Positions 1-64,000 of a DNA stretch of 64,000 bases are shown one piece after another. The DNA comes from Torpedo marmorata (lineage: Eukaryota). Positions within the stretch are counted from its first letter, which is position 1. Each line of letters begins with the position of its first letter. The notes below the pieces were generated by a model, which did not search any database, was not told the origin of the DNA, and was given only the letters and a program-made list of their open reading frames with translations. The DNA is taken from NCBI GenBank assembly GCA_977017645.1, contig OZ360246.1, positions 27,528,001 through 27,592,000 of the forward strand, written 5' to 3'. Position numbers and translations under genes: made by a program.

Positions 1-325
1 AGCTTTAACATTTCCTCCCCCACTCCCCAAAATATTTTCTGGAAACCTTTGTGATTTTTGAATCAAATTTACAGCAATAGCGCATAGAAGCATGTGACCC
101 ACCAGGTCTGTCAGTAACGTCTGTCTGTAAATGTATGTTTGAATGGTGACGTAAGACTCAAATACAAAATTTAATAACATTTTAAAATTGGTCTCCTTTC
201 TCAAACACTTACTGTGTTGTGGCATCACTACCCAAACTGTTGTTCTTTCCCCAGAGAATTCTTTCCTTCTCTCTCCAACCCGATATAAATTTAACATATT
301 CCTAATTTTAGCGATCTTGTAGCAG

Positions 326-455
326 TTGATCTGCATAGGTTGGACGCAAAGCCAGTTTTATTTAGCGCTATGACTAAACGAAAGAGCATCTTCCAAGAAA
401 GATCACATTTTAAGATCGTATAGGGCATAAAGTGCTTGTTATTCCACTATTTTAA
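326..455. repeat. Left arm of inverted repeat flanking SPEN promoter/exon 1
   Basis: Reverse complement aligns to 1922-2086; 326-351 is a perfect 26-bp match to 2061-2086. Confidence 0.9.
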
Positions 456-469
456 GCACAGAGTAGTCT

Positions 470-1750
470 ACATCTCTGGTGTTCCGGCAGTGTCTCTACG
501 CTGCACTCCCTGTCAAGGCAGAGGCAGCACTGGCTGCCACAAAATGGCGGACTCTCCGGAACCTTCCATCGCCTTAAAATGGCGCCCGAGTGGAAAAGGG
601 GAGGGGGAGCAAAGTCAAGGGACAAAGGATTGAGAATGGACGATACTCCTGTTAAAGAAAACCCCACGAACGCAGCAGTTTTCTGATAAAGCTAGTGGTG
701 ACAAGCTCTTTTTGAAGGTTGTATTTCCTCATATCGGTCATTTCGGCGTTCAAGCCATCTAACAATCTTCCCATATCGTTCAGAACGTCCAGAATTTAGT
801 ATGAGTCGAAGGAGGCACTTATACACGGGTTAAACAGGTCTATTAAATGAAAATAGTGGATATCCCTGGAATTGCGCTCTCAGATTCCTCTCTATTCATC
901 GTGCTCCTGCGCCGACACCAGCCTTTCCAGAACTTTCCTCCCAGTCACTGTTGTAAGCTAAACACCAACTCGGCGCATTTGCGCAGCAAAACACTCCCAG
1001 TCCCTTTCTGCGCACGCGTATTTCTACTCCCGGCTCCTGCAGCGGTTGGAAACCCCCCCCCTTGCCAGGGCTGCATTTTCCGCGCATGCGTGGTTAACCC
1101 CGCTTCTTGCTCTGGGAGCAGAATGGTAAGACGACGTCACGCACGCGCAGTGGAGGTCCATTCTTTCGGCTGGGAAGTGGGAGTGGTGGGGGGGGGGAGG
1201 TGAGGAGGGAGCCAGGCGAGGATTTCTCAGCGCGTGCGCGTTGCGGCGTGGAGCCGAATCGACCCGGGAGTTTCGTGGCGCTTGCGCGCCCGCTGTGGCG
1301 GGTTCCGCGCATGCGTGATGCTGCTCAGTTTTCGGGTCTCGGGACGAACTGTTAGCGTCTTGGGGAAGAGAAAAAAAACGCGTCAGGTCGGGCGGCGCGA
1401 GCGAGTGTGTGTGTGTGCGTTAGCCTAATGGTGGGATTGTACCTCAAGGATTAACCCGGCCCTGGGGCCGGCACGATCCCGGACTTCCACACGCCGAAAA
1501 AAGGAGTCCCATGACTCGCTAAGAATGGTACGAGAAACCAGGCACCTCTGGGTGGGGAATTTGCCGGAAAATGTCCGCGAAGACAAGATTATCGAGCATT
1601 TTAAACGGTAAGTGGCCGCCCCCGCCCCCCACGAGATGTGGAGTAAACACTCTTTCCATGTATTATGGTGCGGGCCCGGCTGCGAGCCCGCAAAGGGGTG
1701 AACTGAAACCGGAGAAAGTGCCGGTGTCTTGCTGCAGCTGTGTGAGTGAA
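470..1750 (+). promoter_or_regulatory. SPEN: SPEN CpG-island promoter / 5' region
   Basis: CpG-dense ~900-1750; YY1-type AAAATGGCG at 541 and 576; NRF1-type GCGCATGCG at 1082 and 1308; CRE-like GACGTCA at ~1133; lies directly upstream of the SPEN ATG. Confidence 0.8.
1525..1607 (+). CDS. SPEN: SPEN coding exon 1 (start of RRM1)
   Basis: Translates MVRETRHLWVGNLPENVREDKIIEHFKR, the recognisable vertebrate SPEN N-terminus; 83 nt ending CG|gtaagt (phase 2). Confidence 0.97.
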
Positions 1751-1921
1751 AACACACACACACACACACACAAAGTTCACATCCTTCACTCCAGTAAAAG
1801 GGGTCACTGGCGGGCCCAGCAATATTCCTATTGTTGTGTGGCATTCTACAATATTGAAGCGATCTGCTGATACATGCTCATTAATTTCACCCTTCAGCGT
1901 TTTATTGCATAGAGAAGAACT

Positions 1922-2086
1922 TGAAAAATGAGATGGGACAAGCACGTTTTCTTATTTTAATTCTTGCCCTAAACCGATCGTGATTTGCCCTTTACGATTT
2001 TAAAATGTGATATTTCTTGGAAGATGCTATTTCGTTTCGCATAGTACTAAATAAAACGGTCTTTGCGTCCAACCTATGCAGATCAA
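1922..2086. repeat. Right arm of inverted repeat flanking SPEN promoter/exon 1
   Basis: 1984-2086 matches the reverse complement of 326-428 with few mismatches; weaker match continues at 1922-1945. Confidence 0.9.
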
Positions 2087-2390
2087 ATGGATATTTTTAA
2101 ATTGTGCATATTATATAATTAAAACGCAGTTTGCAATTAAATTAATGAATGTTGGACGTGTTAGTAGTTTGGAATGTTCCAGCCCCATGAGAGGGAAGGT
2201 TTGACTTGTGTTTGAGACACATGGGAGCTGTAATGGAGGATAGGGCTGTCTGTGGGAAATAGGACTGGGGGAGGGGAGCCCAACACATTTACTGATAGCA
2301 AAAGTCCTAACTGGCCCTTATCTGTGATCAGAAGCTGCTTGACCCGTTATTGTCAGAGAGAGAAAAAAAAACTTGCAGCCTCATGATAGA

Positions 2391-2633
2391 AGTAAAACAC
2401 GAAAAGTCTGCAGACACCGTGGTTGAAGTAAAAACACAATGCTGGAGAATCTCAGCATAGATCAAACAGGGTAGGTAAAGATACATAACCAACGTTTTGA
2501 GCTTGAGCCCTTCAAGGTATGAAGGGCTCTGCCTACATTTTGTTCATACCTTGATGAAGGGCTCAAGCCCGAAACGTTGGTGATGTATCTTTGCTATATA
2601 AATTACACTGCTGTTTCTCCAGCATTGTGTTTT
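2391..2633. mobile_element. Palindromic non-autonomous element (Penelope-like terminus derived) with hammerhead motif
   Basis: Arms AACACAATGCTGGAGAA...TTCTCCAGCATTGTGTT in inverted orientation; 14-bp flanking direct repeat agcctcatga(t/c)aga (2377-2390, 2634-2647); TTGATGA-A-GGGCTCAAGCCC-GAAACGTT at 2551-2578. Confidence 0.75.
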
Positions 2634-3409
2634 AGCCTCATGACAGACTTCTGTTAGCAGGAAGTATGTCACTAAAATGGTTTAAATTTAAAACAAAACG
2701 TTGATAGGAAGTTTTAGCTACTGCTTTGAAATACATTACAGTTGATCTGAGCAATAATGATCTTTCGAGTGTAGCTGCTGAGCTTCACAGTTTGTATCTT
2801 TTTAGAAAGATCCGAGTTGCAGTTCGAATTGTTTTTGTCAGTTTGGAATTTGAAAAAAATTATACCTTAATACATTGTACGAACATGGTTACGTGATGAA
2901 AGCTGGTTGCAAGTGTGCATGCTGTTTGTTTCCAACTTTAATTGTGTTTAAAACAGTGGTGGTATTGATGTAAAAGGAAATGATAAAATTGGGAAACTGA
3001 GCGGAGCGTGTGGTGCTGGCGTGAGTAAAATGGCGGACCCATTCTTTGCATCAAACCCCGCATTTGGCATTTGAAGCATGTACAGTACTCAGTCGGAGGA
3101 CTGTAGCAAAATCTAATTCACCATATTATGCATAATTATGTGATTTCAAAATGTTTAATAAATTGTTTTGAAAAACTTGCTTAAAGAGTCTCTAAATTTA
3201 AATTTGTCTTTAATCCGCATTAGTTTTTTAAAACATCTATAGCCAGAACTATTGGAAGATTTATCACAACTATTGGAAGTGCAGAAACTAAATCAATGGG
3301 GATATTATTTTAAACTAATGTGAAAAGGCTCATGAGTTATTTCCATGGAGGTATATTTATGAATTATAGAACGCAATAGGGATTTAACTCTGAAATCATT
3401 GCGATATTA

Positions 3410-3518
3410 AGTAAAAACACAATGCTGGAGAAACTCAGCAGGTCAAGCAGTGTACTTTAGATTGCAAAGATAAAGATAAATAACCAACGTTTCGGGCTTG
3501 AGCCCTTCATCAAGATAT
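3410..3518 (-). mobile_element. Single arm of the same family with hammerhead motif
   Basis: Same ACACAATGCTGGAGAAACTCAGCAGG head; minus-strand motif at 3486-3513; gatatta on both flanks. Confidence 0.7.
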
Positions 3519-5121
3519 GATATTAGGTACATCAGATTAATGGTTGACGGAAATATAACCATCTCAAGAAACTTATTGACTTGATCTGCAAGATTTTCTA
3601 CCTCGTGTTCAAAAAGCTGTATTTAAAGTCGTATTAATTTTGTCAAAAGGATGCAATATGCATTGTTCCAGCACGTCTCCGTCAGACGTTTCGATTCTCA
3701 TCAGGAGTAGGAGGCCATGTGCGGTGAAAAACAAAAGATAACAAGAGGAATCCAGTATAATTTGGTACATTCTATGTTTAGAGAAAGAATTTTAGTTATA
3801 AGCCCCTATCTTTTAGGTTGGTGATGAAGTTACAGTTGCTTAGTGATTTTTCAAAAGGACATTGAATTGTCAGCCTTAAGTTAGATCTAGTTATCAGTTT
3901 AGATTCAGTAGTATTGTAAGAGTTTTATCTAAAATCTCATATTAAGTCATAGATCATGCATTTAATGACTACGCATGGTCACTATGAAGATAAACAGGCG
4001 TTTTATTTGCCTTTTACAACCATTACATCGTGCTTTTTCAACATTAATGTCAAGGGTTTCTAGATTGCTTTACTCGTGTTGTAATTCTATTCCGTTTTTG
4101 CATTTGTATTTCAACGCATCCAGTACGTCATAACAATCTAAAGTATTTAATGACCAAAATGGTTACAAGAATCGAGTTTAGTTGCCGTTTGTAGAATATC
4201 TGGTGTCTACATTTATATTTAATTATAGAAGAGGGTTGTGTTTCTGATATAACAGTTTGAAATGCAAATAAGGCAGTTCCCACCCCTCCCCCACCGGAGA
4301 ACGCAAAATACGCGTAAGGGGGAGGGTGCAAAAGGTTTCAGATAGAAGCGATCTGGAACAGTGTTATACTTCAGGGGGAATGTCCAAATAAACCTATAGA
4401 TTGTGAAGCAAAACTCCAGCTAATTCATGGTGTTACAGTATTCAATTTTCGGTATCTTTTGTATTTGCACTATTTTCAGCGGGAGAATCATAAGGAAATC
4501 ATTAATATTTCTATGTTAAATAGCGTTAGATCGATACGTTTGTTTTCCGTCGTACACGCTTATATAATTGGGGAATAGTAAAAAAGTATAAACAAAGCGG
4601 GCGATGTTAGGTAGCTTGGATGCTTTTTCCAGCAAAAGGGAGAGTTGTCATTAAAATTCAAATCTTTTAAATTATATTGTCCACGCAGTGTTGTCATATG
4701 TTTGTGTGTATATATAAAAAAAATAGCCTAGTCTGGGCCATGAAGAGGGCGTGGCATCGTTCTGGTTTATTTTGCCAAAATAAGACTACTTTTATGAATA
4801 TAATTAAGACTCAATTGAAGTAACAGTCTAATTAGAACAATTATTAGTTAAGACTCAAGAGATTTAACATTTTCTGGAAATGTAATCAATCGATTTTAAT
4901 ACGCAATCAGGGTCAGGGTTTAATGATAGTTTGCACCTGTGATTTTAAAACAAAATACTTCCATATAATAAACATATGGAAGTTTCATCATATTGACTTT
5001 TTGTAATTTCATTTACGTTCTGACAGATATTTGAGTCAAATTCAAATTGGACATTTTCCATTAGTAATAGTAGTCATTAACTACTTTGATATATAATTTT
5101 CCCTCTGCTGTCATATGTATT

Positions 5122-5350
5122 TAAAGGTAAAGGTTCCATTATTGTCACGTAATACTACATTTAGAATGTGACATACATGAAATTCTTTAATTTTTGTCTA
5201 CTGTAAGGCAGACAGAGTCGCTACTTTGTCCAGCGACCCTCACAGAAACCTACAGCACCTGTGTTCCTAGGCGGTCTCCCCTCCAAGTATTGACCAGTTC
5301 TGTGCCTGCTTAGCTTCCAAGATCAGACAATCCCGGTCTTATTCAGGCTA
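5122..5350 (-). mobile_element. 5S rRNA-derived SINE (SINE3-like)
   Basis: Minus strand 5350-5247 aligns to 5S rRNA (CTGATCTTGGAAGCTAAGCAGG...TACTTGGAGGGGAGACCGCCTAGGAACACAGGTGCTGTAGG), 5'-truncated and mutated, followed by a non-5S body and LINE-like tail. Confidence 0.85.
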
Positions 5351-5884
5351 TATTATGATCCATGTGCATATTTCTGTAGTCATTTTTTTTCAAATAATAA
5401 AGAATTATTTTACCAACAAGTTATTAATTGAATTTTAAAATTTCTGATTAATTTAAACAATTGTTTTGTCCATTCACCATATTAAGGCTCATCGTTTTTA
5501 CTGATATGGGAAAAAATAGATTTATTCAGAAGTCTTTGACATGCATAAACTGAATTTTGCATTCCCTATTGGTCTGGGCTTCTTTCTGAGATCACTTCAG
5601 AAGAAGGCTAATGTAAGTTATGTCAGGATTGCAGTTGAGGTTGTTGCAGAATCATCCACTCAACTGCCCCACCTTCAAGACAGTTGCAGCTACGATAAAA
5701 TTTAAAAAACGGCAGTTTTTCTGAGGCCCAAAATATTTTAGAGATGTGTACAGTTATAGATTAATGTAGTTTGTGGAAGTCTCATAATTTTTCTTTTTAA
5801 TTTCATTTATGTTCTGTCTGATTCATATTGGATATTTTCCATTAACAACAGTGGTTGTTAAACTGCTTCACAATTATTTATATA

Positions 5885-6323
5885 CCGTATATTTTGGCGT
5901 ATAAGTCGACCTTCAGATAAGTTGGGTCCCCATTTTCAGCCTCATTTTCATGGTTTTATCATATATTGGGCGTATAATTCGACCCCCCAAAAATCGCGTT
6001 GACTAAGCTGTTGGGTGTTGCCGGAAAGTGGTTGTTATCATGGAGCCTCCAGCAAAACGACGAAACTATGAAGCGAGTAGGATTTTAAATGTGTGGTTTT
6101 TTTTTTTCAATAAAAATTTCTTTCTAATATACTGGTAGCTTGAAAATTTGTTGTAGGTTGGGTTCTTTTTTGGTATTTCAAGGGTCGTCTTATGCACCGA
6201 ATCTACGTCGAGCGGGTTTTTGAGTTGAATTTAAGGTCTCATTTTTGTATCTGGCGTATAAGTCGACTCCTGATTTTTGAGTGCTTTTTGAGGGTTTCAA
6301 GACTTATACGCCGAAATATACGG
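5885..6323. mobile_element. Tc2/pogo-type MITE
   Basis: TIRs CCGTATATTTTGGCGTATAAGTC / GACTTATACGCCGAAATATACGG, TA on both sides; internal TATAAGTCGAC repeats; short transposase-like start MEPPAKRRNYEAS. Confidence 0.85.
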
Positions 6324-7959
6324 TAACTACTTTGGCATCTGCTGTCATACTATGTATTTCTAATTTATGTGCATATTTATGATATACTGTAATTAAGTTG
6401 CATTCAGGCTGGTGTAATGATAAATTTGGGGTTGACATTGTATGGCTAGCAGTGAAAAGATAAAAAAAAATATATTTATCCAAAATTTCTGGCTCCAAAC
6501 CAGCAGTCGAGGTTTTTTGGCACAATATTCAACAAAGGTGCCAGCTGTTCTTGGCTGCGGTGCCTTCAGTGAGAGCTTTTAGTGTCTATACAAGGGGAAC
6601 AAAAAATATTCAGAGTGCAAGAATATTACTTGTGTAAAGCTCTGTATCAATAGTAATTTAAATATTCTTTGTTACATGAAAATTGGCTTTGATTTAGCAG
6701 AAGGATAAATAGCCTCCAATGATATCAAGTCTTGTGTAGGACCGAAGGCGAAAACATGACTTGGGCACCTCATTGAAGGAGAAATACAGCTTTATGTGGA
6801 ATGTGGCATTAAATTAAAGCTCAACCTGCTAATCAGATTGATGTAAAATATCAGTTTAAAAAAAAATAGTGTTCTCAGCAGATGTAGAGTGTTGCCACAC
6901 AAATTAATCTGTCATTTATGATATTGGTGCTCATATGATGTTGCTGCATACTAATTTGCTGGTGTATATACTTGCATCACAATGGTATTTATATTCAGTA
7001 GTAGATTATTTGTGAATTTTTTTTGGAGCATTCAGGGGATGAACTGCACAATCTAAATGCAAGTTCTTTACCTGATAACATTACACCTATTGTTTACAGC
7101 AGGTACACCTTAAATGTATCTTGTACATTAATCACATTTATTACAATTTTATATATTTTGTGATAATAAAAGGAACATTTGAATCTTTGGATTACTCCAT
7201 TGTATTAAGCTACATTATCAAGTTGGACAATCATCAGCTTTGAGCTGGGAAGAACAACTAGTTAAAGATTCTACCTGGACAAATCAGATTTGGTGGTGGT
7301 AACTGGAACACAGTTACTTACAAATGCTGTACACAGTTGAAATATTGAATGCAATGCTAATTTGATGGCATATTGAACAATACAGTTGTAATATTGGATT
7401 CACCTATTGAGTAAATGCACCCAGTCCCTGCAAAATTTTATGTGTGAAAATGTAAAGCTACTTTTAAAGTATTGAGAGTAGAAATATCAAGATGCTTGTA
7501 CTTAGTGTGAATATCGTGTACATTTTTGGAAAAAGTAGTACAGTATTTTGTAATTGTAGATTTGCTGGTTTCGTACTGGACTGAATGGAGATGGTTGGTT
7601 TTAAACAACATTGATGCAATTAGACCATTGGATATATATGGTTAATGACCACAGGTCATAAATCAATTTCCTACAACTGTTACATTGCATTGAGAAGTTA
7701 TTAGTAGATGCAGTAAGTCTTCTGTTGACGAGATGTATTCATCTGGGTAGGATCTACTTTAAGATATTCTGGTGCTTAAAGATACTATAGTTTCTGGGAA
7801 CTTGATTTTAAAGCAGTAAAGCACAAATCAGAACATTAGATAAACACTGTAGCTCAAAATTTTTTGCATATGCCCTTTTTAATTTTTAGATAACTAATTA
7901 GTTACACTATTTTTCCAACTTAATAAAATAGAATCCTGGTTTATGCAACCTGTTGTTAT

Positions 7960-8215
7960 AATCTGAAAGGATATTTCCTCGATGAGGAGGAATCCAGACA
8001 TTGGGATTCAATGAGATAGTTGTGAATCTTTGGAATCAGCTTTGGAGCCTGAATCAGACTGTGGAGGCTGAATCATTAAGTATATTCAGGATTCATTTGA
8101 AAGAATTTTTAGACTCCAGGGGAATCAGCATTTAAGGATACAGACAGGAAAATGGAGCTGAGACCAAAATCAGTTCGGCGATGATCTTATTGAATAGTAA
8201 TTCAAGCCTGAGGGT
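7960..8215 (+). mobile_element. Old CR1 LINE 3' fragment
   Basis: Degenerate match to the CR1 3' end seen at 46262-46620 (GTTGTGAATCTTTGGAAT...GATCTTATTGAAT). Confidence 0.55.
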
Positions 8216-8654
8216 TGTTTTTTTTATAATGCTCCTCTGTTCTTCTCATTTCACCAAACCTGTGGTTATTTGCCCAAATTTCTCCCGATGTGACTAGTTG
8301 CTAAACTTTGTTTGATATTGCTGTTGAACACCATTGGTTATTTTTATTATATTAAAGATGCGGAATGAATGCAAATTGTTGTGTTGTTTCTTCCAATGCC
8401 ATTATTTACCATTGCCATGCTTTGCTTGAAATAAAAGACAGGCAGCATAGATTTGTTATCAGAAAATTGCATCCAGCTAATTTGTATTCTCTTTTCATAT
8501 GGCAAGAGCAAAGGATGGCAGAAATATTGAATGTTAAAATTGCAATTTGAAGTGTTACAGCCAAAGGTGACATTTGTGCTAACAAATTAAGTTTTGCCAC
8601 TGTTGTCAAGTTAGAGAAAATTGACAAGAAATGTACATGAATTGAGTTGAGTAA

Positions 8655-8860
8655 TACACAAAAGTGCTGGAGAAACTCAGCAGGTAACGCAGCATCTATA
8701 GAAAGTAAAGGGTAACTGATGTTTTGGGTCTGAGCCCTTCATCAAAGTATGAGCAAAATCATAACCTTCACCATGGGCTCGGGCCCAAAATGTTGGTTAT
8801 CCTTTACTTCCTATAGATGCTGTGTTACTTGCTGAGTTTCTCCAGCTCTTTTGTGGATTG
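8655..8860. mobile_element. Palindromic element, same family as 2391-2633 (degenerate)
   Basis: CACAAAAGTGCTGGAGAAACTCAGC...GCTGAGTTTCTCCAGCTCTTTTGTG inverted arms. Confidence 0.75.
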
Positions 8861-9667
8861 CGCTACAATCACATCATCAACATGAATTAAGTCATTGTGT
8901 TTAACAAATAATCCCAAAATTCTGGTCTGCTAGACAATACAGATGGAACCATTAAATTTAGGATATATTTTTGCATGTCCCTCCTGTTTGGCCCAGAACA
9001 ATATTGAATGGTGATTGCAGCACATATGATTCAGCCATCCTATTTGTGAAAGTTGGTGGAGTACTGTAGAGGTCGCATGCAAGATTATTTGTGTTTGTGA
9101 GAATTGGTTTTTTTTTTTGGGACACCATTTCCCATGGTCTGCTGGTTTGAGTAACTGCATTTTAACATTTATTTCAGCTGCTCTCCATTCTGCTTCACTC
9201 ACTCTGATCCATCAGTCATGTCTTATCAAAAAAATTTCAATCTTTTTTCTGAAATATAAAAACGCTGCACACACTTGGCATATCATATGGAGAGAGAGAT
9301 GGAGTCTTTGATCTGAAAGGTTGCCTTTGTTTTTCTCTTCATAGTTGCTGCATGACCTGATGAGTATTTCTGGAATTTTCTATTTTGTTTCAATATAAGT
9401 TATTCAGGCTTGGCTGTTTGTTTTTGGAATATGTTTTGACCATTCATTATTTTGCACATATTTTTCTATTGTTTCTTTGACTATAGGTTCTATTATTTTT
9501 GGCCACCACTAAATATATTACTTATCATTTATTTTAATATGTTGGAGCTTTGGAAGTTAAATGCTACATTGAATTGATGTTTATGACCTTACCAACAAGT
9601 AGGTGGAACCATTTTTACAGGTGGCGAAATCCTCTAACAAAATTTTAAACTAACAATAATTATATAT

Positions 9668-11996
9668 TAGGGGTGCTGCATCCCAGGGGATTAAATGGTT
9701 TAACACCATGAAATGGCCTTGATGTTACTGCCACGTTCCTGTTGCTCGCTATCACTACTCATTTGAATTTATGTTATTTCAATGGAAGACTGATCTTGTT
9801 TGATCAGGCAAAACCAGGGTCGAGCTATGGAAGGTCAATCGGATTGTCATGGGTTATCAGAACTAGGATGATCCACAAAATGCCAAAGCCCGGCTATAAA
9901 TGCTGTCAAATTTAAATTGTTTCTCGATGTTTGGCATTGAGATTTATTTTAAAATAATGTAGAATTAAATTTATATTTTAGAAATTGATCAAACTACCTT
10001 TAAATAAAATGAACACAATCCCCACAATCCTACTAACCATAATGGAATCTATGGGAGTGTGGATCCTGTCCCAGGTTAGTAGATTCCTAACTAGGGAAAA
10101 TGACACCAGGGTCCTTCTGTGTCACTGATTCCATGAAACCTAATTGTATTTATGATGAGTAAACCCAGCAGCTCCTTACTGGGGAAAAAATATCTGGGCC
10201 AGTATTTCTTGTTAATCTGAAATTTCCATTCTGCATCCTTTCTTAACTGATCGTTTCAAAGTAGTCCTCTGCACATAACTTTCACCTCTGTCTGTATTAA
10301 AGGATCAAATTGTTACCATTACTGAGGTTTTTGAGGTTTCCTTTTCATCATTCTTTTCTCTAGTGACGTGAACATTTAAAAATGCAAATGCTTGAAATGC
10401 AGTACAGTACAACAGAAAATGCTTTAAAAAGCTCGGTTGAAGATTGTTTTTCAAAATTGGGTAAAGAAAGCACTTATTATCTTTATTCCCATTTCTGACG
10501 GTTTTTCCACCTGAAACTTTAGTTGTTTCTGTTTCACGGATATTGTCTGATCTCCCGAACGTTCCCGCCACAGTTGTAGTGAATTTGGATGATGGGCTGT
10601 GCGGATAGTTCGTATGAACTTTGGGTTAGCATAAAAATAACTATTATACTTCGAGCAGGGCATTGTTTCATTTCAAATGTTGCTGTTGCGAAAATAGGCC
10701 CATCATTGCGCCGAGTTTTAGTACTAACGTTTGTAGAAATCGAGAACAGTGTGGAACGCATAATTTCTGCAAAAAGTAGAACAGCTTCTGCTCCGCATGA
10801 TATGCATTGTGTAAAAATGTCGGTATGGCATTCACTTCTCCCAAGAGACTTGTCCAGAAATAACAAGTAATTTATTCCACTGAGGAACGTCAATCATCAC
10901 GAATTATTTAAAAATGAATACAATCGCATTTACGGAGATCATTGTAACTAGAAAGAAGTAGCAAATTGAAACACCTATTTACAGAATGGGAAATATATTT
11001 ACGAAGGGAGGTAAATTCAAATTAGAACGAATGTATTAAAATCTTATTGCGATAGAGATCATTTGATATATTGCAAGATCCACCCAATTTCACGGATTAT
11101 TTGATGACTACATCCAATGAAAGCCCTACAAGGGATGATGACCTTGAAATAAAAGATTGCTTTAGGGAAAGTTACGTTCAACAGTATCTAAATAATAATA
11201 ATTTTCCTTTAGCATTATTGATTTACTAGAATGCCCCAATTTCGAGCTATGTTTCCTTTGCCTACCGCCATTATATGCACCCGTTTGATGCCTGTGATAT
11301 GTCCCGCCATTTTACAGCATTGCACCGCTGGTCGATTGCGAGATTGCAGCAATCGGGAGAGTTTGGAAAGCAGCCACGAGGTGTGTCATGCAGCCAGTTT
11401 AGCTCGTCACTGAGGGAAAGCACATAAATAACTGCTCTCGGGATTTGCTCAAAGTCCAGTTGTTTGTTTAAACGGCCTTGGCCTCTCAAAGTACACACAA
11501 GCCAGTAAACTCCATGCATTTGAATGCGGGTTAAAGTGGAAAACAATCTAATGGCAGCATTCACCGAAATATTTGTGAAAAGTTAGAATGTTACTGCCTG
11601 TGGTTTTCGTAATTACTGTTACAAAAATGTTGATAACATTAATTAAAATGTGTAAATTTTCTGTGTCCTTTGTCCTTATTTGACAGTCACGAATTGCAGC
11701 CATTCGATGTAAATTAAACTATTTCGAAATTATGTGTAACAGTAAAATATTTATGAAAATAATTAAATAAAATACAACTTATTCCTAATAAACACAGGAC
11801 TTCCCTGTTTATCCATTAGCACTAACTCCCCGCCCACCCCTCCGATGCCCAGGGTCAGTATTTTTAGGGAGCATCATGTCTTGAGTAAAATTGGGGCGCA
11901 ACGATTGACCTCAGTCACCTGGGTTTGAAGAGCAAAATTAAATTGTTACATTTTTTGTCATGGTATGACGACTCCTGGAAATACATGCGATCTCTT
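9668..11996. mobile_element. Possible old DNA transposon, unclassified
   Basis: Degenerate terminal similarity (AGGGGTGCTGCATCCCAGG...ACCATGA vs reverse complement of TCATGGT...CCTGGAAATACATGCGATCTCT); interior richer in CpG than host intron, with broken reading frames. Confidence 0.3.
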
Positions 11997-12069
11997 TAGT
12001 TCAGCGATTTAGAGTTGCTGAGGGAGCCCAGTTGATGGATTAAGTACAGGCTCCCCACCGTCAATCTGT

Positions 12070-13583
12070 TATGTTTTTTTACACAGAAATCCCGCAATAT
12101 TTCCGTAATGAAGACCCGCCAATAAGCCGGCTTTGGTCGTTCACACTGAAACGAACAAAGCCAGCATTTTTCCGGGTCAGTATGGCTTTTTACACAGCAA
12201 GCCGGCATTCCGTGAACAAAATGGGCGGGACGTGTAACTCAACAGCGTCTGCGTCTAGTGTCACGAATAACATACCGTATTTGATGGCATGTTAGACCCA
12301 CTTGTTTTTCCCAAAAAATAGCTCAAAAATATTCCCCCGGTCTTATATGCGAGGTTGAAATTAGGGTGATAATGGTGAGTAACGCCGACAGTAACGCTGT
12401 CGGTCCCCGCACTGGTCATTATTGTGTTGAGAAAGTGTCAGGTCCGTGAGAGACGATTCTGGACACAAGGGTTTGCTATCAAATGTTACTTTTATTAACA
12501 CAATTAATAGAAGAGCGTGGGAAAATTGTAGCGGGAATAAAACACGCGCACAATTTATAAAGGAGCGTGGGAAAATACACGCACAATTTAATAAAACATA
12601 CGCACACAATTTATAAAAGAGCGTGGGAAAATCTACTGCAAGTATTGATCTATAGCAGTGGATTTCAAATTTTTTATTTCCACTCACATACCACCTTAAG
12701 TAATCCCTTACTAATCACCGCTGCCTATCGTTGGGGGCTGGTGGCGGGCTGTCGGGGGCTTCAGACTGTTCAAACTAGGACAAGCCCACAGACCAGCTTG
12801 CTCACAATCTGGCAGACCTAGTGTCAAATCTTTGTGCTTTGTGATTGCCCTCACAATCTGGCAGATCTAGTGTCAAATCTACGGTTAGGGTTATGTTGCT
12901 AGTATGCGGGCAGCAGGATAATCATCCCTCTTGTGTTCACTGGTCTCTTCTCTGAGGTTCTGTGTCACTATAAACTGCCACTTTTGGTTGGCCCATGCTT
13001 TCATTACCCTGTGCCTGTTTCTAGCTCTTAGTGAGATCAGTGCCTTACTTCCATTCCGGTACTTCTTGTTCATCTTGATGTGTCCTGGGGTAAATTTATT
13101 CTCTGTATAGTGGGTGACCTTATCTTCACACATTAGGGTGAGGGTTAGGTGTGGGATTTGGGTTAGGGTTCAGGTTAGTGTTAGGGTTAGCGGCCCACAG
13201 CAACAGAGAGCAGGCAGCGGGCCGCGGGAGAGAGCAGGCAGCGGACCAGTGGGCCGCGGGAGAGAGCGGGACAGCGGTATTATTAAAAAGATTTTTCCTG
13301 TTGTCATACTTGCATGTTTTTTCCAAGTTTTAAATGCTTGCCCGTAAAAAGACTAAACAAATTACGGTACACATGCACACCCTGATCCGAATTGGTTCCG
13401 GAATGCCAGAAGCACCTTTTACACTGCAGGCGATCTGGGAATTTTACTGGGTCCCTTTGTGGAAAAAAGACAGGACTGGAATGACCCCCCCCCCCCCATT
13501 CCGTTTCAGTACTTTTTACACAGCAAGCGTTCTGGGAAAAAGGAGAAAATGTCCCGGAACGAAAGGGCAGTGTAAAAAGCATA
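12070..13583. mobile_element. PIF/Harbinger-like non-autonomous element with nested fragments
   Basis: Ends TATGTTTTTTTTACACAG / CAGTGTAAAAAGCATA; internal TTTTACACAG/TG repeats; nested Tc2-like end (~12274), hAT MITE fragment (~12655-12720) and GGTTAG-rich tract (13133-13191). Confidence 0.5.
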
Positions 13584-14504
13584 TGCAACACATCTAGCCA
13601 TTTTATCCCAGCAGGCTGTAAGAGGCCCATATTTTTAGTGCATCAATAGGAAAAGTTTGTGTGACTGTCGAAAACAAGACTACATTGAACTGTATTACCC
13701 CACGTAATCAAGATAAATTATTATTTTGATGAAACACCAGAGTGCTGTCAAAAAATAACTGACAGAGTATTTATCAAAGAATGGTTACAACACAGAAAGA
13801 AATAATACTGGCTATGTGTAAGAACAGCTCACTTCCCCACACTACCCACAGCACTGCATTTCTACATAACATGCAAGAAATCAAGGCCATGTGTGAAAGG
13901 TTGTAGGGGAGATATAATTCAAATTCATAGGAAACAAATTTTACATTTATGCTTTTTAAAATAGCTTTTATATTCTCTTCTATTTTACTGTTCATATTTA
14001 CCTTTAGCATGTTCATTGTTACCTTCATTTTTGCATATTTTTAACTAAGTAAAGTTTTGACCATAATACAGTTTCTGCAGTACATACAAGCTAAGCATCA
14101 AGGGCTCATGCCCAAAATGTCAACTGCATATTGCTTTCCATGGACTTGTTGAGTTCCTCCAGCACTTTTGTGTATTCCACTGAGAATTGGGCTAGTGGGG
14201 TGAAATACATGAACTCTGTTTTTCCTTTGTAGTATCCATGTTTATTTCATTGCTATGCCCTAATAGAATTTAAAGTTTGTTGCAAAAATATATTAGCAGT
14301 TGAGTATTGTATGTTGCATTTTTGTGACTTTATTGACACCAGTGAATAAATATTTTCTTTGGGGGTTGGTATAATTTTATCCTGGAAACTGAAAATCTTA
14401 TTTTGTTAATAATATTGTTGGAATGCTTGTATTTCCGTAACTCGGCAGATTTCTCTTGCATCCCTGTCAACTACTCTCCCTGATTCTCCTCCCTAATGTG
14501 CTAG

Positions 14505-15675
14505 AGAGGTGCAGTATTGAAAGAGACCCTTCAACCCCACCAAGTCTGTGCTGACCATCAACCCTATTTACACTAATCTTACATCAATCCCAACTTTTGT
14601 TCTCCCCACATTCTCAATTACCCCTAGATACTATCACTCATTTACACACGAGAGGCAATCTAGAATACAGGTAGTCCTCAACTTACAACCTACGCGAGTT
14701 ACGTCCACCCGCACATACGACCGAATTTTTTTTGTATTAAAAGTACTGTATATATGTTGAGATTCTTTATTACAGTATTTACTTGAAGTTCATAAAAATC
14801 GTATCACGAAAAAAGCGGGGTCGCGCTAAATCGGGGTTTCAATAAAGCGTTGTTGCAGTTGAAATTAAAACACAAATGCTGGATCAATGGCCTCTTCATT
14901 ACCCATAATCCCCCACGCAGCTGGAAACGCTCTGCGTTTCTCTGGCACTGGCAGAGCGGTTCCAGCTGCGTGGGGGATTATGGGTAACGAAGACGTGTTC
15001 GGGGCGTCGGGAGCTCGGATGGATGGGCGGCCCAGGCAAGGATCTGCGGTCGGGGGCGTCGGGAGCTCCGGGTGGCTGAGGCGTCGGTAGCTCGCATGGG
15101 TGGGTGATCGGGGCGTCTTGTGCTCCGATGAGCGGGTGGCTAGTGCGTCGGGAGCTTGGATGGGCAGGCGGTCGGGGCGTCAGGAGCTCGGATGGGTGGG
15201 CGGTTGGAGCCAAAAATAGGGGCTGGGGGTGAAAGGTATCCGTTTATGGATCACTGATGGTTGAAATGGAGAAAGGAAGAGCTGTTCCATAAGGATGGGT
15301 TTCCCTTGAATTAGCTAGGACCAGAATCCAAGTAAATACAACTAGAGCTGGAAACAAGGCTTTAAACTGAAAATAATGTTGATGGTGGTGGTAGTGGGGG
15401 TGGTAGCAGATATGCGTGGTAGGATGAATCCGACTTACGACCACTCCTTCAGTCCCAATTACGGTCATAATTCGAGGACTACCTGTATTCAATTAATCCA
15501 CCAACCAGCGCATCTTATGCATGTGAGGGAGAAATGGAGAACTGCTGAGGGTGGAGGGGAGAGCAGGATTGACACACGGGTTCCATTTGCAGAATCCACA
15601 CAAACAGCACCCAAGGTCAGGATAAATTGTTGCTCTCTGAAGCTATATGGCAGTACCGCTATCTGTGCTACCAAT
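14505..15675 (-). mobile_element. Old tRNA-derived V-SINE (HE1-like), split by a Tigger MITE
   Basis: Halves 14505-14667 and 15486-15675 join into one SINE resembling the copy at 63285-63527. Confidence 0.6.
14668..15485. mobile_element. Tigger/pogo MITE with internal G-rich tandem repeat
   Basis: TIRs CAGGTAGTCCTCAACTTACAACC / GGTCATAATTCGAGGACTACCTG, TA TSD; GGTCGGGGCGTCGGGAGCTCGGATGGG-type repeats at ~14995-15205. Confidence 0.85.
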
Positions 15676-15817
15676 GTTGTATTTAAAATTCTTGCTTGTA
15701 CTAAAATCAAAAGTTGAAAATAATAGTTTCAATATTGCAGTATTATGTAAAGTATTAATTGTAAGATGTCTTGGGGAGTTTGTATTTTGCATATTTATTT
15801 TTTCTTTTTTTTTTCAG

Positions 15818-16138
15818 ATATGGCCGCGTGGAAAGTGTCAAAATTCTTCCCAAAAGGGGCTCGGAAGGAGGAGTGGCAGCCTTTGTGGATTTTGTGGACA
15901 TCAAAAGTGCACAAAAAGCGCACAATTCTGTCAACAAAATGGGAGACCGAGACCTTCGAACGGATTACAATGAGCCTGGCACTATTCCAAGTGCTGCTCG
16001 GGGATTAGATGATACCGTTCCTATAGGAACTCGTACTAGAGAGGTTTCAGGGTTCAGGGGAGGTGGTGGGGGGCCAACATATGGACCACCACCATCACTA
16101 CATGGACGGGAAGGACGTTATGAACGGAGACTTGATGG
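15818..16138 (+). CDS. SPEN: SPEN coding exon 2 (RRM1 remainder)
   Basis: Polypyrimidine tract + cag acceptor; YGRVESVKILPKRGSEGGVAAFVDFVDIKSAQKAHNSVNKMGDRDLRTDYNEPG...YERRLDG; 321 nt; GG|gtaagt donor; phase matches exon 1. Confidence 0.97.
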
Positions 16139-18362
16139 GTAAGTTCCAAGGTTTCTCTAGGCAGGGTTTTGATAAATAGTGTGAGAAGCAGCAACTCATG
16201 TTTAGGTTCCCCAGATGGATTTAATGAGGAAATCTGTACATTCGTGTCGTTGTTGGATATGGAAGAGAATTGAAACCAGTAGCAGCTCTGGCCTCTTCGC
16301 AGTGGATCTATTCTGCAGCTGGCTGGATGACTACTCCTGGGATAAGTTTGGTTAGTTTGATGGAAGGTTTCTCTCAGTTACTATGGAGTTAACCCTCGTA
16401 ATAAGCTTCCCTTTTTCTCCCTGGATTGCAAGCGGTTCCCTCTGGATGTATCCCTTCGATTGAATGGCTATGATATATCATCCTGGTACAACCAACCTGA
16501 GGAATACTATGGAATTACTAGACCTACTGTTTGAGGCAATATTGAAGTGCATTGAAGACTTTCTACAGTGTCATATTGGCTTTGGCTTAAATGTAAGCTA
16601 TTGATGCACGTTCTTTGGATATGAAATATTTCAGTGAAGATATAGTACTCTTTGATCTACTATTTTCCTTGAAGGATATTACAGCAATGATTTTCAACAT
16701 GAATTCATGGAAAGAAATGTGAAGAATTGAGGACGTAACATACACCAGGGTCTTCATATCTGTACTGTTTTGCTTCATCCCGATTGGATCTTGTGGATAT
16801 TTCTGGTCTAACGATTAAATTGTAGAAGGTTACAAACATTTGGAATTTCATTTTCCCGCATAATGGAATGGAGGGCTTTATCTATTCAACGTGGGATTAT
16901 ATTCATCTTAAAGTAGATGTATGGCAGATTGGATTACTTGGTTTGTGATTCTACTTATTATACCAGTGGACTGTCAAAGGCAATCTGTTAGTGGATGCGT
17001 TACATTTTAACTTTCAGATCAAATGTGAAAATCTTTAAGACATGGCAACTGACTGCTAGAAAATGGATATTGAATGCCTTCTACCAGAAGAAAGCACTGT
17101 GCTCTGGGAGTAACGGGTATAGTTGCTTAATATCGACTCGAATTGGGATACATCTATCTACCATCATACATCCATCTGAACGCACTCCGCATCTCAGAAA
17201 GGTCTTGGGGTTTGGGAATTACTATTAAACTTTGGGAGCTATCTGTTTGAGGCGAATGTACGTAACACTGGCATTGGAAGTTTATCTTTCTTGGGCGTTC
17301 AGTTTTCTTGATACAATCCCCAAATCAATGCGGCACTAGCACTATCCGAAGTTGGATTACCCCTTTAAGAGGGGACCAAATTGGGAATGTTTGTACACTT
17401 TTCTCTCCCTAGATTTAATTGGGATTTAGGTCGTGTTTACTGCAGTCTAAAAAGGTTGGTATGCCCTGCCATGCGTATCTTAGCCCCTCTCCTAACCCAG
17501 TCAACCCTTTCTTTCCACTAACTCCAGTAGTCATTAGCACTGCTAAAAATTCAACCAGCACTTAGCCAATAGAATCTCACTGTCTTGCACCTCTGTTAGC
17601 ATCTTGCCTGTCTTTGTCTTTCATGGATTAGGAATTTGTATTTTATGTGTGTCAGCTGATTGCAGTAATGCTTTGGAATCAGCTTGCTTCTGTTCATTGC
17701 TGAAAGGTCAGTGTAAAATGATTCCATAGTACATTGTAAGCTCAGCTCTATACCTCTGCTGATTAAGTCAACTAGACTCTATGCACAGCTTAGTGGCTTT
17801 GCTACTCAGTGTTTTCTGAATCTATAGAATGTCAATAAAAAAAGTAATACTTAATTTAATATCTTGCATGGAAGAAATTTAGAATGGGAAGGCGTAAAAA
17901 TGATATGAATGAAAATAAAATAACTTAAAAGTTATGAGTAGAATTATGTAAATTCCAGAACTTAAATAACTACATTTCTGGATATTGTTATATTTTTACT
18001 TGGATAAATTACTCAACAAATTAATTAGTCTTTGGTAAATCAAGTTCAATCATCATCTTTCCCAAGTTTTAATTAGGAAATAGAAGCTTAATGTTTAGAA
18101 TTATATTAACTGCATTAAGTAATGAATAAGGAATAGTCTACTGTGAAGGATAAACATTGGAAGAAAGTATTGTTTTTTTATCATTTAATAGCTGCTGATC
18201 ATAATGCTTTTGCCAATTCTTTTATAGTTTCCATTTGCTTAAATTAAAATGCTTATTTTGCCAGTGTTTTGAGGGGATATTTAGGGGATCTTCCTGCTCT
18301 GTGAATAATGCTTGACTGATTCTCCATTTTTTTTCCCTTACTCTTCCCCAAACAAAACACAG

Positions 18363-18827
18363 GGCTTCTGATAACAGGGAGCGTACTTATGATCATAGTG
18401 CCTATGGACACCACGATCGTACAACAGGGTTTGATCGTCCCAGACATTATGAACAGGATTACTATAGAGATCCTCGGGATCGAACTATACAACATGGAGT
18501 TTATTATGTGTCAAGAAGTCGAAGTCCTACTCGATTTGAAGCTCATGATCCACGTTATGAACAAAGAGGGAGGGAACAGTTTGCAATATCAAGTATATAC
18601 CGAGATCTCTACAGGGAAGATATTCCTCGGGAAGTAAGAGGGAGACGGCAGGAAAAGAATTATCAGCACAGCAGAAGTCGATCCCCACATTCCTCACGGT
18701 CAGGAAACCAGTCCCCGCAACGACCTAGCCAAGGACGGTCACGACGATCTCCCAGTGGCAGTGGGTCCCGGAGTAGGTCATCAAGCAGTGATTCAGTCAG
18801 CAGCAGCAGTAGTACCAGCAGTGACAG
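18363..18827 (+). CDS. SPEN: SPEN coding exon 3 (Arg/Ser-rich region)
   Basis: cag acceptor; ASDNRERTYDHSAYGHHDR...SRSRSPTRFEAHDPRYE...SRSSSSDSVSSSSSTSSD; 465 nt; AG|gtaggt donor. Confidence 0.96.
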
Positions 18828-21549
18828 GTAGGTGGAGAGGAGCATACCACAAATAGTTTCCATCGACGCATTCCATTTGACGTCTGAATAAAGGAGATCA
18901 TTTGATGGTTATACTAGTCATCAGAAAAGGTTAAGTGTATGAGTTTGCAATTCAACATTTTAAAAACTCAGTTTGTTGTACTTCTTTATAGTACCACATC
19001 TTGTTTTATTCCTGAGAGTTTTCATAAAAGGAATGTACTTTTAGCGTAAACCCACCTTTGACAAAGCGTATGATACGTCACTAAGATACAAGAGTAATTT
19101 ACTGTTGTTACTAATGAAATCCTAGTGGTAAGGATGTATAATTTACATGTCAATTTTATTAAGGAGCATAGTTACCTATTCAAAAAGTTAAAACTGGTCA
19201 CCATTTTGTGTAGAACACGTGGATAAATTGATGATGATGTTGATGAAAGTAGGTGGTAAGATAACTGTAAACTTGAGTATAATCCCTTTCTCCATGTTAC
19301 AAAGTTTGGCAACATTGTTTACATACTTGAATGTAGATCCTCGCCACAACATTATTCAGTTCAGTATGATCATTGCATCAAGCTAGTTGTATCTGGTTAG
19401 TCTGTTCAGATGCTTTGATATTAGAAATATGTGCATTTCAGTTTTTCAATTAAGTAATTTCTGACATGTATACCCTGTGTTCATAATATTGGAAGCCCTT
19501 TTTTTCAGTCACCTGCTTTATAAGGACTGTTATCAGAAAAATCAGGATGTTTTATCAGTTTTTAATAAACATTTCATTGAGAAAGTATAACTTAATATAT
19601 ATTATTCCATGATAATTAAAGGTGAATTTTAATAATGTTCTATGGCATTGTGTATGTAACAATTGGAAGAAGCTTGTGACATTGTGCTTGAATTTTGACA
19701 ATTGTGACATTATAGATGCATTGGATTAAGAAGCATTACTAAATTAGCCACTAATAACTCCATTGAGTCATGGAGTAATGGAAATAAATAGTATAAATGT
19801 ATTTAAGGGGAACTTGTACAGGGTGATTGAGGGAGAAAAGAATGGTATGCAGAAAAGGCTAGACAAAGTAGGGTTGAGGCTAGCTTATGTAGAATGCACA
19901 AATCAGCACAGCATTGGTGTATGGATCCTACACGTACACAATGAAAAATTTACATTTTCTACAGTTCATTTTAGCTTTGCTCACATTTTTTAGAATTTAA
20001 TATTGTTTTACTTGTTGCATTCTGCTACCTGAAGTGGCAAAATAGCTTGAAGTATCTGCATAGTGGAATCTTTAGTTAGCATTTCCACTAGAATGAAGAA
20101 AATTCTCTCTCATTCCTCAAATATATTAAAGGTTTGTAACTTGCACTTTTGGTATTGCATGGTTTAATTTGCACAGTTTAATTTGCATGGTTTATGTGAT
20201 TAGATCATAACTCCAGTGTTTCCAATGGAATAAATCTGGGATTGGGTGCATTGATAGTGGAGTAATGAAGAATCAGGATTAGTAGGGCTGGTTGCACCTT
20301 AGTGTAATTTTTCTAATGTAAACTATGTACATTTGTAAATGTTTTTCAAGATGTTTAGGCAAAATGGCCGGTGTTGATTAGTGTGCAACATAAGCCAACC
20401 TTAATCCTATTTTGTCTTGCCTTTTCATTGTATCATTTTTCGTCCTTTTCCACCCTGTATAGCTTCACCTTAAATACATTTATGATATTCATTTCCATCA
20501 CTCCATGGATCAATAGATTTTTAATGGCTCTTTAGTTATGTTTCACAATTTTATATATCTCTAAAACAGACATACTTTACATTCACTCTTTAAAAAAAAA
20601 AAAATAAAATAACATTCATATTTTTGAAGACCTCTATTTGGTCACTTTTGAAATGTTTTTAAAGAAAACAGTGTTCCATCCAGTTCCGTTTTCACTGATA
20701 GTTCCTTTGTTGCAAATGTGCAGGGTTTTTGATAATTAATCTTCTAGTATAATAAATCAGAATTGTCACCACACTTCAAATGAGATCTAAGGTTCTACAC
20801 AAATGTAACTTGTATTTTTAAAATTTTTATTCTGGCAATGGTTTGTTGCAAAGGTATGCAGTCTTCAAATTTCTCTGGCCAAATTACACAAATCTCACTT
20901 ATCTATTCTGAAATTTGTCATTTACACTTCAGTCCTGCAAGTTTAATTTGTAGCAATCGTTGTTGATATTGATTAGTGTTGCAATTGGTAAATTGTATTT
21001 CTGATTCCCAAGTCCAAATTGCTAATGGAAACAACAATAGTGACACCAATGCCAATGCTGTAACACACCATCTTCCTATTTTCCACCATTCTCAATAAGA
21101 ATCTATAGCTGCTGAGTTTTCTAGTCTGTTGCCAGCTTACTATGAATTCTGCTACTTGGGTCTTAACCCCATGTGCTATTACTTACGTCTAATATATAAC
21201 AGGATTTTACAATATCTAAACATATTATGCTTACTTTAGGATCTTCACCCACTGCTGCTTTCTTCTACAAAGAATAGTCAAGTCTGATCTATCCTTTTGA
21301 AATCTGTGCTAATTTGGAATCATTGAAATTTCCTTTGACCCAGAACTTAAGGTTAGCAAAGATGTGACAGTGCTTCCTGCCAATGAGAATAAAGTATCTC
21401 ATAAAATATCTAATTCCCATATAATAGTTCCAAGTAAATTCCTTATGTCCAGCAGCTTTGATGTAATTGGATTGAATGAACAGCCAATCTCATTAAAGAA
21501 TTTTGGAGTCAGAAAAACAGGAATCAGCCTTTTGGTTAATTTTAGTGTA

Positions 21550-22276
21550 CAGCCATACCTCGACTTACGCCCCATCGAGTAATATCCGACCACAGATACG
21601 TCCGAGGTCATCATAAGGGTGTCAGTGAAAATGATATTCCCCAAACCTGGACACCGAAGGCGAAATGGTTCATTGCTCAACACAGGGAACCGTTGCGTTG
21701 AACAAGAATTCGCCTGGGTCCAATGTTCTTTAAAATAAAACTAAAGCAACCTTTAACTTGTCTCTCCACTTGCTGGCATTGGTTGCGATCTAAACCCGTG
21801 AAAGCCCACGCGTTTCACAGTTGTAACTGACCTCTCCCTCACGCAGAGACCCCGCCAAGTAGTTAGTTTCTGAAACCTCGCCTCGTCAGAACTCGAGTGT
21901 GAAGCTGAATGGTAACACGCCCAAGCAAAAGTTGAAAAAATGAAATGCTTGTGCAAGTTATTAAGGGGGCTTTTACGCTGATGATTAACACGCAAAAAAA
22001 AACTTTGTGAACCCACCGACGACATTCGGTCTCCCGAAATCTACTAAACCAGATCTTAATGACAAAGTCGAAGCTTGTCAATGTATGTGCTGCCCTCTGA
22101 ACGACATCGCTTCCTGTAGACTTAGCACAAGGGAGTTTATCTGAAGGGTATTTAATTTGGGTTCACTAAGACCAAGATAGATTTGACATTAAAACATATA
22201 ATGATCAACTTACGCCCAAATCGATTTGCGTCCCCACTTCCAGAACGTAACCCGGACACACGTTGAGTAATGACTG
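21550..22276. mobile_element. Tigger/pogo non-autonomous element
   Basis: TA-CAGCCATACCTCGACTTACG ... CGTTGAGTAATGACTG-TA termini. Confidence 0.7.
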
Positions 22277-24024
22277 TATTGCTAACTAAAAGATTGACCA
22301 ATACAATACAATTAAAGATGAAGCTGAACTATCCCACTTAGAAACATTTTAACATCCCATACATTTTGATATATTTATAAGAAATTGACAATGCACATAT
22401 CAGTTTACTGTGTATAGTGGTTTGTAAAAAAAAAAAAAAAACAACTAAATTTAAATTAGTTCAAAATTCAAACCATTGGTTTAAATTGTGCTGGAGCAGG
22501 CTGCAAACAATTATGAAAATGCCATGTTAGCAAGTTTGGGATTTCCATACCAGACTGTACATGTGTGCAAATTCTAAAGTTCCTGTTAGTTGTGTGGAAT
22601 TGTGAAAGTGTATACAGGTAGTCATGATGACATTATTACCACAAAACTACCGGTATCTGCTTATTTTCATGAAGCTCACTTTTCCCTTTTGAATAAAAAA
22701 TTTCTCTCTGCAATCCTCTTAACACAATTTCCTTCGGAATGGATTTTTATAAATACAAAATTGTGCACCTGCTATTACTTCCTGTCTTTCTTTTTGTGTG
22801 CATGGAACAATTGTGGGATATTGCCTCTTCAGGGGTGTGCATATATTAATATTTAAGAAAAAACAGCAACTGTGAATAAAATTAAACTGGGACACATGAA
22901 TTCCTCCTGTGAAAGTGTCCCAATAGCCTTTATTTGTGAGAGAGAGGTCAGATGTTCTGTGAAAAATTTGGAGTGTTTAGTACCTAACATTTTTAACTAT
23001 CATTGTCTTTTCTAGCGCTTTTCAGCAATGCATGCAAATCATAATATACTGAATATGTTTTGATACTTTATATAGATCAGTAAGTGCATTTATATGTTGC
23101 ATGCAAATTCACTTGCTCTGAATATGTGAGAATTTTGTGATGTTGTTGAAATCAGCCTGTTCCTTTACAGATACAAGATAGATCAATGTTAATGGCCCTG
23201 ATTCTCTTCAAATATGAAACTAAATGTTCCTTTACTGTGTAAACATCACACATTTGCATGTTTTTAACGGATATTCAGAGTTCTGAGAATAAGTTGTGAT
23301 GCATTACAAGGATTTTGTTGGAAAGGACGTTGACAGCTGCCACCAGTCGTAGGGTTCTATTTGGTTGTGCTGTGTCACATTTATTGCATAACTGTTTAAT
23401 CAACACCTTTCTTAAACAAGTTCACCAAAGGTTCAGAATTCAAAATCTTTAACACTAATCGCCACATACCACCCTGAAGCCCTGCTACCATCCCTCCCAG
23501 TCACTATGATATGCTAGTTTTCTATAAATGATGATGTTTTAGGTTGTTAGATTGTCTCAGTTACTGAACCTTTCCACTGAAAATATCCAGCAAATGCAGG
23601 TATCCTTTATAAACTAAGAATTGAAATTTGGTATAATTGAAATAACAATACCAGAATCTATACCTATTGTCGATGAAAAAATTCATGACACTTTAAAAAT
23701 GTTTGAGGTTAGTTAAAGTTGTGGCTCAACATACTAATGCTAAATAGTGTGTGAATTTACTAACAAGTGCTCTGACTGCAATCCATTTTGGGCTACCCCT
23801 GTGTACCTCCTCACTCTTCACATGTAGACTAGAAATGGAAATGGTGCAGTTAATTGTTCTCGCAATGTCTAATCTTCAAAATGGAGAGCAGGAGATTTAT
23901 AGCATTTTTAAAAAGCAGTGACTCTCCAGCATTAGTAATTTATGTTTGCAGTGAATAAAGCTACAGTGCATACGTTGATCTTATAATTTTAAGATATTCT
24001 GCCAGATTAAAGAGATTGGGAATA

Positions 24025-24760
24025 CAGTAAAACCCCTGGTATCTGGAATTCAAGCAACCAGCAGCCTCAAGCAACTGGCAAAAAAATCGAGGAAGATAAA
24101 TTTAAAAAATTGGGCGGCACGGACTCGTGGGCCGAAATGGCCTGTTACCGTGCTGTATGTCTAAATTTAGATTTAAAAAGAATAAAATAATAGGTTAAAA
24201 AAAATACGTTTAAAATTGTAAAAGTAAATGTTCTCTGAAGTAACACAAACTTTTGGTGAAGATGGGAGCAAATATTCAGCCTTGGTCGTGCTTTGCTCGT
24301 AGAGGCTGGCTGAATAAAGTTGTGCAAAACAGCAATGGCGTTGCCCAGGATAAAGAGCTCGTTGATGCTGCTTGCCATTTGGGTGACTCTCTTTAAGTGT
24401 CTCCTTATTCCTGCTTAGTAAGAGTCGCCCCGGTCAGAGGCTTTATCTGTAAACTTGGGGGAGGGGGGGTTAATTATCTATAATGTTATTGTTTGTCTTT
24501 CGATCGGCTCCGTGGAGGGACCTGCAGATGTAGTCACGGTTAAATGTTTTCAAAGAATGTGACTGAAAATAAAGTAAAATGCTTTAAGGTTTATATATTA
24601 ATGCAAATGAAGTTCGTTCAGTGTAAGTACAGTAGAGTATTTTTGTCTTTTAAACTGTTTATTCTTATGCAGGTGTATTAGTTAGGCATTGTAAGAGTAA
24701 GTCTCAAGCAACCGGAAAATAAACTTAACCGACATCTACCAATTCCCATAGGTGCTGAAT
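24025..24760. mobile_element. Tigger-like MITE family (CAGTAAAACCC TIR) with nested SINE tail at ~24110-24170
   Basis: TA-CAGTAAAACCCCTGGTATC start; interior is the reverse complement of 51123-51556; short complete copy at 49754-49971. Confidence 0.8.
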
Positions 24761-26344
24761 AAGTGTTCAAACTGGCTTACCATATTGCACGCAGTTGAGG
24801 GTGCTTTGATTCTGGCTTTGCAGTGTGAAGAGAGTCATTTAAATAAATGATTTTTCCAAATTTAAGTGGTATTGGATTTTAAAAACATAATCTTGACAGT
24901 TGGTTGAAACGATTAAAATGTATTTAAATAATGCCTCATGGAGGCAAAAGTCTAATTTTATCTATGAATCAGGAGCCATAGTTTTTAGACAAAAAGCAAA
25001 ATACTGCAGAAGCTGGAACACGCTATTAGAAATACTTAGGAGGTCAAGCATATTTGTGGGAACAGAAATGGTTAATGACCCAATTATAACCTTGGGAGTT
25101 ATTAGTGCTGACCAAAAGCATCTGCAAAGCTGAACTTTAAGAAGGGTATTTAGGTATATAGGTTGCAAGTGTAGCTGAGGAATCTTTTAAGAGAAATGTT
25201 TAGTTCAGTCATTAATTTGTAAATTAATGTATGTCAATATAAATGTCTCTGATACTCCAAGAGGGACGTAATTTAAGTTGCTTGATATAGGTTAATGGTT
25301 GTAATTTGGGCGGCACGGACTCGTAGGGCTGAATTGGCTTGTTACAGTGCTGTATGTCTAATTTAATTTAAATTTAATCAAGTTATATGCTGCGCCTGTT
25401 CACTTAAGGTAATGGATTAGGGAGTAATTTGATCACAAGATGTTTCGTTTGCTGTAAAACGAACTGAATAATCTGTAAATAACTTTCCTTCAATTTCCCT
25501 ACCTTTTCTTGAGGATGTGTTTAGGTTATGTATTGAGCTATGGAGAATACCTTGAGATCCACTACCCTGGTCCATTTGAATAGATTAACCCAAACAGTGA
25601 CTATTAGCCATTGTACAATAGGCTACAAATCTGAATCAATCAAATAGTAACTTCCAAGTTAATTAAACAAATCCTGAAAATGAGAAATGTTGAAACATCA
25701 CAATGATCACATGTGGTCTAAAAGTCTGACACCAAACTTTGGCTATTGTGACAAAATAATTTGCAACTGCATTCACACATCCCATCTCCCTATAAAATAT
25801 TCATATGAAGTTATTACTCTTGCTTTTGCCAATAACTCAACACTTAATTGTCTAAAGAAACTTGAGTGGCTTTTTATTGGTGGCTTACCAAGAAATTGGT
25901 AAGTACGAACAGGGCATTCCTTTGTTATAAAATATAGCCATGAGGTCTTGTGTATCATAATTTTATCAGATGTAGTTCCCCTTTTTAAAAAAAAATGGAA
26001 CTAAGTTCCTGAGGAATGCAATGTATCTTTAAACCATGGTATACCATTGGTATTTGTGCACCATCTACGGTTTTCAATTTCAGAAGCCAAAACACAATAA
26101 GAACTTCATTTTATCCCAACATTTGCCTTCACAGATGGTTCATATGAATTCAGATGAATTGCAGTTTCAATCTTTTTGACTACCATATCAATGTTCAAGA
26201 ACAAACTCCACTGATAATATTTTTGCATTTTCAAGTTGAAAGTATTGTCAATATGTGGAGCATATGCTCAAATATTAAAGTGAAGGAAAATTTGGAAATT
26301 GTTCCGTTGGATTTTTGGAAGGTTATGGAGGTGCTTGGAAAGTA

Positions 26345-26600
26345 GCATAGTGAGTAGAGCTGCTGCTCACAGCTCCATTGACCTGGGTTCAACTGGCACA
26401 GTCTGTGAGAGTTTTCACTTACTCCGAGTGAGCATGTGGATTTCCTCTCAGGTGTTCCAGTTTCCTGCCCCATATAGGTTCATAAGTTGATTGGCCACTC
26501 TAAATTGTCCTAGCACATAATTGAGTGGTAGAATCAAGAGCGGTTTTCAGCATGGACTAGATAAGCCATAAGATCTATTTCCATTCTGTATGGCTGTGAT
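26345..26600 (+). mobile_element. Old V-SINE (HE1-like)
   Basis: B-box-like GGGTTCAACT, then the conserved central GTGAGCATGTGGATTTCCTCTCAGGTGTTCCAGTTTCCT. Confidence 0.6.
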
Positions 26601-27092
26601 ACCCAGACTGAAGAATTTCCAAGGAATTTGATTATATACTTTATTTTCTTTCCTTTGTTGCTCATATAGATTTAATGGGAATTATTGTTTCTGTTTTTAT
26701 ATTAGATAATCTAAGAGCATTTAGTTAAATCATGGATGTTCATCCTCACACACAGCACTAAAATAAAACACAAAACTCAAGAAATACTCAGTAGGTAAAA
26801 ACTATGGAGAGAGAAACCGAGTTAGTGTATCAGGTTAATGGCCTTTGATTAAAGCTGGGGATGTGTTACTGGTAAAACAGATTTAAGATGCAAAAAATTG
26901 TTTGCTGTAAGAGAAATAACATAGGGGAATGTCTGTGATTAGGTGAAGGAAGGGCAGGAGCGATTAAATGATTTAAAGGGTAATGGAACCAAGTAAAAGT
27001 GGGTAATAAAGACATTACACTGGTACCCCACTGAGAGCTCTCTGGAACATTGATTCATTATAGTGTTTTTGGTTCTCCAGTAGGAACATTCA

Positions 27093-27906
27093 CAGGTACA
27101 TAATCTTTTATCCGAAACCCTTGGGACCAGACACTTCGGAATTCGGAATTTTTCGGATAATAGAATAATAGTAACAGCGGTACGTTAAGTAATTGTGCTG
27201 ATTTCAGATTCGCGTAAAACAAAGACACACTCCAACTAGAAGGGTCTCTGGACGGGGAGGAGGGGGTGGTGGCGGCGCTGGAGGGGGGGTGGTGGCGGCG
27301 CTGGACGAGGAGGGGGGGGGGGTTTGCGGCCGCGCTGGGCGGGGTGGTAAATGATTGTTTCATGACAATCAAACCAGTCAGTGGTATACGTTCACATCTT
27401 CGTTGTCGAACCCACTCAATCAGCACACGGTCAAGATCTTTGTTTTTTGCCCTATGCAATGTTTTCCTATTTTTCATTAGTTTCTGGTCATCACTGTCAC
27501 TGTAAAACTTCAACAACTTATCTTTCTGCTTCTTTAAGTCATATATGGTGGTAGTTTCCACACCATAATCTTCATTAAGACGCCGCACAGATACACCACG
27601 ATCAAGCTTCGGAAATAACTCTACTTTCTGCGCTATCGATAATGACAGACGCTTCCTTTTCTGCTTCTCTCTGTTACCCATAGGGGACTCTGCAGCTCTT
27701 TTTGACATTTTCACAGTCTTCAAAGTCCGTGAGCAGCAGAGGCACGTCTGACTGATAGGAGCACTGAGACACGGCGCTGGACGGGGGTGGGTCGCGTCAG
27801 GTCATGTTTGGCGCCATACGCGAGCTTTGGTGTGCAGATGACATCCATGGAAAAAATGTTAGGTTTTCGGAGTTTTCAGAATTTCGGATTAAAAATTATG
27901 TACCTG
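27093..27906 (-). mobile_element. Internally deleted Tigger transposon retaining the transposase DNA-binding N-terminus
   Basis: TIRs CAGGTACATAATCTTTTATCCGAAA / TTTCGGATTAAAAATTATGTACCTG; ORF 27723-27058 encodes KRKRLSLSIAQKVEL...YGVETTTIYDLKKQK...LDRVLIEWVRQRR (psq/CENP-B-type HTH); no DDE domain. Confidence 0.9.
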
Positions 27907-28394
27907 TATTTTTAAAAGCATTGCTCGTTCTTCACACTGCTGTGCTGGGAATCTTGTGAGACTCTCTGCCCTCCTCCAGTGCACCTCCAACAATGAACCC
28001 CTCGGCAGCTCAGTGTGGTTTTGGGGGGCTTGGTGAGTGGTGTAACTGCTAAGTGCTGAGGCATGAGCATCAGGGTTGCACATTGGTTGGCTCAATTAAT
28101 GTGGGCTAGAGCAGCACCTTCTCCATGTGTGTACAGACTGCCTAGGTCGTATAATTTCCCTCGCTGTCCTCTGTTGAATGTGATGGAAACTGCTGTCTCC
28201 CTTTCTCTTTGTTTGTCTGCACTGATTTCCCTGGCCAAGAGAAGGGAGACTACTGTTTTCCTCATTTTTGGACACAATGAAAGAGACCAGATGATCCAAA
28301 TGGTGTCTCAGCAATGGAGCAGGTTTTGCCAGTTGCCAGCATGGTTGTAGGTATCAGCCAAAATGCAAGTCAGAGCCCCATATCTCAATTAAAA

Positions 28395-28620
28395 AGCACA
28401 AATGCTGGAGAAACTCAACAGGTCAAACAGTGTCTTTTATGTAGCAAATACATAACCGACGTTTCGGGCTTGAGCCCTTCATCAAAGTATGAGAAAATGC
28501 CGGCAGGCGACCGAACAAAAGAGTGAGGGGTGGTGGCAAAGGCAGGAGATGATAGGTGGAGAAAGGAGGGAGGGGACAGCAGCAAAGAGGGGGAGGAGGG
28601 ATGGCTGGGTGGGTGCACTG
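28395..28620 (-). mobile_element. Penelope-like terminus fragment with hammerhead motif
   Basis: Same family head; minus strand TTGATGAAGGGCTCAAGCCCGAAACGTC at 28485-28458, adjoining a purine-rich tract. Confidence 0.75.
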
Positions 28621-28911
28621 CTCACCCTGACCTGTCCAATACCAGCCACAAAGGCAGCTTACACACCGATCTGTGATGCAATTTATTTTGTGCCAAGATT
28701 CCAGCACAGTAGCATGCAGCCACAATAAGGGCAAGAGTTCATGCTAGGTTCCCAGAATAGCAGCACTGTATATATTGCATCTCTCTCTATCTAAAGCAGT
28801 AATGACAACTTTTACATTGCTGAGTTTTCCTAGGAAAACAATCTGACCTTTAAGTGAGGTACCAGTGTAATGAACAGCAGAACGTAACAGCAAGTATGAA
28901 TAGTAGGTGAT

Positions 28912-29722
28912 TCAATTCAATTCAATTTAATTTATTGTCATAGTAATAAGACAGTGTCATATTCCATGAAATTTCTTTTTGCCTGCTGCAAGGCAGACAG
29001 ATTCGCCACCGGCAGAAATTGCCTAAGCGCCTCTAACATTCCTTACAGTCAGAGAAAGAGAAGCAAAAGAGAGTCCCCCCCAGAGTCACCGAGTGTCCAT
29101 AGATTCGCCTCCAGCGCTTCCGCAGCCTCCGCAACCATCGGCAACCCGAGCTCCAGATCCGAACCTCCAACACAGTCAGGTCGCCCTCGGCACCCCCTCG
29201 CATCCCGGTTCCGATACCTGGTACTCCTCCAGCCAGTTCGAGCCAGCCTCCAGCAGTTCGCAGCCCGGTGTGAGTCCCCCAATAGCAGTCTCCAGCAGCC
29301 CACAGCCTCCACAGGTTCCTCGCCTTGAGTCGCCAGCAGCCCGCCGCATGCACTGGTCCTTCAGCCTCAGAGCCCCTCACCGGTCCGCCGCCGTGGTCAC
29401 CGGTCCGTGGGTCATCTCCTCCGCTTCTCTTTCTCAGACGGGGGGTGATCTTCCCGTCCTCTGGTGCCCTGCTCCAGACCTCCCCTTCCCCGGAGTCTGC
29501 AGCCCCTCGTGGCTGCTGCTGGTTAAAAGGCGCTGCCATCTTGGGCGCAGTCCCCGTGGTTGCGGCATCTTAAATAAAACCACCGTCTGCTCCCTCAACG
29601 GGCCGTTCAAAGCCCGTGCGGAACCGACGGCAGTCGACTGGGCGGCTGGACCCCGTGGGAGCGCTGTATCCCCGCGGGTCCGCGGCAGCGCTGCCGCTAC
29701 AGCGGCTCCGGCAGCGCCGCCA
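28912..29722 (-). mobile_element. GC-rich non-autonomous retroelement with LINE-type 3' tail
   Basis: (TTGAA)n tail and TGACAATAAA on the minus strand; tail similar to that of the 5S SINE; CpG-rich body 29040-29720. Confidence 0.6.
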
Positions 29723-30084
29723 TTACGCATTATGGTTAAATGTGTAAAATTACCAACAGAAGAAAGAGGGGTGAAAAAACAAGAATGCTAGAATAGAAAG
29801 ATACAGAGACTGGAATTGTGGGCTATCTGAAATTGCTGAACACATTTCATCCAGATTCTTTCATTCCTGTATATCTGACAGAAGATGCGAAGTTATTCCC
29901 TGAGCTTGCATTGAGTGTAAAGGGCTGAAGACAGAGAGGTCAAAGTGGATTAGTCAATTAAAGTGTCAGGCAGCTGGAAGCTCAGGGTCTGAATTTCAGA
30001 TTGAATAGAAATGTTTTGCAAAGCTGATATCTAGTACAGCAATAATTGTTTTAAATAAATTATTTAAAATAAATAGATTTCAGC

Positions 30085-30935
30085 TTTTTTTTTGAATATT
30101 TTATTTTTTTATTTTTAAAGTCCACAATATAAACAGAAAATATACGATTTACAACTATATACAGCATTATCATTAAACTCTCCCTCCCTCCCCAACTGAA
30201 AAAGAAAATAAAACACACAAAAGAAAGAAAGAAAATGAAAAACTAAATGTACCGTCAGTGATTACATTGATTTTTCAATCTTTTTGGAGGCGCTACACCG
30301 TTAAATATTTCTACGCCATATTGTATTGTACTTTAGGGTTTGAATTACAACTGGACCCCAATATACTCCAGGTATGGTTGCCACACCTTTACAAATGTAC
30401 CGTATCTATTCCTGAGATTAAATGTAATTTTCTCCATAGGAATACAGCTGTGCATTGCTGCTGACCGTCGAGTGATTTGAAGGGGGGAGTCGGACTTCCA
30501 ATTGACTGCTATGCATTTTTTTGCTACGGACAAAGCAACTTGCACAAATTGAATTTGGAATTTAGATAATTTGTAGCTTATGTCCATTAGATTTCCTAGG
30601 AGATACAACTCCGGGTCCAGTGGAAAGGCTACCCCCGTAATTCTGGTTAGTGTATTAGATATATTATACCAAAAGGGTCGTACCTTTGCACAGGACCAAG
30701 TGGAGTGCAGGAAAGTTCAAATTTCCCCACCACATCTGAAACACATTTCCGATATTTCAGATTTTGATTTGTGTAACTTTTGTGGTGTGTGATATAGTTG
30801 GTGCAAGAAATTATATGGGACCAATCTATATCTAGCATTAATAACTGTCGTCATACTATTCCTACACCAATCTGACCAGCAACGTTCCTGAATTGTCGTA
30901 CCTAAGTCCGACTCCTACCTCTCCCTCGATCTATG
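30085..30935 (-). mobile_element. 5'-truncated L1 3' fragment
   Basis: Poly-T at 30085; FVQVALSVAKKCIAVNWKSD...IPMEKITFNLRN parallels the ORF2 C-terminus at 52908-53630. Confidence 0.85.
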
Positions 30936-33900
30936 TATACCCGGCTTAGGGCTTTCACTTTGGAGCACAAAATACATTCTGGATATAGATTTGAGCTCTT
31001 GATCTCATCTTTGAAGTTCACCTCTTGTGCACATCTGGATTCAGGCTGTTGTAAAATTCAGAGCCAATTGGTCCTGGTGAAATTTAGACTGAACAAAAGT
31101 GAGCAGGTTATTGGTAAATAAGTGCCAAATTATAGTATTGTCAATGCCATTTCCCATCTCTCTGAGAGTAAAATATTGTTATGGTCATAGTCAAATTGGG
31201 TTTATCATATCGTTTGTGGATGAGCTTGGAAATTTTCTGTATTGTCACGTAGGTGCCTGTGATAGAGCTGAACCAGAACATCTTGTCGAGTTAGAGCTCT
31301 GGAGCACAAGTCTTCAACACTGCTGGTTCTATGGCCTTTATTTTGTGACATAATTATAAACATCAAAATTGATTGATGCACAGGCATATTGTAGAGGAAT
31401 TAACAGCCTCATGGGTGCAGTATCAAAATATTTGAGTTCTGATACATTAAAATTAGGTGTTCTGAATTAAGCATATGCAAATAAGAAAACAATTTTGGAA
31501 TTCCTAAGGATGTTTAATTGAGTCAGTCTGCTTACTGCTTGCTTACAGTTAATTATACTGTATGTAAAATAAGGGGAAACTGCTATTTTTGTACTGAGAG
31601 TTTTTATTGTCATAGCTTGGCATTATGATTAGAATACGAGCAGATTATGTTATTTGTTGCAATTTTAAGACACAGTGACATTTTGTTGGGTTTGTTGGGT
31701 CAAAATAAAAAAAATTTGTGTGTATGTGTTCTTTAAATTCCAAAACTGGAAACTGCTTGGACCTGTGCCTAAAATAAAATTTAAAAGAACAATCCCTGAT
31801 TGAAATCTAAAATGGTGGCATTGAGGGGTGGGTGCATGTGAGGAGCAGAAATAGGCAACAGTTACTCATCTGTGACACTCAAAGTTTATTAAAATTAACA
31901 ATCATGGGAAATTGACAGGAAGGAAAGTTTTTTTAACTTGCACTTTTTATGATATCATGACGAAAGAGTTCTTTCTATCGTTCTCAGTATTGGTTTCTTC
32001 AGTATTCTGTTTCTCCTATACATCTAGATCAGCCATCTTTGCAATTGTATGGCAAGTACGTAAAGATTTTGATGCCAGCTGCAATCTTACTAAGCATACT
32101 TCAAATGCCAATATGCACCTTATTAATGTATTTACTCTTGCTATTTTGTTTTTTATGTATTCAGAATTTTTTGCCTTTTGTTTACTTTTTCAGTCATTGC
32201 TGAGTAACATATGTGGTGAGTAACAGTACTGAAAGATTCCCAGATGTTATTTTGTTGGATTAAAAGAGTTATGGAGCGAGAGTTCATAGAAATCTTGCAT
32301 CTGTTACATTAAAATTTACATTTAAATTTGTTGGATACCTCTGTTCAAATGAACCCTTATAACACTTCCATCAGCTTTGTCTTGAACTATAGTGGCTTCA
32401 ATTTTTTTATTACTTTAGCTGTATGTTCTTACCATTCAAGGAACTGCCATAGTACTGCATTTTCTTTGTCATATGAATATTATAAACCATTGATAATAAT
32501 TGGAAACAAATTTGTCACTTGTCACCAATTTCCCATCCCACGGAAATAATATATTAAAACTCCTCTTATCAAGTTACTTTTGCATTCTTTGCTCCAGTGG
32601 AAATTGTTCCAGTATCTTGAGTTTCCACTACTTATAACCATATCATTCTGATGAATATATGCTGTACCTCAATGTAATGCAATGGCTTCGATATAAACAG
32701 AAAATGGTAGAAATGTTTAGCAAGTCAAGCAGCATTTGTAGAGAGGGAAACCGGATTTGCGCATTGTACTTCCAACATTTTCTGTTTTATTTCAGATGTA
32801 CAACATTGAGAGTAATTTTCTTTTGTCTCAGTGGCTTTGATATCTTGTGTATTATATTATATATTGATATTTTGTTTTGGTACCCAATGATTCTATATTT
32901 TTATCTGTGACCTATTCATTGCCATTTCCAAATTTATAATTGATGTGAAACTCTTGAGATCTGTCTACATTTAAAAAAAAATCAATAATATTGGCCAGTT
33001 ACATGGTTTTTATCTACTTTCCATGGAATGAATATTTGAACTTGGATATGAACCTGTTCATCCATTTCCTAATATGAGTGTGCATTTTTTGTTCTTGCCT
33101 AAATTATATTACTTCACATTAAATTGTATTTGTCACTTTCATTAATTTATTTGTTTTGCTGAACTATTTTTCAGTTGTTGTTTATCCTTTGCAGCTTTTG
33201 GCATTGTGTTCCAAACAATCAACTAATCTAAGTTATACTTTTGTTGTCCAAAAAGCTTTTTTGTTTTCTGTCCATACAAATTTTTGGTAAATGACTTTTT
33301 TGTTGTTATAGCATTCATCTGAATTTTTGTCATGGAACCTCTGTACAAAATCTTATCAGATGCTGTCTAAACATTCATGTGTTTATTATTTAGTGCCTTA
33401 TATTTATCTTGCCATTGTTGAAAGGAACATACATACCTTTTATGAATTCACTCTGCCTGATCTTGATGAACTTTGTATCCCTAAATACTCTGATTTTTTA
33501 AAATTTCCAAATATGGATTCTAACAATTTGCTTTCAGTAGAGAATCTGTGTTTACTTGATTTGTCGATCCAGTCTTCCTTTTTTGAACTTACTTCCTTAC
33601 CTATATTTATTTTCCTGGCACAATATAATGATCAAAGAAACACTACCATTCTTAAAGCTGTAAATTATTGTGCTTAGTTTTATAACAGTGACTTTTCTTT
33701 TTAACTGTTAACCTTCTGTATATAGACCAATTGTTACTGTGCCAAAAGAGATTCTAATATTATTTTTCTTTGGCAATTGGCAGAAGCCAAGTTGAAAATA
33801 AAGTCAAAATTTATTCCCTTTTTTAATTTATCCTTTTTTTCTAAATGTGCATGAAAGCTGCAGTCACTCAATATAACAGATGCACACAAATTGGGCCAAC

Positions 33901-33992
33901 AGCTATTGCCCAGAAAGAGGAATTGAAAGCCTGAATTTACTTGACAGTGAAGTCACTGGGTAGTTTTATTTGTAGCTTGTGGGGAAAGCATA

Positions 33993-34032
33993 CAGTGGTC
34001 CCCCCTTATCCTCGGTTTCGCTTTCCGCTGTT
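33993..34032. mobile_element. Tigger MITE end abutting assembly gap
   Basis: TA-CAGTGGTCCCCCCTTATCCTCGGTTTCGCTTTCC, same TIR type as 48236-49664. Confidence 0.7.
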
Positions 34033-34359
34033 NNNNNNNNNNNNNNNNNNNNNNNNNNNNNNNNNNNNNNNNNNNNNNNNNNNNNNNNNNNNNNNNNNNN
34101 NNNNNNNNNNNNNNNNNNNNNNNNNNNNNNNNNNNNNNNNNNNNNNNNNNNNNNNNNNNNNNNNNNNNNNNNNNNNNNNNNNNNNNNNNNNNNNNNNNNN
34201 NNNNNNNNNNNNNNNNNNNNNNNNNNNNNNNNNNNNNNNNNNNNNNNNNNNNNNNNNNNNNNNNNNNNNNNNNNNNNNNNNNNNNNNNNNNNNNNNNNNN
34301 NNNNNNNNNNNNNNNNNNNNNNNNNNNNNNNNNNNNNNNNNNNNNNNNNNNNNNNNNNN
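34033..34359. other. Assembly gap (N run)
   Basis: 327 consecutive N. Confidence 1.
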
Positions 34360-34478
34360 TCAGGAAAAATAGCATCTAGGAGATGGTTGCCTTAACTATG
34401 AATCCACTTCCATTGCTCAGTGCTAGACTAATAATGCAAATTATAAAATCAATGTGTAAACCCAATCACCTAACATAC

Positions 34479-34506
34479 GTGTGTGTGTGTGTGTGTGTGT
34501 GTGTGT
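34479..34506. repeat. (GT)n microsatellite
   Basis: Direct dinucleotide run. Confidence 0.95.
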
Positions 34507-34579
34507 CTATTGGTATTTATCTATCAAGCATTGAGTAATGGAAAATGGTTTCATAGTAAAGGTAACCAACTCCTGAATG

Positions 34580-34745
34580 CAGAAACACAAAAATTAGATG
34601 CTGGAAGTTTGAGCAAACAATGAGCTGCTGGAGGAACTCTTTGGATCAGGTGGCATCCATGGGTAGAAATCAGTCAATGTTTTGGATTGGGACCCTTTAT
34701 CAAGACAAGTTCCTCCAGCAGCAGCTCATTGTTTGCTGAACTCCT
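34580..34745. mobile_element. Degenerate palindromic element (GCTGGAGGAACT family)
   Basis: AGCAAACAATGAGCTGCTGGAGGAACT / AGTTCCTCCAGCAGCAGCTCATTGTTTGCT inverted arms. Confidence 0.65.
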
Positions 34746-34884
34746 GGATGCTATTTTCCAGAATCTGAATTATAAAACCATTGTAAATGCTGTTTAAATA
34801 TGAATGTGTTTATTTACTGTGCTCTCTTCATTGTTAGTAGTTAAAATCCTATGAGAAACTACCTAGTGAAATGTTTCTTTGCTA

Positions 34885-35745
34885 GGTTCCTGCAGGAAAA
34901 GTTTTCCCAGACCATCACCTTTCACCATCAGGCATTGGTCAGCACGGAACGTCCTGCAGACATTGAGAGACGAGGACTCGGACACGGTGGGGTGGTACCC
35001 TGAGCAGACCATCCAGGTCATCTGGCAGAATGCCCCATCGCCAGTACTCACGAACAAGCACCAGGACTTGTCCTGGCTGGCGGTGAGAGAGGCCCTCCCG
35101 GTCAGATCCTTCCTGTATGACTGGAACATCACCCACAATGCAAATTGTCCCTGAGATGTCTGTGGTGGAGCAGAAACAGTCACCCAGCTCTTTGCAGAAT
35201 GTAGATTCGCGAAGAGTGTGTGGAGTAAGATGCAAGAGTCCTTGGCACGGTTCATCTCCAGCAGCAGCATGATAGAGGACTCTGATTTACAGGCTGTTCT
35301 GGGGGACGCACACAGTCAGACATCCAGAACTGCTGGAAGAGCATCAACTTGGTGAAAGACACTCTTTGGTCTGCTTGAAACCTGTTGGTCTTTCAGCACA
35401 TGGAGATGTCGGTGCAGAAATGCTGCCAACTGGCACATTCCAGGCTGCAGGGGTACGTGCTGAGGGACACACTGAGACTTGACGCTGTCAACGTGAAGGC
35501 ACTGTGGGAAAGGACCACAGCCTGGAGTCCTTCCATTACCTGGCATTGAGGGGCTGAGACAGAGGGGAAGCCCTTCAAATTACAGAGGGGAGTAACGACA
35601 AGATGCCACAGTGGTGGCAATGCTGCTAAATAGAAATTAATATAACGATGTACAGTGCTGGAAATGTATGGATACAAAACTAAGGGTGTGAAGGGACTTT
35701 GAACGATTTTCTATTGGTAAATTTGTTGTGAATAAAGTTATTTTT
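34885..35745 (+). mobile_element. Tx1-clade LINE 3' fragment
   Basis: IWQNAPSPVLTNKHQDLSWLAVREALPVRSFL...CP*DVCGGAETVTQLFAEC (C-terminal zinc-binding region); AATAAA at ~35731. Confidence 0.8.
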
Positions 35746-35900
35746 AGTATTTTTAAAAATGTGTTCATTGGGAATTTAGCTCATTTAATGTAGTTTTAAC
35801 AAGGAACTAAATCATTGTAAACTTTTGAGAGGCCTAGTGTAAAAATGCAGAGCTAAGGCTAGCGTAAGGCAGGGAATTTAAAATTTTAATTGGATTAGAG

Positions 35901-36275
35901 CAGTGGTTTTCAAACTGCCCCCCAAAACTCACATTCCACCTTAAGCAATCCCTATGCCATAAGTGCTCTGTGATTAGTAAGGGATTGCTTAAGGTGGTAT
36001 GTGAGTGGAAAGAAAAAGTTTGAAAACCACTGTTTTAATCGTACCTAATTGACTCGTTATGTGCACGGTTTCATAACTCCAAAGGAAATGGGCCAATGAC
36101 AATTTTTCTCAAGCAAAATATTTCAGTAACAATTGGGTCAAGAGCAGTGGTTCTCAACCTTCCCTTCCCACTCACATACCACCTTAAGCAACCCCTTACT
36201 AATCACAGAGCACTTATGGCATAGGGATTGCTTAAGGTGGAATGTGAGTTTTGGGGGGCAGTTTGAAAACCACTG
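35901..36275. mobile_element. Composite hAT (Charlie-like) MITE
   Basis: CAGTGGTTTTCAAAC termini; perfect 8-bp TSD GATTAGAG (35893-35900, 36276-36283); two ~130-bp inverted units. Confidence 0.9.
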
Positions 36276-38079
36276 GATTAGAGTAAGCAGGGTGAATGGA
36301 AGTAAATGGCAGTTCAGCCATGATCTCGTTGAATGGTACAACAGGCTCTGGATTCTAAATTGCACACTCCTCTTCTTGCACTGCTATGTGAAACCAGATT
36401 TCCTAAACCTTTCATTTTATAGTTTGGCTGTCCCTATCTCCTTTTAGGCTTGTATGGTAGACAGTTTGGACACAACAGGAACCCCCAAACACTAACAACA
36501 GAAGAGAAATTTACCTGTTTTGGTGATGTTGATTGAAGGATATATTGGGGAGAACACCTAAATATTTTTTTTTAATTGTGGCACCTACCTCAACAGGTAG
36601 GTGGGGCCTCGGTTTAATATTTCACCTGCCAGATGGCATTTGAACCAAATGCAGTACCCCTTCAGTACCTTTAACCAGGAACTAAATTTGCATTTGTAGA
36701 ACAAGTACTGTATGAGGATGGAAAAAAAACAATGTTCAGATTTGGTATCTGGAAGTAAAATTGTATTAGATGTTTAGTGCTCTTGTTAGCAGAATAATAA
36801 ACTTAATCACCAATCAAATGTTAACTCTTCAAATTTAGTTCTTCCTCTGTGTTTTATTGACATTTCCTCAACCAAATGTCAAAAGTCAGTGTAGGTAATT
36901 GTATTTTCAATATCAGTTGGTTAATAAGAATAATAATAGAAATGCAACAATTTTGCAGATCAGAATAAATCTATTATCAGGTTTGGAAACAAACTGGTTC
37001 TCAAGCAAATCTGCATTATTGATATATATTTTATATTTATTTTGATATAATATTTTTAAAAGACATATTACAAACATGAAACTCCTCGGCTCTGGGTGCT
37101 TAATAATGAAACTGAGATTTTTGATCAGAAGCAAATCAAGAGTTCACCGGATCAGCCGGAGAAGTTACCCTATGGGGCAGAACCAGCTTGATCTTATTGA
37201 ATGGCTGAGCAATGTCAAGACCTAAATGACCTACTCTTGTATCCATTTGTAATGTTCTTATCCTCTTTATTTCAAGAATACTTTATAATTAGAGAACAGC
37301 TTCAGTGAAGACTACCGTAATTGAAAAATATTTTTGAGACTCTCAGATGTTGCATTTTGCACATTAGTTAACTCAGCCTCATGGCTGTGGGGAGTACTGC
37401 TTGAAATACTGGCAAATTAATATTTTTTAGCTCTGATTTCAACCGTCCAACTCAAACTGGGCATTTTGAGGGCTTTCTCCAGAATGGTAGAATATACTTG
37501 AATCTATATTTTATGTCATGACATGTACAATGCATTATCAAAAAGCCATCTTGCTTTCAGAAGGAATACGTTTAAAAGACAGGAGATTCAGTTAAACATA
37601 ATAAACACAAAAGGTCAGATGGATCATTATCAAAGGGTAGTAGTATTTGAAATATGTGGAAAAATAAGACTGTTAAAAAGGAACAAAACAGCGTGAGCAT
37701 AGTTTTATTTCTTCTACATGCATTGATGTGATATTGAACCAAATATTTTTTAAAAATGAAAACTTTCTCGAAGGGTTGTTATTAGGTTGACAAAGTGTTC
37801 TACATACAAAGGGAAGTGATTGATTTTTGCAAAGCAGTGAGTTTATCTCTGTGTGAAAAGTTGTGCTCTGGTAAAGTCAAGTTGAGAATGTTTGAATTTT
37901 TCTTTATTTTGAAGCGTACATTAGATTTATAATGTGTAAAGGAATAATATCTAAAGATGGCATGTTTTGGCAAAATATTCTATGTGGCACGAGTTGAAAA
38001 GCTTGCATCTGAATATAGCAGAACTGCTTATTTAGCTTCTCAGCTGGTTTGAACTGGAAATATCCAGTTTGACTTGGCT

Positions 38080-38400
38080 GCTGGCCACGTCACATTAGTA
38101 ATATGAGCTTCACTTCCTCCTTTGATCGAGTCCTTGTGGTGCGGGGGAAAGGATAGAAGGGAGGACACATGTGACTGGCAGGAGTCTGCGGTTAGCCTGG
38201 GGGAAGAGGGTTTACGTTCTCAGCAGTGACTGTGAAGAGCCTGCCAGTTCGCTTGCAGATGGAGTTGCCGCCCCATTGAAGTGGAGCAGACGCGGAGGAG
38301 AGCGTCTGTGCTTTCTGGGAATGGCTTTGGAGATTAAATGCTTTTATGAGGGATTTGAAACAGCTGTGCATGTTGTACTTCAGGAAATGTTTGCAGGTTA
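38080..38400. promoter_or_regulatory. Candidate intronic enhancer / internal promoter
   Basis: Clustered CACGTCA, CACTTCCT, CTTTGAT, TGTGGT, CACATGTG within 90 bp in a non-repetitive GC-elevated patch. Confidence 0.45.
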
Positions 38401-38694
38401 ATTTGAATCTAAATTTTCTTTACATTGAGCATTATTGAGTAAAAATTGAAGTTTTGTGCACAACAATTTATACAGCTTGAGGCTGTATTGCCTCTTTTGG
38501 TGAAATTAAATGATGTAAATTGTATGTGTCCATTTCCATAGATACACTTCTGTTTATTCCATTCTTTAGCTTGTATTTCTATTACTCAGCTTCCTTTATT
38601 TTCTTCCTCATAGATAACTAATTTAGGAAAAATAGTAAGCGACTTACTGTTGGTGCTATTGTATTGAATAGCTTCTTGTGTTACACATTGTTTT

Positions 38695-39330
38695 ATCAAT
38701 TGAATTGTTTATTATCACGTGCTGGAATACAGTAAAACGTTTTGAATGCTCTCCAGACAAGTCAACTTGTACAACACATTGTGCAATGATGGCAAAAAGA
38801 TAAATAAACAACAGTGTATGAAGTAGTGTTTAAAATAAGCCAAATAGTGTAAGCTATGGAGAAAGTACCAAAACATAGTGCAGGGTATAGAGAAAAGTAC
38901 GTTAGAACCAGTGCAAGATCCATTTTAAGTGTCTCATAGCATCAGGAAACTGTCCTTGAATCTGGAGGTTCATATTTTCAAGCACATATATCTTCTGCCT
39001 GACGGAAGGGGCAAGAGATATGACGGGTTGGATGAGTCCTTTAATATGTTAACAACTTTCCTGAGACAGTGGGAGTTGTAGGGAGAGTCAATGGAGGAGA
39101 GATTGACCAGTTTACAACTCTGCATATTTTTGATGTCTTGGGCAGGAGTTCCAAAACCCAGCTGCAATGTATCTGAACAGGATACCTTCCATGGGGCATC
39201 TGTAAAAGTTGGTAAGGGAACTCAAGGACATGTCGAATTTCCTCAGACTTGGATGCTTTGAGTCTTTGATGTGATTTCTTGGTTGTAACATTGATGTGGT
39301 TGGACCAGGATAGGTTGTTGATCCAGCCCT
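38695..39330 (-). mobile_element. Rex1/Babar LINE 3' fragment
   Basis: ILKDSSNPSYLLPLPSGRRY and LTNFYRCPMEGIL motifs typical of the Rex1/Babar C-terminus. Confidence 0.7.
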
Positions 39331-39334
39331 GTCG

Positions 39335-40870
39335 ATGCCAAAGTGGACCCCAGGTAAGGGTCCTAGTTTCAAGAGTCTGGCATCAGGCTTGCAAATAATG
39401 TAGCCTGCCCATCAGAGCCAACTGAGTGTAATTATGCTGAGGTTGTTACTTGTCCTGCAGTCGATGAGGAAAGTTTTGTGTAAGATAGCATTAGAGTACA
39501 GCTCTAGCACTTTGAAGTGCCTGCTGTATGTTGTCTGGGTCTCGGAACTATACAAGAGGGTGGGGAATATTGGATTGGGAATGAGAAGTTGATCTTCAAA
39601 CACACTTTTCCTCAAATACCAAAAGGCTGGGGTAACGGCATATTGAAGGCAGCAGTAAATTTCTTCATTGTTTGCCTTTGTTGACAAATGGCTTGCAAGA
39701 TAGTAAATGTTTTCCAGGGTCTTGTCATGGATCTTTATTGGCAGGGGCAATTAGTATGAGTCAGAAAAGGATCTTTGTTTTGCGTGTTCTTGGGGAGATG
39801 ATGTACTTATTCCACCTTGGGGAGAGCTCAGACTGTTATGTGCTACAGTGAACAAATCAATAATGATATAGAGCTTGGCCTCCAAATATGTGCTTATGCA
39901 AGTCTGCATGTGGAGTCCTAACTGAGGTTGGAGTTCTAAAATGGAGGTGATGTGGATTAAAGAGTTTCCAATTCATAGTCATATAGCGTGGAAACAGGCC
40001 CTTTGGCCCAACTTGCCCATGCCGACCAAAGTGTCCCACCTGCCTGCATTTGGCCCCATATCTCTAAACCCATCTAATCCATGGATCAGTCCAAATGTCC
40101 ATTTGTCCTGCAGATTAATTTCTCTCCACCATGAAGCATGATTCAGAAATGCATAGAGAAAGATTGTGAAAAGTGTTGGGACCATAATATGGCTTTGCTT
40201 GATACCAGTCTACTGTGCTTGGGAGTGTTGAAAACACATTGTTTTGGATAGTGGCGTGCCATCATGCAGTTGACAAAATTTTCTGCATGGAATCAAATTT
40301 GAGGAGAGTACATTGTCGTCCCATCAGTTAATGAAGTCGAAGGATTTTGTGAGGTTAAATAAAGACCGTGTACGTTGTTTTGCACCTCTCCCTGCATTTT
40401 TCTTGCATATGATCAAAATTATAACCTCTCTGAGATCCATTAACATGTCTACCTCTTCCTGGATATGAAAGGTAAGTTGTGAATTTATCCCTGAAATTCC
40501 TCTTTACCAAATTTCAAACAAATCTTGTTCTTCATTGATATATGGCCTTATTGCCTTCAGTCTGGGGTGGCAGTGTGCCCATACTGAGTTGTTTGTTAAG
40601 ATTTGGAGTTAAGATCACCTTCATTGAAGACACTTGTGACAAGGAAAGAGTTCCGGTCAAGGAGTTCTACGAACTACTCCTTCCAAAAGCCACCTTCTAT
40701 CCATAATATACTTTCACCATAATTCTCGGCTGTCAGTAGAATGGGCCCCTGAGTACTTGGACAATATAATTGTGATGAATTTCTGGATCTTCTGTTCATC
40801 TAGCCTCTTCTTTAGGTCAAAGGTTTCTGAAGGATCTCTGGCTTCACGAGTACTTCATGTTTGCTATTTT
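39335..40870 (-). mobile_element. Decayed RTE-clade LINE with nested CR1-type tail (~39970-40100)
   Basis: IFPTLLYSSETQTTYSRHFKVLE and YYLASHLS motifs typical of RTE RT C-terminal region. Confidence 0.65.
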
Positions 40871-41514
40871 TTACCTATTACTGAGTTTTACAAATAAAAC
40901 TAACGCCCATGATAGATGAACTGGTTGTATCTGCAGTAATCTTCACAATATTGTCAGAGATTCTGTCTATTCTTGCTTTCTCCAACCATTGAAGTTAATT
41001 TGTTGCCATAAAATATACATCACAGAAAATGTTTATACTGTAATTATAGCTTGCAGAGGAGCTGTGCTAACTTTCTACCAAATGTTTTCTAATACCAAAT
41101 TAACCTAGATTCCACATTGATCACAGTTGCTGGACTAACCCATTAGTCCAATGTGGTTGATTGATTAATTTTCACATTCTTTTTATTTTCCTCTGTTGCA
41201 ATATTTACCTTTTGCTTTCTTTTACTTTTCTTTGTCTTGTTTTTTGCATTTTTAAAAAACTTTTATATTGTTTTTTTGTTTTGTTTTTACTTTAATATCA
41301 TAGCAATTTCTTCTTTCCTTCAATTCCAGATAAATTTTCAGAGTGTAAAATTATTCCTTTCCCGAAAGTAATAGAGAACAACAATCAGGATTGAGATAGA
41401 ATGAAAAATAAATGATATCTGACAAAGTTATGTTCATATGCACAAGAATTAAAGCTTAAGATATTCCCCAGGAAAATAGTTACCACAAAATCATAAATAT
41501 TGATATAAATTCAT

Positions 41515-41760
41515 TGAGGTTTACAACACAGATATAGGAACTTTGGTTCAATTCATCCATGCCAATCAAGTTGCCCTACCTGAGCTAGTCCCATTTGCTT
41601 GCATTGGCCCATATCCCTCTGAACTTTTCTGATCCATGTACCTGTCTAAATGTTTTTTAAACATTGCAATTGTATCTGCTTCCTCTGGCAGCTCATTCCA
41701 TGTGCCCTCCCACCTTTGTGTGGAAAAAGGTGCCCCTCAAGTCCCCTTTAAATCTGTATC
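41515..41760 (-). mobile_element. CR1 LINE 3' fragment
   Basis: Similar to 62255-62660 and the CR1 3' end pattern. Confidence 0.65.
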
Positions 41761-42477
41761 CCCCCCAATGATTTTCTCGCTATCATTTCCTCACCCACTG
41801 TAAATGAATTTTTTTGATAACCAATAAAAAAAAGTAGCTAACATAAAAATCACTTTTATCATGGTAAAACAAAATTTATCATTTGACTAAAAGTATCACT
41901 TAAAGGGCAGTCTCTTAGATTTGGAGCTGATAGATTGCCTAGGTGCTGTGATGTGGATGGAGTGTGTTTGGCGGATTCTAAGGGCAGATTGATACTGTCA
42001 ACTGTACAGATTGATTTTTAAATGAAGAACATACCATGTATTTTGCTTTATATAATGTTACTTCATTAAACATCGATCATTATACTCTTAAGTCATCTGA
42101 TTTCTACCTGTATTTTATTGACTATTAGTAAAAATTAATAAATTAGTTTACACCCATGACAAAGGCTCTAAATTTAATTACGTGGTGCAGGATGAGAGAG
42201 ATACAGGAGAGAGGTAACATTTTCCTCTGACAGTTCTTAAATAATCTGAATGTTGAATTTCGAATAAAGTAAAGACAATAAAATTGAAGAGTGAGGGAAG
42301 TCTTGTCTGTGCCGCAGATTGTTGAGGGCAATAGATATATGATTTGGGTTGATGTGAGTGAGTATGGCAGAGAGGAGAGTTGAGTAGTAAGATTGAGCAC
42401 GTTATTTTTAAGGAAATGATAGAAGTAGGTGGTGGAAAAAAAAAGGTAGAGGGCATAATGAGACATTAGAGATATTA

Positions 42478-42560
42478 GGGGTGGGATTTGAAGGACAATC
42501 AATTATTCGGGTGGGGGTTTGAAGGACAAGCACAATTATCAGGGATGGGGTTTGGAAAAG
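42478..42560. repeat. Short tandem repeat, ~3 copies of ~30 bp
   Basis: GGGTGGGATTTGAAGGACAATCAATTATTC repeated with variation. Confidence 0.7.
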
Positions 42561-43964
42561 AGCCATTTACCCACAAATCACCAATACAACTTGCAGATTG
42601 ATTCTTTAATCACACATTACCATCTTAAAAGAAAAAACACAAAAGAGGACGAACCAGAAAGTCGATTTATTTATCTATCCTTTTGATATTAATCTTTTTT
42701 CTGTCTTGTATTTGTGGTAATTTAAATGTTTACTATTGTAGTTGGTGTATGTCACATACCTGTTTAGCTGCAGCAAGCAAGAATTTTGGTGCATCTCTAC
42801 ATTGTACTTATGTACATGGCAACAAACTTGCATTGAACATTAACGGGAGACAAAAAATAGACTGGATGAAAACAGCAACATTTTTAACATTACGTACAGC
42901 ATCATGTAATTTAGGTACCGGTACTCAAATATTGAAAATCTTTCATCTCAAAAGTTTTCTGTTCAATTATTGTACACATTCATAATGAAAACTGCTGGAA
43001 CAAACTTGCTAAAATGCTGAATAATGCCCCAGGTATGCATTTTCAGTATCTTCAGTTGTAAATAAAATAGATTACTAATGTCAGTGCCAATGCAGTGCAG
43101 CATGCATATAGCAAAAACCCTCTGGATATTGGGCACCTCAAGTTAAAGCAGAAAATACTGGAGTCATCAGGAGTTCAGTCAGCAACTGAAAAGAGAAATA
43201 AAAAGTTAATATTTCAGATCAATGACCTTTGATCATAAACGGAGTTAACGTATGTTGTATCTCTTTTTCCAAAGATGCTGCCTTACGTGGTATATATTCA
43301 CAGTATATTCTAGATTTTTTAGCACAAATAAGAGCGGGGAAATGTCACAATGTGTCTGGTGTCTTTTCCCTGAATCAAGCTGTTACTTTCTCCCCTTGTG
43401 ATTTGGGGTATAGTCTGGTTGCAGATACTCTCCCAGTATAAGTGGCTGGCTTTGTTGATAGAATGGTTATGATGGTTAAGTAAACATGGTGATTAAAATA
43501 AGAGTTATTTAAAAAAAAATTAAACATAGGAATATTTTAAAAACATACTTTTAATTTATATTAATTAACTCAACAAAAATTTCAAATTATCTTTTTTCTA
43601 GAAGCCAGTTTCTCCCATTCATTTCAATGGGCCCACTGTACTTGTGCCAAGGTTAACCTGGCACAGGCTCAATGAAAAGATTTTTCGGTTTAAGAGCTGG
43701 AAAATCTGCAAATGTCAGCACTGTTGGAGCAGCACAGGCTTTTGGACTCCACTGAGAAAAAGCCTGTACTATAGTTCATGCTTGTGTGGTGGGGGTGGGG
43801 GGGGGGGGGGGAGAACATCTGTTGGCAGATATGGGTAGATCTCAGCAGTTAACCTGAGACAGAATATGTAAATTTAGATAAGGATTTTATGTCTGGTTTT
43901 CCTGTTCAGTTACATCCTACTCTCTAACCTTGCTTCACCGGAACACTATTTGATCTTGATTTAA

Positions 43965-44190
43965 CTAGCGCAATGTTGTTAGAGCGCCAGTGATCGGGAC
44001 TGGGGTTCGAATCCCGTGCTGTCTGTAAGGACTTTGTACGTTCTCCCCGTGTCTGCGTGGGTTTTTCCCGGGGGGGATCTGGTTTCCTCCCACCATTCGA
44101 AATGTACCAGGGGTTGTAGGTTAATTGGGTGTAATTGGGCTCGTGGGCCAAAATGGCCTGTCACTGTGCTGTATGTCTAAATTTTAAAAA
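43965..44190 (+). mobile_element. tRNA-derived V-SINE (HE1-like)
   Basis: B box GGTTCGAATCC, central GTACGTTCTCCCCGTGTCTGCGTGGGTTT, tail GGCCTGTCACTGTGCTGTATGTCTAAA. Confidence 0.85.
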
Positions 44191-44559
44191 TAGTTACGAT
44201 GAAGAAGCTTTTCACTTGCACACCTCCTATTGCAAATAGTCTGATTTAAGTTTCTAGTTTGCACTTTGAAAAGAAAATAAAGTATTAATTTGAGACGAAA
44301 AATGAGTATAGGAAATACAATCTCACTGTCTCAGGTGAGACATTAATCTATGTCTCGATAAAGGGACCAGACCCCAAACATTGACCATTTGTACTTATGG
44401 ATGCTGTCTAATCTGCTGAGTTCCTCCAGCAATTCTTTGTTTCCTCAAGAATCCAGGTTCTGCAGTCTTTGTAGTTCTATATTAATCCATGTCTATCCAC
44501 TCAAATTACATTTTGGAAAAAGAACACTGGAAGGTGACCAATCCATTTTATCTCTCCAC

Positions 44560-45605
44560 CAGATTTCAGATTTATTGTCAGAGTACATACGTACATGACA
44601 ACACATACAACCCTGAGATTCTTTTTCCTGCGGGCTAGGCAGAAATACCACTTATTGCTAGTGCAAATAAAAACTACACAATGGACACATGTAAACAAAT
44701 AAATGTAAACAACTGTGCAATACAGAGAGGAGGAAAAAAAACAAAGAAAAGGTGCAAAAGTAAGAGTCCTTAAATGAGTCCCTGATTGAGTTTGTTTTTG
44801 AGGAGTCTGATGGTGGAGGGGTAGCAGTAGTTCCTGAACCTGGTGGTGCGTGTCTTGTGGCACCTATATCTCTTTCTAGATGGTAGCAGCGAGAACAGAG
44901 CGTGTGCTGGGTGGTGTGGATCCGGTAGATGTTCGCAATGGTGGGAAAGGGTTTGCCTGTGATGTCATGGGCTGTGTCTACTACCTTTTGCAGGGCTTTG
45001 TGCTCAGGTGTATTAGTGTCCCCATAATAAGACCATGATGCAGCCGGTCAGCACACTTTCCACTACACATCTGTAGAAATTTGCCAGGGTTTCCGATGTC
45101 ATACCAAACCGTCACAAACTCCTAAGGAAGTAGAGGTGCTGATGTGCTTTCTTCACGATGCCATTAGTGGTTTCCATTTTCATCCGGAAACTTCACTTTG
45201 CCCGGGAGATGACTTTCCGCATGTCATACCTGCTCCTTCTGTAGTGATCTGGATCTCCAGATTTAAATGCCTGTGACCTGGCTCTCAGCAGGTTCTGGAT
45301 TTCATTGTTCATCCAGAGTATCTGGTTGGGGAAAACCCTGAATAATTTTGTGGGGTTACACTCAGCCACAGCTGTTTTGAAAAAGTCTGTGACAGCCCTG
45401 GTGTAATTATTTAGATCTTTAGCTGAGTCCTTGAACACCGCCCAATCCGCTGAATCGAGGTAGTCCTGCAGCCGTTCTTCAGCCTCCTGCGATCACCTTC
45501 TAGCTGACCTGATTTCCGGAGTCTCTCGTTTTAGGCACTGTCTGTATGAAGGCAGAAGGAGTAAAGCCAGATGATCCGACTTGCCAAAATGCAGTCTCGG
45601 GAAAG
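44560..45605 (-). mobile_element. Rex1/Babar LINE fragments
   Basis: (CTGAAAT)-type tail; FPNQILWMNNEIQNLLRARSQAFKSGD...RKVISRAK motif. Confidence 0.8.
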
Positions 45606-46261
45606 AACCAAAATCAAGATGTATATCAGTTCATTTATTAAATTGCTGAAAGTGAGAATAGCTTCACAAAAATGAGGCACTTAGTTTCTCTAAATTACAA
45701 AAGAATTTCACTTCAGAAAAACGGTAAGCTTTAAAGTGTTTATGGACTGTGAAGTATTTTATGTTGATGCAAGTTATTTTGTCCTCTATTTATCCTGTAA
45801 AGTAGATCAGAATAATGATTAAGCTTTGAATGAATCTATCAGCTTATTAATTAGATATAACCTTAAAGAGGGCATACTTCAGCATAAAATTGAAATGTGA
45901 CATTTTGTATGGTATAATATTTGTACTTTCATAAAACTTTTTTAAAAATTCTATGGTATGCTTTTATATTCCATTCTGATGCCTGCCATGCATAAAGAGT
46001 GAGCTGGAAGCTGCTTGGTCTGTGGTTGAGCTTCAAGTCATCATTTTCATAACTGATCCAGCTCATGCCCCCGGTGAACCGTTTTGTTTTTATGAATTCA
46101 AGGTCTGAATATTTGAATAGTCATGTGAGTAATGACTATAAAGAACTGGAGGGCAGCCACACATGGAGGTGGAGGTTAAAATTTTGGATACATATTCGTG
46201 TACCAGATTTTTGCATTGAGATTGTGAAGCGAGGTGGCAGTTAGGAATGAAAAAGCATCTC

Positions 46262-47390
46262 TATAAGACTTAGGAGCAGAAGTAGGCTATTCAGCCCATT
46301 GAGTCTGCCCCAGCATTTAATCATGAGCTGATCCATTTTACCACTCAGCCCCACTGACCGGCCTTCTCCCGTAACCTTTGATGCCCTGGCTACTCAAGAA
46401 CATATCAATCTCTGCCTTAAATACACCCAATAACCTAGCCTCCACAATGGCCTGTGGCAACAAATTCCACAGATCTACCAACCTCTGGCTAAAGAAATTC
46501 CTCCGCATCTCTGTTCTAAGCGGATGCCCTTCAATCCTGAAGTTGTGTCCTCTTGTCCTAGACTCTCCCACTGTGGGAAACAACCTTTCAACATCTACTC
46601 TGTCCATGCCTTTCAACATTCAAAATGTTTCAATGAGATCCCCACTCATTCTCCTAAATTCCAACGAGTACAGGCCAAGAGCTGTCAAACGCTTCTCATA
46701 TGATAACCATTTCATTCCCAGAATCATCCAAGTGAACCTCCTTTGAATCCTCTCCAACGTCAGCACATCTTTTCTTTAATGAGGAGTCCAAATCTGCTCA
46801 CAATACTCCAATTCCTTATAAAGCCTCAATATCACATCCCTGCTCTTATATTCTATTCCTCTTGAAATGAATGCCAGCATTGCATTTGCCTTCTTCACCA
46901 CTTACTCAACATCCAAGTTTACCTCAGGCTACCTTGCACGAGGACTTCCAGGTCCCTTTGCATCTGGGTATTTTTAATTTTTTCCCCATTTAAAAATAGT
47001 CTGCCTGTTTATTTTTTCTAGCATACACTTTCTGACATTGTAGTTCATTTGCCACTTCTCTGCTCATTCTCCTAATCTATCCAAGTCCTTCTGCGGCCTC
47101 CCTGTTTCCTCAACGCTACGTGCTCCTCCTCCAACCTACCTTTGTATTATCTGCAAACTTGGCCTCAAAGCTATTCATTCCATAATCCAAATCATTAACA
47201 TACAACACAAAAAGAAGCAGCCCCAACACCACTCGCAACTCGCAGCCAACCAGAATATGATCCCTGTATTCTGACTGTCTGCTTCCTGCCAATCAGCCAG
47301 TGCTCTATCCATGCTAGTATGTTTCCTGTTATACCATGGGCTCTTATCTTGTTAAGTAGCCTCGTGTGCAGCACCTTGTCAAAGGTCTTC
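46262..47390 (-). mobile_element. CR1 LINE 3' portion (RT to 3' UTR)
   Basis: FDKVLHTRLLNKIRAHGITGNILAWIEHWL and SRTRGHNFRI...RRNFFSQRLVDLWNLLP. Confidence 0.9.
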
Positions 47391-48243
47391 TTCTTGTATG
47401 TTTTTACTCGTTTCCTGCCTTTGACACAATTGCCACTCCATCTAACACTACTCATCTGTTCTCTCATTGGTTCTATTTTTATTCACAGTATTGGAGCCAG
47501 AGAATTACCTATAATGCTTTTCTTGTTCATCATCCACCTTCTTCTCCCCCGCCCCATTAGAGACATCTTTGATCTTCTGTTTCTCATTTACTATTAATAG
47601 CTCAGACAGACAAGAGGTTTTTACATGTACACCAAGGACATAGCACCATCTCTCACATTCCAATTAGAACTAGTCACTGTTTTCCAACAGTTGCATAATG
47701 GGAAGTCTTGGGTTCTCTGTATAAATTCAACTTTGTGGCCACCATTCCAATTCAAGGAAATTGACAGAATCTGAACTAATTTCACATTTTCTACTTGGAG
47801 TGAAGATTCTGTCATGGCCTTAGTTCATCTGCTTCTAAAACCCTATCCCTGCCTTGGTTACTTCTGAGCTATTTCCTTACTATTTTAACTGGCAATGACA
47901 ACTACATTGTAAAAGTACCCTGCTGACTATTAAACAATTTGGTATGTTTTGAGGTTGTAAAATGTATTAAATAAATGGAGCTTTTTTATTGCACAAGATC
48001 AGGCTCTCCAAAGCAGCAGTCACTTTTTAACTATTCACTGATCAGTTTGATCTTTGTAGATGTTTGTTTAGCTTTGTCTATACTTGAATTTTGCCCTTAA
48101 GGCTGTGCATCCATTCGGCTTGTGCTATACTGACCTCTGCTCTGACAATTCTTCCTTAAATACTTACCTTTGTGTACAAGACCCTCTGTGACTTCTCTCC
48201 TGTGGTATGTGGTTAAATACTAAATTCTGTAATTACAGTGGTC

Positions 48244-49089
48244 TGTTACAAATTCAAACCAGCAATGACAGAAGATGCAATGCAAAAGGGGTAAAATTGA
48301 AATTTATATTTATTAAAGACAATTAAACATATAATTTCACAACAATTAACCCCACTATAAATGTCTATAAACACTATTCTTATCTAAAGAGTGTGTGTGT
48401 GTAAAGCCCAGACCATTACAGTCTGTGCCCAACCCTCATGTAAAAATGGAAAACCTTCCCCAAAACCCCAAGGTCAGTCATAAAATAAAGTCAGTCCCAA
48501 AAATACAGTCCACAAAAATTCACTCTCTATGTTCAAGGTCCAAATTCAGCTCTGTGTGCTGGCAAGAAGGACTTCTTAATGAACGTTGGAGAGAGACAAT
48601 GACTGTTTAAGCTTACGAATGCTTGGCCTGCTTTTCTTCTCTGATGACTTTCCCTTTTGGTAGATTCACGAGGATTGCGACTCCAAATCAGTATACCACT
48701 GATTGAGGCGTGTACTTGGATCTCACAGCCGGTCTCGCTGATCTCACGCCTGTTCTTCACAAAAGTGGTTTTAACTCAGGATTTTGCTGAGACAGGAGGC
48801 CATGTGCTATTCTCCCAGCCTTTTCCCCTGGGATGCACAAAGCCTGGATTTTGCTATGTTCTCCAGCCTTTGAATGCTTTTTGCAGAGTTTTGCACCTGC
48901 TCTTGCAAAAGTGCAACAAAGTATCTCTCCACAGTCTGTCTCTCTCTCTGGTGTCTCTCTCTCTCTGTGAGTACAAGAAGTCCTGGGCAAGTTAACTCTT
49001 TCAGTACCAGGTCCCAGTGTGTACTCCAAAAGACTTCATCCTTCCTGCTGACCGTCTGCAGTCCAAATGGTCAGTCTAGGTCCATAACA
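48244..49089 (-). mobile_element. Solo LTR
   Basis: TGTTA...TAACA termini; 4-bp flanks GGTC/GATC; minus-strand AATAAA near 48308. Confidence 0.65.
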
Positions 49090-49147
49090 GATCCCCCCCT
49101 TACCCACGATTTCGTTTTCCGTGGTTTCAGTTACCCGCGGTCCGAAA

Positions 49148-49452
49148 CTGATCCGACTGCCCCGCTCTCTCCCCACAGCCCTGTATCAGTCCCAACTAAT
49201 CCCACTGCCCCGCGCTCTCCCCACAGCCCTGTATCAGTCCCCACACTGATCCCACTGCCCCGCCCTCCCCACAGCTCTGTGTCGGTCCCCACACTGATCC
49301 CACTGCCCCGCTCTCTCCCCACAGCCCCGTGTCGGTCCCCACACTGATCCTACTGCTCCGCTCTCTCCCCACAGCCCCGTGTCCGTCCCCACACTGATCC
49401 CACTGCCCCGCTCTCTGCCCACAGCCCCATGTCCGTCCCCACACTGATCCCT
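49148..49452. repeat. Minisatellite, ~6 copies of 48-50 bp
   Basis: CTGATCCCACTGCCCCGCTCTCTCCCCACAGCCCCGTGTCGGTCCCCACA units starting ~49148, 49196, 49246, 49294, 49344, 49394. Confidence 0.95.
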
Positions 49453-49753
49453 ACTTACAAATAAAAAGTTTACAGGTACACTACAGTATCCCATATAGCT
49501 TTGCTAAGTATATAATATGGTGTTCGCACAACGTCCACATCGCATAATGACCAATTTCACAGAACGTATCATGGACGTTGTATAGGGTTCAGTACTATCC
49601 GCGGTTTCAGGCATCCGCTGAGGGGTCTTGGAACATATCCCCCACGGATAAGGGGGTACTACTGTATTTAGTAAGTGATCTGAACAATCACCTCAGGGTC
49701 TAACTTGCATTAAGGCTTTGAATTACCCAGTTATATTTATCTAACTCCATTTC

Positions 49754-49971
49754 CAGTAAAACCCCCGGTTTCCGGCACCTATGGGGATTGGTAGATCACC
49801 GATAAGTGAATTTTCCGGTTTCTTGAGATTGCATGTTGCGTGATTGGCGAATTAATGGCAAGGCGCGCCAATTTTAAACTTCCATGTTTTTACGTATTTA
49901 TTTTCCGTGAATTTTTTCCCGGTTGCTTGAGGCTACCAGTTGCTTGAATTCCGGATAACAGGGTTTTACTG
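49754..49971. mobile_element. Short Tigger-like MITE
   Basis: TIRs CAGTAAAACCCCCGGTTTCCGG / CCGGATAACAGGGTTTTACTG. Confidence 0.85.
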
Positions 49972-51122
49972 TAATACAGCAAGGGTGTATTGGAGATTTC
50001 TCCACCTCTCACCACCTACCAACATCCTTCCTTCCCTCAAATAACCCAGTTAATAAAAATCCACTTTGAGAGCAAAATATAGCATGTGCACTTTGATACT
50101 AGAGATTTCCAAATTTGCATTCCATATAGCATTAATTAAAGCACCTTCATACAGTAAACATATTTGTTTTTCGAGACAATCTAGAAATTATAAAGCATTA
50201 TGTTCAAAATATTATTAATAATTTATTGTGTATTTGTTTTCAATTTGATTTTATTTTTAGTTAAGAGTTAGGAAGCAATGCAATAATTCCTGTTTCGTTC
50301 TAATAGACAATTATATTTTTAAAAGTAAAAAGCTACTCACAACACTGTTAGATGGAATGTATAAAATTTGCTGTTTACTTTGCCATGTAAGCAGCTTCCA
50401 GCCATTTAAATGTGTCTCAAAAAGAGTTGAGCTCTGTTGAATAGAAATATTAGGATAGAAATTGGGGGAGGGGGGGGGAATTGAAGTAACCTTTCGAACT
50501 AATTATTGCTCTTCAACCTTTGGAACTAATTATTGAGATTCAACATTTTTATGCTTTTATTAAAAAAATGAATGGGTATTGTTTGTACCAACTTGCCAAA
50601 GATTCCATTCTCTGATGACCAATTTCATTACTCCCTGTGGCAACTCTCAAGTTAAATTGGTCTATATTATAACATTGATGCGGTATTTTATCTCAAGATA
50701 AACATTCAGCCACACATCTGTACCATTAGCAAGGCTACCTACTTCCATGAAGGTAGAATTAAACTCAGCTCATGCACTTTTGACATCCTTATTGTTATTG
50801 TTGCCTCTAGACTTGATTACAGTATATTCTCAGTGATCCAGTATCAATGGGAATGGGGTGAGGAGGGGTAGGTGATGCCGTTTGCATAATTGCTCAAATA
50901 ATTACTGAATATCACAAACTAGTAATTCAATGCATCAAGCTTAAAAAAAATTGCTGAACTATATATATGTCATCTCCTTACTCTTTTAAATAACAACATT
51001 TATATGAAATGCAGCAAAAATGAATGACTGCTCACCATCCAACAGAGTGTCATAAATGCATTGCTCTTGCTTATAAACATAAATAAACAAAAAATGTCTT
51101 TTCACACTAATTTTACTTAATA

Positions 51123-51556
51123 CAGTAAAACCCTTGGTATCCGGCACCTATGGGGACTGGTAGATGCCGGATAAGTGTATTTTCCGGTTGCTTGAGACTT
51201 ACTCTTACAATGCCTAACTAATACACCTGTATTAAGAACAAACAGTTTAAAAGACAAAAATACTATACTGTACTTACACTGAACAAACTTCACTTGCATG
51301 AATATATAAACCTTAAAGCATTTTACTTTATTTTCAGTCACATTCTTTGAAAACGTTTCACCGTCGCTGCATCTGCAGGTCCCTCCCCCTCCAAGGAGCC
51401 ACCCAAAAGACGAACAATAACATTATAGATAATTGACCCCCCTCCCCTCCCCCATATTTACAGATAAAGCCTCTGACCGGGGTGGCTCTTACTAAGCAGG
51501 GATAAGGAGACACTTAAAGAGAGTCACCCCAATGTCGAGCGGCATCAGCCAGCTGG
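51123..51556. mobile_element. Tigger-like MITE, truncated, inverse of 24025 copy
   Basis: TA-CAGTAAAACCCTTGGTATCCGG start; interior complementary to ~24360-24760. Confidence 0.85.
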
Positions 51557-52447
51557 AAGAAGCTTTTTCCCAACCTGGCAGTCCTGATTTTTATGCTCCT
51601 GTACCTCCTTCCTGATGGTAGTAGGTCAAAGATACTGTGTGATGGATGGCAGGGCTCCTCAATAATTCATTGGGTCCTTTTTAAGCATCACTCCCAGTGA
51701 ATATTGTCAATAGAGGAAAGGGAGACCCCAATGATCTTCTCAGCTGTTTTAATGATCCTCTGTATTGATTTCCAATCCTATGCTTTGCAGCTACCATACC
51801 ACACAATGATGCAGCCTGTCAGGACATTCTCAATTGTGCTCCTGGGAAGCGTTGTCAAGATGGGTGCTAGTAGCCTTGCCCTCTTCAACCTCCATAGGAA
51901 GTGTAGGAGCTGCTGCACTAATGAGGAGGTGTTGTGCATCTAGGATGGGTTGTCTGTTAAATGCACACCAAGTATCTTTGTGCTGTCCACACTCTCCACG
52001 ACAGAGCCATTGATTTGTAGTGGAGAGTGGTTGACTCTCATCCTCCTGAAGTTCTTTGTCTTGTCCACATTAAGACTCAGGTTGTTCTTGCACCATTTGA
52101 CGAGCTTTCCAACCTCCTTTTTGCAGTCTTTTGTGTTTCTGAACATCTGAATTACCAAACCAGTCTGTGATGCAACCAGTCGGTATACTTTCCATAGTAC
52201 AGTTGTAGAAGTTTGATAAGAGTATTTTATGACATGCCAAATCTCATCAGACTTCTTAAAAAGTAGAGACATTGGTGTGCCTACTTCACAGTTTCCTCAA
52301 TATCTGGCTCCAGGAGAGGTCTTCTAATATATAGAATCCCAGGAACTTGAAGCTATTATGCCGCTTCACCTCAGTCCCATCAAGGCGGACAGGTGCGTGA
52401 TCCCTCAGCTTTGCCTTCCTAAAATCAACAATAAGTTTCTTGGCCTT
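51557..52447 (-). mobile_element. Rex1/Babar LINE fragments
   Basis: LVKWCKNNLSLNVDKTK...PLQINGSVVESVDSTKILGVHLTD; continues beyond the L1 at 58520. Confidence 0.75.
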
Positions 52448-52907
52448 TTTATTTTAAAGAGGACTCAAAACAATTTATTAAAAATAATACTAATATATCC
52501 TGCCATGATTGTGTAGCATATTTATAAAGATAATTCTCAGTGGAGCACACTCAAGCACCAATGCATTTTAATACATGCATATTTCTCTATATTACTTTTC
52601 TCCTGTCTCTATGCTTGTAAAATACATATTTTTTCCAATACCCAATACTGGTATACTTTTTTTTGGGAATATTTTATTTAAATTTTTTAATAATACAATT
52701 TTACCCTATCCCTTCTCCCCCTCCCCAACCTCCCCTCCCCCACAAAATATGCATTTATATCACAAATATCTATAAGTATAAAAAAAATAGAAAGAAAAAA
52801 GACATTTTTGGATTGCATAGAGGAGCACCGCTCATGACACATCTCAACATATCATATAAATACATTTAGAGGATGATCTCGCAGTTCTGGGGGTGTTAAA
52901 AATCTCT

Positions 52908-55900
52908 TTACAAATTTAATCTCATTATTTGGGTATACGGGCGCCATATTTGTAAAAAAGTAGAATATTTATTCCTCAAATTATATGTAATTTTTTCTAA
53001 AGGAATATAACTTTGAATTTCAGCATGCCACCTTTGCATATCCAAAGATGTATCGGATTTCCAAGTCATAGCAATACATTTCCTCACTACTGCTAAAGCT
53101 AATTTAACAAATACCAATTGATAATTTGATAGCTTCAATTTAGGTCTTGCACCCTCGATATTCCCTAAAAGAGCTAAATCGGGGGTTTGTGGAAATACAA
53201 TTCCTGTAACTTGTTCTAAAAAATTTCGTATATCTAACCAAAAGGTTTTTATCTTGGGCCAAGACCAAGTTGAATGTATAAAAGAACCTACATCTTCACC
53301 ACATCTAAAACATTGGTCAGATAATTCTGGTTTTATTTTATGTAGTTTCTGTGGTGTTAAATATAATTGATGCAAAAAATTATATTGGACTAATCTATAT
53401 CTTACATTTATAGTATTAGTCATAGAATCTGTACATAGATTTTCCCATAATTGTTGATCAATTGTAATATTTAAATCTGTTTCCCATCTCTGCTTTGATC
53501 TATTTAACCCTTGTTTAGGAGCTCTAGCTTGTTGTAGTTCATAAATCTTAGAAGTAAATTTTTTAATAATTCCTCTCCTAATCAAAAGTTCTACTTCATT
53601 ACATCTAGGTAAAGACATAGTTGGTCCCAATTTATCTCTCAGATATGCTTTTAATTGAAAATAACAAAAAAAAGTATTTTGTGATTATGGCATATTTGTT
53701 CCTCAACTGTAAAAACAACATTAATTGACCTGTTTCATAACATTCTTCAAGATTTACAATCCCATTACGGTGCCAAATATTCATAAATTGATTATCTTTT
53801 GAAAAAGCTATAAATGGATTTTGATTTAGTGGCGTTTTAGGCGATATGGATCCCTTTATTCTAATTTCATCTTTTATTTTATTCCAAATATTAAGTAGGT
53901 GTTTCAATAATGGTGTATCTTTAGCAGCAGTTAATAATTTCGGTTCCCATTTATAAATAAAATCTTCTGCTATCCATTCTCCTATCTTGTTCAGTTCTAT
54001 ATTTACCCACGCTACTTTTGTTTCTTTGAAAAAAGATGCAAGAAATCTCATTTGAACAGCTCGATAATAATTTTTAAAATTAGGAAGTTGTAAACCTCCT
54101 AATTTGTATTTCCAAGTTAATCTCTCCATAGAAACTCTTGACATTTTATCTTTCCATAGAAATTTTCTTACAATATTTATTTAATTCTAGAAAAAAATTT
54201 CTGAGGGATTGAAATGGGTAATGTTTGAAAGATATATTGTATTCTTGGAAATATATTCATCTTTATACAATTAACTCTTCTAACTAAGGTTATAGGTAAA
54301 TTAATCCATTTTTAAAAATCTTCATCAATTTTTAAAAATAGTAATGAATAATTCAATTTGTATAAATTTTTCAAATTGCTATCTGAACGTATACCTAAAT
54401 ATTTAATACCCTCTTTTGGCCATTTAAACTGTCTGACAATGTGTATAATCACCTTCCGTCAATGACATTATTTCACTTTTATCCCAATTTATTTTATAGC
54501 CCGAAACCTTTCCATATTCCTCCAATTGAATATATAATCTTTGCAAAGATATTTCAGGATCAGTCAAATATATTAAAATATCATCTGCAAATAAACTGAT
54601 TTTATGTTCTTCTTGACCTATCCTAAAACCCTTAATTTGTAAATCAGAACGGATTTTCTGGGCAAGTGGTTCTATGGCTAGAACAAATAAAGCTGGGGAT
54701 AAAGGACATCCTTGTCGACTAGATCTTGTCAAATTAAATGGCATAGACATTTGTCCATTAGTTACTACTTTGGCTTTAGGGTTATTATATAATGCTTTAA
54801 TCCAATTTAAAAAATTAGTCCCAAATATAAATTTCTCTAATACTTTAAACAAAAAATCCCAAGATAATCTATCAAATGCTTTTTCTGCATCTAATGCAAC
54901 TGTAACACTCAATTCATCTATTTTCTGAGCTAGATGGATAATACTTAATAATCGAGCTACATTTTCTGATGCTTGCCTTTTTTTTACAAAACCGGTTTGA
55001 TCCATATTTATTAATTTAGGTAACAATTTATTCATTCTATTTGCTAAAATTTTCGCAACTATTTTATAATCTGTATTTAATAATGAAATAGGTCTGTAAG
55101 ATGAGGGTTTTAAAGGATCTCTGCCTTTTTTTGGAATCACTGTAATTATAGCCGTCTAAAATGTTTCTGGAAGAGTATGGGTTTCCATAGCCTGTTATAA
55201 TACTTGCATGAATATAGGAATTAACAAATCTTTAAATTCTTTATAGAATTCAGGTGGAAATCCATCTTCTCCAGGTGATTTATTACTTTGCAAAGAAGTC
55301 ATAGCTTCCTTTACTTCTACCTCAGTAATTATCTGTTTGCTCCTGTATATTTAATCTGGGTAATGTTATGTGTGATAGATAAGTATTTATCTTATTCTCA
55401 TCTCTTAAAGACTCAGAGCTATATAATTTTGAATAAAATTTTTTAAAAGACTCATTTATTTCTTGAGATTTATATGTCACTACAAATGTCTTTTTTGATT
55501 GCATTGATTGTTCTTGAAATCTGTTCCGCCTTTAATTGCCAAGCTAATACCTTATGTGATCTCTCACCTCGTTCGTAATATCTTTGTTTCATTCTTATTA
55601 TTGCTTTTTCAGTTGTATACGTTTGTAACGTATTATATTAAAAAATTTTATTAATCGTATCTACGTTTATCTTAAGGAGAAATTTGTAGGTCTTTCTCTA
55701 ATATTGTAATTTCTTTTTCTAATTGATCTGTCTCCCTCGTATATTCTTTTTTAATTTTAGAAGTAAAACTTATGATTTGGCCTCTTAAATACGCTTTTAA
55801 AGTGTCCCATATTAAAAATGTATCATTTACCGAATTCAAATTTGTATCACAAAATAACTGAATTTGTGTTCGAACAAACTCACAAAAATCTTTTCTTTTC

Positions 55901-56661
55901 AACATCAAAGAGTTGAGTCTCCACCTATAAATCGATTTCTCCTTATCATGCATTTCCATCGTTATTAATAAAGGCGAATGGTCAGATAAAATCCTTGGTT
56001 TATAGTCCGCTTCTACAACCCTGGCTTGCATTTGGGCGGAAATCAAAAATAAATCAATTCTTGAATAAGAGTCAAATCTAGTCGAATAAAATGAATAATC
56101 TTTTTCTCTAGGGTGAATCCTTCTCCATAAATCTATTAAATTAAAATCTCTCATCAAATCCAATGTTACCTTAGCTGCTTTCGTTCTTCTTATTACCCGT
56201 GTAGATCTATCTAACAATGGATCTAAACAGAAATTAAAGTCTCCTCCCATTAAAATATTATCATGTGCCTGTGCTAGATTAAAAAAATATCTCGAATGAA
56301 TTTCTCATCGTCAACATTCGGGGCATACAAATTTTTAAAAGTCCACATCTCAGAATATATTTGACAATGTACCATTACAAATCTCCCTGCTGGATCTGTA
56401 ACAACATTCTGAACTTTAATTGGAAGATTCATTTTTATCAAAATCACCACACCTTGATTTAGAATTAAATGAAGAGGACATTTGATATCCCACCCAATCC
56501 CTTTTTAATTTTAAGTGTTCTTTTTCAGTCAAATGTGTTTCTTGAAGAAAGGCTACATAAACTCCAGGTTTCTTAATATATGTTAATATTCTCTTCCTTT
56601 TTACGGGCCCATTTAACCCATTAACTTTAAAATTTAAAAACTTTATTAATTTATTCATCAA
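52908..56661 (-). pseudogene. L1 ORF2 (endonuclease + reverse transcriptase), frameshifted
   Basis: NGLNGPVKR, FLQETHL, MGGDFN, YSRIDLF, LSDHSP, YRPISLLNTDYKI, LDAEKAFD, RQGCPLSP, LFADD, GGLQLPN, CFRC; several stops and frameshifts. Confidence 0.95.
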
Positions 56662-57134
56662 AATATATTAAAAAAATATGTAACACCTCCATGCAGTAAA
56701 TAACTTTATATGTCTGAGCGTACTTCCTCAAGCAATCCAAAAAAAAGAAAAAAATAATTAAATACAAATATAAGAGATATATAATTCTACAGTTATACTT
56801 ATAACAATAACAAAAACCCTCCCAGTAAGTGTTGTCTAGTTTGGCAACAACTAACTCCCTCTATTTTACGGGCTGTGACTAAAGTCACAAAAACACACAT
56901 AATCCCACAGTAATCAACACCCCCCCCACTCCTCCCAACTCCCTTGGTATTATTTTTATATCTTAATCACTTCATTAATTCAATTTAAACAATTAATTAA
57001 TTAATCAACTATATTTAACAAATTATCCCAAAGATCAAGAAAAAAAGAATAGAAAGAAACAAAATATTACTTCAATTTCTTCCGTCTCAATTATACAATT
57101 TGAATAAAAAATCAGAAAGGAAAAAAAAATTAAA

Positions 57135-58331
57135 TCAGTCTAGCAAATTCACATTGGTCGCAGCTGGCTGTATTGCAGGAAGGTTCCGAGCATATTCCTC
57201 CGCTTCATAAGGATTGTTGTAAAATTTATTTTGTTCTCCCGTAACAAAATCCTTCAAAGTTGCAGGATGTTGAAGAATAAATCTATATCCTTTGTCATAA
57301 AGAATCTTCTTAACTGGGTTAAATTCTTTTCTTCTCCTTAAAAGATCTTCACTCATGTCGAGGTAAAACAAAATACTATCCCCTTCCCATTGTATTGGAC
57401 CATTTCTGTCCCTCGCTCCTTTCAGTGCCAGACTAAGAACTTTCTCTCTATCTTGATAGCGGAGGAACTTTATCAGTATAGAACGTGGTTTCTGATTAGA
57501 AGAAGGTTTTGATCTGAGAGCTCCATGTGCTCTTTCCACTTCAATTGGCTATGGAAAGTTTTCTTCTCCCAGTACTTTAGGGAACCACTTTTGAAAAAAG
57601 TTAATCACATCCAAACCTTCTTTTCCTTCTGTAAGACCTACTGTTTTAATATTGTTTCTTCTGCTAAAGTTCTCCAAAATATCAACTTTTTCAACAAGTT
57701 TTTGATTTATTGATACCAAACCAGTGATTGTATCTTCTGTATAAGAAACCCTTTGCTCAACTCGTTCTACATCTTGTGTTCCAGTCATTCTTTCTTCCAT
57801 TTTATCCAATCTTTTCTTCATTTTATTTACAACTTCTAATACTTTATTAGTTTCTGCCTTTCCATCTTTAAATCCCTTTTCCATTTGTACTTCCATTTGT
57901 ACTTGCAATGCTTTAATTTGCTGCGTTATAATTATAGTTTGAGGACTTAATTGAGTATCCTCCATTACCTCCTCTTGTATCTCTTCTTCATCTTCTGCCT
58001 CTTCTAATGAACCTCTTCTGGATCCCATCTCTTCCTCCGGCGCTGAAGACTCCGACTTCTCAGGGGTTTGCTGCACTCCCAGTAATGCTTTGGGCATTAC
58101 AGCAGTGCGCATGCGCGGTTTCTCGCGCGTACGCATATGCATTGCACTTCCGGGTTCCCCACCGACGTCTTCTCTCCGTGGTAATGGCTGAGAGATGCCG
58201 GCAGAGGTCCCTTCCATAGGGTCAAAGAATCGGGTGGCAGCACGAACTCCAGTCCCTTGTTTCAACGTTGCGGTAGGCCTAACTTCTTTCTTCTTCTTTT
58301 CTTCCCGTCGGGTTCCAGGAGTCTGTAGTCG

Positions 58332-58366
<35 letters not shown>

Positions 58367-58372
58367 AGGCGT
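57135..58372 (-). pseudogene. L1 ORF1 (disrupted)
   Basis: Coiled-coil, then LENFSRRNNIKTVGLTEGKEG, ERAHGAL...PRSILIKFLRYQDREKVL; broken near 57545. Confidence 0.85.
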
Positions 58373-58519
58373 TTTGGAGGTAAAGTAGATATATTTAAAT
58401 ATCGATTAAAGATATATATAAAGTTAAAACAGTACTTATTTTGGACTTTTTTTACTAATTTCCCAAGGGAGTCAGAAGCTTACGTGTTGATCCTACGGCA
58501 TCACGTGACGTCCCCCCTG

Positions 58520-59760
58520 GTTTCTTGGTCTTGTTGACATTGAGAGCAATATTGTTGTTCTGGTACCACCCAACCAATTTATTGATCTCCAATCTATTCT
58601 GACTCATCATTTCTAGTTATTCGGTCAACAATGATGGAGTGGAGTCGTCAATGAATTTATAGATTGCGTTGGAGATTAACTTGACCACGCAGTCATGGAT
58701 CTGGTTGGGGTAGTACAGGAAAGTTCAAGAGCCTGATAACTTTTAGAAAAACATATTCTTGAGCCTAGAGTGGTGGACTTTAGATTCTATAACTTCTGCC
58801 TGAAGGTAGCAACAAGAAGAGAGTGTGACCAGGGTGATAGGCATCCATTATGATAGATTATTTCTTGAGTCACAGCCTCTCATAGTTGTCCACGATGAAC
58901 TAGGCTAAGTTTGCCACTTTCTGAGTGTGTTCCTGGGCACACGAGTTTCCAAACCAGGTGGTGATGTAACCAGTCGGAACACCTGTAGAAGTTTGATGTG
59001 CAGAATCTCCTCAGACTTCTTGGAAAGTAGAAATGTGGTTGCCTTCTTCACAATTGCCTCAATATGCTGGTACCAGGAGAGGTCCTCCAATATGTGGTCA
59101 CCCAGGAACTTGAAGCTACTAACTCTCACCACTGCCATCCTGCTAATGAAGACAGATAGATGATCCCTTGACCTCCCCTTCTGAAAGTTCTACAATAAGC
59201 TCTTCTGACTTTCTGAGGTTGAGAGCAAGATTGTTCTGGCATCACACAACTAGGTTCTCGATCTCCCATCATCTCGTCATCACCCGTTATTCATTAGTCG
59301 TCAGCAAATTTATAGATTGTATTGGGGCTGAAATTGGTGTTGCAATCGTGGGCATGGAATAAATAGAACAGGGTACTGAGCACACAGCCTTGGGGTGCCC
59401 TTGTGTTGATGGTCAACAAGGAGGAGGTGATATCGTCTGCACAGATTGGGGCCTTCTCATGAGGAGGTCAAGGATCCATTTATAAAGGGAGGAAAAGATT
59501 CGCAAATTAGTTTTACTGGTGTGATGGTGTTAAATGCTGAACTGAAGTCAATGAACAACAGCCTGACATAGATGTGGTCCAGGTGATCTATCCCAGTGTG
59601 GAGAGCACTCTGTTGTGGCAGTAGGTGAATTGAAGTGGGTCCAGGTTCTTTGAGGCTGAAGTTAATTTGTTCCATAATCATATTGGTCTGATGGATGTTC
59701 TTTTGAAGCAGGTAGGTACCTCAGACTATTGAAAATGCCTGCAAAAATTTCAGCCCATTG
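58520..59760 (-). mobile_element. Rex1/Babar LINE fragments
   Basis: [18 protein letters not shown] and FKFLGDHILEDLSW motifs. Confidence 0.75.
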
Positions 59761-61499
59761 GTCCACATAGATTTTAAGATTGCAGCCCTAAAAGCAGTGA
59801 TTAGTCTGTGTTAGGGTAGCGAATAGAAGAGATTGAAAGAAACAAATTATTTTGACAGCTGAAAATGGGGGTAAAGTTATATAAGAAGGAGGTGTGAACA
59901 GGATAAGAATGAAATATTAAAGACTAGAGGAGAGAAAAAAAATGCTGGATATGTGAGATTCAAGACTAGTTTACTTGAAATTGATAAATTCATTGTTGAA
60001 TCTGGAGAAGAATGATTGCCCAACATTTTGGATATCTTGTTTTGCATGTTTATAATTGCAAGAAGTAAAGATCTTCAGAATAAAACCAGCTGTAAGATTA
60101 TTACTGAATTAGGGCCTCTACTTATTTAATGGGGTTGTTGATGCTTCCATTGGTTGTGCTTCAAAGTAAATCTCTAAAGTTGATAAATGGAATCTTCACA
60201 CTTCTCCATCTTAATCTGATTTTAGACCTTATTGCAACAAAAATGGATTTTGTGGTATTTAACTCAAAGCTAAACCTATTCAATGTACAGAAAAGTGAAT
60301 TTAAGTCAAAAGCAAACTGTCACAGATGATGGAAATCTTAAATAAAAATAGAAAATATTAGAAATATTCAAGAGGTAATTTTAATGCATTCACCTGCTCA
60401 CTAATTTGTCTTTATTCCATAATTGCATCATTATCTTTGTAATCTAAAGTTATTTTGCACTCATCTATGATCATGTGTCTATACTTTGGCATCAATTATT
60501 TAATTTATTGCATTTATCGAGTCCAAGAGGGTCTGCATAACTGCTGGTCTTAGCAACAGAAGTTTTCAATAAATGTATTTCATTTTTCAATGTATATATC
60601 TAACAATATATTTATTTTCCCCTCAACCCCATACTCATCACAAACACTGATGCAGACCCCTCTCAGTTGTCTCTCTGTCACCTACTTGCACACTACATGC
60701 ATTCACTTTGTTGCTCAGAAATCCAGGAGGTTCTATATCATACATACTCAGAAGTTGTCAACTAAAAATATAATTTTCTAGAATTGATATTTATGCAACC
60801 TGTGGTGAACTTTTTTTTGTTAATGTCATATCAATCAAGGACTCTCTCCATTTCTTGTTTAGATCCCCTTGTAATCTTTATTTTGAATTTCTGACTGGTT
60901 AGTACATCTGACAGATGATGAATATTCAAGGAAATTGGATGCTGTATTCCTGCAACTATGTCTTCTCCAACCACTCATTCAACCCATTTTAATCTATTTA
61001 AAACAAACCACTGAAAAAAAAAACATTGCCTTCATAAAGCCCAAGTGCTTTATAAAAGTACTTTTAAAGTGTATTGACTGTTGTAACAGCCATCAATTTG
61101 TGAAAAGCAAGCTCCCACAAATGGGACGATGATGATTAACTATGTTTTGGTAATATTGGTCAGGGGACTTTCGTATCCTTCAAAATAGTGCTGTGGAATC
61201 CATCATGTGGACCAGAGAGAATGTCTTGTTCACAAGATGTATGTCTGACAAAGCAGCACTTAAGCACTGGAGTTCAGTTTAGATTTTTTTTTAAATTAAT
61301 TTCTCTGGAATGGGACTTAAACTCGCAACTTTGTTATTCAGAAATGAGGGTCCTACCAACCAAGTTGTCGAATGATAAATTTTATCATAAAGCTGCACTC
61401 GAACAATACCATCAACTGATCTGCTGAGGATTTCAGTATACTCTGTTTTTACTTCAGATTTCCAAATCTACAGTTTATTTTTCATCTACTGTATCATGA

Positions 61500-61630
61500 A
61501 TGGTAATAGGAAATAGGAGCAGCAGTCAACCTTCTGGCCCATCAAGCCTGTTCCCCCATTCAATAAGATCACGGTTGGTCTGGCCGTGGATTCGTCTTCA
61601 TTGACCTGCCTTGTTCCCCATAACCCTTGT
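61500..61630 (-). mobile_element. CR1 3' tail
   Basis: ATAGGAGCAGCAGTC...CCATTCAATAAGATCACGG resembles 46270-46380. Confidence 0.65.
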
Positions 61631-62254
61631 GTATATGAATATCAGAATGTTCCAATTTAAAAAAATGGAAGGATAGGAAATATTCTGTTAAATATTCCTA
61701 GTTTTGATGGATTATGGAATTCTCTTACCTGACATCTTTTCGGATCACTCTGAAAACAAATTGTATGTTTTAAAAATGAATACTTGTACTACTGGCTGAG
61801 TCGGGACAAATGTCTCACTGATTTTCTAAGAATTTGTGCATGATTCAATTCTGTACAATTCTGTATTTTGTAAGAAGTAAAATAAACTTTCATTAAGTTG
61901 GAAAATTGCTTGCAGCTTGCTATTTCTAGCAATTAGAATTTAATTAAGTTTGTCTTGTGTCAGTCAAAACTAATTTCAAATAAATGTTGGTTTTAAACCA
62001 CTCCTCCCCCAGTTGATATTTAAACGAGGTGTTTAATTGCTCTATTTATTTGTTGGAAAATTAGAGTCTCAGTTTTTAATGTATTTTTTTGGGGGGGACT
62101 GATTATGAAATGCATTTTAGTTGAAATATAATTGATTTTCTAAAAAGATTCAAGAGAACATTCTAATTCTAAGTGGATAGCTGATTCATGTCATGTAAGA
62201 GATTCAGTATCCTGTCTGAAGTTGCAGCTCTTAGAGTAATCGAGCCATTAATTT

Positions 62255-62660
62255 TACATCACAAAACAGGCCATTCAGCCCAAGTGTCCCTGCTGACTAA
62301 GTTGTCCACCCAAGCTCGTCCCATTTGCCTGTGATAGGCCCATATCCCTTTCAAACTTTCCTATCCATTTACCTGTCTAAATGTCTTTTAAATGTTGAAA
62401 TTGTACCTGCTTCTACAAACTGCCTCTCGAAGCTTATGTTGTCTATCCACTGTCCTCACTTTAAATCTTTTCCCTCTCATCTTAAATCTATGCCATCTAG
62501 ACTTAGACTTCCCTATCCTGGGGAAAAAGACTTATCTAGGCCTCTCAGGATTTTATAAATCTCTATTAGGTCCCCCTTTAGCCTCCTACGCTCCAGGGAG
62601 AAAAGCCAATGCATTCATCCTTTCATTATAATTCAAGCCTGCCAATCCTCATAACATAAT
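62255..62660 (-). mobile_element. CR1 LINE 3' fragment
   Basis: AACAGGCCATTCAGCCCA...CCCATATCCCT tail plus decayed RT C-terminal coding sequence. Confidence 0.7.
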
Positions 62661-63284
62661 ATGCCAGGAATATTCCGGCTTGCATCAGGAATATGTACTT
62701 TAAATAAACAAAAGTTCTATATTTTTGATGAGCTTGAGTTTATCTGAATTCAATGTGATTCATGTTGTTCCATGTAGTGCTGATTCAGGAACCAGATCAA
62801 TTCCCTAATTCAGCTGTTGTGATACTTTAAGCTGAGGTTTTCAAAAGGGTGACCTGATCCCAGACTGCAAATATGAAATGCGAGAAACCTGAATCAGCAC
62901 AATTGAACATGCAGCCATCCCTCACAATGGCAATTTGCTTTTAACATTATTTTAGGACTTGCAGAAAACATTTTGCATTTCTGTGTATTAGCTGTTTTGC
63001 CTTGCAGGACCATGTTAGGGAACCATTCTAGATGTGTTTTGAAATGCCTTGTTACTTTTTGCTTCTTCATATAAACAGATTTACAGTTTTATCTAAATGA
63101 AAATGAAAAAAATTTACTGTTCCCTGTCTGTGATATTAATGAAACCAATCTGGTTTTGAAACAAATATATAAACAGAAAAAAATACCAATTTGAAAGCCT
63201 ATGGAGTGCAGAATTTCAGATGGCTGCCAATCAAGTGGGCTTCAAGCTTCTTGAGAATTGTTGTTGCTGTACTCATCCAGAAAT

Positions 63285-63527
63285 TTTTATTTTTTAGACA
63301 TACAGCACAGTAACAGGCCGTTCCAGCCCATGAGCCCGTGCCGTACAATTTCACTCAATTAATCTACAATCCCCTTGCAGTTTTGAAGGGTGGGAGGAAA
63401 CCAGAGCACCCGGAAGAAACCCACGCAGACATGGGGAGAACGTACAAATTCCTTACACAGTGCCCGATTCGAACTCAGGTTGCTGGCTCGGTAACAGCAT
63501 TGCACTAACCGCTACACTAACCGTGCC
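63285..63527 (-). mobile_element. tRNA-derived V-SINE (HE1-like), near full length
   Basis: Minus strand GGCACGGTTAGTGTAGCGG (A box), GAGTTCGAATC (B box), same central domain and tail as 43965-44190. Confidence 0.88.
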
Positions 63528-63906
63528 ATGTAGAACGTATTCATGAGGCTCCTGATGTGCCTTGTAACTGGTGGAAAGGCCTTGGGTGTCAGGAGGTCTC
63601 AACACAACCTTGGCTAGAGCACAGCTATATCTGGAGTGCAGGTCTTCTGTGCCACAAGGAACTGAATTCCAGACTTGCTCTGACTTGTTCTTGTAGCCAT
63701 AATACTTTTGTGGCTGGTCAAACTGAGTTGGTCAGTAGTACACTCTGGGATATTTTAGGTGGGGGACCTGGCAGTGGTAATGCCATTGAAAGTTGAGGAT
63801 AAAGAGATATATTGTTTTGTTCAGGATGGCTATTCCTGGCACTTTTGAAACACAAATTTTATTTGCTGCTATGGGCTCAGGCCTAAATACGATTTAGCTG
63901 CCAATA

Positions 63907-63979
63907 GGCTCCATAGCTCAGTGGTTAGAGCACTGGTCTTGTAAACCAGGGGTTGCGAGTTCGTTCCTCGCTGGGGCCT
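63907..63979 (+). tRNA. tRNA-Thr(TGT)-like sequence, probably a SINE head or retrocopy
   Basis: 73 nt cloverleaf GGCTCCA...TGGGGCC-T, anticodon loop CTTGTAA; T-loop TTCGTTC lacks the conserved A58; no T4+ terminator, runs into a SINE-like body. Confidence 0.8.
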
Positions 63980-64000
63980 CATTTCTGTGAGGGGCGCTGG

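What the first reader, a model, noticed from the sequence alone, without database searches (positions are those of the whole stretch)
326..2086. Inverted repeat brackets the whole SPEN promoter and exon 1
Seen: 326-428 and 1984-2086 are reverse complements with few mismatches (26 bp perfect), and similarity extends weakly inward to 455/1922. The arms are not found elsewhere in the window and do not look like the local TE families. They enclose ~1.5 kb with the YY1 sites, the CpG island and the start codon. Inference: an upstream divergent transcript and SPEN intron 1 would both carry the same ~100-nt RNA element. Alternatively the arms are an inversion-breakpoint duplication, could allow promoter inversion by recombination, or are kept similar by gene conversion. 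A transcript starting upstream of 326 could pair the arms and loop out exon 1.
Basis: partly seen in the sequence, partly recalled or inferred. Interest (0 to 1): 0.7.

Follow-up and report, generated by a model that had tools for sequence, protein, structure and literature searches.

The report
Decaying inverted duplication around SPEN promoter
A 102-base piece of DNA sits in two mirror-image copies on either side of the start of the gene-silencing gene SPEN; it looks like an old local copying accident that is now wearing away, though one copy lies in a newly seen RNA made in the opposite direction.

Summary
The inverted repeat is real: arms 326-427 and 1986-2086, 92 of 102 columns identical, two copies in the window. 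It brackets the promoter and exon 1 of SPEN. Contigs of four public runs show it is no assembly artefact and no dispersed repeat, and show no inversion. New: a probable RNA run gives a spliced divergent transcript whose first exon (213-938, minus strand, GTAAGT donor) contains the left arm, so both transcripts carry the element in the same sense and cannot pair through it. The arms look like a decaying duplicate: 9% diverged, no fold, no Rfam match, no conserved reading frame; the left arm changes at the background rate, a relative lacks about 11 bases of the right arm, and both datable changes in this lineage break the symmetry. Best reading (0.6): a one-off templated inverted copy from the divergent exon into SPEN intron 1. 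Faint mirror similarity beyond the arms leaves room for an older repeat plus later conversion (0.2). Boldest reading (0.07): each arm holds the first AATAAA met in its direction, a possible paired early-termination signal. Mostly ordinary.

The parts
207..212 (-). 5' splice donor GTAAGT of the divergent transcript; the only GTRAG-type site on the minus strand in 1-2300
   Evidence: three X2 contigs end their match exactly at 213, and loose letters run on beyond it
213..938 (-). First exon (as far as assembled) of a spliced divergent, apparently non-coding transcript; contains the left arm; true start not known
   Evidence: X2 contig 9, 724 nt, 5 other letters, depth 60; strand inferred from the donor; no long or conserved ORF
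326..427 (+). Left arm of the inverted repeat (to 429 in the state of relatives); probable template copy
   Evidence: present in organisms B and C, its outer 38 bases also in E
357..362 (-). AATAAA hexamer in the left arm; first one on the minus strand leftwards of the promoter
   Evidence: use as a poly(A) signal not shown
541..583 (+). Two YY1-like motifs (541, 576); motif recalled, not tested for binding
960..1760 (.). CpG island / bidirectional promoter with four NRF1-like motifs (1010, 1082, 1231, 1307; motif recalled)
1525..1607 (+). Coding part of SPEN exon 1 (start of RRM1), followed by donor GTAAGT at 1608
1920..1984 (+). Faint, gap-rich mirror of 456-402, with a partial tandem second copy of the arm's inner end at 1965-1984
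   Evidence: 1-4 of 3000 nulls; partial copy 17-25 of 3000 against the left arm; not significant; organism C lacks about 18 letters in 1921-2000
1986..2086 (+). Right arm of the inverted repeat, in SPEN intron 1; probable derived copy
   Evidence: present in organisms A and C, about 11 letters missing in C
2050..2055 (+). AATAAA hexamer in the right arm; first one on the plus strand in the window, 442 bases after the SPEN exon 1 donor
   Evidence: use as a poly(A) signal not shown
2095..2204 (+). Possible old mirror of 311-201 (62 of 112 columns); uncertain
   Evidence: significant only for some windows and scores
15818..16139 (+). SPEN exon 2 (identifies the gene; end given is the end of the open frame)

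Best explanation
A single, old, local templated duplication. About 102-130 bases of the first exon of the divergent transcript (326-427, perhaps to 456) were copied in inverted orientation into SPEN intron 1, 1.56 kb away, most likely when a replicating or repairing polymerase switched template at this open CpG-island promoter and came back (the partial second copy at 1965-1984 fits a second, slipped round of copying). The copy was tolerated because it fell in an intron, became fixed before the window's lineage split from organism C, and both arms have drifted since. It does nothing by being a repeat: the two transcripts carry it in the same sense and cannot pair through it. SHOWN: the arms, their uniqueness, their presence in relatives, co-linear orientation, the divergent exon. 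INFERRED: the direction left to right, the template-switch mechanism, neutrality.
For: Two copies only in the window and no contig from another locus on either arm in 3 of 3 DNA-type runs, which did pick up 30-45-base hits elsewhere in the stretch (92%, 55% and all of X1, X3, X8 read). Sharp ends, no target-site duplication by inspection. Arms differ at 9 of 101 aligned sites, three times the window-to-C distance on the left (37 in 1178), so no recent homogenisation. Left arm in C: 3 changes in 102 (2.9%) against 1.8-4.4% in the seven other segments counted. Right arm in C: about 11 letters missing in 2001-2080, none in the bins of the left arm (depth arithmetic; sums agree with 69 gap letters and a 61-letter net loss). 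Sites 366 and 1985, where relatives show the older letter, paired before and do not pair now. Left 184-363 is co-linear in the most distant organism E, so the left copy is old at least in its outer 38 bases. No fold (z -0.3 to +1.9), no Rfam or tRNA match on the arms. Inverted templated insertions occur as germline variants (PMC8421209, passages) and are fixed in ape genomes, up to 128 bases (PMC7954356, passages).
Against: The pre-insertion state was not seen: organism E has no cover on the right arm at depth 2-3, which proves nothing. Junction microhomology cannot be read after this much decay. The published short-range classes look only tens to hundreds of bases away (100 bp in PMC8421209), not 1.56 kb. 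Faint mirror similarity outside the core would, if real, need two events. In E, 364-525 is matched by 164 unlike letters, unexplained. Most of C's differences in the right arm were not printed (3 of 55 for that contig), so co-changes of the arms could not be counted. The neutrality argument rests on few sites.
Confidence: 0.6

Rival explanations
1. Two layers: an ancient inverted duplication of about 250 bases (201-456 against 1920-2204, including the divergent donor region) decayed to 55-65% identity, and one later gene-conversion or template-switch tract between the old arms reset the central 102 bases, slightly out of register, leaving the partial tandem copy at 1965-1984.
For: Outer flanks align at 62 of 112 columns on nearly the arm's diagonal (1-36 of 1000 nulls in 5 of 6 schemes); anchored pair-HMM at 125 bases beats 150 of 150 nulls; inner flank with long gaps beats all but 1-4 of 3000; the partial copy matches the left arm better than the right (17 against 991 of 3000). 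Template switching homogenises existing inverted-repeat arms (PMC8604942, abstract). E's length-keeping unlike stretch 364-525 could be the trace of such a tract.
Against: Windows were picked after looking; with wider windows 5 of 6 schemes lose significance (65-163 of 1000); 4 of 5 outer lengths and 5 of 5 inner lengths do not beat all nulls, and the best log-odds is only +2.3 bits; ungapped scan gives p 0.047 and 0.053 for the two windows next to the arms, among 37 non-core windows. E's break points (363, 526) do not match the arm ends, and a like break occurs at 988-1069.
Confidence: 0.2
2. The arms are kept by selection as a shared signal in both transcripts, most plausibly a promoter-proximal poly(A)/termination signal: each arm holds the first AATAAA met by polymerase in its direction, about 850 bases either side of the promoter centre, so early cleavage in SPEN intron 1 would attenuate SPEN and the same signal would compete with splicing of the divergent RNA.
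For: First AATAAA on plus at 2050 and on minus at 357-362, both in the arms, in an 11-base run identical in both; the outer third of the left arm with this hexamer lies in the block that aligns in E. Early termination at first-intron sites beyond CpG islands, held back by U1, is established, and the plant spen-family protein FPA limits its own level by premature polyadenylation (PMC7471841, passages and a reference title).
Against: AATAAA occurs 1.3-1.5 times per kb in this window, so one in a given 102 bases is a 1-in-7 chance, and two copies of one duplicate are one event. The RNA contig reads through the left hexamer to the donor. Left arm changes at background rate; right arm has lost about 11 letters in C (whether the hexamer is among them is not known). 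A hexamer needs no 102-base arm.
Confidence: 0.08
3. Two independent insertions of a low-copy mobile fragment (or a pair of transposon ends) that happen to face each other across the promoter.
For: The window is rich in small fold-back elements with ~100-base arms and 10-30% divergence; both arms begin at the same base.
Against: No third copy in the window or among contigs laid from three DNA-type runs at 80% likeness; no match to the window's repeat families; no target-site duplication by inspection; no exact match of a 22-base piece in viral or metagenome contigs. No whole genome was held and only 55% of X3 was read.
Confidence: 0.06
4. The arms pair in RNA or DNA and act structurally: a read-through transcript spanning both forms a 102-bp duplex that loops out exon 1, or recombination between them flips the promoter.
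For: On one strand the arms would pair at -143 kcal/mol; they bracket promoter and exon 1 exactly.
Against: The two transcripts that are supported carry the element in the same sense (-33 kcal/mol between them). No strand-changing joint in 4 of 4 runs. A flip would point the divergent exon, without its donor at 212, into SPEN intron 1 and cut exon 1 off from exon 2 (inference from the anatomy). No transcript spanning both arms was seen, though contigs cannot exclude one.
Confidence: 0.05
5. Assembly artefact.
For: None found.
Against: X3 contigs span each arm with both flanks (1-1178, 1263-2398); X2 spans the left arm; X1 covers the right arm in two pieces; the arms differ at 10 columns.
Confidence: 0.01

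Closest known systems
Templated inverted insertions from polymerase template switching (MMBIR-type insertions, PMC8421209; short-range template switches in apes, PMC7954356)
   Same: An inverted copy of a nearby unique sequence, about 100 bases, no rearrangement of what lies between, hint of a second slipped copy.
   Different: Template is 1.56 kb away, beyond the 100 bases searched in the first paper and the tens to hundreds of bases of the second; old and 9% decayed; junctions and the empty site were not seen.
Non-repetitive inverted duplicates of vertebrate genomes (PMC5398296, abstract, methods and one results section)
   Same: Two reverse-complementary arms in unique DNA; such pairs number 0.4-5 million per genome, 0.6-0.8 per kb even outside repeats.
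   Different: Arms of 102 bases are in the longest class there (80% are 36 bases or shorter) and the 1.56-kb spacer is beyond the 1-kb limit used; here the arms lie in two different transcripts, so no hairpin RNA is expected.
Divergent long non-coding RNAs at promoters of transcription regulators (PMC3882496, abstract); human SPEN-AS1 / FLJ37453
   Same: A spliced transcript leaves a CpG-island promoter head-to-head with a transcription regulator. A human SPEN-AS1 on chromosome 1 (PMC13102300, passages) and FLJ37453 linked to SPEN on chromatin (10.1101/331256, passages) are in print.
   Different: That SPEN-AS1 and FLJ37453 are one divergent RNA is recalled, not read; no sequence comparison with the human RNA was made, so only position is shared; later exons and coding status here are unknown.
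Conversion-maintained palindromes of sex chromosomes (search listing)
   Same: Inverted arms around a spacer.
   Different: Those arms are kilobases long and over 99% alike; these are 102 bases and 90% alike, and are losing symmetry.
Premature polyadenylation in first introns; FPA autoregulation in Arabidopsis (PMC7471841, passages)
   Same: A first-intron AATAAA just past the CpG island, in a spen-family gene.
   Different: Only the hexamer is shown here; no cleavage, no autoregulation, no conservation beyond close relatives.

Membership tests
Templated inverted insertion (template switch / MMBIR type) | Insert is an inverted copy of a nearby unique template | tested here: met
Templated inverted insertion (template switch / MMBIR type) | Insert absent from the orthologous site of an outgroup | tested here: inconclusive
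   Organism E has no cover at 1761-2080 at depth 2-3; a hole proves nothing
Templated inverted insertion (template switch / MMBIR type) | Microhomology at the junctions | not testable with these tools
   Needs the empty site; junctions have decayed
MMB-TI as defined in PMC8421209 | Template within 100 bases of the insert | tested here: not met
   1558 bases between the arms; so it works like one but is not filed as one
Dispersed transposon or MITE | Further copies in the genome | tested here: not met
   None in the window; none among contigs laid from X1, X3, X8; whole genome not held
Dispersed transposon or MITE | Target-site duplication at the outer ends | tested here: not met
   By inspection of the flanks at 323-326 and 2086-2089
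Conversion-maintained palindrome | Near-identical arms | tested here: not met
   92 of 102 columns
Conversion-maintained palindrome | Arms change together across species | tested here: inconclusive
   2 of 2 datable changes in the window's lineage break pairing; partners of C's two own changes (329, 350) were not printed
Invertible promoter / inversion-breakpoint duplication | Spacer found in both orientations, or inverted against relatives | tested here: not met
   No strand-changing joint in 4 of 4 runs; co-linear contigs across the arms; contigs drop rare forms, long reads not seen
Structured non-coding RNA (snoRNA, miRNA, tRNA-like) | Match to a family model | tested here: not met
   Rfam to E 5: only a repeat hairpin at 2472-2596, far under its gathering score; no tRNA
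Structured non-coding RNA (snoRNA, miRNA, tRNA-like) | Fold more stable than shuffles | tested here: not met
   z -0.10, -0.32, +1.87, +1.89 for both strands of both arms
Divergent long non-coding RNA | Spliced transcript antisense from the shared promoter | tested here: met
   One run, RNA status a guess, strand inferred from the GTAAGT donor at the exact contig boundary
Divergent long non-coding RNA | No protein-coding frame in the whole transcript | tested here: inconclusive
   Exon 1 only: 45-codon ORF has no homologue; the ORF from 336 gets a stop in C; later exons lie outside the window
Promoter-proximal poly(A) site | Canonical hexamer in the transcribed sense | tested here: met
Promoter-proximal poly(A) site | Cleaved or polyadenylated 3' ends behind the hexamer | not testable with these tools
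   Only contigs were served

The most novel reading that the evidence does not exclude
The duplication gave SPEN and its divergent RNA the same promoter-proximal termination module: the first AATAAA in each direction sits in the arms, so one factor (possibly SPEN itself, as its plant relative FPA does for its own transcript) could throttle both transcripts at once, and occasional conversion between the arms keeps the two modules matched. A mirror-built bidirectional attenuator at a master silencing gene.
Probability: 0.07. Interest if true: 0.7.

Novelty: new member of a known kind. Interest (0 to 1): 0.22.

Why it matters
If the best reading holds, this is a tidy, datable example of a kilobase-range templated inverted copy fixed beside the promoter of an essential gene, with no sign of function: useful for mutation biology, not surprising. 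The side result, a spliced divergent RNA at the SPEN promoter in this lineage, in the position recalled for human SPEN-AS1, could point to a long-lived promoter arrangement at the gene that carries out Xist silencing. Only if the arms prove to be a shared termination signal would it open a real question, namely how SPEN dosage is set.

Tried and rejected
No whole genome was held, so copy number could not be counted directly. Run search: 16 runs listed, no RNA holder on record; 4 of the 16 were laid. Holes in cover, which prove nothing: X1 over 1-480 (left arm), X8 over 1761-2080 (right arm), X2 over 961-2400 (SPEN exon 1; a filter drops human-like records). Exact 22-base arm pattern: 0 hits in metagenome contigs and 0 in viral contigs. 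Rfam, tRNA scan and single-strand folds: nothing on the arms. The 45-codon ORF 428-294 on the minus strand that spans the left arm: no homologue among proteins of 24-79 residues; its frame is stopped after 19 codons in the right arm. PDB sequence search with exon 2: no hit. Bacterial promoter/terminator scan of 200-600: nothing, and not apt for a vertebrate. The 30-letter loose end beyond 213 is not in the window, as expected for an exon further upstream. Mirror symmetry of the whole promoter: 4 of 37 non-core windows under p 0.05, three of them at GC-rich palindromic motifs: rejected. The 26-bp perfect run as a sign of conversion: rejected. Earlier findings of the scan: four look-ups, nothing. 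Literature: searches found no paper on an inverted repeat at a SPEN promoter or on a SPEN-divergent RNA in sharks; only open-access full text was searched and no supplements were read.

Full report
1. The observation. The repeat finder, a pairwise alignment and BLAST all show inverted arms at the stated place. The core is 326-427 against 1986-2086: 92 identical columns, 9 mismatches, 1 gap, with 1558 bases between the arms. BLAST with 7-letter words finds the partner at E 8e-35 and nothing else in the 64 kb better than E 0.13. The 26-base perfect run at the outer end is real but expected: with 10 differences placed at random, a run of 26 or more appears in 45% of trials. The enclosed gene is SPEN: exon 2 (from 15818) matches Spen/MINT proteins at up to 95%, and exon 1 (1525-1607) and exon 2 each match consecutive parts of an RRM, both below Pfam's cut-off taken alone. 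The spacer holds a CpG island and YY1-like and NRF1-like motifs (motifs recalled).

2. Edges. It improves when one sees that 1965-1984 is a partial second copy of the arm's inner end, closer to the left arm than to the right (17 against 991 of 3000 nulls); with cheap long gaps, 456-402 aligns to 1920-1984 better than all but 1 and 4 of 3000 matched window segments. I also found a faint outward mirror, 201-311 against 2095-2204, 62 of 112 columns. It passes 5 of 6 scoring schemes in the window chosen after looking and 1 of 6 in a wider one; an anchored pair-HMM beats all 150 nulls at one of five lengths, with only +2.3 bits; an ungapped scan gives p 0.047. Both flanks are hints, not findings.

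3. Relatives. No genome was held. Sixteen public runs hold part of the stretch; I laid four, at 80% likeness, on 1-2400. All are contigs. (a) Organism C (X3) has both arms in place: one contig spans 1-1178 (37 other letters), another 1263-2398 (55). Organism B spans the left arm, organism A covers the right arm in two pieces. The repeat is therefore no artefact and is older than the split from C. (b) No joint that changes strand is listed in any of the four, and in the more distant organism E one contig joins 184-363 to 526-865 in the window's orientation: no inversion. (c) No contig from another locus lies on either arm in X1, X3 or X8 (92%, 55% and all of each run read), although 30-45-base hits from other loci were picked up at 1168-1223 and 2113-2153: not a dispersed repeat. 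(d) X2, guessed to be RNA, gives a 724-base contig over 213-938 and two more that share 213-242 and run on with unlike letters. The window reads GTAAGT on the minus strand right at that boundary, the only such site on that strand in 1-2300, while DNA run X3 goes on co-linearly. This is a spliced divergent transcript whose first exon holds the left arm; one study, strand inferred from the donor, start unknown. Its exon has no conserved frame: the 45-codon ORF has no homologue and the ORF from 336 gains a stop in C.

4. Are the arms kept? The left arm differs from C at 3 of 102 sites, inside the 1.8-4.4% range of the neighbouring segments (36 of that contig's 37 differences were printed). The depth table implies about 11 letters missing from C's right arm in 2001-2080 and none in the bins of the left arm; the row itself was among those not printed, but the bin sums agree with the contig's 69 gap letters and 61-letter net loss. 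At 366 (B and C) and 1985 (A and C) relatives show the letter that pairs with the other arm and the window does not: 2 of 2 datable changes break the symmetry. C's own changes at 329 and 350 cannot be judged, as only 3 of 55 differences of its right-hand contig were printed. Arm-to-arm distance (9%) is about three times the distance to C and about that to E in alignable blocks (6-9%). Neither arm folds better than shuffles or matches Rfam or a tRNA. Against a simple story: in E the inner 64 bases of the left arm fall in a 162-base stretch matched by 164 unlike letters, and E has no cover on the right arm.

5. How it most likely arose and what it does. Best reading (0.6): one templated inverted copy of part of the divergent exon into SPEN intron 1, by a polymerase template switch during replication or break repair, tolerated in the intron and decaying since. 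Such insertions are known as germline variants (PMC8421209, passages) and as fixed differences among apes, up to 128 bases (PMC7954356, passages); both papers look at shorter distances, so this works like that class without meeting its stated range. Inverted duplicates in unique DNA are common in vertebrates, though mostly far shorter (PMC5398296, abstract, methods and one results section). Because the arms flank a bidirectional promoter, both transcripts carry the stretch in the same sense: they cannot pair through it (-33 kcal/mol against -143 for arms on one strand). Rival (0.2): an older, longer mirror with one later conversion tract (template switching evens out existing arms: PMC8604942, abstract). 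Rival (0.08): a selected shared signal. The one candidate I found is AATAAA: it is the first such hexamer in each direction from the promoter (2050 plus; 357-362 minus). Early termination at first-intron sites past CpG islands is established, and the plant spen-family protein FPA limits itself that way (PMC7471841, passages and a reference title). But the hexamer occurs 1.3-1.5 times per kb here, and the RNA contig reads through it. Mobile-element pair 0.06, structural pairing or flipping 0.05, artefact 0.01.

6. Known systems and novelty. Divergent long RNAs are typical of promoters of transcription regulators (PMC3882496, abstract). A human SPEN-AS1 and an FLJ37453 tied to SPEN are in print (PMC13102300 and 10.1101/331256, passages); that they are one divergent RNA is my recall. 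Sex-chromosome palindromes (search listing) are far longer and over 99% alike. Searches found no report of this repeat; only open-access text was searched, no supplements were read. The scan's earlier notes held nothing.

7. Verdict. Observation confirmed in its core, partly in its edges; interpretation partly supported. A real, unique, old inverted duplicate around the SPEN promoter, most likely a mutational scar, with a newly seen divergent spliced RNA. New member of a known kind; interest 0.22. Boldest reading not excluded: a mirrored early-termination module for both transcripts, probability 0.07, interest 0.7 if true.

Noticed in passing
window 213-938, minus strand: Spliced divergent transcript at the SPEN promoter; two different continuations beyond the donor (contigs of depth 257 and 64) suggest alternative second exons or alleles.
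   Followed up: partly
window 364-525: In organism E this stretch is matched by 164 unlike letters between two well-aligned blocks, although organism C differs at only 4 of the 162 sites; a like break lies at 988-1069. Unexplained.
   Followed up: partly
window 184-363: Block around the divergent donor aligns in the most distant organism laid (11 other letters in 180), while the 132 letters of that contig further out do not: the donor region looks constrained.
   Followed up: partly
window 3021-3036: A GTGAGT donor-like site fused to a third YY1-like motif in SPEN intron 1, in a locally GC-richer patch; possible conserved element or alternative exon end.
   Followed up: no
window 2431-2633, 8653-8859, 3409-3520, 28387-28506: A family of ~200-base fold-back elements with ~100-base arms and half-copies; the hairpin at 2472-2596 gives a spurious MIR4208 match. 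Other fold-back elements at 14893-14993 and 35888-36275.
   Followed up: no
window 27061-27801, minus strand: Open frame of 247 residues that reads like the DNA-binding start of a Tigger/pogo transposase (label recalled, no search run).
   Followed up: no
window 52911-58394, minus strand: Long, frame-broken LINE with ORF1-like, endonuclease-like and reverse-transcriptase-like pieces in a SPEN intron (labels recalled from the translations).
   Followed up: no
window 34033-34359: Assembly gap of 327 N.
   Followed up: no

Follow-up and report, generated by a model that had tools for sequence, protein, structure and literature searches.

Among the silencing factors that Xist recruits, SPEN is the principal one, and the RNA signal that SPEN follows is disputed. 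The second intron of SPEN in the window, by which we mean the whole 64,000-nt stretch of DNA analysed here, raises the question of whether the SPEN pre-mRNA carries such a signal itself: an earlier note had taken this intron for a repeat-free, GGAU-enriched and hairpin-rich element through which SPEN would silence its own gene. We find that the part in question, 16139-17454, is a splicing element, an alternative extension of exon 2 that carries a stop codon, and not a hairpin array.

A second donor extends SPEN exon 2

The 5′ end of SPEN is represented by three exons on the + strand of the window, and intron 2 spans 16139-18362 (2224 nt). The exons and the two forms of exon 2 are as follows.

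1525-1607 (+): 83-nt coding portion of SPEN exon 1; tblastn against named SPEN proteins gives 96% over 28 aa, and the donor was placed from sequence
15818-16138 (+): SPEN exon 2, 321 nt; contains the remainder of RRM1 and terminates at the productive donor
16139-17454 (+): alternative exon 2 extension, 1316 nt; 13 UGGAU, 18 GGAU, single copy, present in the spliced X19 contig
16140-16142 (+): TAA stop in the productive donor, in frame with exon 2, read from sequence
18363-18827 (+): SPEN exon 3, whose one acceptor serves both splice forms

Use of the second donor is documented by a 489-nt contig from run X19 of a related organism, which aligned on 17005-17455 with 24 mismatches and 1 gap and whose 16 unaligned end letters equal 18364-18379, i.e. 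the start of SPEN exon 3. As exon 3 begins with the same base as G17455, the junction connects 17454 to 18363 and removes a GT-AG intron. This junction was obtained from one contig in one of the four runs mapped, a run of another organism whose RNA status is a guess. Among the other mapped runs, X18 gave no match, and X2 and X13 gave only chance pieces of 18-38 nt; such gaps in run coverage are uninformative because the filter removes some contigs. Part of the region was found in 20 runs from 6 organisms, none of them recorded as RNA, and further presumed-RNA runs contained at most 0.44 of the region's words, a value above the exons-only share that we did not count as evidence. A near-invariant stretch of the X19 contig at 17219-17455 (2 differences in 237 positions versus 21 in 214) was likewise put aside, its boundary having been picked post hoc. 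From the X19 junction it follows that 16139-17454 can be retained in the RNA, where it lengthens exon 2 by 1316 nt.

Beyond the productive donor, translation would at once meet the TAA at 16140-16142, and 1312 nt separate this stop from the junction that follows; the predicted product has 135 aa and comprises RRM1 only. The identical immediate stop follows exon 2 in all three other loci to which we compared the window (L002, L003 and L004, described below). Because the stop codon directly follows exon 2, the extended SPEN form is unproductive. The last 42 nt of the extension (17413-17454) are preceded by an acceptor-like site, which was read through in the X19 contig; the corresponding mouse cluster has two junctions only. 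This 42-nt unit was considered as a coding mini-exon and rejected: it is in frame in the window, but the bird-like locus L003 shifts the frame inside it and the teleost locus L002 has 43 nt. As the unit measures 42 nt in L003 and 43 nt in L002, its frame is not preserved.

At the acceptor of exon 3 (18340-18362), an A-rich run separates the pyrimidine tract from the AG, and for this reason the acceptor looks weak. Annotated SPEN proteins include several with 280-310 aa that terminate at exon 3, a possible sign of short forms that end within intron 3.

Both splice-site blocks are conserved in bony vertebrates

For comparison we used loci from a metagenome scan, which provided at least four (L002-L005). 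One of these, L005, proved to be an intronless invertebrate-type mRNA and was dropped before any counts were made. By its exon-2 peptide, L003 matches an eagle protein at 100% identity and is called bird-like here, and L002 matches percomorph fish proteins at 99% and is called a teleost locus; L004 is a more distant copy, probably teleost as well. The alignments of these loci to the window divide the extension and its surroundings as listed here.

16139-16369 (+): 5′ block adjoining the productive donor; 70% over 243 columns against L003, E 1e-16
16370-17347 (+): middle of the extension, without local alignment to other lineages, with UGGAU density retained
17348-17668 (+): 3′ block around the alternative donor; 79% over 331 columns against L003 (E 5e-66), 80% over 99 columns against L002 (E 4e-15)
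17360-17374 (+): 5-bp C/G stem, identical in L003, absent from L002 and L004
17413-17454 (+): decoy-exon-like 42-nt unit, with a conserved acceptor-like site on its 5′ side and the alternative donor on its 3′ side
17455-17463 (+): alternative 5′ splice site; its GT lies at 17455 and another, overlapping GT at 17459, and 14 columns are invariant in the three lineages aligned
17464-17530 (+): C-rich block of the intron, kept in L003 and partly in L002; includes another acceptor-like AG (17526-17527)

The alignment to L003 thus consists of two blocks, 16139-16369 (70%) and 17348-17668 (79%), and that to L002 of 17404-17498 (80%). The core common to the three is formed by the distal donor and the acceptor-like site 42-43 nt upstream of it, and the unit between these sites has 42 nt in the window, 42 nt in L003 and 43 nt in L002. 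The distance from exon 2 to the distal donor amounts to 1316, 1301 and 1818 nt in the window, L003 and L002, respectively. Conservation among bony vertebrates, whose absence the earlier note had named as a refuting outcome, is supported here for the splice-site blocks. The distal donor is kept in both loci that extend far enough (L002 and L003); it was not found in L004, a contig that stops 1354 nt past its exon 2 donor. The teleost locus also aligns to the bird-like one, with 76% identity over 71 columns (E 3e-7), and because of this match the argument from conservation is independent of the source lineage of the window. From its repeat types and genome of 6.2 Gb we take the source for a cartilaginous fish; protein searches named none, and a tree of 12 exon-3 rows put the window on a long branch with no firm place. 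Between the end blocks, blastn of all six pairs of extensions gave no match, the matches being located at the ends only. We did not use the apparent conservation of GGAT positions between the window and L003 (9 of 18, compared with 13% of all 4-mers), since the aligner anchors on shared words.

In L002, three exons of another gene, which we take to be ANKRD13-like, start 115 nt past the distal donor (3730-5750), and SPEN exon 3 is absent there; this arrangement reflects either a chimeric contig or a partial duplication.

UGGAU words are in excess in all four loci

The counts given in the earlier note, 18 GGAT and 6 ATCC in 16200-17430, were reproduced exactly. How unusual 18 GGAT are depends on the null model: base shuffles of the same region predict 5.35 (z 5.8, p 0.0015 after correction for the best of 256 words), dinucleotide shuffles 9.5 (nominal p 0.004, corrected 0.57) and trinucleotide shuffles 13.9 (p 0.049). 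The claimed enrichment therefore fails the best-of-256 correction under dinucleotide shuffling when the window is taken alone, but it is repeated in the three other vertebrate loci, and this repetition makes the otherwise borderline excess firm. The word counts in these loci are an out-of-sample test of the proposed motif. Taken alone, the three loci have TGGA and GGAT as their top two 4-mers, and TGGAT is the top 5-mer both in these three and across all four. Since L002 and L004 are both fish and related, the four loci represent three lineages, not four.

TGGA is also the top 4-mer in this part of the window, with 23 occurrences versus 1-2 of TCCA, a strict strand bias. The sharpest word is TGGAT, which occurs 13 times in the extension, while other segments of 1316 nt contain at most 7 (mean 1.7, n=601). 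The count per locus is 13 in the window, 14 in L003, 13 in L002 and 14 in L004, with z between 5.5 and 6.3 in each. Pooled over the four loci, TGGAT reaches 54 against 13.0 expected from dinucleotide and 31.1 from trinucleotide shuffles, and GGAT 81 against 34.5 and 59.4, respectively; none of 1000 shuffles reached either count. A TGGAT excess at p < 0.05 was found in none of eight flanking regions, though the distal half of intron 2 shows a mild GGAT excess (p 0.012 in the window, p 0.016 in L003). In L004, the word array at 4870-5050 assumes a repeated GGATGTAC-like form.

The extension is not rich in hairpins

The earlier note had further described the element as rich in hairpins and had named four stems. 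All four are present in the sequence, one of them with three pairs only, but the general description did not hold: perfect 4-bp stems number 24 against 30.0 ± 5.2 expected, and none of 44 stretches of 100 nt folds with a z below -2. ATCC-loop-GGAT arrangements occur twice versus 0.41 expected (p 0.08). A consensus fold of three sequences, computed as a check for covariation, has double changes in 2 of 29 pairs and an unfavourable covariation term of +0.45. Two of the four named stems are retained in L003 and none is in place in L002 or L004; at the stem near 17344, L003 lost the ATCC arm and retained GGAT. An Rfam search of the intron returned no relevant match at the gathering score or at E up to 10. 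In the folds of the four loci, GGAT words were more paired than average, a result that lacks a control for G content and was not used.

Relation to mouse Spen, Xist Repeat A and other splice switches

According to Wei et al. 2021 (PMC8327914), intron 2 of mouse Spen is m6A-marked, is shown with an RBM15 CLIP track and contains an m6A-dependent alternative 5′ splice site, and segments of this kind are called poisonous by the authors. Mouse exon 2 has 321 nt, the two junctions of the pair lie 1213 nt apart, five m6A peaks tile this 1213-nt segment, and the distal form has a PSI of 0.34, which is halved to 0.17 when METTL3 is lost (p 0.002, or 0.156 after adjustment; all PMC8327914). The window element shares with it the gene, the intron, the acceptor, the 321-nt exon 2 and an unproductive form and is likely its orthologue, the mouse donor (1213 nt compared with 1316 nt in the window) being matched by position only. 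The extension in the window is depleted of DRACH (14 versus 25 expected). The report, as far as its available text goes, covers mouse only and gives no sequence code (PMC8327914).

Carter et al. 2020 report that mouse SPEN binds Spen RNA, 'across exon 2' in the wording of the legend, and that Spen RNA goes up on SPEN loss (PMC7282817). Nascent Spen transcription is up without SPEN as well (bioRxiv 2025.05.21.655143), and self-binding and self-repression are also cited in PMC10274648. These data supply the feedback that the element would serve; they place self-repression at the level of transcription only (PMC7282817; bioRxiv 2025.05.21.655143), and the published texts, in their available parts, name no intron 2 site or motif. 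The statement in the earlier note that SPEN binds its own early intron is thus borne out as far as binding of its own RNA in mouse is concerned, but not for the location, which the legend gives as 'across exon 2'; within the available texts, our literature search found none that places SPEN binding inside intron 2. Nothing on SPEN intron 2 was found in the accessible portions of PMC11429800, bioRxiv 2020.08.25.267435, PMC13754005 and PMC10660550. A literature search that covered few subscription papers found no account of the element in species other than mouse and none of a UGGAU code within it. The splice form itself is already known from mouse, and we did not find its deep conservation or a motif code matching the GGAU of Repeat A in print. 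Thesis or unpublished work is said to deal with a SPEN autoregulatory RNA in intron 2.

By our own count on the printed unit of Xist Repeat A, its positions 16-19 read GGAU (PMC10870365). Deletion of GG16,17 or a change of U19 cripples silencing, SRSF1 contributes to SPEN recruitment on Repeat A, and RRM2-4 of SPEN bind the U-rich spacers in vitro (bioRxiv 2025.05.21.655143). Like Repeat A, the extension carries multiple GGAU words in the 5′ region of a nascent RNA and, in mouse, overlaps with m6A and RBM15. Repeat and Rfam searches of the extension found no tandem unit family, GC-rich core or U-rich spacers, and unlike Repeat A it shows no excess of CAWCG or GAUAC and would act, if at all, on its own gene. 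Since both the tandem unit and the CAWCG or GAUAC excess are missing, the extension does not belong to the Repeat A family. By analogy, it may work like Repeat A.

The poison exons of SR-protein genes and the element in Ythdc1 intron 11 are examples of unproductive splicing. With these the extension has in common that a deeply conserved splice switch introduces a premature stop in the gene of an RNA-binding protein; it differs by its donor shift of 1.3 kb and by a middle that keeps words and not alignable sequence. Decoy exons have been described in OGT intron 4 and in similar detained introns (PMC12017769), and the 42-nt unit resembles the OGT decoy exon as a short conserved intronic exon-like unit with acceptor-like and donor sites. 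In contrast to the latter, splicing from its donor leaves the sequence before it in the RNA, and no use of the acceptor-like site was seen in X19.

A splice switch with UGGAU words as a candidate SPEN feedback element

The explanation that we favour, and regard as reasonably probable, is that the stop-bearing extension, with its UGGAU words loading SR proteins, SPEN and the RBM15-m6A writer, lowers SPEN output. Splicing from the near donor of exon 2 would give SPEN, and splicing from the far donor would keep the stop-bearing 1.3-kb segment, with the 42-nt decoy-like unit perhaps helping to define the far donor. On the nascent RNA, the UGGAU words would likely provide an assembly site for SR proteins, SPEN and the RBM15-m6A writer, and the assembled proteins would favour the far donor and bring SPEN corepressors to the SPEN gene itself. 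UGGAU would in this case be a SPEN-recruiting signal, probably via SRSF1-type proteins as on Xist Repeat A; we infer that SPEN reads these words. The extended RNA would be degraded or retained in the nucleus, and more SPEN would then mean more distal splicing together with less transcription, a negative loop. Our own observations comprise the second donor with its conservation and its use in a single contig from a relative, the stop, and the UGGAU excess in four loci; m6A and RBM15 over the segment, the METTL3 dependence of the distal donor, SPEN self-binding and self-repression are taken from the mouse papers. Counting against this explanation are the single contig behind the junction, the adjusted p of the mouse splicing change, the depletion of DRACH (pooled, 98 versus 125 expected), the full Repeat A words, which are not enriched in the four loci pooled (GATAC 5 versus 4.9, CAWCG 5 versus 3.0), and, given that RRM2-4 bind U-rich spacers in vitro, the scarcity of U runs in the extension (TTTTT 1 versus 5.6). 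The idea of SPEN feedback put forward in the earlier note is by this analysis probably right. Its motif and its conservation stand and its hairpins do not, and it had missed the splice switch, which has splice-site blocks at both ends.

Other explanations have to be weighed against this one. The extension could be an m6A sensor read by RBM15, METTL3 and YTHDC1, with SPEN merely its target and self-repression residing elsewhere, e.g. in exon 2. This corresponds to the published mouse reading (PMC8327914) and would suit the 'across exon 2' of the SPEN CLIP legend (PMC7282817); we nevertheless regard it as unlikely, because it leaves unexplained why UGGAU is kept when GGAC (18 versus 20 expected) and DRACH, at the pooled counts above, are not. 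That the UGGA words are plain SRSF1-type enhancers defining a 1.6-kb exon, so that SPEN is tuned to SR-protein levels without SPEN feedback, appears quite improbable to us. With 27 GGA per kb, the extension has a density like that of an exon and double the level of the flanking introns, which speaks for such enhancers, as does the binding of SRSF1 to (U)GGA clusters (bioRxiv 428615). The same source found the leading U to be without effect on SRSF1 binding; when GGA counts are held fixed, GGAT (81 versus 59) and TGGA (105 versus 88) are both still enriched, and GGAGGA is not (2 versus 2.1), all of which argues against enhancers of this plain type.

The version of the earlier note, in which the SPEN RRMs bind GGAU hairpins directly and silence transcription while splicing is incidental, draws on the protection of GAUAC adenosines of XIST Repeat A by SPEN in vitro (PMC10870365), on the enrichment of GGATAY (17 versus 3.7 expected) and on the two named stems kept in L003. 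With hairpins not in excess, folding not stable, the covariation term unfavourable in three sequences, no named stem in place in L002 or L004 and the splice donor as the best-conserved block, we consider it very improbable. Least credible of all, and largely refuted already, is a motif excess that arose as a by-product of composition or mutation, or conserved blocks that function as DNA. GGAT in the window alone does fail the corrected dinucleotide test, and a repeat 1 kb upstream has 14 GGAT per 1230 nt; against this stand the replication of the excess in three non-aligning loci, the strict strand bias of TGGA over TCCA, the lack of an excess in the eight flanks and a splice junction in use at the conserved block.

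Beyond the feedback explanation favoured here, we propose tentatively, and with more doubt than confidence, that the UGGAU array is an ancestral vertebrate SPEN-recruiting code for cis-silencing and splice-switching in the SPEN pre-mRNA, kept as word density and not as alignable sequence since before the split of ray-finned fish and amniotes, and that its GGAU was later reused by Xist Repeat A. The element offers a natural, single-copy, non-Xist substrate, and its four diverged versions share one word and two splice-site blocks. As these diverged versions have one word in common, the RNA signal of SPEN becomes directly testable. SPEN is dosage-sensitive in people (PMC13754005), and the conserved distal donor is a site to block for testing whether SPEN levels can rise.

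Repeats in and around intron 2

In a search of the 6.2-Gb genome, both halves of intron 2 gave one candidate each, i.e. the sequence is single copy, while control stretches from introns 1 and 3 gave 7015 and 615 candidates in the same search. Intron 2 indeed contains no dispersed repeat, as had been claimed, but intron 3 is equally free of them over its initial 2.7 kb (18828-21535), and for this reason the repeat-free state is not special to intron 2. The repeat-free zone spans about 6 kb starting at 15500.

Upstream of this zone, in intron 1, lies an 830-nt repeat (14665-15495) with very numerous copies at 85-89% identity, matching ends, an inverted part inside and inner short repeats that are GGAT-rich. 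Intron 3 contains a local inverted duplication (19730-19909 and 20371-20544) whose arms of about 175 nt are 76% alike and 460 nt apart, with no other copy among the matches listed; pairing of the two arms could give a long stem some 0.9 kb past exon 3. A 740-nt repeat family follows at 21535-22290; its copies show 92-95% identity, and matches to its ends are more numerous. A 247-aa frame on the minus strand (27058-27801) presumably resembles the start of a Tigger/pogo transposase. Further into intron 3, a broken LINE-type element with ORF1- and ORF2-like pieces runs antisense to SPEN (52908-58394, minus strand), and an Rfam tRNA match of 67.6 bits at 63907-63979 (+) represents a tRNA gene or a tRNA-derived repeat.
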